DNA from: a virus | Taxonomy: Duplodnaviria > Heunggongvirae > Uroviricota > Caudoviricetes | Virus record (IMG/VR): IMGVR_UViG_2651869691_000006 | Span: 1 to 13,453 of that record | Direction: 5' to 3' (one strand) | Length of the DNA: 13,453 nucleotides | Shown: piece by piece, positions 1 through 13,453 of the stretch | How the letters are laid out: each line of letters begins with the position of its first letter | How positions within the stretch are numbered: position 1 is the stretch's first letter | Made by a program: the position numbers and the translations under genes | The notes under the pieces: generated by a model | Told to the model about the DNA's origin: nothing | Seen by the model: only the letters and a program-made list of their open reading frames with translations | Database searches by the model: none

Positions 1-650
<650 letters not shown>

Positions 651-651
<1 letters not shown>

Positions 652-1199
652 TGAGGACGATTGAAGCCATGCAGCGACAACTTCTCGGCCTGATTGGGCG
701 GGCAGTGGTGAAAAGCATCAGTGCCGCCACGAAATGTCAGACCGTGGATGTGTCCCTGATTGCCGGTGAACCCAAAGCCGGGGTTGAACATCTTGAACCC
801 TACGGTTTTACCGCAAGGGCAAACAGCGGTGCGGAAGCGGTGGTGTTGTTTCCGGATGGCGACCGTTCTCATGCGGTGGTTGTTACGGTGTCGGACCGGC
901 GCTACCGCCTGAAAGGGCTGCAGACGGGTGAGGTGGCTGTCTATGACGATCAGGGGCAGTCTGTGACGCTGACCCGGGAGGGGATCGTGGTGGACGGTGC
1001 AGGTAAAACGATCACGTTTCGCAATGCGCCCAGAGCACGTTTTGAAATGGACCTGGAAGTGACCGGACAGGTGAAAGACCTGTGCGACTCCGGCGGCACC
1101 ACCATGTCAGCGATGCGGCTTGCCTATAACGGCCATCGTCACAGAGAGAACGGTCAGGGCAGTAACACCGACAAACCGGATAAAGCGATGGAGGCATGA
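651..1199 (+). CDS. Phage baseplate assembly/spike protein V-like (Mu gp45-like)
   Basis: 182-aa ORF; ATG overlaps the upstream stop; motif ...LQTGEVAVYDDQGQSVTLTREGIVVDG... typical of gpV-type baseplate spike proteins; size and position match Mu gp45. Confidence 0.7.
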
Positions 1200-1624
1200 T
1201 GGAACTGTGGCTGACGGTGAACGGTAAACGCACCTGCGCCAGCGCACCGCTGGATCCGCTGACCCGCGCCGTGGTGATTTCCCTGTTCACCTGGCGGCGG
1301 GCGGAGCCTGATGACAATGCCGACGTCCCGATGGGATGGTGGGGGGATACCTGGCCTGCGGTACAGAATGACCGTTACGGCTCCCGGCTGTGGCTGCTTC
1401 AGCGCGGCAAACTGACCAATCAGCTGGTGCAGACGGTAAGGGGGTATATCCGCGAATGCCTGCAATGGATGATTGATGACGGTGTGGTGTCCCGTATTGA
1501 TCTGGATATCCGCCGCACCGGGATTAATGAACTGGGTAACAGTATCACTCTCTGGCGTCGTGACGGACCGGTAATGATTTCTTTTGATGATCTGTGGAGT
1601 GCGATAACGCATGGCGGACAGTGA
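1196..1624 (+). CDS. Phage baseplate protein, Mu gp46-like (GP46/W-like)
   Basis: 142-aa ORF overlapping the upstream stop by 4 nt (ATGA); size and position between V-like and J-like genes match Mu gp46. Confidence 0.65.
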   Translation: MMELWLTVNGKRTCASAPLDPLTRAVVISLFTWRRAEPDDNADVPMGWWGDTWPAVQNDRYGSRLWLLQRGKLTNQLVQTVRGYIRECLQWMIDDGVVSRIDLDIRRTGINELGNSITLWRRDGPVMISFDDLWSAITHGGQ

Positions 1625-2669
1625 ATTTCAGCGCCCGACGCTGGCAGAAAATATCAGTATGCTCCGTAACGATTTATTCGCCAGGCTGGACGTCAGCGAC
1701 ACGCTCCGGCGCATGGATGAAGACGTGCGGGCAAAGGTGTATGCGGCGGCGCTGCATACGGTTTACGGTTACATCGATTATCTGGCAATGAACATGCTGC
1801 CTGACCTGTGCGATGAGTCCTGGCTGGCGCGACATGCTGCGATGAAACGGTGTCCGCGCAAGGGGGCCACGGCTGCCAGCGGGTATATGCGCTGGGAAGG
1901 TGTCAGCGATGGCCTGAAGGTGACCGCCGGGAGTGTTATTCAGCGCGATGACCTGGTTCAGTACACGGCAACTGCCGATGCAACCAGCGCCGGTGGTGTC
2001 CTGCGCGTGCCGATCGCCTGCTCAAGTGCAGGAGCGGTCGGTAACGCTGACGACGGTACGTCATTAATCCTGGTCACGCCGGTGAATGGTCTGCCGTCTT
2101 CCGGCGTGGCAGACACTCTGACAGGTGGATTTGATACTGAAGAGCTGGAAACGTGGCGCGCCCGCGTCATTGAGCGGTATTACTGGACGCCTCAGGGCGG
2201 GGCTGACGGGGACTATGTAGTCTGGGCTAAAGAAGTGCCCGGCATTACCCGTGCATGGACATACCGCCACTGGATGGGAACGGGGACTGTCGGTGTGATG
2301 ATTGCCAGCAGTGACCTGATTAATCCCATTCCGGAAGAATCAACGGAAACGGCGGCAAGACAACACATTGAGCCACTGGCCCCGGTGGCAGGCTCTGATT
2401 TGTATGTATTCAGGCCGGTGGCGCATAAAGTGGATTTTCATATCCGCGTGACGCCGGACACACCGGAAATACGGGCTGCCATCACCGCCGAGTTGCGTTC
2501 GTTCCTGCTGCGTGATGGTTATCCGCAGGGAGAACTGAAGGTGTCGCGTATCAGTGAGGCGATTTCCGGTGCGAACGGGGAATACAGCCATCAGTTGCTT
2601 GCACCGGCGGACAATATCTCCATTGCAAAAAATGAACTGGCGGTACTGGGGACGATTTCATGGACGTGA
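1611..2669 (+). CDS. Baseplate J-like protein (Mu gp47-like; JayE-like)
   Basis: 352-aa ORF overlapping neighbours on both sides; size and order (V-like, gp46-like, J-like, gp48-like, tail fibre) match the Mu/P2 baseplate wedge. Confidence 0.75.
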
Positions 2670-3244
2670 CAAACGATGATTACATCCATCTGTTGTCGGC
2701 ACTGTTGCCCCCCGGTCCGGCGTGGTCAGCCAGCGATCCGGCGATTGCCGGTGCGGCACCGTCATTAACCCGCGTTCATCAGCGTGCGGATGCCCTGATG
2801 CGGGAGCTGGATCCGCGCACCACCACCGAACTGATAAATCGCTGGGAGCGTCTGTGCGGCCTGCCGGATGAATGTATTCCCGCAGGGACACAGACCCTTC
2901 GCCAGCGTCAGCAACGACTGGATGCGAAGGTTAACCTGGCGGGCGGCATCAATGAGGATTTTTACCTTGCACAGCTTGCTGCCCTGGGCAGACCAGACGC
3001 CACCATCACGCGATACGACAAAAGCACGTTCACCTGCTCATCGGCCTGTACTGACGCGGTGAATGCGCCGGAATGGCGGTATTACTGGCAGGTCAACATG
3101 CCAGCCGCCACCAACACCACCTGGATGACATGTGGCGATCCCTGTGATTCCGCACTGCGTATCTGGGGCGACACCGTTGTCGAGTGTGTGCTTAACAAAC
3201 TCTGCCCGTCGCATACCTACGTAATTTTTAAATATCCGGAGTAA
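2660..3244 (+). CDS. ymfQ: Phage tail protein, Mu gp48-like / P2 gpI-like (YmfQ-type, DUF2313)
   Basis: 194-aa ORF ([22 protein letters not shown]...) directly upstream of the tail-fibre gene; same length and position as YmfQ of K-12 e14. Confidence 0.65.
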
Positions 3245-3247
3245 TCC

Positions 3248-3832
3248 ATGCATCGTATAGACACGAAAACCGCGCAGAAGGATAAGTTCGGCGCGGGTAA
3301 GAACGGTTTTACCCGTGGTAACCCCCAGACCGGCACACCTGCCACCGATCTGGATGATGACTACTTTGACATGTTGCAGGAGGAACTTTGCAGTGTTGTG
3401 GAGGCATCCGGTGCCAGCCTGGAGAAGGGGCGGCATGACCAGCTGCTTACAGCGCTTCGTGCGCTGCTGTTAAGCCGCAAGAATCCGTTTGGCGATATCA
3501 AATCGGATGGCACGGTGAAAACGGCTCTCGAAAACCTTGGTTTGGGAGAAGGTGCTAACTGGGTTATGTTACCTGGAGGAATGATAATTCAGCGTGTTTA
3601 TCTTGGATTTCCTATTGGCACTAATGTAAGACATATAACTTTCCCCCGGTCGTTTACAACAACGAACTATTCCATCTCAATTAACTGGAATGATATCGGT
3701 ACTGTAACAACTGAAACACAATCACCAGCAAATGTGGCGGTTGTTCATCAAACAAAATCATTAACAGGGGCCAGCATCTGGCAGGCAGGTCCCGGGGGAT
3801 TTAATGTGGACATTATAGCGGTGGGGTATTGA
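3248..3832 (+). CDS. stfP: Side tail fibre protein (StfP-like): constant N-terminal part fused to the currently resident variable C-terminal part
   Basis: 194-aa ORF with the widespread prophage tail-fibre N-terminus [47 protein letters not shown]...; the invertase crossover site lies inside it at 3525-3550 (codons ...[11 protein letters not shown]...). Confidence 0.8.
3525..3550. repeat. Left crossover site of a Pin/Hin/Gin-family DNA invertase (26-bp imperfect palindrome)
   Basis: CTCTCGAAAACC-TT-GGTTTGGGAGAA; the left half matches the hixL half-site TTCTTGAAAACC at 10/12 positions; the right half is the reverse complement of TTCTCCCAAACC; located at the constant/variable junction of the tail-fibre gene. 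Confidence 0.7.
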
Positions 3833-3833
3833 T

Positions 3834-4262
3834 ATGTACGTATGGAGCGCTAAAGCAAATGGCTTTTTCCCCATATCGGAGAAAGAAAAATTTGAGGCAT
3901 CAGGTCTGTGGCCTGATGATGGTGTAATAGTCAGTGAGGAAGAACATAAAAAGTTATTTATGGATATTCCACCAGGAAAACAGATTGGAACACTGAATGG
4001 AAAACCAGCACTGATAGATATTCCTCAGCCGACCAAAAAGGAATTAATAGCTATTGCTGAAGTTAAAAAATCCCAATTACGGGAAAAGGCTGACAGTGAA
4101 ATATCCTGGCGTCAGGATGCTGTTGATGCTGATATCGCAACTGATGAAGAAGCTACAACTCTCACCCAATGGAAGAAATACCGTGTGCTGCTGATGCGTG
4201 TTGATACGTCAACAGCACCCGATATTGAATGGCCTACGCCTCCGGCAGTTCAGGCCAGATGA
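3834..4262 (+). CDS. tfaP: Tail fibre assembly protein (TfaP-like)
   Basis: 142-aa ORF immediately after the tail-fibre gene; C-terminus ...DTSTAPDIEWPTPP shares the motif found at the C-terminus of the convergent tfaE-like gene. Confidence 0.75.
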   Translation: MYVWSAKANGFFPISEKEKFEASGLWPDDGVIVSEEEHKKLFMDIPPGKQIGTLNGKPALIDIPQPTKKELIAIAEVKKSQLREKADSEISWRQDAVDADIATDEEATTLTQWKKYRVLLMRVDTSTAPDIEWPTPPAVQAR

Positions 4263-4827
4263 CATCCGGCGCGGTGCTGGTATCTGTTGCCGTCACCGCG
4301 TCAATGTAATCCAGCACGGCGTTAAGTCGGGTTGTTTCTGCCTGAGTCAGTTTCCGTCCGGCCTGTAATTTCAGCTGAATCAGACTAATGGAAGCCATTG
4401 CTGCATCAATCAGTGACTGGCGCTGTGCTTCTGCCGCGTCTACTGCGGCACTGTGTTGTGCCTCAGTGTCTGTCACCCATTTCTCACCATCCCATTTATC
4501 GTATGGCGTTAACGGTGAAAGCGTGACATAACCGTCTTTGATGGCACCGATATAATCCACTGTAACAGCTGCACCATTTTCGATTGAGTAAACAGTCTCA
4601 TTGCGATGGTCTTCCTCATGGCTCCATCCCTTACCTGTAAATACCGTCACTCTTCCCGGAATGTTTTCGCCCGGGTCAATACCAGTTGAACAGGCGGGCA
4701 TACTTACGCCAGTATTAATATATTCATCAGACCAGCCCGTATACTCAGATGTTTCAGCATCATAATAAAAACAACGCATATCGCCCGGCACTGTAGCCAG
4801 CCCATTTTCATCAAAAACAGGTTTCAT
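4234..4827 (-). CDS. tfaE: Tail fibre assembly protein (TfaE-like), alternative copy inside the invertible segment
   Basis: 197-aa minus-strand ORF; C-terminus ...DTSTAPDVIWPELPEA; 3' end overlaps tfaP by 29 nt on the opposite strand; start overlaps the stfE stop (TAATG). Confidence 0.75.
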   Translation of the reverse strand: MKPVFDENGLATVPGDMRCFYYDAETSEYTGWSDEYINTGVSMPACSTGIDPGENIPGRVTVFTGKGWSHEEDHRNETVYSIENGAAVTVDYIGAIKDGYVTLSPLTPYDKWDGEKWVTDTEAQHSAAVDAAEAQRQSLIDAAMASISLIQLKLQAGRKLTQAETTRLNAVLDYIDAVTATDTSTAPDVIWPELPEA

Positions 4828-5309
4828 TATTTAGCCCTCACCAGAAAGTTAAATGCAATATTTCGCGGTCTGACAGCAACAAAATTCACACCATCACCCA
4901 CAGAGTTACTGGTGAAATTAAATCGTGAAAATCCTGGCTGATTTCCGGCGATGCCATCATGAAAGTTAATTGCGTGTCCCGCACCTTCGCCTATATTCCC
5001 GGCAAACTGAGAAAAGTTTGTAGCTGCCTGCCAGCTTAATAATTCGCGACCACCATCTGCACCTCGCCCGTCATCCCAGACACGAATGAAATCACCGCGT
5101 GCGTCAGGTAATGCCAACGCCGGAAACACTTTCGCCAGCACAGGGTAATCAGTGGCAGAAAATTTCGCCCCGTTGAACTTCAAAAACACCATACTGGACC
5201 AGCTGTCGATTACAGTATTTGGCATTGCAGCGGACGCCCAGAAGAACGGAACGCCAATAGCTGGAGCACCTTCTCCCAAACTGCGATGGCTCACTGCTGA
5301 TATGTGCAA
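4827..5309 (-). CDS. stfE: Alternative tail-fibre variable C-terminal domain (StfE-like), promoterless; expressible only after inversion fuses it to the stfP constant part
   Basis: Minus-strand frame open from 5321 to the stop at 4827-4829, with no ATG near its 5' end (TTG at 5309); begins ...HISAVSHRSLGEGAPAIG..., sharing the LGEGA junction codons with stfP. Confidence 0.65.
   Translation of the reverse strand: MHISAVSHRSLGEGAPAIGVPFFWASAAMPNTVIDSWSSMVFLKFNGAKFSATDYPVLAKVFPALALPDARGDFIRVWDDGRGADGGRELLSWQAATNFSQFAGNIGEGAGHAINFHDGIAGNQPGFSRFNFTSNSVGDGVNFVAVRPRNIAFNFLVRAK
5265..5293. repeat. Right boundary repeat of the invertible segment: inner half-site only
   Basis: AGCACCTTCTCCCAAAC at 5265-5281 is the exact reverse complement of 3540-3556; beyond it (TGCGATGGCTCA) neither the core dinucleotide nor an outer half-site is recognisable. 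Confidence 0.6.
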
Positions 5310-5503
5310 TCGACGGGGAGTTCAGGATCAAGCGATATCGGACTCATCCTCAACACCACCTGATTAATTTGGAGAGCGGGAGAAGGGAGATGCTACCAGT
5401 AGATGATGACGGTTACGGTTCTGCTCCCGCGATATTCGGGGTGATTACTTACATCATTAATGATGCGAGGAACGCGGAGTTTGATGATTGTCCGGTGATG
5501 TAA

Positions 5504-6172
5504 TCATATTGGCGTTATTAGTTCGGCGCCCTGATTTTTCACATTCCCGACGGCACGCGTTACGGCGTGCCATATAAATTTATCAGCCGGTACAACACCG
5601 TCGGCTGCAATTTCCGCTGCTTCTTTCCCTCCAACATCCTGCCTCATCCATTCACGCGCGGCTTCCGGTAGCAGTACCAGTGGTCGTCTGTCGTGAATAT
5701 CAACCAGTCCTTTGTCAGCTGCAGCTGTAACTATCAGGAAACCTTCTGCTTCATCTCCACGTTCGAATGGTGTGCTGCCGATCGCCGCCATAAAAATCGG
5801 CTGACCGTCTGCCCGGTGAATAAAGTAGGGTTGTTTTTGGTCGCCTTCCTTTTTCCACTCATACCATCCATCAGCAAAGCAAATTGCGCGGCCATGCTGC
5901 CAGAGTGGTTTAAACATTCTGCTGGTGGCAGCAGTTTCAGACCGTGCATTAATGAGCGGCGGTTTATCCCACCAACCGGGGGCGTATCCCCAGATAACTG
6001 GATCAAGATGCAACTGCTCATCACGTTCGCTCAGAAGCAGAACTTTTGTTCCTGGCGCTACGTTGAATCTTCCGATGGGTTCTGGATCGTATGGAATATC
6101 GCGTTCTGATTCATCAGCGAGAAGGGCAAGATAATCTTCACGGGTCATTGACTGTGAAAAGCGTCCACACAT
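5504..6172 (-). CDS. SOS-response-associated peptidase (SRAP, YedK/HMCES family; abasic-site processing protein)
   Basis: 222-aa ORF starting MCGRFSQS (conserved Cys2 nucleophile of the SRAP/DUF159 family); GGAGG Shine-Dalgarno 5 nt upstream of the ATG. Confidence 0.8.
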   Translation of the reverse strand: MCGRFSQSMTREDYLALLADESERDIPYDPEPIGRFNVAPGTKVLLLSERDEQLHLDPVIWGYAPGWWDKPPLINARSETAATSRMFKPLWQHGRAICFADGWYEWKKEGDQKQPYFIHRADGQPIFMAAIGSTPFERGDEAEGFLIVTAAADKGLVDIHDRRPLVLLPEAAREWMRQDVGGKEAAEIAADGVVPADKFIWHAVTRAVGNVKNQGAELITPI

Positions 6173-6406
6173 AGAAACCTCCAGCCGTATGTCAGACTGA
6201 AAGTATAGGGCAGTTAGAAAAAGTGGTGCACACCGTTAAAGATTTAAAAGGAGCATGTAAGGTAAATCGGAATGATGGTTTTGTGAATTGATGAATTCCG
6301 AAAGTGAAAAAGATACTTAATCATTGTGTGCTAGCGATACGGGGGCAACATTTGACGGGGTTTTTCCCCTGTAATTCCCCATTGCTTCCCCGTTCAGAAA
6401 ACAGGC

Positions 6407-6431
6407 AAAAAAACCAGCCGTAACAGGCTGG
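6407..6431 (-). terminator. Rho-independent terminator (minus strand) within repeat copy 1
   Basis: On the minus strand: CCAGCC-tgttac-GGCTGG hairpin followed by TTTTTTT. Confidence 0.7.
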
Positions 6432-6446
6432 TTCTTCGAGGATTTT

Positions 6447-6491
6447 TGGTCGGCACGAGAGGATTTGAACCTCCGCCCCCCGACACCCCAT
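6447..6491 (-). pseudogene. tRNA-Pro 3' fragment (anticodon loop to CCA end), not a complete tRNA
   Basis: Reverse complement reads AUGGGGUGUCGGGGGGCGGAGGUUCAAAUCCUCUCGUGCCGACCA: T-arm GGAGG-UUCAAAU-CCUCU, acceptor 3' strand CGUGCCG, discriminator A, CCA. This matches from memory the 3' half of an E. coli proline tRNA (anticodon loop AUGGGGU). No 5' half is present upstream. Confidence 0.65.
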
Positions 6492-6569
6492 AGTGTCGTG
6501 CTAATATTCTGATGGCCTATATGCGTCTACAGTAAGTTGATAGCATCATTCGTCGGTCGCTTCGTAGTC

Positions 6570-7385
6570 TCACATACGGATAAAATTTTTTCTATTGATT
6601 TTGTCTCTATCAGAGCCATAAATGATGGTTGCAAAAAAACGACCTAATTCAAGATGGTGGAAGTGATTATCTTTTGCTTGAACTGTCATTGAGTCTAATA
6701 TGTTATAGATGCATTCTATGATATGAATAACTAATAAAGTGCGATAACCAGCAAGCATTTCACTTCTTTTAAGTAAATAATTTAAATCCCCTGCAGAGTT
6801 TATATGGTTTCTGTCTTCATCATAATATCCAAGCACATAGCATGGCAGTGTTTCACCATAGCTTCGGTATTGCTCGCATTTTTTATCAATTATATTTTTT
6901 TGTCTTTTTGTTAATATTTTATCGTAAATGCTCTTATCGATTTCATTATACCATTGCTTCATGGGATCATTGTCGTTGTCATTAGTAATGAAATCAATAT
7001 TACTATATCTTGATGAATTTGCAAAATTAGTTAACAACTCCATCACTCTGTAGTGAATTTCATTTAAGCCAGAGGGAGAATCAACTCTCTCAATGACTAG
7101 GTTGAATAACTTGCTTAAGTTATGACCGTAATCTCTTAATTTTTTGCGTGATGTATATTTTCCATTTTTATTATAATCATCAAGCATAAGGCAAAGTTTC
7201 ATAAGCCTTTCTAATCCTAAACTGATGCCGGATAATGCTTGAAAATACAATCCTCTACTTGCAAAATTTGCTTTCCTTAGGGAAGTGAGCCCTATGCCTA
7301 ATAATTGTCTTGAAAAGTCAACCTCATCAACAAATCTTCTGTATTTTTCATCCATAAAAACCTCAGTCAGCCAATTAATATTCAA
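6570..7385 (-). CDS. Hypothetical protein, 271 aa, AT-rich horizontally acquired cargo gene; function unknown (candidate defence/abortive-infection-like)
   Basis: Long minus-strand ORF in a region that appears strongly AT-rich by inspection, in contrast to flanking DNA; Lys/Asn/Ile/Tyr-rich protein; contains KLRDYGHNLSKL (R-x3-H); followed by the terminator in repeat copy 1. Confidence 0.7.
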   Translation of the reverse strand: MNINWLTEVFMDEKYRRFVDEVDFSRQLLGIGLTSLRKANFASRGLYFQALSGISLGLERLMKLCLMLDDYNKNGKYTSRKKLRDYGHNLSKLFNLVIERVDSPSGLNEIHYRVMELLTNFANSSRYSNIDFITNDNDNDPMKQWYNEIDKSIYDKILTKRQKNIIDKKCEQYRSYGETLPCYVLGYYDEDRNHINSAGDLNYLLKRSEMLAGYRTLLVIHIIECIYNILDSMTVQAKDNHFHHLELGRFFATIIYGSDRDKINRKNFIRM

Positions 7386-7577
7386 GAATGATTTCTATAA
7401 AGAACTAATCTAGTTAAATCATCTGATGTAATTAGTATTACAATACCATCAGACGACATTGAAGCAGTATTGTGCCTTATCTACCCTATGTACGTCCATT
7501 GATAAAAATCTGCGCTTTTCGCAGTGGGGTCAATCGTAAGCTAATTTCCCCATTGCTTCCCCGTTCAGAAAACAGGC

Positions 7578-7603
7578 AAAAAAAACCAGCCGTAACAGGC
7601 TGG
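7578..7603 (-). terminator. Rho-independent terminator (minus strand) within repeat copy 2
   Basis: Same CCAGCC/GGCTGG hairpin followed by an 8-T run on the minus strand, positioned downstream of the 322-aa gene. Confidence 0.7.
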
Positions 7604-7618
7604 TTCTTCGAGGATTTT

Positions 7619-7662
7619 TGGTCAGCACGAGAGGATTTGAACCTCCGCCCCCGACACCCCAT
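7619..7662 (-). pseudogene. tRNA-Pro 3' fragment (copy 2), acceptor stem mutated (CGUGCUG)
   Basis: Reverse complement reads AUGGGGUGUCGGGGGCGGAGGUUCAAAUCCUCUCGUGCUGACCA. Confidence 0.6.
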
Positions 7663-7858
7663 AGCGGTGATCTACCTTCTCATCAAGGGTAACCATGTGC
7701 CAGAAGCAGCCCTTGCGCACATTGGATGGGTATCAAATAATGAAGTAGGTCAACTTTATTAAATAAAATTGTGTTGGTTCAGATGATCGAATGGGAATGA
7801 ATAGTTTATTACTTTTGGTGACCGCAAGCGCGATCACCTTCGATTTGGTGGCAATTAC

Positions 7859-8827
7859 CTAGAATGATGCACAATCTTTAAGCTCTTTTTCTAGTTGTTC
7901 AACCAAGTCACAGCATTTTTTGATAACATCTTTAACTGACTCTGAATCTAACTTATGAAAATTACCATTTTTTGTTTTACCTGCTCGATGAACTAAGTCA
8001 TGCCTAATTAACACGCTTTTATAAACTTCTGTGAAAACAGGGAATTTAATACCAAAGGTATCTCGATACATGCCACTTACTTTTGGCAGATTATGATAAA
8101 GAACACTCTTCATAGACTCTATCGCTTGAGACTCTATTTGTTCATGCCTTATAAATAATTCAGAAAGTAAGAATTTTTCTGTATTGTAATCTTTGAAGGT
8201 TTCAACAAAATTTCTCAAATTAGTTTGGCTACCATGAATTAGGGAAATAAATCTGTCACATAAATATGTTTCCAAGGAAGTTATTGTATTGGCATATAGC
8301 ATATACGACATTTGTATTTGTAAAGTGCTATCAATTTTTAACTGAGCATCATTTAGTTTTATGGCGTTCTGCATACTATTTTGGAATGTCATATAGACAT
8401 CTCGTTCAGATAGCGTTCGATCATCAGAGTACTGCATATCAATAACATCTAGAATGCGCTGTTCAATTAATGAAGGTCTATTCAACTGTAATATATCTAT
8501 AGTCGCATGTCCTCGCTCAGTTAAACCTTCTAAATATCCATTTTTATTTTGTTTTATATGTTCTGAAAAACTTTCATTTAAAGGATTTAGAAGTAATGGT
8601 TTGCCATTTTCATCGAGAGGAAACTGATCTTTTTTAATCATGCTACATGCCTTACAAGCGATGAGCAGGTTGTCTGTAGCATCTTGGAAGTCAGTATACT
8701 TTGATTTTGGGAAAAAACGATCAACATCCGCCATCAATGGTTCATAAAGTTTAGTGCCACAGTAAGCACATTGATGCTTAAACTTCTCCCATAGTTCAAG
8801 TTTAAACGTTTTATAATTCTTATTCAT
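7859..8827 (-). CDS. Hypothetical protein, 322 aa, AT-rich cargo gene: N-terminal HNH-like zinc-ribbon domain with non-canonical catalytic positions plus C-terminal domain with an R-x4-H motif (candidate nuclease/defence protein)
   Basis: N-terminus has C20-x2-C23 ... D36-R37-FFPKS ... N53-LLIA-C58-x2-C61, the spacing of an HNH motif but with Arg where the DH histidine normally sits; C-terminus contains IRHDLVHRAG (R275-x4-H280); region appears AT-rich by inspection. Confidence 0.7.
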   Translation of the reverse strand: MNKNYKTFKLELWEKFKHQCAYCGTKLYEPLMADVDRFFPKSKYTDFQDATDNLLIACKACSMIKKDQFPLDENGKPLLLNPLNESFSEHIKQNKNGYLEGLTERGHATIDILQLNRPSLIEQRILDVIDMQYSDDRTLSERDVYMTFQNSMQNAIKLNDAQLKIDSTLQIQMSYMLYANTITSLETYLCDRFISLIHGSQTNLRNFVETFKDYNTEKFLLSELFIRHEQIESQAIESMKSVLYHNLPKVSGMYRDTFGIKFPVFTEVYKSVLIRHDLVHRAGKTKNGNFHKLDSESVKDVIKKCCDLVEQLEKELKDCASF

Positions 8828-9271
8828 TGAATAGTTCCTTTATATTCTTGACTTGATTGTTTGTTTGCCAATTTAAGCCAAAGACACACGACTTTAATTG
8901 GGCTTGAATCATAGTTATATGTAATCTATTAAGCAAACACTTTTCATTAATAGCATGAGATAACGCTCAATTCTTTATTTTCCGGGAGTGTGTAACTTCA
9001 TATCCACCTCTCACTCACAGCGTACGTTATTGGCGAAAAATTTAGTTAAGCCATTGATAGTTTGTGAAAACACGCATGATTTAAAATCCCTTTGCCGTGA
9101 AGGGGCTGATAGGTACAGGCACTTGTTTTTGCCCTCTAAAACGGTTATCAAAACCAAAAAACATACATTGATAATCAATAGGTTAGGGGAAAGATAAAAG
9201 CCAGTTGATTTACAATAAAATTATAGGATTATTTTTATTTATCATGCGGTTGTATATGAACCATCTAACTA

Positions 9272-9436
9272 CTGCTGCGCCATATGGGCTGGACTGAAGC
9301 CGCAGACCTGATTGTTAAAGGTATGGAAGGCGCAATCAACGCCAAGACCGTAACCTATGACTTCGAGCGTCTGATGGAAGGCGCTAATCTGCTGAAATGT
9401 TCAGAGTTTGGTGACGCGATCATCAAGAACATGTAA
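9272..9436 (+). pseudogene. icdC: icd 3'-terminal fragment (icdC): displaced original 3' end of isocitrate dehydrogenase, marking prophage attR
   Basis: Translates in frame to [54 protein letters not shown], the C-terminus of Icd; no upstream icd sequence (in-frame TAA at 9266-9268). Confidence 0.85.
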
Positions 9437-9460
9437 TCTCTACATGTGTTAAATATTGAA

Positions 9461-9488
9461 ACGGGCGTATAACACGCCCGTTGTTTTT
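9461..9488 (+). terminator. Rho-independent terminator of icd
   Basis: ACGGGCGT-ataac-ACGCCCGT hairpin followed by TGTTTTT. Confidence 0.75.
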
Positions 9489-9697
9489 ATAAATATGTTA
9501 ACCGTTATAAAATAACGTATCAAAAGTCAAGTGAACACATTTCAAATATCAATTTGATCGTATTGGTCTGGTGATTATTTATGGGGAGCAATAAAAAGAC
9601 AGTATTAATCATCCATAGGGATGGTCTCTGCACTTTTATTTCCATTATGCTAATGCCTTACTGAATTATGAAGCATTTCTTAAGCTCCCAACTTTAG

Positions 9698-10102
9698 CTA
9701 GATTAATGGTTTATTATTTTCTACATCTTCAATATATAAAAGCGTATTATCAATGGCGTAGTAACTGCGTTTGTTATGATTAACATCAGTAACCCACCGG
9801 AAAACGCCTGCGCCTGCCAGTGTTGAACAGTATTCCCGAAATGTAGATTTTCCGCGAATATGAAGCAATGCGGCCTCTTTTATTTTAGCTGGGTTCTTGG
9901 TCGTACTAACTTTTAACAGGTTCCTGGTTCCTCTTAATAACAAAACCGTGTCATCGTGAGTAATAATTCTGATGTTATCCGTAGCCAGATAATAAATGTA
10001 ATGTGCAATACGGTGATGTTTTAATTCTGAATAAAACCAGGAGAAGTTTTGCTCTTTTCTCACTTGCTCAAACATCTTTTGAAAAACAACGACCTGATCC
10101 AT
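9698..10102 (-). CDS. ycgX: DUF1398-family protein YcgX
   Basis: 134-aa ORF with the GVFRWVT motif; same size and position (between icdC and bluR) as K-12 ycgX. Confidence 0.8.
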   Translation of the reverse strand: MDQVVVFQKMFEQVRKEQNFSWFYSELKHHRIAHYIYYLATDNIRIITHDDTVLLLRGTRNLLKVSTTKNPAKIKEAALLHIRGKSTFREYCSTLAGAGVFRWVTDVNHNKRSYYAIDNTLLYIEDVENNKPLI

Positions 10103-10322
10103 CAGGATAATAACCTCTTGTTAGGTGTGAGACTGCGTAGTGTGCACGATCGGTTTTACCACTTCAATCTGGTCTGTCCTTTGGCTGTGATATGTACAAA
10201 GTGTGAAAGGGGGATTACCTGAATTCTCCCGGTGAGCATTTTGCAACGGACCAGCTCCGCTACAAACGCTGTTGTGGGTTCAGATTATAACATTCTGTCT
10301 AAGGGGCGGGATAAAGGTGAAT

Positions 10323-11054
10323 TTAGGGGGCATGAAAGATGACTTTATAACCTTGCTCACCCCAGTGTTGTAAAAGTTCGTTTTGCCTTCTCGTTGGTGC
10401 CATGCCTGTCCAGACAATCAATGTTTGCGTTGGGAACAGTTCCGGGCGCGGCGATTCAATGGGATCAGCAAGAACAGAAATGTGCCATCCTGACAATGAT
10501 AAACGCCATGCTTCCAGCCACAATCGTGCTCTCTCTTCAACATTCCACGCCATCAGAATGGCCTCTTTACCGGGCTTACGGCGCATTTCGAAAAGTGAGG
10601 CCGCTGCGTATTCAATTAATGTGCCGTCAAACATACTGCTCATAATGCGGGAGGTGTTGTGATCAAGCACGAGACGCTGGCGAACAGGAAGGTAAACATG
10701 ATTAATCAATTGATCTACTGGGTACTCTCGACCCAGTGAAATAATTCGCGCGCGTAGTTTGGCTGGATTAGCCATACGAAGAATTGACATCATCTCTTCT
10801 TGCAGGCGGCTCCAGTCATCTTGCGTATCCTGGCTGGTAGTTTCCAGTAATGCTTTCACTTTGCCTACAGGAACGCCATTACTTATCCAACGCTTGATCT
10901 CTTCGATGCGTTGTATGTCTTCTTCATCAAAGAGTCGGTGTCCGCCTTCACTGCGCTGTGGTTTTAACAAACCGTAGCGGCGTTGCCAGGCCCGGAGAGT
11001 GACAGGATTAATCCCGCAACGTTCAGCAACATCACCAATGCTGTAATAAGCCAC
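10323..11054 (-). CDS. bluR: MerR-family transcriptional repressor BluR (YcgE)
   Basis: 243-aa ORF; N-terminal MerR helix-turn-helix ([42 protein letters not shown]); synteny with bluF and ycgZ. Confidence 0.85.
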
Positions 11055-11103
11055 AATTCCTCCTTGCGGTCATAAATCTCCGTCGCCTCTACACGACCCA
11101 ATA

Positions 11104-11141
11104 ATACTTTGTACAATATACGCTGAAATTGTACAAAGTAT
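11104..11141. promoter_or_regulatory. Perfect 14-bp inverted repeat with 10-bp spacer between bluF and bluR (candidate operator or RNA hairpin)
   Basis: ATACTTTGTACAAT-atacgctgaa-ATTGTACAAAGTAT; each arm contains the self-complementary octamer TTGTACAA; lies 50-87 bp upstream of the bluR start. Confidence 0.35.
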
Positions 11142-11258
11142 AAATAAGATTTCAGCTAAATTGGATGAAACATTATTTTTAATGTGGATTAAATTAAAAC
11201 ATAACGCATTCATTTTCGCGATGATTTCCAGAAATCATGCGAAATAATGTGCTGAAAA

Positions 11259-12470
11259 TTATTTTTTCTCCGGCCACGCAACTGAAGGGATACCATTCAA
11301 TTTAGCTTTGGAAAACAGATCTCCCTGAAACATCTCAATTCCTGCAGATTCAAGCCACATCCACTCTTCTGGTGTTGCCACGCCCATAGCAGAGACTTGA
11401 ATTTCAAGTGATGTACAGCATTTCATGATCGCCTGAATAATTGCCTGCCGTGGTCCGCTTTTATGAACATTGGTAATCAATTCCTGACTGATTTTAATTC
11501 TGTCAGGCTGGAAGCGTGACAGGAGTAACAAACCAGCAAAACCTGCGCCAAAATGATCAATTGCTACACTGATACCGGCAGCCTTTAGCGATTTAACCGC
11601 TTCGGCAAACTCATCAAACCGAGATATGACTTCACTTTCAGTAAATTCAACGATGATTTGTTCAGGCACCAGAGCATTGGCCTTTATTTCATCAAGTAAA
11701 AAAGAGACTGCGTCAGGCTCGTTAACCAGGGTCATAGGTAATAGATTGATTGAAATCATTTTATCACCGAGCTTAAGTGCGTGTGCCATCGCAAATGCAA
11801 GCGCCTTACTTTTGAGATCCGCTGTGTAGATTTCCTCGTCTTTACGCTGCCCAACCGCTATAGCTGACGGGCTGTCTTCATTTTTTTGCACAATGGCTTC
11901 AAAAGCGATTATCCGCCGCGATAAAGGGTCGACAATAGGATGAAAGGCAAAGTGGTCGTTTATATTTGATGAAAGGGTACAAGAATCAAGTTCTTTATCA
12001 GATCCGTCAGCGATAAAAAGCCAGGAGTCTTCAGCAGGAATCTCGAAATAGGTTGATTGTTCAGTTGCAAGGACAAAAGTACGAAAAAATTGTAGCGCTC
12101 TGTCATCATAAGTTAGCTGAAATTTTGATGTGCCTTTGTCGAATACGGCCTGTAAAACGTCATCTCGCTCGTGCAGGCGTAAATCAAATAATTCCATTCC
12201 TGCTTTGCCAAAACGGCGAGCAGGCGCGTAATCGCACAACAGTTCAACAATATTATAGTGCCGTGGATCCTGGCATATGGCCCGATATATCATTTGAACC
12301 TGTTCTTCCGGACCTTCCAGAAGCTGGAAAAAATGAGAACCATTAAACAGTAAGATCCCTGTTACGTCAGACCGCATGTTCCTGCGATTTGCTATCGAAA
12401 CCATTTCTTCGATTTTTTTGACAGGTTCGTCGTCACGTATATGGCTACGATAAATAAGGGTGGTAAGCAT
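11259..12470 (-). CDS. bluF: Blue-light sensor BluF (YcgF), BLUF-EAL protein
   Basis: Start chosen at the internal ATG giving MLTTLIYRSHIRDDEP... (403 aa) rather than the TTG at 12548 used by the ORF track; N-terminal BLUF domain, C-terminal EAL-like domain; divergent from ycgZ. Confidence 0.85.
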   Translation of the reverse strand: MLTTLIYRSHIRDDEPVKKIEEMVSIANRRNMRSDVTGILLFNGSHFFQLLEGPEEQVQMIYRAICQDPRHYNIVELLCDYAPARRFGKAGMELFDLRLHERDDVLQAVFDKGTSKFQLTYDDRALQFFRTFVLATEQSTYFEIPAEDSWLFIADGSDKELDSCTLSSNINDHFAFHPIVDPLSRRIIAFEAIVQKNEDSPSAIAVGQRKDEEIYTADLKSKALAFAMAHALKLGDKMISINLLPMTLVNEPDAVSFLLDEIKANALVPEQIIVEFTESEVISRFDEFAEAVKSLKAAGISVAIDHFGAGFAGLLLLSRFQPDRIKISQELITNVHKSGPRQAIIQAIMKCCTSLEIQVSAMGVATPEEWMWLESAGIEMFQGDLFSKAKLNGIPSVAWPEKK

Positions 12471-12548
12471 TAACAATCCAGGGTAATAGGCGAGGCGAGA
12501 GTAAGACGGTAACAGACATATCTTCTTGTGTCTTTCTTTTAATACCAA

Positions 12549-12783
12549 AACATAACCGTTTCTTTACATTGATAAAAAGTGGAAAAGGTTGAAGACGGTT
12601 TGGCGAAAAAACTTGTATAGGTTGTCATTTAAATGATGCAATATGTTTTATCATAATGCATTGTTTTATATGAATTAGCACTAATTGAGAAAAATTAATT
12701 TATCATTCTGTACACATATTTCGTACAAGTTTGCTATTGTTACCTCACTTAACATTGATTAACATTTTTAACAGAGGCGTAGC
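12549..12783. promoter_or_regulatory. Divergent bluF / ycgZ-ymgA promoter region (expected BluR-controlled ycgZ promoter)
   Basis: 235-bp AT-rich intergenic region between divergently oriented bluF and ycgZ; regulatory role inferred from established knowledge of the BluR/BluF-ycgZ-ymgA-ariR circuit, with no specific operator identified here. Confidence 0.5.
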
Positions 12784-13020
12784 ATGCATCAAAATTCAGT
12801 GACTTCAGATTCTGCAGGAGCAATCACTCGTTACTTTGCAAAAGCTAAGTTGCCTACTCAGCAGGAAACTCTCGGGGAAATTGTGACTGAGATTTTGAAA
12901 GATGGACGTAATCTGAGTCGAAAGTCGCTTTGTGCCAAACTTCTTTGCCGACTGGAACAAGCGACAGGGGAAGAGGAACAGAAACATTATAATGCACTAA
13001 TTGGGTTGCTTTTTGAATAA
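12784..13020 (+). CDS. ycgZ: Small regulatory protein YcgZ (biofilm/acid-resistance connector)
   Basis: 78-aa ORF MHQNSVTSDSAGAITRYFAKAKL...; size and synteny. Confidence 0.85.
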   Translation: MHQNSVTSDSAGAITRYFAKAKLPTQQETLGEIVTEILKDGRNLSRKSLCAKLLCRLEQATGEEEQKHYNALIGLLFE

Positions 13021-13062
13021 TGCAACAGCCTGATTATTTAACAGGTTAGCTATGAAGTCGTT

Positions 13063-13335
13063 ATGAAGACATCTGATAATGAAAGTATAAAATATGAAAT
13101 TACTGGCCAGGCGGTGCTCCAGATACTGCGCATGAAGATAAATTTTTCGTTGCAGACTCTTATTAAGCAATTACTCGTAATGAAATCGGCTGAGGAAAAT
13201 ACTTTCCGACGAGATTTAATTGACAGCATAATTCGTGATTTTAGCAACAGTGATACAGGAGGGCCAAACCGAAGAACAGCGATAGCTGACAATAAAAGTA
13301 TGTTCACTGGTAAGAAAATAAACAGAATACATTAA
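13063..13335 (+). CDS. ymgA: Small regulatory protein YmgA
   Basis: 90-aa ORF MKTSDNESIKYEITGQAVLQILRMKINF...; follows ycgZ by 42 bp. Confidence 0.85.
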   Translation: MKTSDNESIKYEITGQAVLQILRMKINFSLQTLIKQLLVMKSAEENTFRRDLIDSIIRDFSNSDTGGPNRRTAIADNKSMFTGKKINRIH

Positions 13336-13406
13336 AATTTCATAAGTAAGATGAGAGGGTAATGACTCCAACTTATTGATAGTGTTTTATGTTCAGATAA
13401 TGCCCG

Positions 13407-13453
13407 ATGACCTTGTCATGCAGCTCCACCGATTTTGAGAACGACAGTGACTT
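13407..13453 (+). CDS. Possible 5' end of the next operon gene (position expected for ariR/ymgB), truncated by window end
   Basis: Only frame open to the window end after the stop at 13398-13400; ATG at 13407 (MTLSCSSTDFENDSD...); weak Shine-Dalgarno; not verified. Confidence 0.2.
   Translation, partial: MTLSCSSTDFENDSD

Follow-up and report, generated by a model that had tools for sequence, protein, structure and literature searches.

A 1502-bp deletion that very probably locked the Pin-type tail-fibre switch of an e14-like prophage

Enhancer-dependent serine invertases act on two 26-bp sites in inverted orientation, each of which is bound by a dimer, and make a staggered cut through both strands at the central dinucleotide, which is the same at both sites. 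The stretch of E. coli prophage DNA analyzed here (13,453 nucleotides in all; hereafter the window) contains a tail-fibre segment that has a complete site of this kind at its left end and a broken one at its right end. Can this segment still invert and, if not, how did it lose the ability? The initial annotation had described it as a Pin-type segment with a degenerate right site and no neighboring invertase, probably fixed in its orientation unless an invertase acts in trans. From the comparisons described below we consider it very probable that an e14/Pin-type switch was frozen by a 1502-bp deletion that cut the right crossover site together with pin and thereby fixed the segment.

Anatomy of the tail-fibre segment

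The whole 13.5-kb window was scanned with the Pin/Gin/Hin-type crossover consensus TTCTCNNAAACCNNGGTTTNNGAGAA. Allowing ≤3 mismatches, the sole match was 3525-3550, with 1 mismatch; in the shuffle control, any match was seen in 0/200 shuffles. The same 26-bp sequence is present in K-12 e14 and in the prophages of fEC.1, CDF6 and AH01. The description of this left site as a good Hin/Gin-like palindrome is well founded. A second crossover site of the sort seen in multi-inversion Min-type systems was not detected in or near the segment (whole window, ≤3 mismatches). The features of the locus are listed below in window coordinates.

3248-3832, + strand: predicted expressed tail-fibre gene, 194 aa; constant part 3248-3538, variable C-terminal part 3539-3832, the latter within the segment
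3525-3550: left crossover site, intact 26 bp, CTCTCGAAAACC TT GGTTTGGGAGAA, with the core TT at 3537-3538
3539-5281: formerly invertible P-type segment (very probably fixed), ~1.74 kb, in the orientation that has the Gp53-like_C variable part in frame
3834-4262, + strand: tail-fibre assembly gene partnering the expressed variable part, 142 aa (Caudo_TAP, E 6.6e-33)
4234-4827, - strand: alternative assembly gene, 197 aa, silent in the window orientation (Caudo_TAP, E 3.7e-27)
4827-5281, - strand: alternative variable fibre C-terminus, silent; its open reading frame extends to a TTG at 5309, past the junction
5265-5281: right repeat arm; its last 11 bp, 5271-5281, are what is left of the right crossover site (inner half-site, originally 12 bp)
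5281/5282: deletion junction; the 1502 bp lost correspond to 6283-7784 or 6282-7783 of the fEC.1 locus (L001), as the C at 5281 may derive from either flank
5282-5503, + strand: start-less 3′ remnant of an S24-family peptidase gene, named from the annotation of the equivalent DNA in relatives

The segment has the anatomy of a switch: the constant part of the fibre gene runs up to the crossover site, and the variable ends are arranged as mirror images, each with its own Caudo_TAP gene. Residues 108-194 of the 194-aa fibre gave a weak match to Gp53-like_C (E 4.8e-5; 24.3 bits, the Pfam cut-off being 24.9), and the fibre is identical in 6/6 deletion-bearing loci. The fibre region aligns with K-12 ymfQ-stfP at 96% identity up to the left site. 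Joining the alternative C-terminus in frame to the constant part by a computed flip yields a 249-aa fibre, and exactly this fusion is present in AH01, where its coding sequence (5110-5856) is mislabelled 'integrase'. The open reading frame at 4827-5309 (- strand), which crosses the junction and would encode 160 aa, is an artefact of the deletion.

The two ends of the segment are joined by an inverted repeat of 17 nt, 3540-3556 and 5265-5281, which is 100% complementary; chance alone would give ~1.5e-4 pairs of this kind in 2.3 kb. The perfect 17-bp repeat noted in the initial annotation was therefore recovered; strictly, 11 of its bp belong to the 12-bp inner half-site and the other 6 adjoin it. 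To the right of 5281, where the base adjoining the core, the core dinucleotide and the outer half-site had been reported to differ, all three are in fact missing. The window reads ...CCCAAAC|TGCG at this junction, the AA core seen on the + strand of relatives being deleted, and by eye the sequence now to the right of 5281 agrees with the intact site at 3/15 positions. Of the two sites, the locus thus retains the left one in full, with its TT core, and 11 bp of the right one, whose core is deleted. Position 5293, previously given as the right limit of a segment starting at 3525, is only nominal, since nothing of the right site survives beyond 5281.

The deletion and its endpoints

When window positions 3000-6500 were compared by megablast with 5,426 complete E. 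coli genomes, fEC.1 and CDF6 alone covered the entire query; they did so in separate pieces spanning ~1.5 kb beyond the query length, and all other matches ended at 5281. Window 78-5281 corresponds to 1079-6282 of the fEC.1 locus L001, and 5281-9487 to 7785-11991. Identity to the e14-like prophages at icd of fEC.1, CDF6 and AH01 is 99.7-99.8%. Beyond the position equivalent to 5281, these three prophages continue with C-AA-CGTTTATGAAAA, the remainder of the crossover site, which is identical to that of K-12 e14. The DNA absent from the window starts, in fEC.1 and CDF6, with what completes the crossover site: the final base or bases of its inner half, the AA core and its outer half, CGTTTATGAAAA. 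Next come a recombinase gene (L001 6352-6903), dinI and a small partial open reading frame, and the last piece is ~307 nt from the 5′ end of an S24-family peptidase gene that is frameshifted (full coding sequence L001 7478-8007). The missing recombinase comprises 183 aa and has both a Resolvase domain (E 3e-50) and an HTH_7 domain (E 3e-14); one common protein accession covers the Pin of AH01, fEC.1 and CDF6, which is 88% identical to K-12 PinE.

For the DNA at 5281-5381, at least eight complete genomes carry the annotation S24 peptidase. Pfam returned no domain match for the remnant read across the junction (5261-5503), and its assignment therefore rests on the annotation of the relatives. 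Because it retains part of a 26-bp site and a gene fragment that has no start, we regard the short form as derived, that is, as the product of a deletion and not of an insertion in the relatives. The broken right site and the missing invertase have one cause, since a single 1502-bp deletion took both; on the sequence evidence, the "degenerate" site and the absent invertase are two faces of this one event. In the initial annotation the right site was correctly judged to be non-functional; its condition reflects truncation by the deletion that removed pin, not base drift.

The intact right site reads TTTTCATAAACG-TT-GGTTTGGGAGAA on the complementary strand in K-12 e14, fEC.1, CDF6 and AH01. According to the initial annotation, its reading would be refuted if functional right sites had the same asymmetric sequence. 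They are indeed asymmetric in their outer half (TTTTCATAAACG versus CTCTCGAAAACC), but the inner half and the TT/AA core are intact, unlike in the window. The right site in the window has neither a complete inner half nor the core, and its asymmetry is therefore abnormal.

At its left end, the deletion starts 1-2 bp from where Pin cleaves, serine invertases cutting at the center of the site (PMC2724282), and the microhomology at the junction is just 1 bp. Both features would fit a deletion begun by Pin itself, through an abortive double-strand cut at the right site followed by trimming of 3-4 nt on the segment side and ~1.5 kb on the pin side and by microhomology end-joining; in addition, a statement in PMC1904230 reports Hin cleavage in vivo. 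What that source states about rearrangements and in vivo cleavage holds nothing directly comparable on invertase-induced deletions, however, and the position of the breakpoint is a single coincidence noted post hoc, with a roughly 1-6% chance, depending on the interval allowed, of falling within ±2 bp of the core. We consider this origin unlikely, though it retains a small chance; it concerns only how the deletion arose and is compatible with a locked segment. Deletion catalyzed by Pin through a precise exchange between the right site and a quasi-site was also considered and is ruled out, because such an exchange should have left C, not the observed T, at half-site position 12 and the right endpoint is not site-like (≤8/20 consensus matches, the background mode being 5).

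Our preferred reading is an illegitimate deletion. The ancestral layout would have consisted of the constant 5′ part leading up to a 26-bp site, a ~1.74-kb segment with two fibre sets, a second site and pin. The 1502-bp deletion, which occurred in an ancestor of this strain, began 1-2 bp inside the right inner half-site and ended in the S24-peptidase gene. Lost were the end of the inner half, the core and the outer half of the site, dinI, the small open reading frame and pin, the last presumably together with the Fis-dependent enhancer. The 194-aa Gp53-like fibre and the 142-aa assembly protein would be left as the sole expressible pair, and the other C-terminus and the 197-aa assembly gene would be permanently silent.

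Inversion in intact relatives and in deletion carriers

The intact system switches, as seen from AH01 and from the occurrence of both orientations among complete genomes. In AH01 a segment that is 99.7% identical lies the other way round, and the exchange falls within the common TTGGTTTGGGAGAAGGTGCT. Among the complete genomes that cover the left junction in one piece, 43 are flipped and 20 are window-type, an artificial 'flipped' left junction having served as the query for the flipped count. In K-12 cultures, both orientations of the e14 P segment coexist (PMC4272514), and PinE drives its inversion, as does PinQ from the Qin prophage acting in trans (PMC12529663).

A pin gene occupies the expected place in fEC.1, CDF6, AH01 and K-12. 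The earlier observation that no invertase lies beside the segment was confirmed by domain scan and tblastn, and extends to other carriers of the deletion. No Resolvase domain was found in the scanned open reading frames of the window, and tblastn with two Pin proteins gave a best E value of 9 there. Tblastn with Pin likewise gave no match (E ≤ 1e-3) in the six 20-kb carrier loci (L005-L010, ±10 kb around the junction) or in a 4.5-kb metagenome locus (L011) with the same junction. By this search, none of these loci encodes a Pin-like protein. The recombinational enhancer is normally found within the invertase gene, towards the 5′ end of its coding sequence (PMC2724282), and this cis-acting, Fis-bound element is also required, according to 1985 work as cited in PMC3798978. 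Its usual location is gone with the whole pin gene, and the enhancer was presumably lost too; a scan of the relatives' pin for Fis motifs at 48-bp spacing pinpointed no element, the motif being too degenerate.

The deletion junction is absent from the complete genomes (0/5,426 junction-spanning) and from the GTDB species representatives. The 160-aa junction open reading frame was nevertheless found in NCBI draft assemblies, on 18 contigs, GCA_017014495.1 and GCA_038449665.1 being among the assemblies that carry the deletion; this query was orientation-specific, and flipped forms are invisible to it. All six draft loci that were retrieved have the junction and the left site, and over 3200-5700 they are identical to the window save for one SNP at 4658. 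To the right, three of the six run into ymgL-ycgX-bluR-bluF like the window, and the other three adjoin a lambdoid prophage. An orientation-neutral pattern of the junction led to one metagenome contig, in the window orientation. A flipped form with the deletion would read CATCGCAG-TTTGGGAGAAGGTGCT and then AACTGGG; this flipped junction was not found in the GTDB representatives. Each deletion carrier seen thus has the window orientation (18 by the orientation-specific query, one by the neutral pattern). The window itself starts at the end of an IS100 copy, which cuts a Mu GpP-like baseplate gene, and finishes at the end of an IS1 (IS1-annotated matches). Since the other carriers lack these IS copies, the deletion predates the IS insertions. 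Collectively, the sequence comparisons indicate that the deletion is real and inherited.

The enzyme, the core and the outer half-site, all of them required, are gone, presumably together with the enhancer, and the segment is therefore very probably fixed. The earlier expectation of a fixed orientation gains support from the truncated right site, the lost pin and the single orientation in the carriers seen. Homologous recombination across the 17-bp repeat would be negligible. In K-12, a pinE mutant is locked and deletion of either P-segment repeat prevents inversion even when PinQ is over-produced (PMC12529663).

Useful inversion by an invertase acting in trans (PinQ, PinR or another prophage Pin/Gin homologue) is the alternative to a fixed segment. 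It draws on the trans inversion of the e14 P segment by PinQ, which is real when both sites are intact (PMC12529663), on the inversion of Phi4 in EC958 despite its truncated invertase (PMC4134206), and on the 11-bp inner half-site remnant with its adjoining 6 bp, which persists as a perfect inverted repeat. The right remnant, however, has neither core nor outer half-site, and what replaced them has the low agreement with the intact site given above; there is no second site in the window to take its place, the cis enhancer was presumably lost with pin, and the K-12 repeat deletions block even over-produced PinQ. The uniform orientation of the sequenced carriers also speaks against it. We therefore regard rescue by a trans-acting invertase as very unlikely, and the segment would be unable to invert even if such an enzyme were supplied; the proviso attached to the initial annotation can largely be dropped, as the core, the outer half-site and, presumably, the cis enhancer have been lost.

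That the missing 1.5 kb is an assembly artefact, as the resemblance of the window to a short-read contig bounded by IS copies might suggest, or that the relatives gained the pin region by insertion into an ancestral short form, is barely credible, given an identical junction within unique sequence on 18 NCBI draft contigs and one metagenome contig, a truncated site and a start-less S24 fragment that mark a derived state, and a full site plus pinE in K-12 e14.

Relation to K-12 e14 and to other switches

The window carries the end of an e14-like prophage integrated at icd: it lies beside a second copy of the icd 3′ end and comprises the ymfQ-stf-tfa-tfa-stf′ module together with an HNH gene at the McrA position. 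The prophage shares its chromosomal place with K-12 e14 (icd ... icd′ fragment, then ycgX-bluR-bluF), and a partial icd coding sequence is annotated at the equivalent place in fEC.1 and CDF6. Window 9138-9487 is 84% identical to the K-12 icdC region, and 1882-3558 is 96% identical to jayE/ymfQ/stfP. The K-12 order is ymfQ, stfP, tfaP, tfaE, stfE′, pinE, mcrA, icdC, then iraM ... ycgX, bluR, bluF, and the switch region follows the same succession in both prophages: ymfQ, stf constant part, left site, variable part/tfa, tfa/variable part, right site. The left 26-bp site and the right inner half-site of K-12 e14 match those of the e14-like prophages studied here.

The differences from K-12 e14 are equally clear. 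The window prophage lacks pin, the right core and the right outer half-site, and its variable fibre and tfa alleles are different, with only ~316 bp of the tfa overlap region aligning (93%). The stfP/tfaP/stfE/tfaE labels of the initial annotation are consequently positional names: they are right for gene position and do not carry over to sequence, because the variable alleles differ from those of K-12. Conversely, K-12 e14 has lost a Mu-like baseplate/tail module still carried by the window prophage, and the intact relatives carry dinI, an S24 peptidase gene, a SRAP gene and another open reading frame between pin and the HNH (mcrA-position) gene.

Mu G/Gin, P1 C/Cin and Salmonella H/Hin (Din family) likewise use 26-bp sites in which two 12-bp half-sites flank a 2-bp core. 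Mu and P1 have mirror-image alternative fibre C-termini with assembly genes, as in the window, and in the Gin/Cin/Hin systems the invertase gene lies immediately outside the segment, as in the intact form of the present switch. Those systems are complete, whereas the window has one full site plus 11 bp, no enzyme and no enhancer-bearing gene. Prophage Phi4 of EC958 too has a tail-fibre switch whose own invertase is defective (truncated); it keeps both 26-bp sites, however, and has been observed in either orientation, which presumably reflects a trans-acting invertase (PMC4134206). Such rescue is not expected in the window, unlike in Phi4, because one of its sites is destroyed.

Taken together, the locus represents a known kind of system, the e14 P segment with Pin, that has decayed and very probably become locked. 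This is ordinary prophage decay, its one curiosity being the proximity of the breakpoint to the cleavage position, and annotation should present the locus as the locked remnant of an e14 P-type switch and not as phase-variable and active. In K-12, inversion of the e14 P segment was recently tied to defence against phage T2 (PMC12529663); the lineage that carries the deletion would be unable to use such a switch and could provide natural locked controls. The breakpoint 1-2 bp from the cut position is a hint that invertase cuts may seed deletions. If a start by Pin were true and general, the deletions by which prophage tail-fibre alleles become locked would cluster at the crossover sites of invertase switches, and anti-phage alleles of the StfE type might possibly be locked in the same way.

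Fibre genes around the switch

The tail-fibre switch is the Pin-type invertible segment at 3539-5281, probably locked by the 1502-bp deletion with its junction at 5281/5282. In the intact prophage of strain AH01, in which the segment lies in the flipped orientation, the constant fibre part is fused to the alternative variable end (L004, 5110-5856), and this fusion was labelled 'integrase' by the RefSeq pipeline. The same label, wrong for what is a tail-fibre protein, is attached to the flipped-orientation fusion in many other genomes. Over 3200-5700, the window differs from the other deletion-bearing loci at a single base, position 4658, which is G in the window vs A in all six of them and falls within the silent gene for the 197-aa assembly protein.

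Repeats, a putative cassette and the mcrA position

Two features were located to the right of the switch:
6570-7385, minus strand: unannotated ORF of 271 aa, between the copies of a direct repeat
7859-8827, minus strand: protein of 322 aa at the position of K-12 mcrA, annotated as 'HNH endonuclease' in relatives

The direct repeat is ∼122 bp long, and its copies (6372-6493 and 7542-7664) are ∼97% identical. Both contain the hairpin CCAGCCGTAACAGGCTGG and the sequence TGGTCGGCACGAGAGGATTTGAACCTCCG, which is similar to tRNA gene 3' ends; ARAGORN found no tRNA. A small cassette may have integrated here, with the repeats as its att-like scars. The 322-aa protein yielded no above-threshold Pfam match, and its NCBIfam similarity to retron/PtuB-type and Cas9 HNH domains was weak (E 6.6e-8, far below the cut-off). 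Alignment of its coding region with K-12 mcrA was not possible at the DNA level.

At 9441-9487, the window and the related draft genomes are without iraM and ymgK (∼815 bp in K-12). The K-12 block is bordered on both sides by an imperfect direct repeat of ∼46 bp containing the hairpin AAACGGGCGTATAACACGCCCGTT. A lambdoid prophage (int, xis, RecT, Gam, KilR) joins at exactly this point in three deletion-bearing relatives (L005, L006 and L009).

Insertion sequences at the window edges

The final 92 bases (13362-13453) diverge from all relatives and presumably come from one end of IS1, with its terminal inverted repeat; matching genomes have annotated IS1 transposases. Positions 1-77 are the end of a copy of IS100 (IS21 family), and as many as 26 copies of this end occur in one E. 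coli genome. The window has the look of a contig assembled from short reads and delimited by IS copies. The IS100 copy breaks a Mu GpP/gp44-like baseplate gene, leaving the C-terminal 186 aa (ORF 91-651) of a protein of 359 aa in relatives. The prophage in this strain is therefore defective, independently of the switch.

What the first reader, a model, noticed from the sequence alone, without database searches (positions are those of the whole stretch)
5310..9271. Variable cargo replaces the pinE-mcrA slot between the tail-fibre segment and attR (icdC)
By established K-12 gene order, e14 ends ...stfP-tfaP-tfaE-stfE-pinE-mcrA-icdC. Here the tail-fibre segment and icdC are present, but the interval holds an SRAP gene, two AT-rich orphans and tRNA-fragment repeats. 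The composition shifts from the phage module to clearly AT-rich DNA. This is the pattern of a prophage-end defence or moron hotspot with swapped content.
Basis: partly seen in the sequence, partly recalled or inferred. Interest (0 to 1): 0.6.

Follow-up and report, generated by a model that had tools for sequence, protein, structure and literature searches.

The report
Swapped cargo at e14 prophage end
The right end of this e14-type prophage in E. coli carries a rare patchwork of imported genes (an SRAP gene and two AT-rich HEPN-type candidate anti-phage genes, separated by leftover tRNA-Pro attachment sites) where K-12 carries mcrA; this is a further example of the known habit of prophages to keep exchangeable defence genes next to their attachment site.

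Summary
Between the invertible tail-fibre segment and icdC lie an SRAP gene (5504-6172), two AT-rich genes (6570-7355 and 7859-8827, GC about 0.33) and a 119-bp direct repeat (6375-6493 and 7546-7664) that holds a tRNA-Pro 3' half.

The hotspot reading holds. Related prophages with the same tail module carry mcrA, a DUF262 type IV enzyme, PD-T4-3 with a type II R-M system, HEC-08, a HipA-like kinase with DUF3037, gtr genes or unknown genes at this position. This cargo is in 8 of 5426 complete E. coli genomes; mcrA is in 331.

Three corrections:
- pinE was not swapped out. It was lost in a later 1.5-kb deletion whose junction (5281) lies inside the right crossover site of the invertible segment.
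- SRAP and the tRNA pieces are the right arm and attP relic of a relative that integrates at proL. The repeat starts exactly in the anticodon loop.
- The "orphans" are not orphans. One is a HEPN-fold protein whose 79% homolog sits in a P2-like prophage variable locus. The other is a PtuB-like HNH fused to a RiboL-PSP-type HEPN, whose 83% homolog sits between the primase and integrase genes of a P4-like satellite. Its HNH catalytic His is Arg here.

A defence function is inferred, not shown. This is a new member of a known kind.

The parts
3525..3550 (.). Left crossover site (pixL) of the invertible tail-fibre segment. Context only.
   Evidence: CTCTCGAAAACCTTGGTTTGGGAGAA is the inverted copy of the right site found in fEC.1. 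Homology to other e14 variants breaks at 3551.
5271..5281 (.). Left half of the right crossover site (pixR), and the junction of the 1502-bp deletion that removed pin, dinI and the 5' part of umuD.
   Evidence: The window reads TTCTCCCAAAC|TGCGATGG. fEC.1 (L002) reads TTCTCCCAAACCAACGTTTATGAAAA at 9194, and ...CTTACTGCC|TGCGATGG at 10706/10707.
5288..5467 (+). Remnant of an UmuD-like S24 peptidase gene: the C-terminal ~56 codons, with no start codon.
   Evidence: tblastn with the UmuD of L028 gives E 1.3e-7, residues 83-138 of 139. The full but frameshifted gene is present in L001 and L002.
5504..6172 (-). SRAP (YedK-like) gene, 222 aa, intact, N-terminal MCGRF. It is the last gene of the DinI-UmuDC-SRAP block.
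   Evidence: Pfam SRAP 6.8e-51 and NCBIfam PRK09951 464 bits. The same gene lies next to UmuC and tRNA-Pro in L028, L030 and L032. dN/dS is 0.07-0.12.
6375..6493 (-). Repeat copy 1: tRNA-Pro(GGG) 3' half (6447-6493), an intrinsic terminator (6408-6437) and 33 more bases. It is the attP relic of a proL-type relative.
   Evidence: The distance from the tRNA 3' end to the SRAP start is within a base or two of that in the proL-integrated prophage L028 (about 275 nt). Homology to L027, L028, L030 and L032 stops at 6491, in the anticodon loop.
6570..7355 (-). ORF261: a HEPN-fold protein with an extra C-terminal helical domain. Candidate single-gene defence or abortive-infection protein. The cassette homology spans 6581-7432.
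7546..7664 (-). Repeat copy 2: the same tRNA-Pro 3' half plus terminator. A degenerate tRNA 5'-half-like stretch follows up to about 7709.
   Evidence: Its 5' flank aligns with the pseudo-tRNA of L027 and L030.
7859..8827 (-). HNH-HEPN fusion, 322 aa: a PtuB/TIGR02646-like HNH domain (about 1-150) joined to a RiboL-PSP-type HEPN domain (about 160-322, motif R275-x4-H280). The HNH general-base His is replaced by Arg37. The cassette homology spans 7695-9021.
9027..9271 (.). Conserved right arm of the icd-type element (the P arm next to attR). AT-rich, with no ORF assigned.
   Evidence: 86.5% identical to L030 from 9027 and 85-87% identical to the mcrA-type and STEC17-183-type e14 from 9138.
9272..9441 (+). 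icdC: the displaced host 3' end of icd (attR).
   Evidence: Pfam Iso_dh positions 306-348. Annotated as a partial isocitrate dehydrogenase in L001-L005. There are 7361 copies of this stretch in 5426 genomes.

Best explanation
The interval is the accessory (moron or defence) region at the attR-proximal end of a defective e14-family prophage integrated in icd. It is a nested mosaic of three independently acquired pieces. All are transcribed on the minus strand, and each ends at its own terminator.

(1) 5281-6493 is what remains of the right arm of a relative that integrates at proL. That arm reads pin-DinI-UmuD-UmuC-SRAP-attP. Here it is cut down to a UmuD tail, an intact SRAP gene and the attP relic (the tRNA-Pro 3' half from the anticodon loop onward, plus its terminator).

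(2) 6494-7664 is a 1171-bp insertion lying exactly at that att core. It carries ORF261, a non-canonical HEPN-fold protein, and a second copy of the 119-bp att segment.

(3) 7695-9021 is a 1.3-kb cassette encoding a PtuB-like HNH fused to a RiboL-PSP-type HEPN domain. Then come the conserved right arm (9027-9271) and icdC.

In K-12 the equivalent position holds mcrA. In other relatives it holds other restriction or abortive-infection genes.

Shown here: the anatomy, the boundaries, the rarity of this cargo, the independent mobility of the two AT-rich genes, their folds, and purifying selection on them.

Inferred: the two HEPN proteins act as single-gene anti-phage effectors expressed from the prophage. 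They would most likely act by abortive infection, through RNA cleavage by the HEPN domain. The HNH DNase of this allele is probably inactive because of H37R. SRAP would act in DNA-damage tolerance (protection of abasic sites), not in defence.

pinE is missing because of a later 1502-bp deletion that starts in the middle of the right crossover site. That deletion locked the tail-fibre segment in one orientation.
For: Anatomy and boundaries:
- Relatives and the deletion junction.
- A proL-integrated relative has pinE-...-DinI-UmuD-UmuC-SRAP-tRNA-Pro-yejM with the same spacing.
- The repeat begins in the anticodon loop, and homology to four other variants ends at 6491.
- L030 has UmuC-SRAP, a single pseudo-tRNA, different cargo (including HEC-08), then the same right arm and icdC.
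- Cassette limits of 7695-9021 and 6581-7432 come from DNA homology to a Serratia P4-like satellite and a Klebsiella P2-like prophage.

Hotspot:
- Alternative occupants are mcrA, a DUF262 type IV enzyme (PADLOC mREase_IV, 1516 bits), PD-T4-3 with a type II R-M system, PDC-M66A/B (HipA-like kinase with DUF3037, the domain pair reported for the validated DS-6 in PMC13092281), HEC-08, gtrABC, an acyltransferase and several unknowns.
- Counts in 5426 complete genomes: this cargo 8, mcrA 331, the tail module 1069, and about 1900 extra icd 3' copies.

Proteins:
- ORF261 has a HEPN fold.
- The second protein is an HNH-HEPN fusion.
- dN/dS is 0.08-0.20.
- Terminators lie behind each gene.
Against: - No experiment links either HEPN protein to phage resistance. 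PADLOC 2.0 has no full-length model for them, and the paper searches found no tested homolog.
- ORF261 lacks the canonical Rx4-6H motif.
- The HNH general base is Arg in this allele, which could mean decay.
- The prophage is degraded: pin is deleted, umuD is truncated, and there are IS ends at 77/78 and 13361/13362. The cargo could therefore be unselected.
- The catalogue of alternative cargo is a sample of about 15 loci, not a census. Enrichment for defence genes was not tested statistically.
- The mechanism that duplicated the att segment is not resolved.
Confidence: 0.72

Rival explanations
1. Decay debris. The interval is a graveyard of inactive fragments in a dying prophage. The AT-rich genes are no longer functional and confer nothing on the host.
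For: - pin, dinI and umuC are lost and umuD is truncated.
- The HNH catalytic His37 is Arg, and N62 is Ser.
- IS ends interrupt the element at both ends of the window, and IS insertions sit in SRAP in Ecol_545 and C1.
- AT-rich DNA of this kind is typically silenced by H-NS (established knowledge, not tested here).
Against: - All three ORFs are full length, and dN/dS against distant homologs is 0.07-0.20.
- The exact HNH-HEPN protein is indexed in 670 blocks of public assemblies, always intact and next to ORF261.
- The HEPN motif R275-H280 is invariant.
- Each cassette keeps its upstream region and a terminator.
Confidence: 0.18
2. ORF261 and HNH-HEPN form one two-gene system, for example a toxin with its regulator or two cooperating HEPN subunits, acquired together.
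For: They are adjacent, on the same strand, of similar GC, and always together in the E. coli assemblies examined.
Against: - Their closest homologs occur apart. HNH-HEPN is alone (with an unrelated DUF6404 gene) in Serratia P4-like satellites. ORF261 is without any HNH-HEPN in a Klebsiella P2-like prophage.
- In the window they are separated by 473 bp that hold an att relic and a terminator.
- DNA homology to the donor contexts ends on either side of each gene separately.
Confidence: 0.06
3. The tRNA-Pro pieces are host DNA from a proL locus, picked up by imprecise excision as in specialised transduction. They are not phage attP relics.
For: The fragment matches chromosomal tRNA-Pro genes of nearly all E. 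coli genomes at 88-92% over 85 nt, and at 98% over the 47-nt tRNA part.
Against: - In the proL-integrated prophage L028, the tRNA 3' half, the terminator and the next ~150 nt lie on the prophage side, between the tRNA and SRAP, and are 92% identical to the window. The host gene yejM lies on the other side.
- The same segment is found in prophages integrated at icd and at paoD, and in IMG/VR viral contigs.
- No host gene from the proL neighbourhood is present in the window.
Confidence: 0.08

Closest known systems
Defence hotspots inside P2-like phages and P4-like satellites (Rousset et al. [quoted passage not shown] 2023, PMC10121019)
   Same: There are conserved flanks (tail fibre and pin on one side, right arm and att on the other). 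Between them, otherwise related elements carry unrelated AT-rich cargo, and many of those genes are recognised defence genes. The closest homolog of the HNH-HEPN gene sits between the primase and integrase genes of a P4-like satellite, which I take (from memory, not checked in a paper) to be the P4 hotspot. That of ORF261 sits in a P2-like prophage between gpS and gpV, which I take (also from memory) to be the P2 orf30 variable locus.
   Different: The carrier is a different phage family: e14-type, with lambdoid early genes, a Mu-like baseplate and a Pin-invertible tail fibre. The slot lies directly against attR. It holds relic attP sites as internal boundaries. In the papers I could search, I found no description of this slot as a hotspot.
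e14 of E. coli K-12, with the gene order stfP-tfaP-tfaE-stfE-pinE-mcrA-icdC
   Same: Same integration site (icd, with icdC displaced). Same tail module at 96-98% identity. Same right arm from 9138 at 85% identity.
   Different: mcrA is replaced by about 3.7 kb of other cargo. pinE is deleted. The host iraM region beyond icdC is also missing.
PtuB, the HNH effector of Septu and of retron I-A systems (TIGR02646)
   Different: There is no PtuA ATPase and no retron next to it. The domain is fused to a HEPN domain instead. The general-base His is Arg in this allele.
AbiV and the classical HEPN proteins of Pfam PF05168 (HEPN toxins of HEPN-MNT pairs)
   Same: ORF261 has the four-helix HEPN fold. It carries a conserved His in the third helix (GH(D/N)L) and RY in the fourth. 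This pattern lacks Rx4-6H; Anantharaman et al. note for AbiV the absence of Rx4-6H and an alternative conserved His (PMC3710099).
   Different: ORF261 is 261 aa, with an extra C-terminal helical domain of about 130 residues. It has no MNT partner, and there is no significant sequence match to any Pfam or PADLOC model.
SRAP/YedK linked to UmuDC-type SOS genes on mobile elements (Aravind et al. 2013, cited from my own knowledge)
   Same: In relatives, SRAP sits directly after UmuD-UmuC and DinI.
   Different: In the window the polymerase genes are gone and only SRAP is intact.

Membership tests
Prophage-internal defence/moron hotspot | Conserved flanks shared by related elements | tested here: met
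   The tail module is 96-99% identical in 1069 genomes. The right arm and icdC are shared with L004, L005 and L030.
Prophage-internal defence/moron hotspot | Unrelated, exchangeable gene content between the flanks | tested here: met
   At least 10 different contents in about 15 sampled loci. No BLASTP similarity among the cargo proteins.
Prophage-internal defence/moron hotspot | Occupants enriched in known defence systems | tested here: inconclusive
   McrA, mREase_IV, PD-T4-3, a type II R-M system, HEC-08 and PDC-M66A/B were found among the occupants. This is a sample only, and no statistical test against the background was run.
Prophage-internal defence/moron hotspot | The cargo in this window protects against phage | not testable with these tools
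   Needs cloning and phage challenge.
e14 element at icd | Integration in icd with a displaced icd 3' end (icdC) at attR | tested here: met
e14 element at icd | pinE and mcrA at the right end | tested here: not met
   tblastn with Pin finds nothing. The mcrA cassette shares nothing with the window left of 9138.
HEPN superfamily (ORF261) | Four-helix HEPN fold | tested here: met
HEPN superfamily (ORF261) | Catalytic Rx4-6H motif | tested here: not met
   The invariant residues are H78 and R116-Y117-S118-N119. No His follows R116 within 4-6 residues.
RiboL-PSP-HEPN (PF18735), C-terminal domain of the 322-aa protein | Match to the family profile | tested here: inconclusive
   The window protein scores 16 bits against a cut-off of 28.4. 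PF18735 is recorded on many homologs.
RiboL-PSP-HEPN (PF18735), C-terminal domain of the 322-aa protein | Rx4-6H motif and HEPN fold | tested here: met
Septu / retron I-A PtuB HNH | HNH domain of the TIGR02646 type | tested here: met
Septu / retron I-A PtuB HNH | Catalytic general-base His of the HNH motif | tested here: not met
   R37 in the window and in the E. coli alleles P0001 and P0006. His in 21 of 22 aligned homologs.
Septu / retron I-A PtuB HNH | Adjacent PtuA ATPase, or a retron RT with its ncRNA | tested here: not met
   No such ORF lies within the interval.
SRAP / YedK | Full-length profile match and N-terminal catalytic Cys2 | tested here: met
   Pfam profile positions 1-214 of 214, NCBIfam above its cut-off, sequence starts MCGRF.
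tRNA-gene attachment-site relic | Identity block starts in the anticodon loop, runs through the 3' end of the tRNA, and lies at a prophage end in relatives | tested here: met
   Alignment A1. L028 lies at proL.
tRNA-gene attachment-site relic | Cognate integrase next to it | tested here: not met
   There is no integrase in the window. The element uses icd.

The most novel reading that the evidence does not exclude
The relic attP(proL) pseudo-tRNA sites are not passive scars. They would be working landing pads where e14-family phages capture and exchange single-gene cassettes by integrase-mediated recombination at the anticodon-loop core. That would make the prophage end a small, integron-like cassette array. 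The terminator inside each site would also insulate the cassettes from one another.

What fits this reading: the ORF261 insertion sits exactly at the core and is flanked by two 119-bp copies. In five different variants (the window, L005, L027, L030, L032) a pseudo-tRNA marks the border between conserved and variable DNA.
Probability: 0.12. Interest if true: 0.6.

Novelty: new member of a known kind. Interest (0 to 1): 0.35.

Why it matters
The finding adds the pin-to-att interval of e14-family prophages to the list of phage-borne defence hotspots. About a fifth of complete E. coli genomes carry this tail module.

It also nominates two compact, untested candidate effectors:
- a 261-aa non-canonical HEPN protein;
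- a 322-aa PtuB-like HNH-HEPN fusion that exists naturally in an HNH-intact form (Serratia, Proteus, Enterobacter) and an H37R form (E. coli).

The pair of alleles is a ready-made natural experiment on which nuclease domain does the work.

The nested attP relics record how these phages change integration site and pick up cargo.

None of this overturns current views. It is a clean, well-bounded example of a known principle.

Tried and rejected
- ARAGORN and Rfam found no intact tRNA or other RNA family in 5200-9600. The repeats are therefore gene fragments, not genes.
- I considered a two-gene system of ORF261 and HNH-HEPN and rejected it, because their homologs occur apart.
- I considered capture of host proL DNA and rejected it, because the segment lies on the phage side in L028.
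- I considered a canonical Pin-mediated deletion for the loss of pin. The junction lies within 1-2 nt of the centre of the crossover site. But the partner site has no recognisable half-site, and the central dinucleotides differ (AA against TG or GC). So at most it was an aberrant Pin event.
- Other cargo proteins from the slot share no similarity with the window's genes.
- Literature searches for a described e14 hotspot or a tested HNH-RiboL-PSP-HEPN protein found none. The library lacks Rousset 2022, Vassallo 2022 and Brenes & Laub 2025, so these searches cannot establish that no such description exists.
- P0065 (Pectobacterium) could not be located on a contig.

Full report
**What the window is.** It covers the right third of an e14-family prophage: Mu-like baseplate genes, YmfQ, and an invertible stf/tfa tail-fibre segment. 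After this come icdC, ycgX, bluR and bluF. A draft E. coli assembly (GCA_048083045.1, L019) is collinear with window 78-13361 at 99.7%. The first 77 and last 92 bases are ends of multicopy insertion sequences; the right one is IS1.

**Checking the observation.**
- SRAP lies at 5504-6172 on the minus strand (Pfam 6.8e-51).
- Two AT-rich genes lie at 6570-7355 and 7859-8827.
- A 119-bp direct repeat lies at 6375-6493 and 7546-7664.
- icdC lies at 9272-9441.
- GC falls from 0.54 in the tail genes to 0.33-0.34 in the two cassettes.
- pinE and mcrA are absent.

**Where pinE went.** The closest complete genomes (fEC.1, CDF6) carry stf'-pin-DinI-partial ORF-UmuD-like (frameshifted)-SRAP-ORF261-HNH-icdC-iraM. 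Against them the window lacks 1502 bp. The junction at 5281 lies inside the 26-bp right crossover site of the invertible segment. The window reads TTCTCCCAAAC|TGCGATGG, where fEC.1 reads TTCTCCCAAACCAACGTTTATGAAAA. Window 5288-5467 still encodes the last ~56 residues of the UmuD-like protein. So pin is a conserved neighbour of the slot that was lost secondarily, possibly through an aberrant Pin reaction. It is not part of the swapped cargo. The same pin-less form occurs in many draft assemblies.

**What the tRNA fragments are.**
- On the minus strand, each repeat reads as the 3' half of tRNA-Pro(GGG), from the anticodon loop to CCA. A hairpin-plus-T-run terminator and about 40 further bases follow.
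- In strain 100181, a prophage with the same pinE and tail module is integrated at proL. Its end reads pinE-DUF3037-HipA-like kinase-DinI-UmuD-UmuC-SRAP-tRNA-Pro-yejM. The tRNA 3' half, the terminator and the spacer to SRAP lie on the phage side, are 92% identical to the window, and have the same spacing to within a base or two.
- So 5281-6493 is the right arm and attP relic of a proL-type relative.
- Homology between the window and four other variants (L027, L028, L030, L032) stops at 6491, in the anticodon loop. That is the usual crossover position for tRNA-targeting integrases.
- Both copies are preceded by degenerate tRNA 5'-half-like sequence, as is the pseudo-tRNA of AR_0128.
- An IMG/VR contig (L030) has UmuC-SRAP, a single pseudo-tRNA, three other genes, then the same right arm and icdC. 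Relative to such a form, the window carries a 1171-bp insertion (ORF261 plus one repeat copy) exactly at the att core.

**The two AT-rich genes.**

*ORF261.*
- It has 26 homolog clusters among 5.8 billion sequences, scattered over Enterobacterales, Aeromonas and Pasteurellaceae.
- A 79% homolog in Klebsiella michiganensis lies between gpS and gpV of a P2-like prophage. DNA homology is limited to 6581-7432.
- The AlphaFold model is confident (mean pLDDT 90).
- The conserved residues are GH(D/N)L and RYSN, not Rx4-6H. That is the pattern of classical PF05168 HEPN proteins (my reading); AbiV likewise lacks Rx4-6H and keeps an alternative conserved His (PMC3710099).

*The 322-aa protein.*
- Its 83% homolog in Serratia lies alone between the primase and a truncated integrase of a P4-like satellite, which I take from memory to be the P4 hotspot. 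DNA homology (85.7%) spans 7695-9021.
- The E. coli allele has Arg in place of the HNH general-base His37. This residue is His in 21 of 22 aligned homologs. The DNase is therefore probably inactive, while the HEPN motif is intact.
- This exact protein is indexed in 670 blocks of public assemblies. In the contexts read it is always beside ORF261, and beside SRAP (IS-disrupted or uncalled in three), once next to a P4-type integrase near speC and yqgA.

dN/dS against the distant homologs is 0.20 for HNH-HEPN and 0.08 for ORF261. The two genes travel separately elsewhere, so they are best read as two single-gene cassettes.

**Is the slot a hotspot?** I sampled prophages that share the baseplate module (1069 genomes at 80% coverage or more) and looked downstream of the tail fibres.

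| Attachment site | Content between pin and att |
|---|---|
| icd | mcrA |
| icd | DUF262 type IV enzyme (PADLOC mREase_IV, 1516 bits) |
| icd | HTH, pseudo-tRNA-Pro, three unknowns |
| icd | HEC-08 and two unknowns |
| ssrA | three unknowns |
| ssrA | PD-T4-3 with a type II R-M system |
| dusA | DUF4145 and DinI |
| beside bioA | gtrA, gtrB-type glycosyltransferase (yfdH) and an unknown gene |
| paoD | three unknowns |
| paoD | SRAP, pseudo-tRNA, an unknown, IS1, a HEPN protein |
| proL | HipA-like kinase with DUF3037 (PDC-M66A/B; the domain pair reported for the validated DS-6, PMC13092281) |

One further sampled locus (L026) has an acyltransferase and IS1 after the tail-fibre genes, followed by lysis genes of another prophage; its attachment site was not determined.

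The cargo proteins are unrelated to one another. In 5426 complete genomes, this cargo occurs in 8 and the mcrA cassette in 331, many of them K-12 laboratory strains. There are about 1900 extra copies of the icd 3' end. Neither arrangement is the common ancestral one, and none of the cargo genes is a core gene.

**How it most likely works.**
- *Shown:* a nested mosaic with sharp boundaries, each gene on the minus strand and followed by a terminator. Two of those terminators are the tRNA-derived ones.
- *Inferred:* the lysogen expresses the cassettes as morons. The HEPN proteins would act as abortive-infection or restriction-like effectors against superinfecting phages, in the way McrA does in K-12. 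SRAP would be a leftover of an SOS damage-tolerance block.
- The main rival is that the genes are unselected debris in a decaying prophage. H37R, the deletions and the IS insertions speak for that. Intact ORFs, low dN/dS and wide distribution speak against it.

**Comparison with known systems and novelty.** It is established that prophages and satellites keep exchangeable defence genes at dedicated positions (PMC10121019; Rousset et al. 2022, from my own knowledge). I found no paper that describes this slot in e14-type phages, and no tested homolog of either HEPN protein. However, the searchable library lacks several key papers. I file this as a new member of a known kind, of moderate interest. 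The most novel reading still open is that the relic att sites actively mediate cassette capture. I rate that unlikely (about 0.12).

Noticed in passing
window 5271-5281 (with pixL at 3525-3550): The 1502-bp deletion that removed pin, dinI and the 5' part of umuD starts within 1-2 nt of the centre of the right crossover site of the invertible tail-fibre segment. The partner sequence in umuD has no recognisable half-site. This may be an aberrant Pin-mediated deletion that destroyed pin itself and locked the segment in one orientation.
   Followed up: partly
window 7859-8827, codon 37 (and codon 62): The E. coli allele of the HNH-HEPN protein has Arg instead of the near-invariant HNH general-base His, and Ser instead of the usual Asn at position 62. 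The Serratia, Proteus and Enterobacter alleles keep His. The R37 allele is indexed in 670 blocks of public assemblies.
   Followed up: partly
window 9442-9487: The host iraM-ymgK region (813 bp in CDF6 and fEC.1) is missing. The loss lies between two 46-bp direct repeats of the icd terminator region, which suggests that iraM itself sits on an old insertion at the icd attachment site.
   Followed up: no
window 1-77 and 13362-13453: Both ends of the window are ends of multicopy insertion sequences. The left one is unidentified, with up to 26 copies per genome, some on plasmids. The right one is IS1. The left one interrupts a baseplate gene, so the prophage is defective.
   Followed up: partly
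L013, L014, L015, L017, L018, L033-L035 (draft and metagenome E. coli contigs): In many strains icdC is followed directly by the integrase and Exc of a second, lambdoid prophage (RecT, Gam, KilR). This is a tandem occupation of the icd site.
   Followed up: no
L038 (CP164611.1), locus 4283-9323: The same HNH-ORF261-SRAP-DinI-pin block lies directly next to a P4-type integrase beside speC and yqgA. The cargo block therefore also occurs with a different integration module.
   Followed up: no
L005 6548-6669 (STEC17-183), L027 5858-6020 (AR_0128): Other e14-family variants, integrated at icd and at paoD, also carry a tRNA-Pro-like pseudo-gene inside the cargo region, at the border between conserved and variable DNA. 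PGAP annotates the AR_0128 copy as an 82-nt tRNA-Pro, but ARAGORN does not call it.
   Followed up: partly
L010/L011 9014-9874 (Klebsiella michiganensis P2-like prophage): In the gpS-gpV locus, the ORF261 homolog is paired with a convergent 286-aa gene that matches no family. The window has no counterpart of this gene.
   Followed up: no

Follow-up and report, generated by a model that had tools for sequence, protein, structure and literature searches.

A YedK-type SRAP gene near the right end of an e14-like prophage in icd, a long-diverged paralog of chromosomal yedK

Introduction

In YedK and HMCES, Met1 is removed, and the amine and thiol groups of Cys2 then react with the aldehyde form of an abasic site on single-stranded DNA to give a thiazolidine. 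Cys2 is the nucleophile, Asn75, Glu105, and His160 have catalytic roles, and Arg77, Arg85, and Arg162 contact DNA. The closest described protein is Escherichia coli YedK (PDB 2ICU, 6KBS, 6NUA, and 8D2M), the prototype of the bacterial SRAP proteins that crosslink to abasic sites, the gene of which lies between yedF and yedL in K-12. Human HMCES shares the SRAP fold and the Cys2 chemistry; however, it is a distant eukaryotic ortholog with a C-terminal PIP-box tail and bears on the mechanism only. The physiology of bacterial SRAP proteins is poorly defined.

The closest described prophage is e14 of strain K-12. It is integrated in icd with a displaced icd' fragment and has an invertible tail-fiber segment, a retained pin gene, and an HNH nuclease gene before icd'; its right end is arranged as pinE-mcrA-icdC. 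K-12 e14 is not known to contain an SRAP, dinI, or humD gene.

Aravind et al. (2013) defined the SRAP family through its genomic neighborhood with umuDC, imuAB-dnaE2, and dinB, noted its occurrence in temperate phages and prophages, and proposed that the proteins act as damage sensors (PMC3765255). A phage genome paper of 2021 proposed that phage SRAP protects viral replication (PMC8424206). The prophage-borne yedK-like SRAP gene described below belongs to a rare kind that is already annotated in public records, and SRAP genes beside umuDC and in temperate phages have been described since 2013. Our literature search, the coverage of which was incomplete, returned no paper with functional tests of a phage-borne SRAP, and this is a weak negative.

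Identity and Integrity of the SRAP Gene

The window, i.e., the whole stretch of 13,453 nucleotides that was analyzed, contains an intact reading frame that starts with ATG and encodes a protein with the N-terminus MCGRF (Table 1). The protein matched the Pfam SRAP family PF02586 along the complete profile (positions 1–214 of 214; 173.3 bits, cut-off 27.1; E = 6.8e-51) and the NCBIfam model of the YedK-type subfamily, NF007413, with 463.9 bits against a cut-off of 349. In the PDB search, E. coli YedK was matched over residues 1–222 with E-values of ~1e-138 to ~7e-138, and human HMCES was among the matches at E ~5e-18. The family assigned in PHROGs was phrog_1599 (E = 2.8e-88), and the gene is annotated in the RefSeq record of strain AH01 as "SOS response-associated peptidase." The match to PADLOC defense-system models was negative (0 families). 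The expectation of a full-length SRAP carrying Cys2 is thus borne out by the Pfam, NCBIfam, and PDB matches, with gene boundaries exactly as predicted, and the gene can be assigned by its sequence to the YedK type, a known kind of protein.

The prophage protein is of the same length as E. coli YedK and identical to it at 194 of 222 residues (87.4%). All seven of the positions aligned in YedK numbering, namely Cys2, Asn75, Arg77, Arg85, Glu105, His160, and Arg162, have the same residue as in K-12 YedK, so that both the catalytic and the DNA-binding residues are shared. Since every required residue is present and the identity to a protein crystallized in crosslinked form is 87%, crosslinking to abasic sites by the prophage protein is very likely. 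The exact protein sequence was found in 296 blocks of the index of a public assembly collection.

Table 1. Coordinates of the SRAP gene and of surrounding features in the window.
Feature	Position	Strand	Basis
Tail-fiber segment	3532–5281		
LexA-like site CACTGAATGGAAAACCAGCA	3991–4010	+	
Tail-fiber ORF	4234–4827	-	
Tail-fiber ORF	4827–5309	-	
Deletion junction: left half of Pin crossover site (TTCTCCCAAAC) joined to humD	5257–5281	.	AH01 comparison
humD' remnant, C-terminal 73 codons of HumD/UmuD'-like S24 peptidase, 222 bp	5282–5503	+	NCBIfam HumD
SRAP coding sequence, 222 aa, intact	5504–6172	-	translation, Pfam, PDB, NCBIfam
Shine-Dalgarno GGAGG, 5 nt ahead of ATG	6178–6182	-	sequence; invariant in three prophage lineages
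Candidate -10 hexamer TATACT	6202–6207	-	found by hand; conserved in three prophage lineages
Candidate -35 TGCACC	6225–6230	-	
Direct repeat, first copy	6372–6491		
Terminator-like hairpin and T-run, directly after tRNA-Pro fragment	6408–6437	-	sequence scan
3' 45 nt of tRNA-Pro gene, from the region of the anticodon loop to CCA; first copy	6447–6491	-	alignment to annotated tRNA-Pro
271-aa ORF	6570–7385	-	
Direct repeat, second copy	7542–7664		
PtuB-like HNH protein gene, 322 aa	7859–8827	-	
icd' (displaced 3' end of isocitrate dehydrogenase), right end of e14-like prophage	9284–9436	+	translation, AH01 annotation
IS1 terminus	13358–13453		

The Carrier Prophage

According to translations and Pfam matches, the left 5.3 kb of the window contain Mu-type baseplate genes, a gene of the YmfQ family, and a cassette of tail-fiber and tail-fiber-assembly genes in two orientations. 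The right end of the prophage is marked by icd', beyond which ycgX, bluR, bluF, ycgZ, and ymgA follow in this order. The displaced icd fragment, the Mu-type baseplate, and the invertible tail-fiber genes are those of an e14-like element; the pin invertase gene, which would be expected beside the invertible segment and is retained in K-12 e14, has been deleted from the window. On the basis of this gene content, the carrier is identified as an e14-like, Mu-type-tailed prophage integrated in icd. Positions 78–9487 were 99.7% identical to AH01, apart from one inversion and one deletion. The original prediction described the SRAP gene as prophage-adjacent: the link to a prophage holds, whereas the adjacency does not, as the gene lies inside the prophage, with the icd' right end a further 3.1 kb away.

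In the product of another gene of the right end, the N-terminal HNH domain resembles PtuB, the Septu/retron effector, most closely (PADLOC E = 1e-23), and the C-terminal domain matched phrog_29321. The gene occupies the position of mcrA in K-12 e14. No PtuA partner is present, and the gene is probably a stand-alone nuclease-type defense gene, as judged from these matches.

Comparison With Chromosomal yedK

The prophage gene and yedK differ in both locus and nucleotide sequence. The yedE-yedF-yedK-yedL order, including the immediate flanks yedF and yedL, was not found in the window, where the SRAP gene is surrounded by phage tail genes, icd', and ycgX/bluR/bluF. A sensitive blastn search of 5426 complete E. 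coli genomes with the prophage coding sequence detected native yedK in 5378 of them at 60–80% nucleotide identity, typically 77–78%; 5379 records fell into this identity class, and only 35 records reached at least 80%. The prophage type is therefore present in <1% of complete genomes, against ~99% for yedK. In K-12 MG1655, native yedK was the only place matched by blastn.

The two genes coexist in AH01, the nearest complete genome, in which native yedK lies beside yedF, ~840 kb from the prophage copy; the coexistence is thus documented in close relatives of the source genome. The AH01 genes share 191 of 222 amino acids and 513 of 669 nucleotides (76.7%). Between the prophage gene and K-12 yedK, dN was 0.082 and dS was saturated, while dN/dS was low within the phage-borne lineage, at 0.078 against the prophage copy of strain AR_0128 and 0.069 against that of Escherichia phage PHB10.

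These data bear on two simple explanations of the gene. The first, that it is the native yedK locus with a prophage inserted alongside, could appeal to the 87% protein identity to YedK. However, the yedF/yedL flank is wholly missing, the gene has phage tail genes on one side and the icd' end of the prophage on the other, its DNA is only 77–78% identical to native yedK, and AH01 contains both genes. We therefore rejected this explanation, which has practically no probability left, on synteny and coexistence. The second explanation, a recent duplication or translocation of host yedK that was captured by the prophage, would fit the equal length and the shared subfamily model. It is very improbable and was likewise rejected: comparison with E. 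coli yedK showed saturation of the synonymous sites, the two copies within one genome differ as given above, and the nearest relatives of the gene are other prophage copies (93% nucleotide identity in AR_0128; protein clusters of 90–95% identity, one of them in Enterobacter). Because dS against yedK is saturated and dN/dS among prophage copies is low, the prophage SRAP is interpreted as an old paralog (xenolog) of yedK under purifying selection. The original prediction of a mobile-element copy distinct from native yedK thus withstood the comparison with the chromosomal gene, which points to a paralog and not to a translocated yedK.

In addition, native yedK is cut off after ~142 codons in many E. 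coli genomes, and the blastn match covered at least 80% of the gene in 4258 of the 5378 genomes with a yedK match. In E. coli O25:H4 CU568-3 (locus L008, positions 4001–4426), the sequence behind the break in yedK contains a helix-turn-helix pseudogene, then tnpA of IS200/IS605, and ybcM-ybcL-emrE. Through this truncation, a functional chromosomal YedK is missing in many E. coli lineages.

Recurrence in Prophages and Phages

The idea that SRAP is carried as cargo by other prophages was confirmed by a survey. The same SRAP lineage was found in four settings, namely tRNA-Pro, yecD, icd, and an Enterobacter P2-like prophage, each time as the final gene ahead of the attachment site. In AR_0128 (L002), an e14-like prophage at tRNA-Pro contains an SRAP gene of 93% nucleotide identity, with similarity that continues across the upstream region and reaches into the intact tRNA. 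A related prophage beside yecD in strain 1943 (L007) has a copy with 88% nucleotide identity. Terminal SRAP genes are present in the icd prophages of AH01 (L001) and others, and the P2-like prophage of Enterobacter hormaechei (L011) encodes a terminal SRAP with a 90%-identical protein. The reading frame was intact in every lineage examined.

In the phage collection, SRAP was detected in 44 of 50,697 records. The copy of PHB10 lies beside the integrase together with umuDC, and those of Erwinia phages vB_EhrS_49/59 occur with a umuD' gene; further carriers are Pseudomonas phage F116, Bacillus SPbeta (YoqW), and a Gifsy-2 fragment with an unannotated truncated copy. As a group, these SRAP genes (phrog_1599) are carried by temperate phages, like the one studied here, and often lie near the integrase or attachment site together with umuD/umuC-type genes. 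The identity of the prophage protein was 85.6% to the PHB10 SRAP and only 27% to YoqW. Unlike in these phages, the carrier in the window is an e14-like prophage with a Mu-type tail, and the partner translesion genes have been deleted. These results extend the known association between SRAP and translesion genes of phages by further examples from enterobacteria and imply no new mechanism.

The Decayed Neighborhood of the SRAP Gene

The gene had been placed directly after the tail-fiber segment and convergent with it. The two do not abut, because the humD' remnant lies between them. The convergence holds only loosely, with respect to the late operon on the plus strand; the nearest tail-fiber ORFs, in the present orientation of the segment, are on the same strand as SRAP. 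The convergent neighbor is humD', the stop codon of which abuts that of SRAP tail to tail. The last 36 residues of humD' correspond to positions 94–129 of the 129 positions in the NCBIfam HumD model (E = 1.7e-13), and its full frame has no start codon.

Comparison with AH01 revealed how this arrangement differs from a more complete one. The order in AH01 is invertible tail-fiber segment, pin recombinase, dinI, frameshifted humD, and SRAP; in the window, 1.5 kb of this sequence (locus positions 10480–11981; cf. L001 10455–11982) is gone, and with it pin and dinI, the two LexA boxes between dinI and humD, and the 5' part of humD. Its left breakpoint falls within the Pin crossover site and its right breakpoint within humD, with TTCTCCCAAAC followed directly by TGCGATGG; the counterpart in AH01 is TTCTCCCAAACCAACGTTTATGAAAA. 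The invertible segment has opposite orientations in the window and in AH01. The exact stf–humD' junction was found in 0 of 5,426 complete E. coli genomes, and it recurred without a single base difference in five out of six further assemblies with the identical SRAP (L013, L014, L015, L017, and L018; draft or metagenome assemblies). This exact recurrence indicates a circulating variant and not an assembly artifact. Since the deletion removed pin, the tail-fiber segment is now locked in one orientation. The position of the 1.5-kb deletion suggests an aberrant Pin-mediated event; no obvious pseudo-site was found on the humD side. In AH01, the frameshift in humD (L001 11667–12204) lies in a short tandem repeat coding for SQPASQPASQPAS.

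The decay of the neighbors raises another explanation, in which SRAP would be a leftover without function, hitch-hiking as part of a decaying SOS cargo module (dinI-humD-SRAP). It could be a surviving hitch-hiker, given that humD is truncated in the window and frameshifted in AH01, that the umuC-like gene of AR_0128 is a fragment, and that pin and dinI are gone from the window. However, dN/dS of 0.07–0.08 argues against neutrality, the SRAP frame stayed intact in all lineages examined, the catalytic residues, the -10 element, and the ribosome-binding site are conserved, and the identical protein is widespread. A non-functional remnant is thus improbable, and the gene is better regarded as one maintained by selection.

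Expression Signals

Upstream of SRAP lies a candidate promoter. The candidate -10 hexamer and the Shine-Dalgarno sequence are kept even in one lineage in which the remaining upstream sequence is unrelated. The candidate -35 is weak, with a 3/6 match to the consensus, and a sigma-70 consensus scan of positions 6173–6407 on the minus strand called no promoter, TATACT included. The terminator-like hairpin would insulate SRAP from upstream transcription.

A LexA box upstream of SRAP, a possibility also considered in the original prediction, was found by neither a consensus search nor a position-weight-matrix scan. The matrix was derived from 20 known LexA boxes of E. coli; on this scale, the best site in positions 6150–6600 scored 8.7 bits, compared with 13.1–26.0 bits for the reference boxes, and this site is on the far side of the terminator. 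With the same matrix, the two LexA boxes between dinI and humD in AH01 scored 19.8 and 19.7 bits and the umuD box of PHB10 scored 26.0 bits. The matrix scan found no LexA box ahead of SRAP in K-12 yedK, PHB10, Erwinia phage 59, or strain 1943 either, a likeness between the prophage gene and yedK. The prophage SRAP is hence "SOS-associated" by neighborhood only. Its own -10 element and ribosome-binding site, the upstream terminator, and the missing LexA operator suggest that its expression in a lysogen would be independent of SOS. The top LexA-like site in the window scored 14.0 bits, just over the weakest reference box, and lies inside a tail-fiber-assembly gene; it is probably a chance match.

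An alternative role would be that of a damage sensor or switch for prophage induction, or of a defense or counter-defense factor that handles abasic sites arising from glycosylase-type immunity. Such a role would suit the location of SRAP in a prophage-end region with a PtuB-like HNH nuclease at the mcrA position of e14, and a sensor function is a published hypothesis on phage SRAPs (Aravind et al., 2013; PMC3765255). However, SRAP has no LexA box, is far from the immunity region, and matched no PADLOC model; moreover, a 2024 study found that deletion of chromosomal yedK left Brig1 glycosylase immunity against T4 unchanged (PMC11078745). We consider this alternative to have a low probability.

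Proposed Function of the Prophage SRAP

The explanation that we favor, with a probability of roughly 0.8, is that the gene encodes a functional YedK-type SRAP, that the e14-like prophage in icd carries it as an accessory gene (moron) at its right end, and that it is a long-diverged paralog of yedK, neither the native locus nor a recent duplicate. Removal of Met1 would expose the N-terminal Cys2, which, aided by Asn75, Glu105, and His160, would attack the aldehyde formed by ring opening at an abasic site of single-stranded DNA. The resulting thiazolidine DNA–protein crosslink would protect the lesion against AP endonucleases and against breakage of the strand. The gene is likely a transcription unit of its own that runs counter to the late tail operon and uses a small promoter, the -10 element of which is conserved, together with a strong ribosome-binding site. 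The ancestral neighbor was a LexA-controlled dinI/humD translesion module, which decayed in AH01 and was deleted here while SRAP was kept intact. For the prophage, the benefit might be that abasic sites in single strands of host or phage DNA are better tolerated, which originally would have gone along with the action of the DinI/HumD module.

A more specific version would be a selected lysogenic-conversion or phage-protection gene, retained in the final position ahead of the attachment site in several Enterobacteriaceae myovirus prophage families, which would shield abasic sites of single-stranded phage or host DNA (produced, e.g., during SOS or by glycosylase-type anti-phage defenses), would originally have acted with phage HumD/UmuC, and would have a phenotype distinct from that of YedK. 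This version is unlikely, though not negligibly so; if it were true, a measurable fitness or counter-defense phenotype apart from that of chromosomal YedK would be expected. The roles in the original prediction, protection of replicating element DNA and modulation of SOS, are speculation, and similar ideas have been published for other phages, that of protection already in PMC8424206 and that of damage sensing in PMC3765255.

Whatever its benefit may be, E. coli can bear a second, long-diverged, selectively maintained YedK on e14-like prophages, which bears on the interpretation of yedK knock-outs in non-K-12 strains. The prophage copy, being under purifying selection, is also a handy test case for SRAP physiology in bacteria.

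tRNA-Pro Fragments and the Region Beyond icd'

The region between SRAP and the PtuB-like gene contains two direct repeats of a ~120-nt unit, about 97–99% identical, on either side of the 271-aa ORF. Each copy is made up of 45 nt from the 3' end of tRNA-Pro, its terminator hairpin, and ~35 nt of additional sequence. The ARAGORN tRNA scan and Rfam detected no complete tRNA or RNA family in positions 5200–9600, and the tRNA-Pro pieces were recognized solely through alignment to an annotated tRNA-Pro. In AR_0128, the ~120-nt repeat sequence is the junction of the related prophage with an intact tRNA-Pro; because of this shared sequence, the icd prophage is taken to carry attachment-site relics of a relative that integrates in tRNA-Pro, and the first fragment is assigned by alignment as the attachment-site core of such a prophage. 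The layout resembles one left by the insertion or accretion of a small module between the tRNA-Pro relics.

The 271-aa ORF between the repeats (261 aa from the ATG annotated in AH01) is AT-rich cargo. Searches of Pfam, NCBIfam, PADLOC, and PHROGs returned nothing for it. Conserved copies occur in AH01 and the L014–L018 assemblies.

From icd' onward, the window was only 96.7% identical to AH01, so that the host background differs from that strain. Approximately 0.8 kb of AH01 between icd' and ymgL, including iraM and ymgK, is missing from the window. In L014, L015, L016, and L018 (positions 1–4900), a lambdoid prophage with integrase, Xis, RecT, Gam, and Kil genes lies directly past the icd' fragment, an arrangement indicative of prophages in tandem at the attachment site in icd. 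At the end of the window, the IS1 terminus is 98% identical to the IS1A end in L002 and is inserted after ymgA, before ariR.

What the first reader, a model, noticed from the sequence alone, without database searches (positions are those of the whole stretch)
6373..7664. Two ~120-bp direct repeats, each a tRNA-Pro 3' fragment plus terminator, bracket the cargo genes
Copies at 6373-6493 and 7542-7664 are near-identical and both on the minus strand. Each contains ~45 nt matching the 3' part of a proline tRNA (anticodon loop to CCA) followed by a hairpin and T-run terminator. In copy 1 the tRNA similarity stops exactly at the anticodon loop, as at integrase att cores; copy 2 continues in degenerate form. 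There is no intact tRNA or integrase, and the locus is at icd rather than at a tRNA-Pro gene. The units (gene, unique spacer, tRNA-fragment/terminator) therefore look like relics of tandem tRNA-targeting islets relocated here, or like cassette boundaries used for recombinational exchange. Each repeat also supplies the terminator for the cargo gene upstream of it.
Basis: partly seen in the sequence, partly recalled or inferred. Interest (0 to 1): 0.65.

Follow-up and report, generated by a model that had tools for sequence, protein, structure and literature searches.

The report
Fossil tRNA-Pro phage attachment sites
The two repeats are leftover attachment sites from an ancestor phage that inserted into the proline tRNA gene proL; the phage now inserts at icd with a different integrase, so they are real and informative scars of module swapping, not a new system.

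Summary
There are two co-oriented ~120-bp copies on the minus strand, at 6373-6493 and 7542-7664. They differ by 1 mismatch and 3 single-base indels.

Each copy has three parts: proL (tRNA-Pro GGG) from anticodon-loop position 32 to CCA, a 12-bp intrinsic terminator, and 2-3 GGGGAA repeats spaced 11 bp apart.

The same unit is the working attP beside the integrase gene in phages Flotzy and Eeyore. It also forms the attL of prophages at yejM-proL in E. coli, Citrobacter, Enterobacter, Serratia and others. E. coli GE3 carries a sibling prophage at proL, with 97-98% identical early genes and the same unit-SRAP-umuD-DinI-pin-tail order. The window's prophage has an unrelated e14-type integrase and sits at icd. 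The units are therefore relic proL att sites (core plus P' arm) left by an integration-module swap.

The duplication is a one-off, found in 8 of 5,426 E. coli genomes. Removing the 1,171-bp hyp261 segment together with one unit copy gives a sequence colinear with the single-unit relic of strain AR_0118.

The cargo gene moves elsewhere without the units, so integron-like cassette boundaries are not supported. I rate this a new member of a known kind, of moderate interest.

The parts
7663..7709 (-). Degenerate 5' half of a phage-borne pseudo-tRNA-Pro, upstream of copy 2
   Evidence: An nhmmer profile built from 9 distinct relic 5' halves hits 7709-7665 at E=4e-4. Identity to family members is 65-72%, against 0-6 of 300 shuffles reaching it. 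Identity to native proL is no better than chance.
7619..7662 (-). Copy 2: proL 3' part (anticodon loop to CCA), 44 nt, with a variable-loop deletion and an acceptor-stem C>T change
7578..7609 (-). Copy 2: intrinsic terminator (12-bp stem followed by U8)
   Evidence: -17.5 kcal/mol, z -4.46
7546..7562 (-). Copy 2: two GGGGAA repeats (P'1, P'2). The third is missing, so the repeat ends here.
6570..7432 (-). hyp261 cargo gene (6570-7355) plus about 77 nt of its own upstream region. This is the only part with homology outside this lineage.
   Evidence: 76% nt identity to a K. michiganensis P2-like prophage over window 6581-7432. Protein homologues. No Pfam, PHROG or PADLOC hit.
6447..6491 (-). Copy 1: proL 3' part, 45 nt, with a variable-loop T>G change
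6407..6437 (-). Copy 1: intrinsic terminator (12-bp stem followed by U7)
6364..6391 (-). Copy 1: three GGGGAA repeats at 11-bp spacing (P'1-P'3), inferred to be integrase arm-type sites. The sequence continues into the SRAP upstream region as in real proL lysogens.
5504..6172 (-). SRAP (SOS-response-associated peptidase) gene, the first backbone gene after the unit in proL lysogens
   Evidence: Pfam PF02586, E=6.8e-51. The same unit-SRAP order occurs at proL in LP50-1, 100181 and GE3.
5273..5500 (+). C-terminal remnant of the S24/UmuD-like gene. The deletion junction at 5281 removed pin, DinI and the gene's 5' part.
   Evidence: tblastn and blastn against fEC.1
7859..8827 (-). HNH endonuclease cargo gene (PtuB-like / type IV restriction-like), between copy 2 and the current att site
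   Evidence: PADLOC PtuB E=1.1e-23 and mREase_IV E=2.3e-11; PHROG HNH families
9278..9487 (+). icd' : the displaced 3' end of icd, which is the attR of the present prophage
   Evidence: 94% identity to the icd 3' end; annotation of relatives

Best explanation
**What the unit is.** Each unit is a vestigial attachment site of a proL-integrating temperate phage. It holds the att core (the tRNA-Pro 3' part that a phage carries to rebuild proL after insertion), the phage's replacement proL terminator, and the P' arm. The P' arm consists of tandem GGGGAA sites that I infer bind the integrase.

**How it came to be here.** The window's prophage belongs to a lineage with a Mu-like tail and the order tail fibre, pin, DinI, umuD, SRAP. 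Sibling phages still integrate at proL. In this branch the proL-type integrase and P arm were replaced by an e14-type int/xis/attP(icd) module. The old core and P' arm were left stranded inside the prophage, next to the cargo zone.

**How the second copy arose.** A ~1.05-kb segment carrying the moron gene hyp261 and its own att-type junction inserted, Campbell-fashion, into a single pseudo-tRNA relic. This duplicated the 120-bp core-terminator-P'1-2 stretch. Whether a proL-type integrase or homologous recombination did this is unresolved.

**What they do today.** The units have no recombinase partner in the prophage. They most likely act only as strong minus-strand terminators downstream of HNH and hyp261, and as 120-bp homology patches that could loop out hyp261.

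**Shown versus inferred.** Shown: the identity with functional attP and attL, the sibling phage, the different integrase, and colinearity after a virtual deletion. Inferred: arm-site function, the insertion mechanism, and terminator use.
For: 1. **Match to proL.** The unit matches proL and its downstream terminator in all 5,426 E. coli genomes (88% over tRNA plus hairpin).
2. **Working attP in free phages.** Flotzy and Eeyore have the unit directly after their integrase gene. Identity with proL starts at CATGGGG in the anticodon loop.
3. **Working attL in lysogens.** 11 of 15 genome-contig loci have yejM, an intact tRNA-Pro(GGG), and a phage-type unit followed by DinI, UmuD, SRAP or pin. The same is seen in E. 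coli Ec1115, LP50-1, 100181 and GE3.
4. **GE3 far end.** It has an Int 76% identical to Flotzy Int, then the displaced proL 3' fragment with the native terminator and yejO.
5. **Sibling backbones.** The GE3 (proL) and fEC.1 (icd; 99.7% identical to the window where they align) prophages share 97-98% nt identity over more than 6 kb of early genes, and 94% over unit plus SRAP. Their integrases are only about 26-27% identical.
6. **Arm-site pattern.** GGGGAA occurs at +86, +97 and +108 from the T arm, and once at -148 just after the int stop, in Flotzy and Eeyore. Copy 1 has three of these, copy 2 has two, and neither has the P-arm site. Across 35 distinct units these motifs are conserved while the spacers vary.
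7. **Colinearity after virtual deletion.** Joining the copy 2 5' flank to copy 1 and SRAP gives one 1,024-nt alignment at 92% to AR_0118, running straight across the junction.
8. **Recurring layout.** The order current att, cargo, relic unit, backbone recurs at ssrA (CFT073, 18KM2445), prfC (CREC-591), serU (C. braakii), a tonB-adjacent site (C. murliniae) and in 12 IMG/VR contigs.
Against: - No experiment shows that Int binds GGGGAA or that termination occurs here.
- No intermediate was found at icd (HNH-unit-SRAP without hyp261) in 5,426 genomes.
- The donor flanks 7433-7541 and 6494-6580 have no match elsewhere. The hyp261 insertion mechanism is therefore inferred from structure only.
- The origin of the non-native 5' pseudo-half is unexplained. 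No free phage was found with that half next to its integrase.
- In relics the 3' tRNA part is far better preserved than the 5' half. This could reflect continuing homogenisation or selection rather than simple inertia.
Confidence: 0.8

Rival explanations
1. One reading: two or more small islets integrated in tandem at a chromosomal tRNA-Pro gene, and the array (gene, spacer, tRNA fragment/terminator units) was later moved as a block to the icd locus.
For: - The left edge of the duplication coincides with the att core boundary. This is ATGGGG in relatives L001, L009 and L010.
- Copy 2 has a full-length degenerate tRNA, like an attL.
- Tandem arrays at tDNAs are a known phenomenon (PMC4383910).
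Against: - The 5' half beside copy 2 is not the native proL 5' half or its upstream flank. It belongs to a phage-borne family found inside prophages at many sites.
- Copy 1 plus SRAP is ordinary phage backbone in proL lysogens.
- The units sit inside an intact-looking prophage bounded by icd and icd'.
- No yejM or yejO flank came along.
Confidence: 0.1
2. The units are active cassette boundaries. They would be recombination sites of an integron-like or shufflon-like exchange system that swaps defence or cargo genes in this prophage slot.
For: - Variable cargo lies next to the unit in many prophages: HNH, HEPN, AAA ATPase, SMODS/SLATT, NUDIX and hypothetical proteins.
- A 44-nt stretch at >=95% column conservation could serve as a recombination anchor.
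Against: - There is no cognate integrase in the window or the prophage. The prophage Int is e14-type, 26% identical to Flotzy Int.
- The P arm is absent, copy 2 lacks P'3, and both cores are mutated.
- Two-unit arrays occur in only one lineage, 8 of 5,426 genomes.
- hyp261 travels without units.
- A sibling e14-like prophage at the same slot (20KM0223N, DUF262 cargo) has no unit at all.
Confidence: 0.05
3. The two copies are independent relics of two different past integration modules. Their 120-bp near-identity would come from later gene conversion, not from an insertion-duplication.
For: - The 5' flanks of the two copies are unrelated.
- The tRNA core is almost invariant among all units, so conversion tracts would naturally end at the anticodon loop.
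- In this window a C>T change in copy 2 extends the identity by 2 nt compared with relatives.
Against: - The virtual deletion product is colinear with AR_0118 across the junction (one HSP, 92%). This is expected for an insertion into one relic and not for two separate relics.
- Both copies share lineage-specific spacer bases (CCTCGAAG), seen otherwise only in the closest Citrobacter relic.
Confidence: 0.12
4. The unit is kept by selection as a functional module. It could be a strong terminator or insulator shielding the SOS-regulated umuD-DinI-tail end from read-through, or a tRNA-like 3' structure that stabilises or processes cargo transcripts. On this reading it is not an inert fossil.
For: - The terminator stem and the tRNA 3' part are at least 80-95% conserved in relics that can no longer be used for integration.
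- The hairpin is strong in both copies.
- HNH and hyp261 are co-oriented with a unit and lie just upstream of one.
Against: - The P' GGGGAA sites are conserved in relics too. A terminator role does not explain that.
- In AR_0118 the cargo genes face away from the unit.
- Many sibling prophages lack the unit: the K-12-type genome has only proL, and 20KM0223N has none.
- Rfam finds no RNA family here.
Confidence: 0.12

Closest known systems
attP/attL of tyrosine-integrase phages and islands that target tRNA genes at the anticodon loop (class A sites; Islander principle, PMC4383910)
   Same: The element carries the 3' part of the target tRNA from the anticodon loop to CCA, so that integration rebuilds the gene. 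Arm-type direct repeats flank the core. The same sequence is seen as attP beside int in free phages and as attL at proL in lysogens.
   Different: In this window the site is orphaned. The P arm and the cognate integrase are gone, the core carries mutations, and the prophage uses icd. One copy also carries a degenerate full-length 5' half, which an ordinary attP does not need.
e14 prophage of E. coli K-12 (icd-integrating, pin invertase, mcrA next to attR)
   Same: It has the same integration site (icd / icd'), the same e14-type int-xisE and ymf regulatory genes in relatives, and the same cargo slot between the tail-fibre/pin region and attR. That slot holds a restriction-type gene: mcrA in K-12 (from my own knowledge) and HNH here.
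   Different: K-12-type genomes show only the proL match and no relic unit. This lineage carries the SRAP-umuD-DinI module and one or two proL relics inherited from proL-integrating siblings.
Tandem island arrays at tDNAs (each member with its own tDNA fragment)
   Same: There are direct repeats of a tRNA 3' fragment in the same orientation, separating blocks of foreign genes. The duplication boundary lies at the att core.
   Different: There is no intact tRNA at the head of the array. The blocks have no integrase, the array lies inside a prophage at a protein-coding att site, and the inserted block is a single 0.85-kb moron.
Prophage defence/moron hotspots (P2/P4 hotspots of antiviral systems, Rousset et al. 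2022, cited from memory)
   Same: A fixed position in a conserved phage backbone holds highly variable, AT-rich, often defence-related genes. hyp261 homologues sit in the classical P2 hotspots.
   Different: Here the inner edge of the hotspot is marked by a fossil att site. Nothing like this has been described for the P2 hotspots, as far as I could find.

Membership tests
Functional tRNA-targeting attP (tyrosine integrase, anticodon-loop class) | Identity to the 3' part of the target tRNA gene, starting in the anticodon loop and running to the 3' end | tested here: met
   44/45 nt (copy 1) and 43/45 positions (copy 2) identical to proL positions 32-76
Functional tRNA-targeting attP (tyrosine integrase, anticodon-loop class) | Cognate tyrosine integrase gene adjacent or in the same element | tested here: not met
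   tblastn finds no Flotzy-type or e14-type Int in the window. The prophage's Int in relatives is e14-type, 26% identical to Flotzy Int. The feature is met in Flotzy, Eeyore and GE3.
Functional tRNA-targeting attP (tyrosine integrase, anticodon-loop class) | Arm-type repeats on both sides of the core (P and P' arms) | tested here: not met
   P' GGGGAA repeats are present (3 in copy 1, 2 in copy 2). There is no P-arm site within 400 nt upstream of either copy, whereas Flotzy and Eeyore have one at -148. Binding itself cannot be tested here.
Functional tRNA-targeting attP (tyrosine integrase, anticodon-loop class) | The same sequence found as attL fused to the intact tRNA in lysogens | tested here: met
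   11 genome-contig loci plus E. coli Ec1115, LP50-1, 100181 and GE3. This holds for relatives, not for the window copies themselves.
tRNA gene | Complete cloverleaf recognised by tRNA finders | tested here: not met
   ARAGORN finds 0 genes in the window. The Rfam tRNA model gives no hit at E<=1 in the window, 54.9 bits for K-12 proL, and 25.3 bits (below the 29-bit threshold) for the best Citrobacter relics.
Intrinsic (Rho-independent) terminator | G+C-rich hairpin immediately followed by a U-run on the transcribed strand | tested here: met
   12-bp stem, -17.5 kcal/mol, 0 of 200 shuffles as stable, followed by U7/U8, on the minus strand in both copies. Actual termination was not tested.
Integron-type cassette array | Adjacent IntI-type integrase, attC-type imperfect palindromes at cassette ends, and promoterless cassettes | tested here: not met
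   There is no integrase in the window. The units are tRNA-derived direct repeats, not attC palindromes. hyp261 carries its own conserved upstream region in unrelated contexts.
Tandem island array at a tDNA | Intact tDNA at one end, and one tDNA fragment plus one integrase per member | tested here: not met
   No intact tRNA and no integrase between or beside the copies.
Prophage cargo/defence hotspot | Variable gene content at a fixed position between conserved phage genes and the prophage end, including defence-type genes | tested here: met
   At the same slot: HNH/PtuB-like and DUF262. At equivalent slots next to the relic in other prophages: HEPN, AAA ATPase and SMODS/SLATT. These rest on annotation or HMM hits only.

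The most novel reading that the evidence does not exclude
The orphan proL att unit may not be inert. On this reading it persists as a portable docking and recombination landmark at the tail-fibre end of SfV/e14-like (and even Gifsy-2-type) prophages, whatever att site they now use. Co-resident proL-type integrases, or homologous recombination on the invariant 45-nt tRNA core, would capture att-bearing DNA circles there. Defence and moron cargo would then build up layer by layer between the relic and the current att site. The hyp261 insertion would be a caught-in-the-act example.
Probability: 0.15. Interest if true: 0.6.

Novelty: new member of a known kind. Interest (0 to 1): 0.35.

Why it matters
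This is a clean, datable example of how temperate phages change their integration site. Two nearly identical backbones sit at proL and at icd, and the old attP survives in the icd branch.

The relic is a sequence landmark found across Enterobacterales prophages at icd, ssrA, prfC, serU and other sites. It marks the inner edge of the variable cargo and defence zone. That helps with delimiting prophage cargo, with avoiding false tRNA-Pro or island calls, and with reconstructing phage mosaic history. PGAP already annotates one such relic as a tRNA.

It does not reveal a new mechanism.

Tried and rejected
- **Real or cryptic tRNA gene: rejected.** ARAGORN and Rfam find nothing.
- **5' pseudo-half upstream of copy 1: rejected.** It looked plausible by eye. 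nhmmer finds no hit and identity is no better than shuffles.
- **Bacterial attL captured from E. coli proL: rejected.** The 5' half and upstream flank of copy 2 match phage-borne relics, not native proL.
- **Gene plus unit as one mobile cassette: rejected.** hyp261 homologues in Klebsiella and Proteus P2-like prophages share only the gene and 77 nt upstream.
- **Search for intermediates at icd.** I looked for single-unit forms with HNH, and for hyp261 elsewhere. None exists in 5,426 complete E. coli genomes.
- **Function of hyp261.** Pfam, PADLOC and PHROGs give no hit. One homologue cluster carries a precomputed PF05168 hit, which I did not pursue.
- **Literature.** Searches on proL integration, e14/icd, Gifsy-2/sseI plus tRNA-Pro, att remnants and Flotzy/Eeyore found no prior description of this relic. 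One search failed on syntax.
- **Failed look-up.** P0005 was not on record.
- **Weak Rfam hits.** IS009 at 4030-4213 and STnc150 at 9450-9598 are far below their thresholds, and I ignored them.
Full report
**1.

The repeat finder reports two in-register blocks, 6407-6480 / 7579-7652 (74 nt, 99%) and 6375-6413 / 7546-7584 (39 nt, 100%). Nothing else in the window comes close. A global alignment shows identity from CTATGGGG to GGGGAATTA, with one mismatch and three single-base indels.

Read on the minus strand, each copy has three parts:
- **tRNA part.** Copy 1 spans 6491->6447 and copy 2 spans 7662->7619. This is proL tRNA-Pro(GGG) from anticodon-loop position 32 to CCA. Copy 1 has a T>G change in the variable loop. 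Copy 2 has a deletion there and a C>T change in the acceptor stem.
- **Terminator.** After a 9-nt spacer comes a 12-bp hairpin with U7-U8, at 6437->6407 and 7609->7578. It folds at -17.5 kcal/mol, and none of 200 shuffles is as stable.
- **GGGGAA repeats.** These are spaced 11 bp apart. Copy 1 has three (6391->6364) and copy 2 has two (7562->7546).

ARAGORN finds no tRNA in the window. The Rfam tRNA model finds nothing there at E<=1, while K-12 proL scores 54.9 bits.

**2. Where the window comes from**

The window is the right end of an e14-like prophage inserted in icd of E. coli. Its layout is:
- Mu-like baseplate and tail-fibre genes, 1-5309
- a remnant of an S24/UmuD-like gene, 5273-5500
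- SRAP, 5504-6172 (Pfam E=6.8e-51)
- copy 1
- a 261-aa hypothetical gene, hyp261
- copy 2
- a 322-aa HNH protein resembling PtuB and type IV restriction enzymes
- the displaced icd 3' end, 9278-9487
- ycgX, bluR, bluF, ycgZ and ymgA

In the closest relative, fEC.1, the left prophage end has icd followed by an e14-type integrase and xisE.

**3. What the unit is**

*Match to proL.* The unit matches proL and its downstream terminator in every E. coli genome, at about 88% over tRNA plus hairpin. The phage version also has the GGGGAA region, which the native locus lacks.

*Working attP.* In the free phages Flotzy and Eeyore the same unit lies immediately after the integrase gene. Their identity with proL begins at CATGGGG in the anticodon loop.

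*Working attL.* A pattern scan of one genome per species returned 15 loci. Eleven are yejM, an intact tRNA-Pro(GGG), and a phage-type unit followed by DinI, UmuD, SRAP or pin. They come from Citrobacter, Enterobacter, Pseudocitrobacter, Serratia and Symbiopectobacterium. E. coli Ec1115, LP50-1, 100181 and GE3 show the same. Upstream of the anticodon loop these lysogens have the native tRNA 5' half, where Flotzy has phage sequence. Downstream they are alike. This is the classical BOP' versus POP' relation.

*Arm sites (inferred).* Flotzy and Eeyore have GGGGAA at +86, +97 and +108 from the T arm, and one more at -148 just after the int stop. Across 35 distinct units these motifs are conserved while the spacers between them vary. 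That layout is the one expected for arm-type integrase sites. This is an inference, since binding was not tested.

**4. Why the unit is at icd**

E. coli GE3 and 100181 carry a prophage at the real proL with the order unit, SRAP, umuC, umuD, DinI, (cargo), pinE, tail fibre. This is the same order as in the window's lineage: unit 1, SRAP, S24 remnant, DinI, pin, tail fibres in fEC.1, CDF6 and Ecol_545.

At the far end of the GE3 prophage are an Int 76% identical to Flotzy Int, the displaced proL 3' fragment with the native terminator, and yejO.

The GE3 (proL) and fEC.1 (icd) prophages share 97-98% nucleotide identity over more than 6 kb of early and regulatory genes, and 94% over unit plus SRAP. 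Their integrases are only about 26-27% identical.

So one phage lineage exists in two forms that differ mainly in the integration module. The icd form has kept the core and P' arm of the old proL attP and has lost the P arm and the proL-type Int. The units are therefore relics.

**5. The relic is widespread and marks the cargo zone**

The order current att, cargo, relic unit, backbone recurs in many places:

| Current att site | Strain or locus | Cargo beside the relic |
|---|---|---|
| ssrA | CFT073, 18KM2445 | hypothetical genes |
| prfC | CREC-591 | AAA ATPase |
| serU | C. braakii | SRAP, 274-aa ORF |
| next to tonB | C. murliniae | SRAP, NUDIX |
| yag region | AR_0118 | HEPN, hypothetical |

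Other occurrences:
- 12 IMG/VR contigs
- a position beside SMODS/SLATT genes in strain 2013C-4991
- Gifsy-2, upstream of sseI

Phage-type units occur in 269 of 5,426 complete E. coli genomes. None of the relics examined has a cognate integrase beside it.

**6. Copy 2 carries a pseudo 5' half and copy 1 does not**

A family of relics shares a degenerate, non-native 5' tRNA half, CTTCTGGCACATAGCWGCC... with a 5-6 nt D-loop insertion. Its members are AR_0118, three Citrobacter loci and the IMG/VR contigs.

A profile built from these 5' halves hits the region upstream of copy 2 (7709-7665, E=4e-4). It finds nothing upstream of copy 1. Shuffle tests agree. The origin of this half is unresolved: it could be a captured attL, or an attP lineage that carries a whole tRNA copy.

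**7. How the second copy arose**

*A one-off event.* The hyp261 segment and the HNH segment each occur in only the same 8 of 5,426 genomes, always in this arrangement. The 281 phage-type units sit in 269 genomes. The tandem structure is therefore a single event, not a recurrent array.

*Colinearity test.* Joining the copy 2 5' flank directly to copy 1 and SRAP gives one continuous 1,024-nt alignment (92%) with AR_0118, running across the junction. The window therefore equals an AR_0118-like single relic plus a 1,171-bp insertion that duplicated the 120-bp core-terminator-P'1-2 stretch.

*Boundary.* In relatives L001, L009 and L010 the duplication starts exactly at ATGGGG, the att core boundary. 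The donor must therefore have carried a proL-type att junction.

*Mechanism.* A Campbell-type insertion fits, either integrase-mediated or homologous. The data cannot tell which. The alternative of two independent relics homogenised by gene conversion is less consistent with the colinearity.

**8. The cargo gene is not tied to the units**

hyp261 homologues (58-81% identical for most full-length hits, down to about 40% for the most distant) occur in Klebsiella, Pectobacterium, Xenorhabdus, Proteus, Aeromonas and others. In K. michiganensis and Proteus they sit in P2-like prophage hotspots, between gpS and gpV or after ogr.

Nucleotide homology to the window covers only 6581-7432, which is the gene plus 77 nt upstream. 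It includes no unit.

A sibling e14-like prophage with a DUF262 gene in the same slot has no unit. K-12-type genomes have only proL. This argues against the units being cassette boundaries of an exchange system.

**9. Present function**

With no P arm, mutated cores and no cognate Int, the units are unlikely to be active att sites. Both are strong minus-strand terminators lying 79 nt (hyp261) and 197 nt (HNH) downstream of co-oriented cargo genes. Termination of those transcripts is plausible but untested. It is also not general, since in AR_0118 the cargo faces the other way. The 120-bp direct repeats could mediate loss of hyp261 by homologous recombination.

**10. Comparison with known systems and novelty**

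The anatomy is that of anticodon-loop-class tRNA att sites, as formalised for Islander (PMC4383910). It also fits modular exchange of integration modules among temperate phages. Five literature searches found no description of this particular proL relic in e14/SfV-like prophages or Gifsy-2.

I class it as a new member of a known kind. It is useful as a landmark and as a clear case of att-site switching, but it is not mechanistically new. The most novel reading not excluded is that the relic acts as a docking or recombination landmark that nucleates cargo accretion. I give that about 15%.

Noticed in passing
window 5273-5500 (junction at 5281): Relative to fEC.1 (L001 8204|9707), about 1.5 kb is deleted. 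The deletion removed the pin invertase, DinI and the 5' part of the S24/UmuD-like gene. The invertible tail-fibre segment (4234-5309, minus-strand tfa and fibre C-terminus) therefore has no invertase in this window.
   Followed up: partly
window 9488-9697: The iraM-ymgK segment (~0.9 kb) lies between icd' and ycgX in fEC.1, CDF6 and 20KM0223N but is absent here. fEC.1 has a 48-nt second copy of the icd downstream sequence just before ycgX (L001 14726-14773) that could have mediated the loss.
   Followed up: partly
L029 7037-10977 (fEC.1, left prophage end): Relics are layered on the icd side too. The order is icd, hypothetical gene, integrase fragment, a second diverged icd 3' fragment (82% identity, 7951-8092), two hypothetical genes, the intact e14-type int, then xisE.
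   Followed up: partly
L012 4909-4990 (E. coli AR_0118): PGAP annotates the phage-borne pseudo-tRNA (82 nt, enlarged D-loop) as tRNA-Pro. ARAGORN and the Rfam tRNA model do not accept it. This is a likely recurring annotation artefact for this relic family.
   Followed up: yes
L023 2044-2095 (C. braakii): A 3' fragment of tRNA-Ser (serU) lies between a porin gene and SRAP. It was identified from partial Rfam hits and from my memory of the serU sequence. It is probably the current att site of that prophage, which also carries the proL relic further in.
   Followed up: partly
L030/L031 6001-6786; L032/L033 6001-6789: hyp261 homologues occupy the classical variable slots of P2-like prophages in Klebsiella michiganensis (between gpS and gpV, next to a divergent 286-aa gene) and Proteus mirabilis (after ogr). 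This suggests an uncharacterised defence or moron gene. One homologue cluster carries a precomputed PF05168 hit.
   Followed up: partly
L007 1507-1614 (Gifsy-2, record 44227-44334): The lambdoid Salmonella prophage Gifsy-2 carries a diverged copy of the same proL unit about 1.5 kb from its right end, on the far side of the effector gene sseI from the tail-fibre genes. The record has no annotation there.
   Followed up: no
L050 14240-16620 (E. coli GE3): In the proL-integrated sibling prophage the integrase is a pseudogene (internal stop). A 240-aa hypothetical gene sits between int and the attR core, so cargo also accumulates on the int side of the att site.
   Followed up: no
window 7510-7524 and 7395-7460 (minus strand): Between copy 2 and hyp261 there is a second small terminator-like hairpin (CTGCGAAAAGCGCAG followed by T-rich sequence). 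There is also an imperfect ~35-nt palindrome (CATCTGATG...CATCAGACG) upstream of the hyp261 promoter region. Neither matches anything outside the 8 related genomes.
   Followed up: no

Follow-up and report, generated by a model that had tools for sequence, protein, structure and literature searches.

The window analysed here, a stretch of 13,453 nt of E. coli chromosome, forms the attR end of a prophage that resembles e14 and is integrated at icd. Mu-type baseplate, tail-fibre and tail-fibre-assembly genes occupy positions 1–5309 and are followed by the SRAP gene, the ORF under study (hereafter the target), an HNH gene, the icd 3′ fragment, ycgX, bluR and bluF. The features at and around the target are:

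5504..6172, minus strand: SRAP (SOS-response-associated peptidase) gene, a phage gene normally abutting the tRNA-Pro att site.
6375..6493, minus strand: repeat A, a relic tRNA-Pro attachment site downstream of the target (from tRNA-Pro comparison and folding).
6570..7355, minus strand: coding sequence of a 261-aa solo protein of predicted HEPN fold, with an ATG start and a TGA stop at 6570–6572 (from homologue starts and RefSeq).
7356..7385, minus strand: ten-codon TTG extension of the mechanical ORF, non-coding (conserved in no homologue; RefSeq begins at the ATG).
7356..7430, minus strand: upstream block of ~75 nt travelling with the gene, presumed to be its own promoter and 5′ UTR (from cross-locus DNA identity).
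7510..7524, minus strand: weak second terminator-like hairpin between repeat B and the upstream block of the target (−6.7 kcal/mol, z −2.45).
7546..7664, minus strand: repeat B, a second relic copy between the HNH gene and the target (terminator hairpin at 7580–7609).
7859..8827, minus strand: gene of a 322-aa HNH endonuclease with a PtuB-like N-terminus, a neighbour outside the target unit (from annotation and HMM searches).
9269..9436, plus strand: icd 3′ fragment, marking attR of the e14-like prophage (from annotation, coordinates transferred from locus L001).

The order xis-int-[icd′]-HNH-target-SRAP-tail fibres was found in many draft genomes and is the vegetative phage order; the HNH and target genes therefore form an att-proximal accessory region corresponding to the b region of lambda. 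When int-side and ycgX-side versions were aligned, the icd′ segment was common to both and they diverged just past the icd terminator. In K-12, e14 carries mcrA at the place held here by the target and the HNH gene. An integrated phage should be split at attP, yet draft contigs of 0.3–1 Mb (loci L031–L033, L035 and L036) kept the unsplit order xis-int-icd′-HNH-target-SRAP; tandem lysogens, assembly through excised circles or integration elsewhere are possible explanations.

Two further observations concern the rest of the window. Inverted tail-fibre and tail-fibre-assembly segments lie at 4234–5503 (compared with 4121–8973 of locus L001), and no pin invertase, DinI or umuD-like genes are present between the fibre genes and SRAP. 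In strain C1 the same interval holds pinE, DinI and an S24 peptidase pseudogene, and the SRAP gene is split by IS421; an invertible fibre switch may be frozen in the phage of the window. Between the icd fragment and ycgX, positions 9450–9598 (minus strand) gave a sub-threshold Rfam match to the Hfq-binding sRNA STnc150 (26.5 bits against a gathering score of 60, E 0.007).

A first-pass annotation of this DNA had described the target as a 271-aa gene. A 271-codon ORF with a TTG start does exist (6570..7385, minus strand), but the protein is 261 aa long and starts at the ATG at 7355. The coding sequence was placed at 6570–7355 because MDEKY or its equivalent forms the N-terminus in 22 of 22 aligned homologues, because DNA similarity between loci runs through this ATG, and because the RefSeq annotation is the 786-nt version encoding 261 aa; GAGG lies 6 nt upstream of the ATG (7361–7364). 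The AT-richness noticed by eye was borne out by a GC content of 31.8% (GC3 28.6%), as against 55.2% in the tail module and 45.5% in the whole window. At the composition of the target, stop codons make up ~7.6% of random codons and the arithmetic chance of a 271-codon open frame is ~5 × 10−10 per start, and the target is therefore not a chance ORF. Pairwise dN/dS was 0.06–0.09 against the window copy and 0.15–0.20 for pairs with unsaturated dS; judged from these ratios, the gene is real and under purifying selection. Pseudogenisation, named earlier as a finding that would count against the gene, is contradicted by the same range of dN/dS (0.06–0.2) and by full-length homologues of 259–267 aa.

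The label “orphan” had to be abandoned. Homologues sharing 40–100% identity formed 26 clusters at 90% identity, with the full-length members noted above, and came from E. coli, Klebsiella, Pectobacterium, Xenorhabdus, Proteus, Pantoea, Aeromonas and Pasteurellaceae. In a profile search of 1.84 billion representatives, the family comprised at least 1132 clusters at 50% identity with E ≤ 1e-3 (643 with E ≤ 1e-10), and nearly all of the best 150 of these at least 1132 clusters were 250–285 aa long. No Pfam domain was found in the best 120 matches of a second profile search. A genome-contig scan yielded a single Gallibacterium locus, tblastn of a phage collection gave no match to the target, and a literature search found no paper naming the family or testing any member.

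That no family could be recognised was confirmed for the HMM libraries Pfam, PADLOC, PHROGs and NCBIfam, and PADLOC-DB 2.0 returned no family for the target at E ≤ 1. Remote homology searches and structure prediction, the checks proposed in the first-pass annotation, pointed to a HEPN fold. The window protein matched PF05168 (HEPN) weakly over residues 75–124 (E 0.17, 12.5 bits). P0017, which is 61% identical to it over the full length, scored above the cut-off (25.5 bits against 22, E 1.6e-5), with its residues 76–169 aligned to profile positions 52–116. When 138 diverse relatives were compared with Pfam, only HEPN_AbiV (three members) and HEPN (two members) were matched more than once, all below threshold. 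The AF2 model of the target (pLDDT 88.3, pTM 0.89) was an all-alpha, up-down helical bundle of the HEPN type, with extra helices and a beta-hairpin in the C-terminal ~130 residues. Foldseek searches of PDB and BFVD with the target gave no significant match, and profile searches of PDB sequences with alignments of 58 and 138 sequences gave chance matches only. From the profile scores and the predicted model, we conclude that the target is probably a HEPN-superfamily protein belonging to a family covered by no curated library.

Conservation among the 138 diverse members was then read against the model. R50, Y117 and W135 were invariant, and E11, G22, G47, E49, K53, H78, L108, F111, R116, N119 and P131 were conserved in at least 90% of the members. 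E49, R50 and K53 lie in helix 2 (34–64) of the model, so that the acidic/polar helix 2 residue of HEPN proteins has counterparts in the nearly invariant E49 and the invariant R50; H78 lies between helices 34–64 and 99–113. R116-Y117-x-N119 occupies the loop after helix 3 (99–113), where canonical HEPNs carry Rx4-6H. This canonical motif is absent: from R116 on, the window protein reads R-Y-S-N-I-D and the family consensus RYYNLD, no histidine stands at +5 to +7 of R116, and D121 takes the histidine position.

The R-x3-H singled out in the first-pass annotation, KLRDYGHNLSKL, is present and its histidine (H78) is conserved, but R75 is replaced by lysine in most homologues. Within KLRDYGHNLSKL, invariance among close homologues is confined to G77-H78, and this pair is at least 90% conserved family-wide. 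R75-x3-H78 was ruled out as a degenerate HEPN motif on this ground; the R-x3-H is therefore coincidental, and the right histidine had been picked for the wrong reason. Anantharaman et al. (PMC3710099) describe for AbiV and the AF0298 family a site that retains the basic residue but lacks the motif histidine; instead, another conserved histidine is supplied by an insert between helices 2 and 3. The target family has the same features, with H78 in the helix 2–3 insert at least 90% conserved and R116 retained. Going by conservation and the model, H78 may pair with R116 and the invariant R50 in a composite site of the AbiV/AF0298 style.

Whether homologues lie next to prophage ends or in defence islands had been raised as a further check, and P2-like, P4-like, hsdS-X-hsdR and plasmid-island loci were all found. 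Two loci are in P2-like prophages: the Proteus homologue follows ogr at the prophage end, and the Klebsiella homologue is flanked by gpS and gpV. A P4-like satellite (with Psu, Delta and AlpA genes) carries a homologue in the accessory region flanking its primase gene. The copies of the P2-like phage, the P4-like satellite and the window are 79–81% identical. In Gallibacterium the arrangement is hsdM-hsdS-X-hsdR, the homologue overlapping the end of hsdS, and in Pasteurellaceae the homologue is a single-gene insert, aspS-X-nudB, 29 nt from aspS. A distant relative adjoins dGTPase and NACHT genes on 84 mostly conjugative plasmids (IncF), another relative adjoins an ApeA-HEPN gene and cas1, a Streptomyces relative lies near an OLD-type ATPase and IS elements, and on one metagenomic contig a relative has an unremarkable context. 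Neighbouring genes were unrelated to each other across the loci and no neighbouring ORF was conserved. The target gene travels alone between defence hotspots, and this company favours a defence role.

A conserved partner gene was also considered and rejected, since the convergent downstream genes of the P4, P2 and Proteus loci were unrelated to one another, to the HNH protein and to SRAP. Each of these genes encodes 220–286 aa without a Pfam match (P4 satellite, L025 2440–3102; Klebsiella P2, L028 9014–9874; Proteus P2, L011 8856–9560), and one has several predicted TM segments. They may be further cargo or defence genes.

The two ~120-bp repeats reported to flank the gene are direct repeats of ~119 nt at 6375–6493 and 7546–7664, spaced 1171–1172 nt from start to start and nearly identical, differing by one mismatch and two 1-nt indels. 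Each comprises, along the minus strand, the 3′-terminal ~47 nt of tRNA-Pro (similarity continuing more weakly on the 5′ side), a terminator and ~32 nt more; in repeat A, the tRNA-Pro 3′ part lies at ~6447–6493, the terminator hairpin at 6408–6437, and the remaining ~32 nt are phage-specific. Folding of each repeat gave a 12-bp hairpin followed by U7–8 (−17.5 kcal/mol, z ~−4.5, 0 of 200 shuffles as stable), and each AT-rich gene therefore ends in its own strong intrinsic terminator. The earlier term “terminator modules” thus held for the hairpins and fell short for the repeats as a whole, which are relics of a tRNA-Pro (proL-type) phage attachment site and now act at least as terminators.

A related prophage of strain 100181 has integrated at the real tRNA-Pro gene, beside yejM, and there ~330 nt from SRAP to the anticodon region are collinear with repeat A of the window. 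Repeat positions 33–117 were matched at 88–90% under the tRNA-Pro gene of ordinary E. coli genomes; the relic therefore copies the 3′ half of the bacterial tRNA together with its native terminator, as an attP that rebuilds the gene on integration would. The long form of the relic is present in 72 E. coli genomes. A T>G change in the T-arm is common to both window copies and to a third copy in strain ZJ3920; this third copy, flanked by DUF262/DinI′ and a GIY-YIG gene, belongs to a related prophage that has ssrA as its integration site. The copies are therefore dead relics of common descent and not working tRNA parts. The repeats hold only the 3′ ~47–60 nt of tRNA-Pro, with the common T>G change, and no complete cloverleaf; ARAGORN found no tRNA gene in them and Rfam no tRNA match at E ≤ 1.

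The upstream block, the gene and one relic copy make up a unit of 1171 bp, which seems either to have been inserted into a relic attachment site or to have arisen by duplication of one. Among 5426 complete E. coli genomes, none was found that carries the HNH gene and lacks the 1171-bp insert, and present-day mobility of the unit through the repeats is therefore unsupported. In related prophages, the dead tRNA-Pro attP relic punctuates the cargo region at three integration sites (icd, ssrA and tRNA-Pro), and copies beyond the window were found at L039 4001–4108 and L002 6001–6307. The pattern suggests an exchange of integration modules in which the old att was retained as a terminator.

The results support the target as a genuine, independently transcribed and horizontally acquired gene. 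On balance we think it rather probable that it is att-proximal prophage cargo (a “moron”) encoding a solo HEPN RNase of ~260 aa for abortive infection or phage exclusion, and that the repeats mark the 1.17-kb gene unit as an insertion into the relic attachment site. The gene would be cargo of the att-proximal accessory region, expressed from its own upstream control region, and constitutive expression in the lysogen would yield a latent RNase, probably dimeric and metal-independent. H78, R116-Y117-x-N119 and E49-R50-x2-K53 would together form the active site of this RNase, and the C-terminal ~130 residues are a candidate for the sensing or autoinhibitory part. Infection by another phage, through one of its components or consequences, would switch the RNase on, and cleavage of tRNA, rRNA or mRNA would stop translation before progeny are released. 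This mechanism is proposed because of the analogy with AbiV, HepS and PrrC, from which we infer the RNase activity, dimerisation, trigger and abortive outcome. Six of eight randomly chosen unknown-gene loci in P4 hotspots protected against phages in a 2026 study (PMC13586616), which raises the prior for the target as a defence gene. Against this reading stand the absence of canonical Rx4-6H, the lack of a matching PADLOC model and the housekeeping surroundings of some homologues (aspS-X-nudB and the one metagenomic contig).

An alternative that we regard as unlikely but worth weighing is that the protein has a HEPN fold without being a defence nuclease. It would then bind RNA or nucleotides without catalysis, act as a regulator, or serve in counter-defence or superinfection exclusion to the benefit of the phage, satellite or plasmid that carries it. 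The missing histidine of Rx4-6H would then be explained, and the phages and satellites on which the gene rides also carry anti-defence genes. However, E49, R50, K53, H78, R116 and N119 are invariant or nearly so at positions which HEPN nucleases use, and AbiV, reported without a strictly conserved Rx4-6H family-wide, is an active RNase. The contexts in hsdS-X-hsdR and in chromosomal and plasmid defence islands are, moreover, on the host side.

On another reading, the target is the toxin of an addiction (toxin-antitoxin) module that mainly stabilises the mobile element, with an unannotated antitoxin such as a tiny ORF or, as proposed for abiV2/AbiV, an RNA from the conserved upstream block. The DNA upstream of the gene was compared across loci. 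The ~75 nt upstream do travel with the gene across P2, P4 and e14-like loci: identity over −1 to −60 was 62% to the P4-satellite, Klebsiella P2 and IMG/VR loci (~50% background further out), and the block was 76–79% identical between the P4 and P2 loci. It contains the GAGG Shine-Dalgarno sequence at 7361–7364 and a conserved ATCAGATGATTTAAC box, and no consensus sigma-70 site was scored in it. AbiV needs an inhibitory upstream RNA (abiV2), and the window has an ORF of 25 aa at 7382–7459 as well as a strong upstream hairpin. Nevertheless, the block appears dispensable, being absent where the gene overlaps hsdS in Gallibacterium and where it lies 29 nt from aspS in Pasteurellaceae, and an obligatory upstream RNA partner of the abiV2 type is therefore unlikely. 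The window hairpin was not conserved in the other loci, nor was any neighbouring ORF. A repeat antitoxin like that of ToxIN/AbiQ was ruled out as well, since TRF found no tandem repeat over 6100–7900. An addiction module is improbable in our judgement.

A two-gene system, in which the target would be one half in E. coli and the 322-aa HNH protein the other, receives still less credence from us. The same eight of 5426 complete E. coli genomes carry both genes, so that in E. coli the target is so far found only together with the HNH gene; contig counts in a large collection are about equal (~470 each), and the genes have similar GC and, as was noted at the first pass, the same orientation. The co-occurrence is, however, explained by a single prophage lineage, its copies being 99.4–99.8% identical. 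The terminator-containing repeat said to separate the genes is indeed there, repeat B with its −17.5 kcal/mol hairpin being joined by the weak hairpin at 7510–7524, and a relic att copy of its own bounds each gene. Homologues 79–81% identical occur in P2, P4 and other loci without the HNH gene nearby, six other kinds of context in all lacking such a neighbour, which agrees with the earlier view of independent modules. No profile similarity was found between the HNH protein, including its C-terminal domain, and the target family. The N-terminal half of the HNH protein is PtuB/Septu-like (PADLOC E 1e-23) and also type IV REase-like; for its C-terminal half (residues 144–316), the sole matches were one to an unknown PHROG and a weak one to RiboL-PSP-HEPN (E 0.011). 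The protein may thus combine HNH and HEPN domains in a fusion, at the position that McrA holds in e14.

That the ORF is spurious or in decay and has no function, as the extreme AT content and the lack of a match in four HMM libraries might suggest, has a negligible probability in view of the dN/dS of 0.06–0.2, a length kept at 259–267 aa, the 1132 related clusters at 50% identity and the confident fold prediction.

If the target proves protective against phage, it would represent a widespread single-gene HEPN system missed by PADLOC, Pfam, PHROGs and NCBIfam, in a family spanning Enterobacterales, Pasteurellaceae, Aeromonas, Streptomyces and many metagenomes. Carriage of the 79–81% identical gene by a P2-like phage, by a P4-like satellite and by an e14-like prophage unrelated to them would then be a concrete example of defence cargo that shuttles among mobile elements in competition with each other. 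It would also offer a tractable case of HEPN catalysis without the Rx4-6H histidine, and of sensing and killing within one polypeptide. If the protein is inert, the target is an ordinary prophage cargo gene.

Among known systems, AbiV is an rRNA-degrading HEPN RNase conferring phage resistance in Lactococcus. The target resembles AbiV (PF18728 HEPN_AbiV; PDB 9bj5) and AF0298-type proteins (PDB 2hsb) in the arginine after helix 3, the alternative helix 2–3 histidine and, for AbiV, a phage-resistance context; one E. coli member of the target family is named “AbiV family” by UniRef. In contrast, the window protein has no PF18728 match at E ≤ 10, and three of 138 relatives match it below threshold (E ≥ 0.004). 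The target is ~60 residues longer, with an extra C-terminal helical region, and L. cremoris AbiV has 91-RNHKSKH-97 and needs the upstream abiV2 RNA, whereas the upstream region of the target is not universally kept.

PrrC is an RNase embedded in a type I R-M operon; its gene sits between hsdS and hsdR in the prr locus, as the Gallibacterium homologue does. By this likeness to PrrC/RloC, the homologue would be a latent RNase that a restriction system holds in check or that serves as its back-up. Unlike PrrC and RloC, the target has no ABC-ATPase N-domain, its fold family differs in detail, and most members lie outside R-M operons.

HepS of the Gifsy-1 prophage of Salmonella is a single HEPN protein in which the sensor and the effector of abortive infection are combined; on binding a tail-tip protein, it cuts the anticodon loops of tRNAs (PMC13043305). 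As a solo HEPN carried as prophage cargo, it is the best functional analogue of the target. It differs in having the canonical R100-x4-H105, absent from the target, and in being a tetramer triggered by the tail-tip protein J; homologues longer than 250 aa were excluded from the HepS family, and the target is 261 aa long.

The target family also resembles the hotspot cargo of P2 and P4 (Rousset 2022, PMC9122126; PMC13586616) in that its members sit at variable cargo positions in P2-like phages and in a P4-like satellite, although the target matches no PADLOC model for the systems named there. The near-identical cargo common to P2, P4 and an unrelated prophage agrees with the “shuttling” described (PMC13586616), and a position at the att-proximal end of an e14-like prophage is shared with the McrA/Lit cargo of e14. 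Tentatively, and with some doubt, we suggest that the target is the first to be recognised from a large family (at least 1100 clusters), invisible to databases, of solo HEPN-like nucleases acting in abortive infection, with a putative non-canonical R50/H78/R116 site and a built-in C-terminal sensor, moving as a promoter-plus-gene cassette between P2-like, P4-like, e14-like, plasmid and type I R-M hotspots, for which the relic tRNA-Pro att copies are possible landing pads in this phage group. We would place the target within the known theme of abortive infection by HEPN proteins, as a variant at the level of a new family; this reading is plausible and open to testing, and not categorically new.

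Follow-up and report, generated by a model that had tools for sequence, protein, structure and literature searches.

The PtuB enzymes of Septu and Retron-Eco7 cleave tRNA-Tyr in its variable loop. Their HNH domain is of the PtuB/TIGR02646 (NF041761) type, which is known from Septu (PtuAB) and from the type I-A retrons Retron-Eco7/Ec78 and Eco4/Ec83. In PtuB, the H57A exchange abolished both defence and tRNA-Tyr cleavage, mutation of the zinc-finger cysteines abolished defence, and the C-terminal domain (aa 153-216) binds PtuA, an ABC-ATPase (PMC12673091).

A second group of proteins related to the locus described here is the RiboL-PSP-HEPN family (PF18735; Anantharaman et al. 2013, PMC3710099), for which a distant relation to AbiD/AbiF, endoRNase L-PSP fusions and ParB-containing operons have been described (PMC3710099). 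In the DefensePredictor study, the system DS-33 (working name "GNAT") is a validated E. coli defence whose HEPN protein, DS-33A (WP_014639476.1), protected E. coli by 3.3-5 logs against T7, T3, Bas67 and Bas26; this protection was gone when the HEPN was deleted and was retained without the GNAT partner. The authors' HHpred table relates DS-33 to PD-T4-2_B, a RiboL-PSP-HEPN protein. A further HEPN system, DARNA (PD-T7-3), is a single polypeptide acting by abortive infection, in which an ssDNA-activated HEPN RNase cuts tRNAs and the HEPN is licensed by a non-catalytic nucleic-acid-binding domain (bioRxiv 10.64898/2026.02.22.705581).

The 7859-8827 gene and the domains of its product

The window analysed here is the whole 13,453-nt stretch of a Caudoviricetes record (IMGVR_UViG_2651869691_000006). 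Within it, the gene at 7859-8827 encodes a 322-aa protein that RefSeq annotates as "HNH endonuclease" (WP_032162444.1). The gene has a GC content of 32%, compared with 45-59% in the flanking chromosome and prophage. The exact protein is found on 463 contigs, and of 5426 complete E. coli genomes 8 carry the locus. The features of the gene are as follows.

7695..9021, minus strand: mobile 1.33-kb unit (gene, 194-nt upstream leader and 164-nt downstream trailer), delimited by blastn
7817..7838, minus strand: 9-bp hairpin about 20 nt past the stop codon, without a following U-run, read from the sequence; conserved in 5 of 5 aligned loci
7859..8827, minus strand: complete ORF, 322 aa, ATG start
8438..8827, minus strand: N-terminal PtuB-like (TIGR02646-type) HNH, a beta-beta-alpha-metal zinc-finger domain, aa 1-130
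8645..8770, minus strand: span with the zinc ligands C20, C23, C58 and C61 and the invariant N53, all invariant in full-length relatives
8717..8719, minus strand: codon 37, CGT, Arg at the general-base His position, aligned to PtuB "IEHF"; equivalent of H57 in Retron-Eco7 PtuB
8642..8644, minus strand: codon 62, AGC, Ser in the place of the last HNH metal ligand, where most relatives have Asn
8408..8437, minus strand: inter-domain linker, aa 131-140, low model confidence
7877..8407, minus strand: C-terminal HEPN domain of RiboL-PSP-HEPN (PF18735) type, aa 141-317
7985..8005, minus strand: HEPN catalytic motif R275-H276-D277-L-V-H280-R281 (R-x4-H), invariant in 62 of 62 aligned relatives

The original prediction, made from the sequence alone, had described an HNH-like zinc-ribbon with Arg in place of the catalytic His and Ser at the final position, followed by an R-x4-H motif of HEPN type. 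Both the translation and the profile searches confirmed this description. All named residues (C20, C23, D36, R37, N53, C58, C61, S62, R275 and H280) lie where they had been placed, with R275, H276, D277, H280 and R281 forming the C-terminal motif, and the N half matched a PtuB-type HNH (E 1.1e-23), the C half, weakly when taken alone, HEPN_RiboL-PSP (E 0.011).

The PtuB-type assignment of the N half comes from the PADLOC model PDLC00337, which matches aa 6-156. PADLOC PtuB models, for which no curated cut-off exists, gave up to 82 bits for this half, and the family profile found solved PtuB chains at E 2e-7 to 1e-6. The curated cut-offs of NCBIfam NF041761 PtuB (32.7 bits against 150) and of TIGR02646 (17.7 bits against 52.15) were not reached by the window protein. 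The N half has the beta-beta-alpha-metal fold together with the helical extension specific to PtuB, and both the structural Asn (N53) and the zinc-binding Cys quartet of HNH domains are present. C20, C23 and C58 align with C43, C46 and C78 of PtuB, whereas the fourth zinc Cys belongs to a CxxC pair in the window protein and stands at the C90 position in PtuB. Since the alignment places R37 on PtuB H57, R37 occupies the catalytic position; the general-base His, kept by most of the family, is Arg in the E. coli allele, and the last metal-ligand Asn/His is also absent (S62). From the N53+9 spacing, S62 may be equivalent to Cas9 N863.

Where PtuB has its PtuA-binding domain, the window protein has the HEPN domain. 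No ATPase ORF was found at 5300-9500 of the window, nor did any PtuA ATPase adjoin the gene in the loci of six relatives. In the structure model of the 322-aa protein, pLDDT falls below 50 at aa 133-135, and the pTM of 0.56 leaves the relative orientation of the HNH and HEPN domains uncertain.

The C half has the four-helix up-down HEPN fold and aligns along nearly the whole PF18735 model (positions 23-190 of 191), scoring 16 bits against a gathering score of 28.4. With the same model, 30-46 bits were obtained for relatives that the family profile finds at E 1e-43 to 1e-58, and precomputed PF18735 matches exist on the full-length relatives P0012, P0016, P0021, P0023, P0037, P0040 and P0041. 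Given that the N half matches PtuB-type models and that relatives, close and distant, pass the PF18735 cut-off, the motifs are not due to chance. PADLOC v2 has no full-length model for the protein, and its single match to the C half is marginal. This PADLOC result, and the fact that the window protein itself lies under the curated cut-offs of both PF18735 and NCBIfam PtuB, are points against the reading preferred below.

DS-33A is a further counterpart of the C half: its HEPN module, aa 115-292, is homologous to aa 140-309 of the window protein, with 28% identity (E 6e-13). The aligned segments include the helix-1 "LY(A/T)N(V/T)IT(A/S)LET" and "R-x-(H/D)-LVHR-GK-K-G", and R275-x4-H280 falls on R258-x4-H263 of DS-33A. 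The N-terminal domain of DS-33A, however, is unrelated and not an HNH, and in a tblastn search DS-33A matched the HEPN half of the window gene alone (E 2e-11). DS-33 consists of two genes, the HEPN protein and the GNAT-annotated DS-33B, whereas the window gene has no second gene, and DS-33B found nothing better than E 1.3 in the window by tblastn. PADLOC PD-T4-2 models matched neither the window protein nor its C half.

Among the RiboL-PSP-HEPN architectures listed in PMC3710099, an N-terminal fusion to a PtuB-type HNH is absent, and in the literature searched we found no paper on an HNH-HEPN fusion or on a protein combining RiboL-PSP, HEPN and HNH. WP_032162444.1 was mentioned neither in that literature nor in the searchable portions of the DefensePredictor supplementary tables. 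A 301-aa "HNH endonuclease", HNH1 (WP_252151320.1), was tried in DefensePredictor and not validated. The original prediction spoke of an undescribed type, which holds for the combination of domains; PtuB-type HNH and RiboL-PSP-HEPN have both been described already.

Conservation of the two halves and loss of the HNH histidine

A total of 62 sequences were aligned, comprising 56 full-length HNH+HEPN relatives and six that are not HNH+HEPN. In the HEPN half, all 62 sequences share E186, H245, R275, H276, D277, H280 and R281, and R275-HDLV-H280 (R-x4-6-H), situated on the last core helix, is kept even in relatives with other N-terminal domains. About 500 clusters (50% identity) match the HEPN module at E <1e-30, and among the best 150 matches listed nearly all share this module only. 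The N-termini of ten scanned HEPN-module proteins include PNP_UDP phosphorylase, P-loop NTPase, HEPN/Toprim-NTD and HEPN/RES-NTD. Judged from these architectures, the HEPN module is a reusable, putative effector.

In the HNH half, C20, C23, C58, C61 and N53 are invariant in all full-length relatives, so that the CxxC pairs and the R-x4-H motif named in the original prediction are both conserved among homologues. The catalytic His is present in 46 of the 56 full-length relatives, among them copies from Serratia, Proteus and Enterobacter with 83% identity; these 46 show the canonical (D/E)-H and, for the most part, C-x2-C-N. Where the last metal ligand is expected, the 62 aligned sequences have N (40), S (10), D (5), another residue (5) or a gap (2). 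Codon 37 is CAC (His) in relatives and codon 62 is AAC in the closest ones; H37R and N62S are substitutions of the E. coli/Citrobacter allele. The R37/S62 allele is intact on the 463 contigs and in Citrobacter freundii. The original prediction had taken the N-terminus for a variant or non-catalytic fold. The Arg and the Ser are real, but with His in most of the relatives, Arg37 is an allele-specific E. coli/Citrobacter substitution and not a trait of a variant HNH family.

The E. coli allele is not alone in this loss. Other lineages likewise lack the HNH His, the residues found in its place across the family being R, Q, Q, N, N, N, A or S; as the nearest neighbours of the losing lineages almost always have His, this corresponds to at least seven independent losses. 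Members without His showed no faster divergence of the N domain than members with it. When the E. coli allele was compared with the three relatives closest to it, all His-bearing, pairwise dN/dS (NG86) was 0.19-0.27 in the N half and 0.20-0.25 in the C half, values that average both lineages and cannot place H37R in time relative to purifying selection. Of 25 E. coli-specific substitutions, 11 fall in the N half, which makes up 42% of the length. By these substitution patterns, the N half is not decaying, and both halves are under purifying selection. Should the HNH His be as essential here as in PtuB, the R37 allele could be dead or weakened, which is a point to be held against the reading preferred below.

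Genomic settings of the gene

At the right end of e14 in K-12, mcrA immediately precedes the icdC fragment. This gene order bears out the original prediction, which had placed mcrA next to the attachment end, and in the e14-like prophage of the window the slot before the icd' fragment (9284-9436) holds the 7859-8827 gene. McrA (EcoKMcrA), an HNH type IV restriction enzyme, therefore shares with the window protein both the e14 slot, as last cargo gene before icdC, and an HNH domain, and the type IV REase model of PADLOC matches aa 19-123 of the window protein (E 2.3e-11). In McrA, however, the HNH is C-terminal and preceded by a domain that binds modified cytosine, and there is no HEPN; the window gene, on the strand opposite to that of mcrA, is not an mcrA allele.

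Blastn results showed that the exact span 7695..9021 recurs with 83-86% identity on a P4-like satellite of Serratia, at the end of an Enterobacter prophage, on an island in Proteus and on IMG/VR contigs, and that homology ceases at both ends of this unit. The gene is solitary in six independent settings, each of them a mobile element or island. In a P4-like satellite it adjoins a type I R-M system (with Mrr) and an AAA ATPase. The Proteus island that holds it also encodes a NACHT protein and a retron-PtuAB-like set, which consists of an RT, an SMC/AAA ATPase and a 215-aa ORF lacking annotation. In a lambdoid prophage the gene is flanked by the repressor and xis-int, in a Vibrio superintegron its neighbours are Shedu and ParE cassettes, and the two remaining settings are an island that carries SIR2-HerA and the end of a prophage, where the gene follows umuDC. 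The retron-PtuAB-like set of Proteus is separate, about 5 kb from the gene. In four of the six settings, known defence genes lie within 8 kb (type I R-M/Mrr, retron-like RT/ATPase with NACHT, Shedu, and SIR2-HerA). These neighbourhoods are consistent with what the original prediction had proposed, a candidate single-gene defence or abortive-infection effector. Five full-length copies were found in IMG/VR viral contigs, none among 50,697 sequenced phage genomes and none on plasmids; phages and plasmids showed the HEPN module only.

No partner gene is common to the six contexts. The adjacent 261-aa gene of the window was considered as a partner and ruled out, being absent from the loci of all relatives. 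The 194-nt leader was considered as a structured RNA or RNA antitoxin and rejected, with a folding z-score of +0.79 and no Rfam match, although the five sequences give this analysis low power; covariation gave no support in RNAalifold, with a single compensatory pair out of 45, and the leader contains no repeats. The hairpin at 7817..7838 was not called by the terminator scan, and a Sigma-70 promoter scan gave fewer matches than in shuffles. Neither tRNA or tmRNA genes nor Rfam matches were found in the window, tRNA-Pro being present only as 3' halves that form the att-site repeats. An unregulated HEPN toxin would be lethal, and neither antitoxin nor partner was found at the loci, an observation that also stands against the preferred reading.

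Candidate role in defence and rival explanations

The product of the 7859-8827 gene is most likely a candidate anti-phage effector in which known domains are newly combined, and we consider it reasonably probable that this stand-alone, two-module cargo protein acts as a single-protein abortive-infection or defence toxin. Prophages, satellites and integron cassettes carry the gene as cargo, and the effector that the protein cannot do without would be the invariant RiboL-PSP-type HEPN. If it behaves like other HEPN proteins, this domain would dimerise and form a metal-independent RNase site from R275 and H280; once activated, the HEPN would cut cellular or phage RNA (tRNA, rRNA or mRNA), translation would stop, and protection against phage may result. 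The N-terminal module is a PtuB-type zinc-finger HNH minus the PtuA-binding tail. In most relatives it has the full catalytic set and may be a second nuclease. In the E. coli allele, R37 stands in for the general-base His and S62 for the last metal ligand, so that the HNH most likely has only a nucleic-acid-binding, sensing or autoinhibitory role. Loss of the His at least seven times, with the zinc site, N53 and the HEPN residues invariant, is the pattern expected if the HEPN, not the HNH, is indispensable.

Protection of E. coli by the homologous HEPN protein DS-33A lends support to a defence role, by analogy. The proposed mechanism also resembles that of DARNA, as an analogy only: DARNA has an N-terminal HEPN, an alpha-helical Pds5-like sensor and a dodecameric assembly, its architecture is not homologous, and no sequence similarity of the window protein to it was detected. 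A more specific version, which we put forward tentatively, is that a PtuA-independent PtuB-type HNH was recruited by a HEPN RNase, either to sense nucleic acid or to bring in the substrate. On this view, members with the His would be dual nucleases striking RNA (e.g. tRNA) or phage DNA at two sites, and in lineages like that of the E. coli allele the HNH would repeatedly have lost catalysis and been left with sensing or positioning alone.

It is unlikely, in our view, that the family works chiefly by HNH cleavage of DNA (or tRNA), as solitary restriction-like enzymes whose HEPN dimerises or regulates them and whose E. coli R37/S62 form is harmless loss-of-function cargo. Such an enzyme would fit the loss of PtuB function by H57A (PMC12673091), the retention of His in the majority of relatives, the presence of the HNH restriction enzyme McrA in the same slot of K-12 and the match to the type IV restriction model, and the two E. 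coli-specific, non-conservative changes, at the general base and at a metal ligand, look like relief from a toxic nuclease. Harmless cargo, however, agrees poorly with an ORF intact on all those contigs and in a second genus and with equal purifying selection on the two halves. The repeated His losses, which left the zinc site, N53 and the HEPN catalytic residues invariant, also argue against it, as does the finding of the DefensePredictor study that DS-33 defence needs the homologous HEPN module alone.

Less probable again is an addiction or stabilisation toxin, or an inter-element weapon, held in check by a cis-encoded RNA or an unlinked host factor and serving no phage defence. Though a conserved leader of about 190 nt always accompanies the gene, TA cassettes surround it in the Vibrio integron and the related AbiF HEPN family has RNA antitoxins (as cited in bioRxiv 10.64898/2026.02.22.705581), no neighbouring ORF is conserved in any of the six contexts, an MNT-type partner is absent, and the leader, as described above, shows neither repeats, covariation nor stable folding, with no Rfam match in the window. 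Addiction and defence would also be compatible with each other. A selfish phage homing endonuclease, or a DNA-packaging/HNH accessory protein with an unrelated helical tail, was already disfavoured and is very improbable. PHROG and BFVD do yield many phage "HNH endonuclease" families for aa 3-125, but the BFVD fold search returned generic phage HNH matches only, none at E <=0.001, and PtuB, not homing enzymes, gives the best matches. Moreover, the tail is a HEPN whose catalytic residues do not vary, the sequenced phage genomes hold no full-length homologue, and the gene sits at prophage ends and in cargo slots, neither within conserved phage genes nor beside terminase.

Should the preferred reading, a single-protein defence toxin, be true, this would be a compact abortive-infection system of one gene in 1.33 kb, and the PtuB of Septu and retrons could function without its ATPase partner once fused to a HEPN RNase; if there is no defence, it is another prophage cargo gene of uncharacterised function, assembled from known domains. 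The family offers a natural experiment, with a His-keeping majority set against at least seven His-less lineages in which the domain is still under selection, and the comparison could tell whether the HNH is a second effector or a sensor that licenses the HEPN. Sensing is the least understood step in most single-gene defence systems, and a passage from nuclease to sensor, if true, would provide a natural series inside one defence protein. The right end of e14 itself appears as a swappable defence slot, filled by mcrA in K-12 and here by the 7859-8827 gene and a second HEPN-fold gene.

Domain make-up of the HNH-HEPN gene

An e14-like prophage is integrated at icd, and the window covers its right end; the gene under study (the HNH-HEPN gene) lies before the icd' fragment. 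Its GC content is 32%, against 45–59% in the surroundings, and its existing annotation is "HNH endonuclease" only. The relevant features are as follows:

Upstream part of the prophage end: baseplate and tail-fibre genes
7859–8827 (−): HNH-HEPN gene, ORF of 322 aa
9284–9436: icd' fragment, followed by ycgX, bluR, bluF and ycgZ

In K-12 e14, the same slot is filled by mcrA, the last gene before icdC, just as the original prediction had it. The locus is rare, occurring in 8 of the 5426 complete E. coli genomes. The exact E. coli protein is found intact on 463 contigs.

All residues listed in the original prediction (C20xxC23, D36-R37-FFPKS, N53, C58xxC61-S62, and IRHDLVHRAG with R275-x4-H280) lie where it placed them, and its reading of the protein as an HNH-like domain joined to a HEPN domain was right. 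For the N half (aa 1–130), the PADLOC PtuB models match aa 6–156 with a best E value of 1.1e-23, and the NCBIfam PtuB and TIGR02646 models match with scores under their cut-offs. A profile built from 32 relatives matched the solved PtuB chains of Septu and of retrons Eco7/Ec78 and Ec83 (E 2e-7 to 1e-5), with D36-R37-F38 aligned on PtuB E56-H57-F58. In Retron-Eco7 PtuB, H57A abolishes both defence and tRNA-Tyr cleavage, as do mutations of the zinc-finger cysteines (PMC12673091). By its N53+9 spacing, S62 may be the counterpart of the Asn that serves as last metal ligand in HNH domains (Cas9 N863).

The C half (aa 141–317) spans nearly the whole Pfam HEPN_RiboL-PSP model with a sub-threshold match (E 0.011), and relatives of the protein exceed the cut-off. 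It shares 28% identity over 170 residues (E 6e-13) with DS-33A, the HEPN protein of the DefensePredictor system DS-33, with R275 aligned on R258. In E. coli, DS-33 has been validated as a defence system and gives 3.3–5 logs of protection against T7, T3, Bas67 and Bas26; protection falls to about 0 logs with the HEPN deletion and is kept without the GNAT-annotated partner (DefensePredictor). In the HHpred table of the same study, DS-33A is connected with the "RiboL-PSP-HEPN" protein PD-T4-2_B.

Both domains are thus members of described families, and a 2013 study mentions HEPN-DNase fusions in a general way (PMC3710099). We found no literature description of a PtuB-type HNH without PtuA joined to a RiboL-PSP-HEPN as a solitary mobile gene, and PADLOC v2 holds no full-length model for this architecture. 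The label "undescribed type" therefore fits the domain combination, but not the HEPN half, whose family is known and experimentally implicated.

Conservation of the two catalytic centres

The first search returned about 46 full-length relatives, from Serratia, Proteus, Enterobacter, Pantoea, Vibrio and metagenomes. A profile search of 50%-identity representatives gave 504 proteins at E <1e-30; about 20 of the best matches were full-length, and nearly all the remaining matches listed share the HEPN module only, joined to other N-termini, so that HEPN is the constant module and the N-terminus the variable one. Among ten such proteins scanned, the alternative N-termini included PNP_UDP phosphorylase, P-loop NTPase, HEPN/Toprim-NTD and HEPN/RES-NTD.

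The CxxC and R-x4-H motifs are conserved among homologues. The HEPN residues E186, H245, R275, H276, D277, H280 and R281 are invariant (62/62), with no loss of catalytic residues in the aligned family, and C20, C23, C58, C61 and N53 are invariant among full-length relatives. Position 37 is His in 46 of 56 full-length sequences; Arg is confined to the E. coli cluster and a Citrobacter freundii copy (97% identical), other sequences have Gln (two), Asn (three), Ala (one) or Ser (one), and in one ambiguous sequence the His is displaced by one residue. Nearly all non-His sequences have His-bearing nearest neighbours (one with Gln, P0013, is 84% identical to three of them), which indicates at least seven independent losses. 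The proposed "variant HNH" accordingly holds for the Arg at the catalytic position, but this is an allele-specific loss in a canonical PtuB-type family rather than a family trait. In the three closest relatives (83% identity), the E. coli codons CGT and AGC correspond to CAC (His) and AAC (Asn), respectively.

The N half, with 42% of the length, holds 11 of the 25 substitutions specific to E. coli; apart from the changes at positions 37 and 62, those in this half are mostly conservative. Pairwise dN/dS is 0.19–0.27 for the N half and 0.20–0.25 for the C half, in the same range as His-bearing pairs, and the N domain of non-His members does not diverge faster. Together with the intact ORF on 463 contigs, this pattern indicates that the HNH fold is kept under selection even without its catalytic His. 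This natural series of catalytic-His losses is informative.

A mobile unit in unrelated contexts

The sequence that the window shares with the Serratia, Enterobacter, Proteus and IMG/VR loci is exactly 7695–9021 (83–86% identity), with no homology beyond either end:

7695–9021: mobile unit (gene, 194-nt leader and 164-nt trailer)
8828–9021: leader, non-coding, 194 nt
7695–7858: trailer, non-coding, 164 nt
7817–7838: conserved 9-bp hairpin at the start of the trailer, without a U-tract

Leader and trailer are about 80–86% conserved across unrelated contexts, at least as much as synonymous sites (dS 0.32–0.44). Candidate roles for them are promoter, UTR or recombination ends. The carriers found were:

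P4-like satellite: neighbours are type I R-M, Mrr and an AAA ATPase
Proteus island: also holds a NACHT protein and a retron-PtuAB-like set made up of RT, SMC/AAA ATPase and a 215-aa ORF lacking annotation
Pantoea lambdoid prophage: the gene lies between repressor region and xis-int
Vibrio superintegron: surrounding cassettes include Shedu and ParE
Island with SIR2-HerA
Enterobacter prophage end, after umuDC
Five IMG/VR viral contigs

The gene is solitary in every context, with neither a PtuA-like ATPase nor a DS-33B-like (GNAT-annotated) partner found beside it, and no full-length copy was found in sequenced phage genomes or plasmids. In the Proteus sp. CD3 locus (CP019686.1), the retron-type RT, ATPase, 215-aa ORF (no Pfam hit) and NACHT protein occupy 1–3345, about 5 kb from the HNH-HEPN copy. 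Size and position suggest the 215-aa ORF as a candidate PtuB; if so, one island would hold both a classical PtuA-dependent PtuB and a PtuA-independent PtuB-HEPN fusion.

The best-supported model, which we consider probable, is that of a single-protein abortive-infection or defence effector in which HEPN is the obligatory RNase and the PtuB-like domain binds nucleic acid. The zinc-finger domain may also cut in most members; in the E. coli allele, where general base and one metal ligand are both missing, its role would most likely be limited to sensing, recruitment or autoinhibition. We infer RNase activity, dimerisation, the trigger and phage protection. Three precedents are at hand: DS-33A, whose homologous HEPN is needed for defence; the analogous DARNA/PD-T7-3, a single HEPN protein whose tRNA cutting is switched on by a non-catalytic ssDNA-binding domain; and PtuB itself, whose target in Septu and Retron-Eco7 is the tRNA-Tyr variable loop (Retron-Eco7: PMC12673091).

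In the main rival reading, the effector would be the HNH, and the E. coli allele would be a dead variant that is tolerated. The pattern of conservation speaks against it, though the H37R change cannot be dated from pairwise dN/dS, and we regard this reading as unlikely. Still less probable is a toxin-antitoxin or addiction role, as no antitoxin was identifiable and no significant RNA structure was predicted in the 194-nt leader; a homing endonuclease is disfavoured. As a candidate, then, the defence reading of the original prediction stands: a plausible, testable new single-gene system built from familiar parts.

Other pieces of the cargo region

At 3248–5309, tail-fibre and tail-fibre-assembly genes are oppositely oriented, as in an e14/Mu-type invertible segment. 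In AH01, a strain near-identical to the window, a recombinase-family (Pin-like) gene comes after these genes; window 5310–5503 has no listed ORF for a recombinase, dinI or S24 peptidase, so the window strain differs from AH01 in that stretch.

The segment 5504–6493 contains an SRAP/YedK-like gene (222 aa, PF02586, E 7e-51) and a first tRNA-Pro fragment, and shares about 93% identity with the end of a tRNA-Pro-integrated island that adjoins yejM in many E. coli strains besides this one; the cargo region is thus mosaic, combining pieces of different integrative elements. One of these strains has, within the same island, umuDC, dinI and a HipA-kinase/DUF3037 pair corresponding to the DS-6 type system of DefensePredictor.

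Two 119-nt direct repeats (6375–6493 and 7546–7664; one mismatch and a 1-nt indel between them) flank the 261-aa cargo gene adjoining the HNH-HEPN gene. On the minus strand, each consists of a tRNA-Pro 3' half, from anticodon loop to CCA, with its terminator hairpin; ARAGORN found no whole tRNA. The repeats are att-site copies of an element integrating at proL, and their layout resembles what would remain of tandem islands taken up into the cargo region of the prophage.

Follow-up and report, generated by a model that had tools for sequence, protein, structure and literature searches.

A candidate BluR/MlrA-type operator in the core promoter of bluR

Operators read by BluR, MlrA and their relatives

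The pair of BluF and BluR is the model of how blue light and cold are translated into biofilm decisions in a non-phototrophic enterobacterium. In its published form, the circuit is an open loop, in which BluF removes BluR and ycgZ-ymgABC is derepressed. The repressor BluR (YcgE) carries a MerR-type winged helix-turn-helix domain, and its BLUF-EAL anti-repressor, BluF (YcgF), takes it off DNA in blue light and cold (Tschowri et al. 2012, PMC3509220). BluR is toxic when overproduced, it shares 49% identity with its paralogue MlrA, and bluF and bluR are separate sigma-70 transcription units (PMC3509220). At the ycgZ promoter, the DNase I footprint of BluR contains TGTAC...GTACA, and mutations in this motif abolish both binding and repression (PMC3509220). 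This known operator, TGTACAcatatttcGTACA, lies at 12709..12727 on the plus strand of the window, by which we mean the whole stretch of 13,453 nucleotides analyzed here, and its boxes have a phasing of 13 bp. Almost all of the orthologous loci that were examined (L005-L028) have the arrangement TGTACA-N7-(T/C)GTACA with this phasing, which is 14 bp in a single genus. Most genera bar E. coli also have an extra TTGTACA about 95 bp from the ycgZ operator on the bluF side, which perhaps controls bluF.

Two other groups of MerR-type regulators offer points of comparison. The classical sites of MerR, CueR and SoxR are dyads of about 18-22 bp centred in a spacer of 19-20 bp, and these proteins act by distorting the DNA. 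CarH, a B12-dependent photoreceptor repressor, occupies as an oligomer a series of short repeated boxes that overlie a promoter. Its boxes are direct repeats with 11-bp phasing, and the repeat contains TnnACA, which is satisfied by TGTACA. We know of no B12 dependence for BluR.

MlrA is produced in stationary phase under RpoS control. Its site at csgD is given as AAAGTTGTACA(12N)TGCACAATTTT (PMC3509220), and the SELEX consensus of Ogasawara et al. (2010) is AAAATTGTACA(12N)TGTACAATTTT as quoted in PMC9662190. BluR binds the N12 site of csgD only weakly (PMC3509220). In Salmonella, MlrA and MlrB repress orf319 through an MlrA-like operator that overlaps its -10 and -35 elements (bioRxiv 10.1101/2021.03.09.434593). 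Operators for BluR and MlrA, and autoregulation by repressors, are known kinds of elements, and the instance upstream of bluR that is described below appears undescribed. In full-text searches of the literature, we found no account of the palindrome or of bluR autoregulation and no binding or expression experiment on it, with the reservation that an earlier test may be contained in the 2009 ycgE::lacZ work. In PPTP-seq, a genome-wide CRISPRi screen able to detect autoregulation, the bluR guide was lost.

The inverted repeat and the bluR promoter

In the window, bluR occupies 10323..11054 on the minus strand (GTG start, 243 aa) and bluF occupies 11259..12470, also on the minus strand, with ycgZ at 12784 divergent from bluF. 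The longest open reading frame for bluF starts at a TTG at 12548 and extends 78 nt (12471-12548) beyond the annotated ATG at 12470. This longer frame is an artefact of ORF calling, because translation from the ATG at 12470 yields MLTTLIYRSH, the N-terminus known for BluF. The window comes from E. coli: 501 nt taken around the repeat are 100% identical to several E. coli chromosomes, in which the flanks are annotated as bluR and bluF.

The inverted repeat spans 11104..11141. Its arms, 11104-11117 (ATACTTTGTACAAT) and 11128-11141 (ATTGTACAAAGTAT), are 14 nt long, 100% complementary and separated by a gap of 10 nt according to the repeat finder, and the first-pass annotation, which had reported a perfect 14-nt repeat in the bluF/bluR intergenic region, was confirmed in coordinates, sequence and gene context. 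It had also placed the repeat downstream of bluF and upstream of bluR, correctly so, because both genes are on the minus strand and the repeat lies 50-87 nt before the start codon of bluR. Its remark that the palindrome is unusually long likewise stands: among the perfect inverted repeats of the window that have loops of 3-20 nt, it is the longest, and in 60 shuffles preserving dinucleotides the longest repeat averaged 8.9 nt and reached 13 nt at most, so that none of the 60 attained 14 nt. Both arms contain TTGTACAA with the core TGTACA. It is the pairing of this core that is rare, with one occurrence of TGTACA-N8..20-TGTACA in the window against 0.01 expected; lone TTGTACAA-like words are not enriched in the window. 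The palindrome occurs at a median of one place per E. coli genome, and because it is single-copy, a dispersed repeat of the REP or MITE type, which would have many copies per genome, was rejected.

The 10 nt at the centre of the repeat (11118..11127) are not palindromic and are polymorphic at 11125, which is G in the window and A in K-12, Shigella and O121. The common E. coli allele is one base off the window, and in the three examples checked (K-12, Shigella and O121) this base falls in the repeat centre. From -138 to -55 relative to the bluR start codon, K-12 and the window are identical bar one base of the repeat centre. In one clinical strain, E. coli 2022CK-00450 (L031), an IS1 element is inserted in the centre at the equivalent of window position 11122; the promoter-distal arm, bluF, the ymg operon and the DNA up to ycgH are absent from this strain, and its bluR keeps a half site.

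The position of the repeat can be read against a mapped promoter. In K-12, primer extension placed the 5' end of bluR 54 nt upstream of the start codon (PMC3509220). This corresponds to 11108 on the minus strand, an A two bases past the promoter-proximal TGTACA, so that the transcription start falls within the repeat and the repeat covers -33 to +5, where occupancy could regulate transcription. A consensus scan of the minus strand found TTTATA-18-TATATT at the correct distance from the published start, with the predicted -35 hexamer TTTATA at 11139..11144 and the predicted -10 hexamer TATATT at 11115..11120 (-12..-7), separated by a spacer of 18 bp; the -35 assignment is our reading of the scan. 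The promoter-distal box 1 (TGTACA, minus strand, 11130..11135) is at -27..-22, within the spacer between -35 and -10. The promoter-proximal box 2 (TGTACA, minus strand, 11110..11115) is at -7..-2, between the -10 hexamer and +1, and abuts both. The predicted -10 hexamer thus sits between the two boxes. In K-12-type E. coli and Shigella, there is a third exact TGTACA in the 5'UTR of bluR, 16 nt past box 2, and at this position (11088..11093, minus strand, +16..+21) the strain of the window has TGTAGA.

How does this arrangement compare with the proven operators? It shares with the ycgZ operator the locus, two copies of TGTACA/GTACA and the overlap with a core promoter, and at ycgZ the repression is relieved by BluF. 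It differs in that the ycgZ boxes are 13 bp apart from start to start (N7), whereas those of bluR are 20 bp apart, and 17-20 bp apart in orthologues. Furthermore, the ycgZ boxes lie over the -35 element and spacer of a sigma-S promoter, whereas the bluR boxes lie over the spacer and the -10/+1 region of a sigma-70 promoter. Binding is proven for the ycgZ operator and predicted for the bluR palindrome. In E. coli, CGTATA follows box 1 at a distance of 13 nt and differs by one mismatch from the CGTACA of ycgZ; a hidden partner box with 13-bp phasing within the repeat was nevertheless set aside, as nothing comparable was seen in the few orthologues checked by eye.

The resemblance to the MlrA box of csgD is in the dyad of TTGTACA half-sites and in an AT-rich spacer of similar length, and several of the bluR orthologue sites have exactly N12. 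The csgD box differs in its AAAA/TTTT outer flanks, where the E. coli bluR site has N14 with ATACT/AGTAT flanks, and in its location about 100 bp upstream of the -35 element, from which MlrA activates, whereas the bluR site lies over the core promoter. The orf319 operator is closer in position, being an MlrA-type dyad over -10 and -35, beside a gene for a regulator of the MlrA family and acting in repression. However, its target is not the gene of the regulator itself but the one downstream, and it is confined to Salmonella. With the classical MerR, CueR and SoxR systems, bluR has in common a regulator with a MerR-type winged helix-turn-helix and a palindrome within the promoter. In contrast to those sites, the bluR promoter has a spacer of about 18 bp, with the dyad centred at -14.5 and 20 bp between the centres of the half-sites. 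An operator of the classical MerR-type activator was rejected for the position of the dyad centre and for the predicted spacer of 18 bp, not 19-20 bp.

Taken as a possible member of the BluR/MlrA operator class, the bluR palindrome has two TGTACA (GTACA) copies in a dyad arrangement and is conserved beside family genes in other genomes. Its E. coli spacing of N14 is equal neither to that of the proven BluR site at ycgZ (N7-N8) nor to that of MlrA (N12). This mismatch lowers the case for membership but does not exclude it, because the family evidently tolerates several spacings, with N11-N14 among the orthologues and N12 in some of them.

Conservation across genera and the RNA stem reading

Orthologous bluR loci were collected with one genome per species from Shigella, several Citrobacter, Dryocola, Superficieibacter, Klebsiella, Kluyvera and Silvania. 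To these were added homologues from Pseudocitrobacter, another Klebsiella, a Kluyvera georgiana-like contig, Lelliottia, Scandinavium and Pectobacterium, in all of which bluF precedes the gene and ymg-type genes lie further upstream, as well as mlrA-syntenic loci of Pantoea and Erwinia, in which yohO and yehWXY-type genes follow. Paired exact TGTACA hexamers are found 56-89 nt before the bluR start codon in Escherichia/Shigella, Citrobacter, Klebsiella, Dryocola and Superficieibacter, and at the same position before bluR in Silvania, the Kluyvera-like locus, Scandinavium and Pectobacterium. In Pantoea and Erwinia, such pairs precede the mlrA-syntenic genes. E. coli has N14 between the boxes. 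The Citrobacter freundii group, C. amalonaticus, Scandinavium, Pantoea and Erwinia have N13, the spacing in Klebsiella, Pectobacterium and Dryocola is N12-N13, and Superficieibacter and Silvania have N11. In Pseudocitrobacter one of the two boxes is TATACA, and the upstream boxes of Lelliottia read TATACA-N7-TGTACA. A pair of boxes before the regulator gene is not obligatory, because TGTACA boxes were not found upstream of bluR in three Kluyvera loci (L016-L018), nor paired boxes in the upstream region of E. coli mlrA. The mlrA-syntenic proteins of Pantoea alhagi and Erwinia persicina are 64-66% identical to BluR, compared with about 48-49% for E. coli MlrA, and their genes keep the paired boxes that E. 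coli mlrA lacks; of the two paralogues, it may be E. coli MlrA that has diverged further.

When 16 upstream regions from about 10 genera were aligned with MAFFT, the two TGTACA hexamers were the sole invariant blocks, at a mean column identity of 46%, and in each case they stand some 60-85 nt ahead of a gene of the BluR/MlrA family. Conservation across related genera, which the first-pass annotation had named as one check on the palindrome, was borne out in this form: the paired hexamers are kept upstream of family genes in about 10 genera, and the surrounding sequence is variable. Throughout 159 kb of collected loci, 20 of the 22 pairs of the form TGTACA-N9..16-TGTACA are at the position upstream of the regulator. 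A reverse scan of metagenomes for TTGTACA-N11..14-TGTACAA placed 4 of 120 matches within 54-200 nt of the start of a BluR/MlrA-like gene, and most of these 120 matches must be due to chance. On one metagenome contig, Ga0308004_10033382 (L038), TTGTACA-N11-TGTACAA is located at 981-1005, about 180 nt upstream of a gene whose product is 31% identical to BluR. There are hints here that the box, and its link to the regulator's own gene, reach distant members of the family.

Could the long palindrome have arisen by chance or neutrally in an AT-rich spacer, without any function? Two observations would fit this idea: the perfect extension of the arms beyond about 8 nt is confined to Escherichia and Shigella, and within E. 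coli the entire 80-nt bluR promoter is conserved, not the arms alone. The rarity of paired hexamers, the shuffles, the placement of the pairs upstream of regulators, the invariance in the alignment and the metagenome matches all oppose it, so that the idea is scarcely credible, and the conservation among genera can be said to have largely refuted it.

The same alignment holds a second conserved element. In genera other than Escherichia and Citrobacter, columns 101-115 hold the conserved GAATnGT-TAGTTT, which lies about 17 nt past box 2 and, together with box 2 read as TTGTAC, resembles a promoter with a -35 element, a 17-bp spacer and a -10 element. In E. coli and Citrobacter, its place is taken by another conserved sequence, GGCGACGGAGA. 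Because the two groups of genera differ downstream of box 2, the bluR promoter may have shifted about 30 bp upstream in the lineage of E. coli and Citrobacter. For the other genera, the placement of the boxes relative to promoter elements is a prediction read from the conserved hexamers.

The first-pass annotation had left the repeat as either an operator or an RNA stem. As RNA, the repeat would form a stem-loop at the 3' end of the bluF transcript that terminates transcription or stabilizes the mRNA. A 14-bp stem on the minus strand has a predicted energy of -14.8 kcal/mol, with a z-score of -2.8 in an 81-nt context, and the publication of bluF and bluR as separate transcription units, together with the failure to detect a canonical terminator in the E. 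coli DNA that separates the stop codon of bluF from the repeat, would leave room for such an element. However, the stem is AU-rich with 3 G-C pairs out of 14 and has the tail UAUUGGG without a U-tract. A terminator scan returned no sites, and the minus-strand sequence after the repeat (UAUUGGGUCG) has no T-run. An intrinsic (Rho-independent) terminator was rejected since the GC-rich stem and U-tract are lacking, in agreement with the first-pass annotation, which had held that the repeat is not a classic intrinsic terminator. No Rfam match was found at E <= 1 in 10950-11350. The bluR mRNA cannot form the hairpin because its published transcript starts inside the downstream arm, and only read-through RNA from bluF could contain it. 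In several other genera, moreover, a GC-rich, terminator-like hairpin is visible by eye between bluF and the boxes.

Comparative evidence points the same way. A conserved stem would be expected to show compensatory changes. None are seen among the 12 hexamer positions, which are invariant across genera, whereas the paired length varies from 6 to 14 nt and the energy from -3.8 to -18 kcal/mol among orthologues. Hexamers that never vary while their surroundings do suggest sequence-specific recognition rather than a stem. A role as RNA stem or terminator in E. coli is unlikely, and for the repeat as a whole we regard action as RNA as remote. Of the two alternatives in the first-pass annotation, the operator, including autoregulation, stands as a prediction on the TGTACA core, the cross-genus invariance and the overlap with the core promoter, and the stem is disfavored by the start site in its arm and the lack of covariation.

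Candidate ligands and proposed negative autoregulation

We consider that the palindrome is probably an operator of the BluR/MlrA type over the core promoter of bluR, which would serve negative autoregulation relieved by BluF. The sequence of the repeat, its position relative to the published start and its conservation are observations, from which we infer the identity of the protein at the boxes and the sign of its regulation. In the proposed mechanism, two TGTACA boxes in dyad symmetry overlie the sigma-70 core promoter of bluR, and BluR, and possibly MlrA, on both boxes would exclude RNA polymerase from the -35/-10/+1 region; a block of this kind is expected because the boxes are in the spacer and between the -10 hexamer and +1. 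Occupancy by BluR would result in negative autoregulation of its gene. In blue light and cold, BluF would remove BluR, and bluR would be derepressed along with ycgZ-ymgABC because BluF removes BluR from DNA. Repression would return once new BluR has been made, which would complete a feedback loop by which the level of BluR recovers. Tight self-limitation of bluR is plausible because overproduction of BluR is toxic.

Binding of the regulator to its own promoter is favored by the fact that the boxes accompany the gene of the family wherever it is located, including the mlrA-syntenic genes of Pantoea and Erwinia. Our confidence in BluR autoregulation is not set higher because the spacing of N11-N14 resembles that of the csgD site of MlrA, which BluR binds less well. 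A weaker autoregulatory site is a common design and would be compatible with BluR binding.

The site could also be genuine with MlrA as its physiological ligand, or with MlrA and BluR competing for it, in which case MlrA would repress bluR. The spacing of the sites in E. coli and its orthologues is nearer to the N12 of the MlrA consensus than to the N7-N8 of ycgZ, the mlrA-syntenic genes of Pantoea and Erwinia have the same paired boxes upstream, and MlrA does repress through a promoter-overlapping operator in Salmonella (bioRxiv 10.1101/2021.03.09.434593). In addition, the 24-residue segment of the winged helix-turn-helix domain that reads the DNA is identical in BluR and MlrA, and near-identical across the orthologues that were compared, among which one Kluyvera sequence has a single substitution. 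A lineage whose regulator has changed residues at the DNA contact was sought as a means to separate BluR from MlrA, and the segment was the same in both; because of this identity, sequence alone cannot tell which paralogue binds. On the other side, the simplest conserved logic would have every regulator act on the gene that encodes it, an N12 site is bound by BluR in vitro, and the literature yields no SELEX or ChIP target list of MlrA that names bluR. We regard MlrA as the physiological ligand, alone or in competition with BluR, as a serious but much less likely alternative.

Regulators of the locus from unrelated families, such as RcdA, SrsR or H-NS, might occupy the boxes instead. The best site of RcdA, TTGTGTACAttTGTACACAA, contains TGTACA, and RcdA binds the neighboring bluF-ycgZ spacer (PMC3535384). 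However, it was this spacer, not the one between bluR and bluF, that was named in the RcdA SELEX (PMC3535384), and the RcdA box TTGTnnACA has no match in the window. For SrsR (YgfI), a SELEX peak has been assigned to bluR (PMC9181523), but the box variant GCAGGTTTTGC that was reported for this peak has its exact match at 11536-11546, inside bluF and some 430 nt before the start site of bluR. H-NS has been listed for an intergenic spacer of the locus (PMC3946193), but its binding would leave two invariant hexamers unexplained. Overall, occupation of the boxes by one of these regulators is improbable.

A BluR/MlrA-type operator may also be considered from the structure of the regulator. The AlphaFold2 model of BluR has a mean pLDDT of 84, and its best match among solved structures is full-length CarH (E about 1e-9), with isolated B12-binding domains also matching. 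The Pfam domains of BluR are MerR_1, MlrA_helical and MlrA_C. Because the model matches CarH best, BluR is predicted to have the architecture of CarH/LitR, not the compact coiled-coil dimer of the metal-sensing MerR proteins; the domains may be a MerR-type winged helix-turn-helix, a four-helix bundle and a Rossmann-like domain. On this model, BluR and MlrA look like relatives of CarH/LitR, and a repressor with the fold of a light receptor would now be placed under a separate BLUF light receptor. The likeness to CarH, CarA and LitR lies in the predicted fold and in the repeated short boxes over a promoter, and the anti-repressor logic of CarA and CarS parallels that of BluR and BluF (PMC3509220). 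The difference is that CarH uses direct repeats at 11 bp, whereas the bluR dyad is at 17-20 bp, and published work on LitR proteins has BluR in a class apart from LitR/CarH. If BluR binds as an oligomer in the manner of CarH, tolerance of both 13-bp and 17-20-bp phasings would be less surprising. A tentative extension, possible though doubtful, is that BluR and MlrA are CarH-like proteins reading TGTACA at two phasings, each conserved on its own, 13 bp in ycgZ and 17-20 bp in their own promoters and csgD, and that the bluR palindrome is an ancestral MlrA-type autoregulatory site, kept after the duplication of mlrA and bluR and readable by both. If so, the bluR promoter would be a point of cross-talk between the c-di-GMP/curli and the blue-light/Rcs circuits.

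If the predicted operator is real, BluR on its own promoter would close the loop of a circuit hitherto described as open, and the signal that frees the ymg operon would also raise the synthesis of BluR. Such autoregulation would give adaptation, limit a toxic excess of BluR and set the ratio of BluR to BluF. If it is MlrA that reads the bluR site, the curli and Rcs branches would be joined at the level of transcription. By its conservation, the operator prediction should apply in many Enterobacterales.
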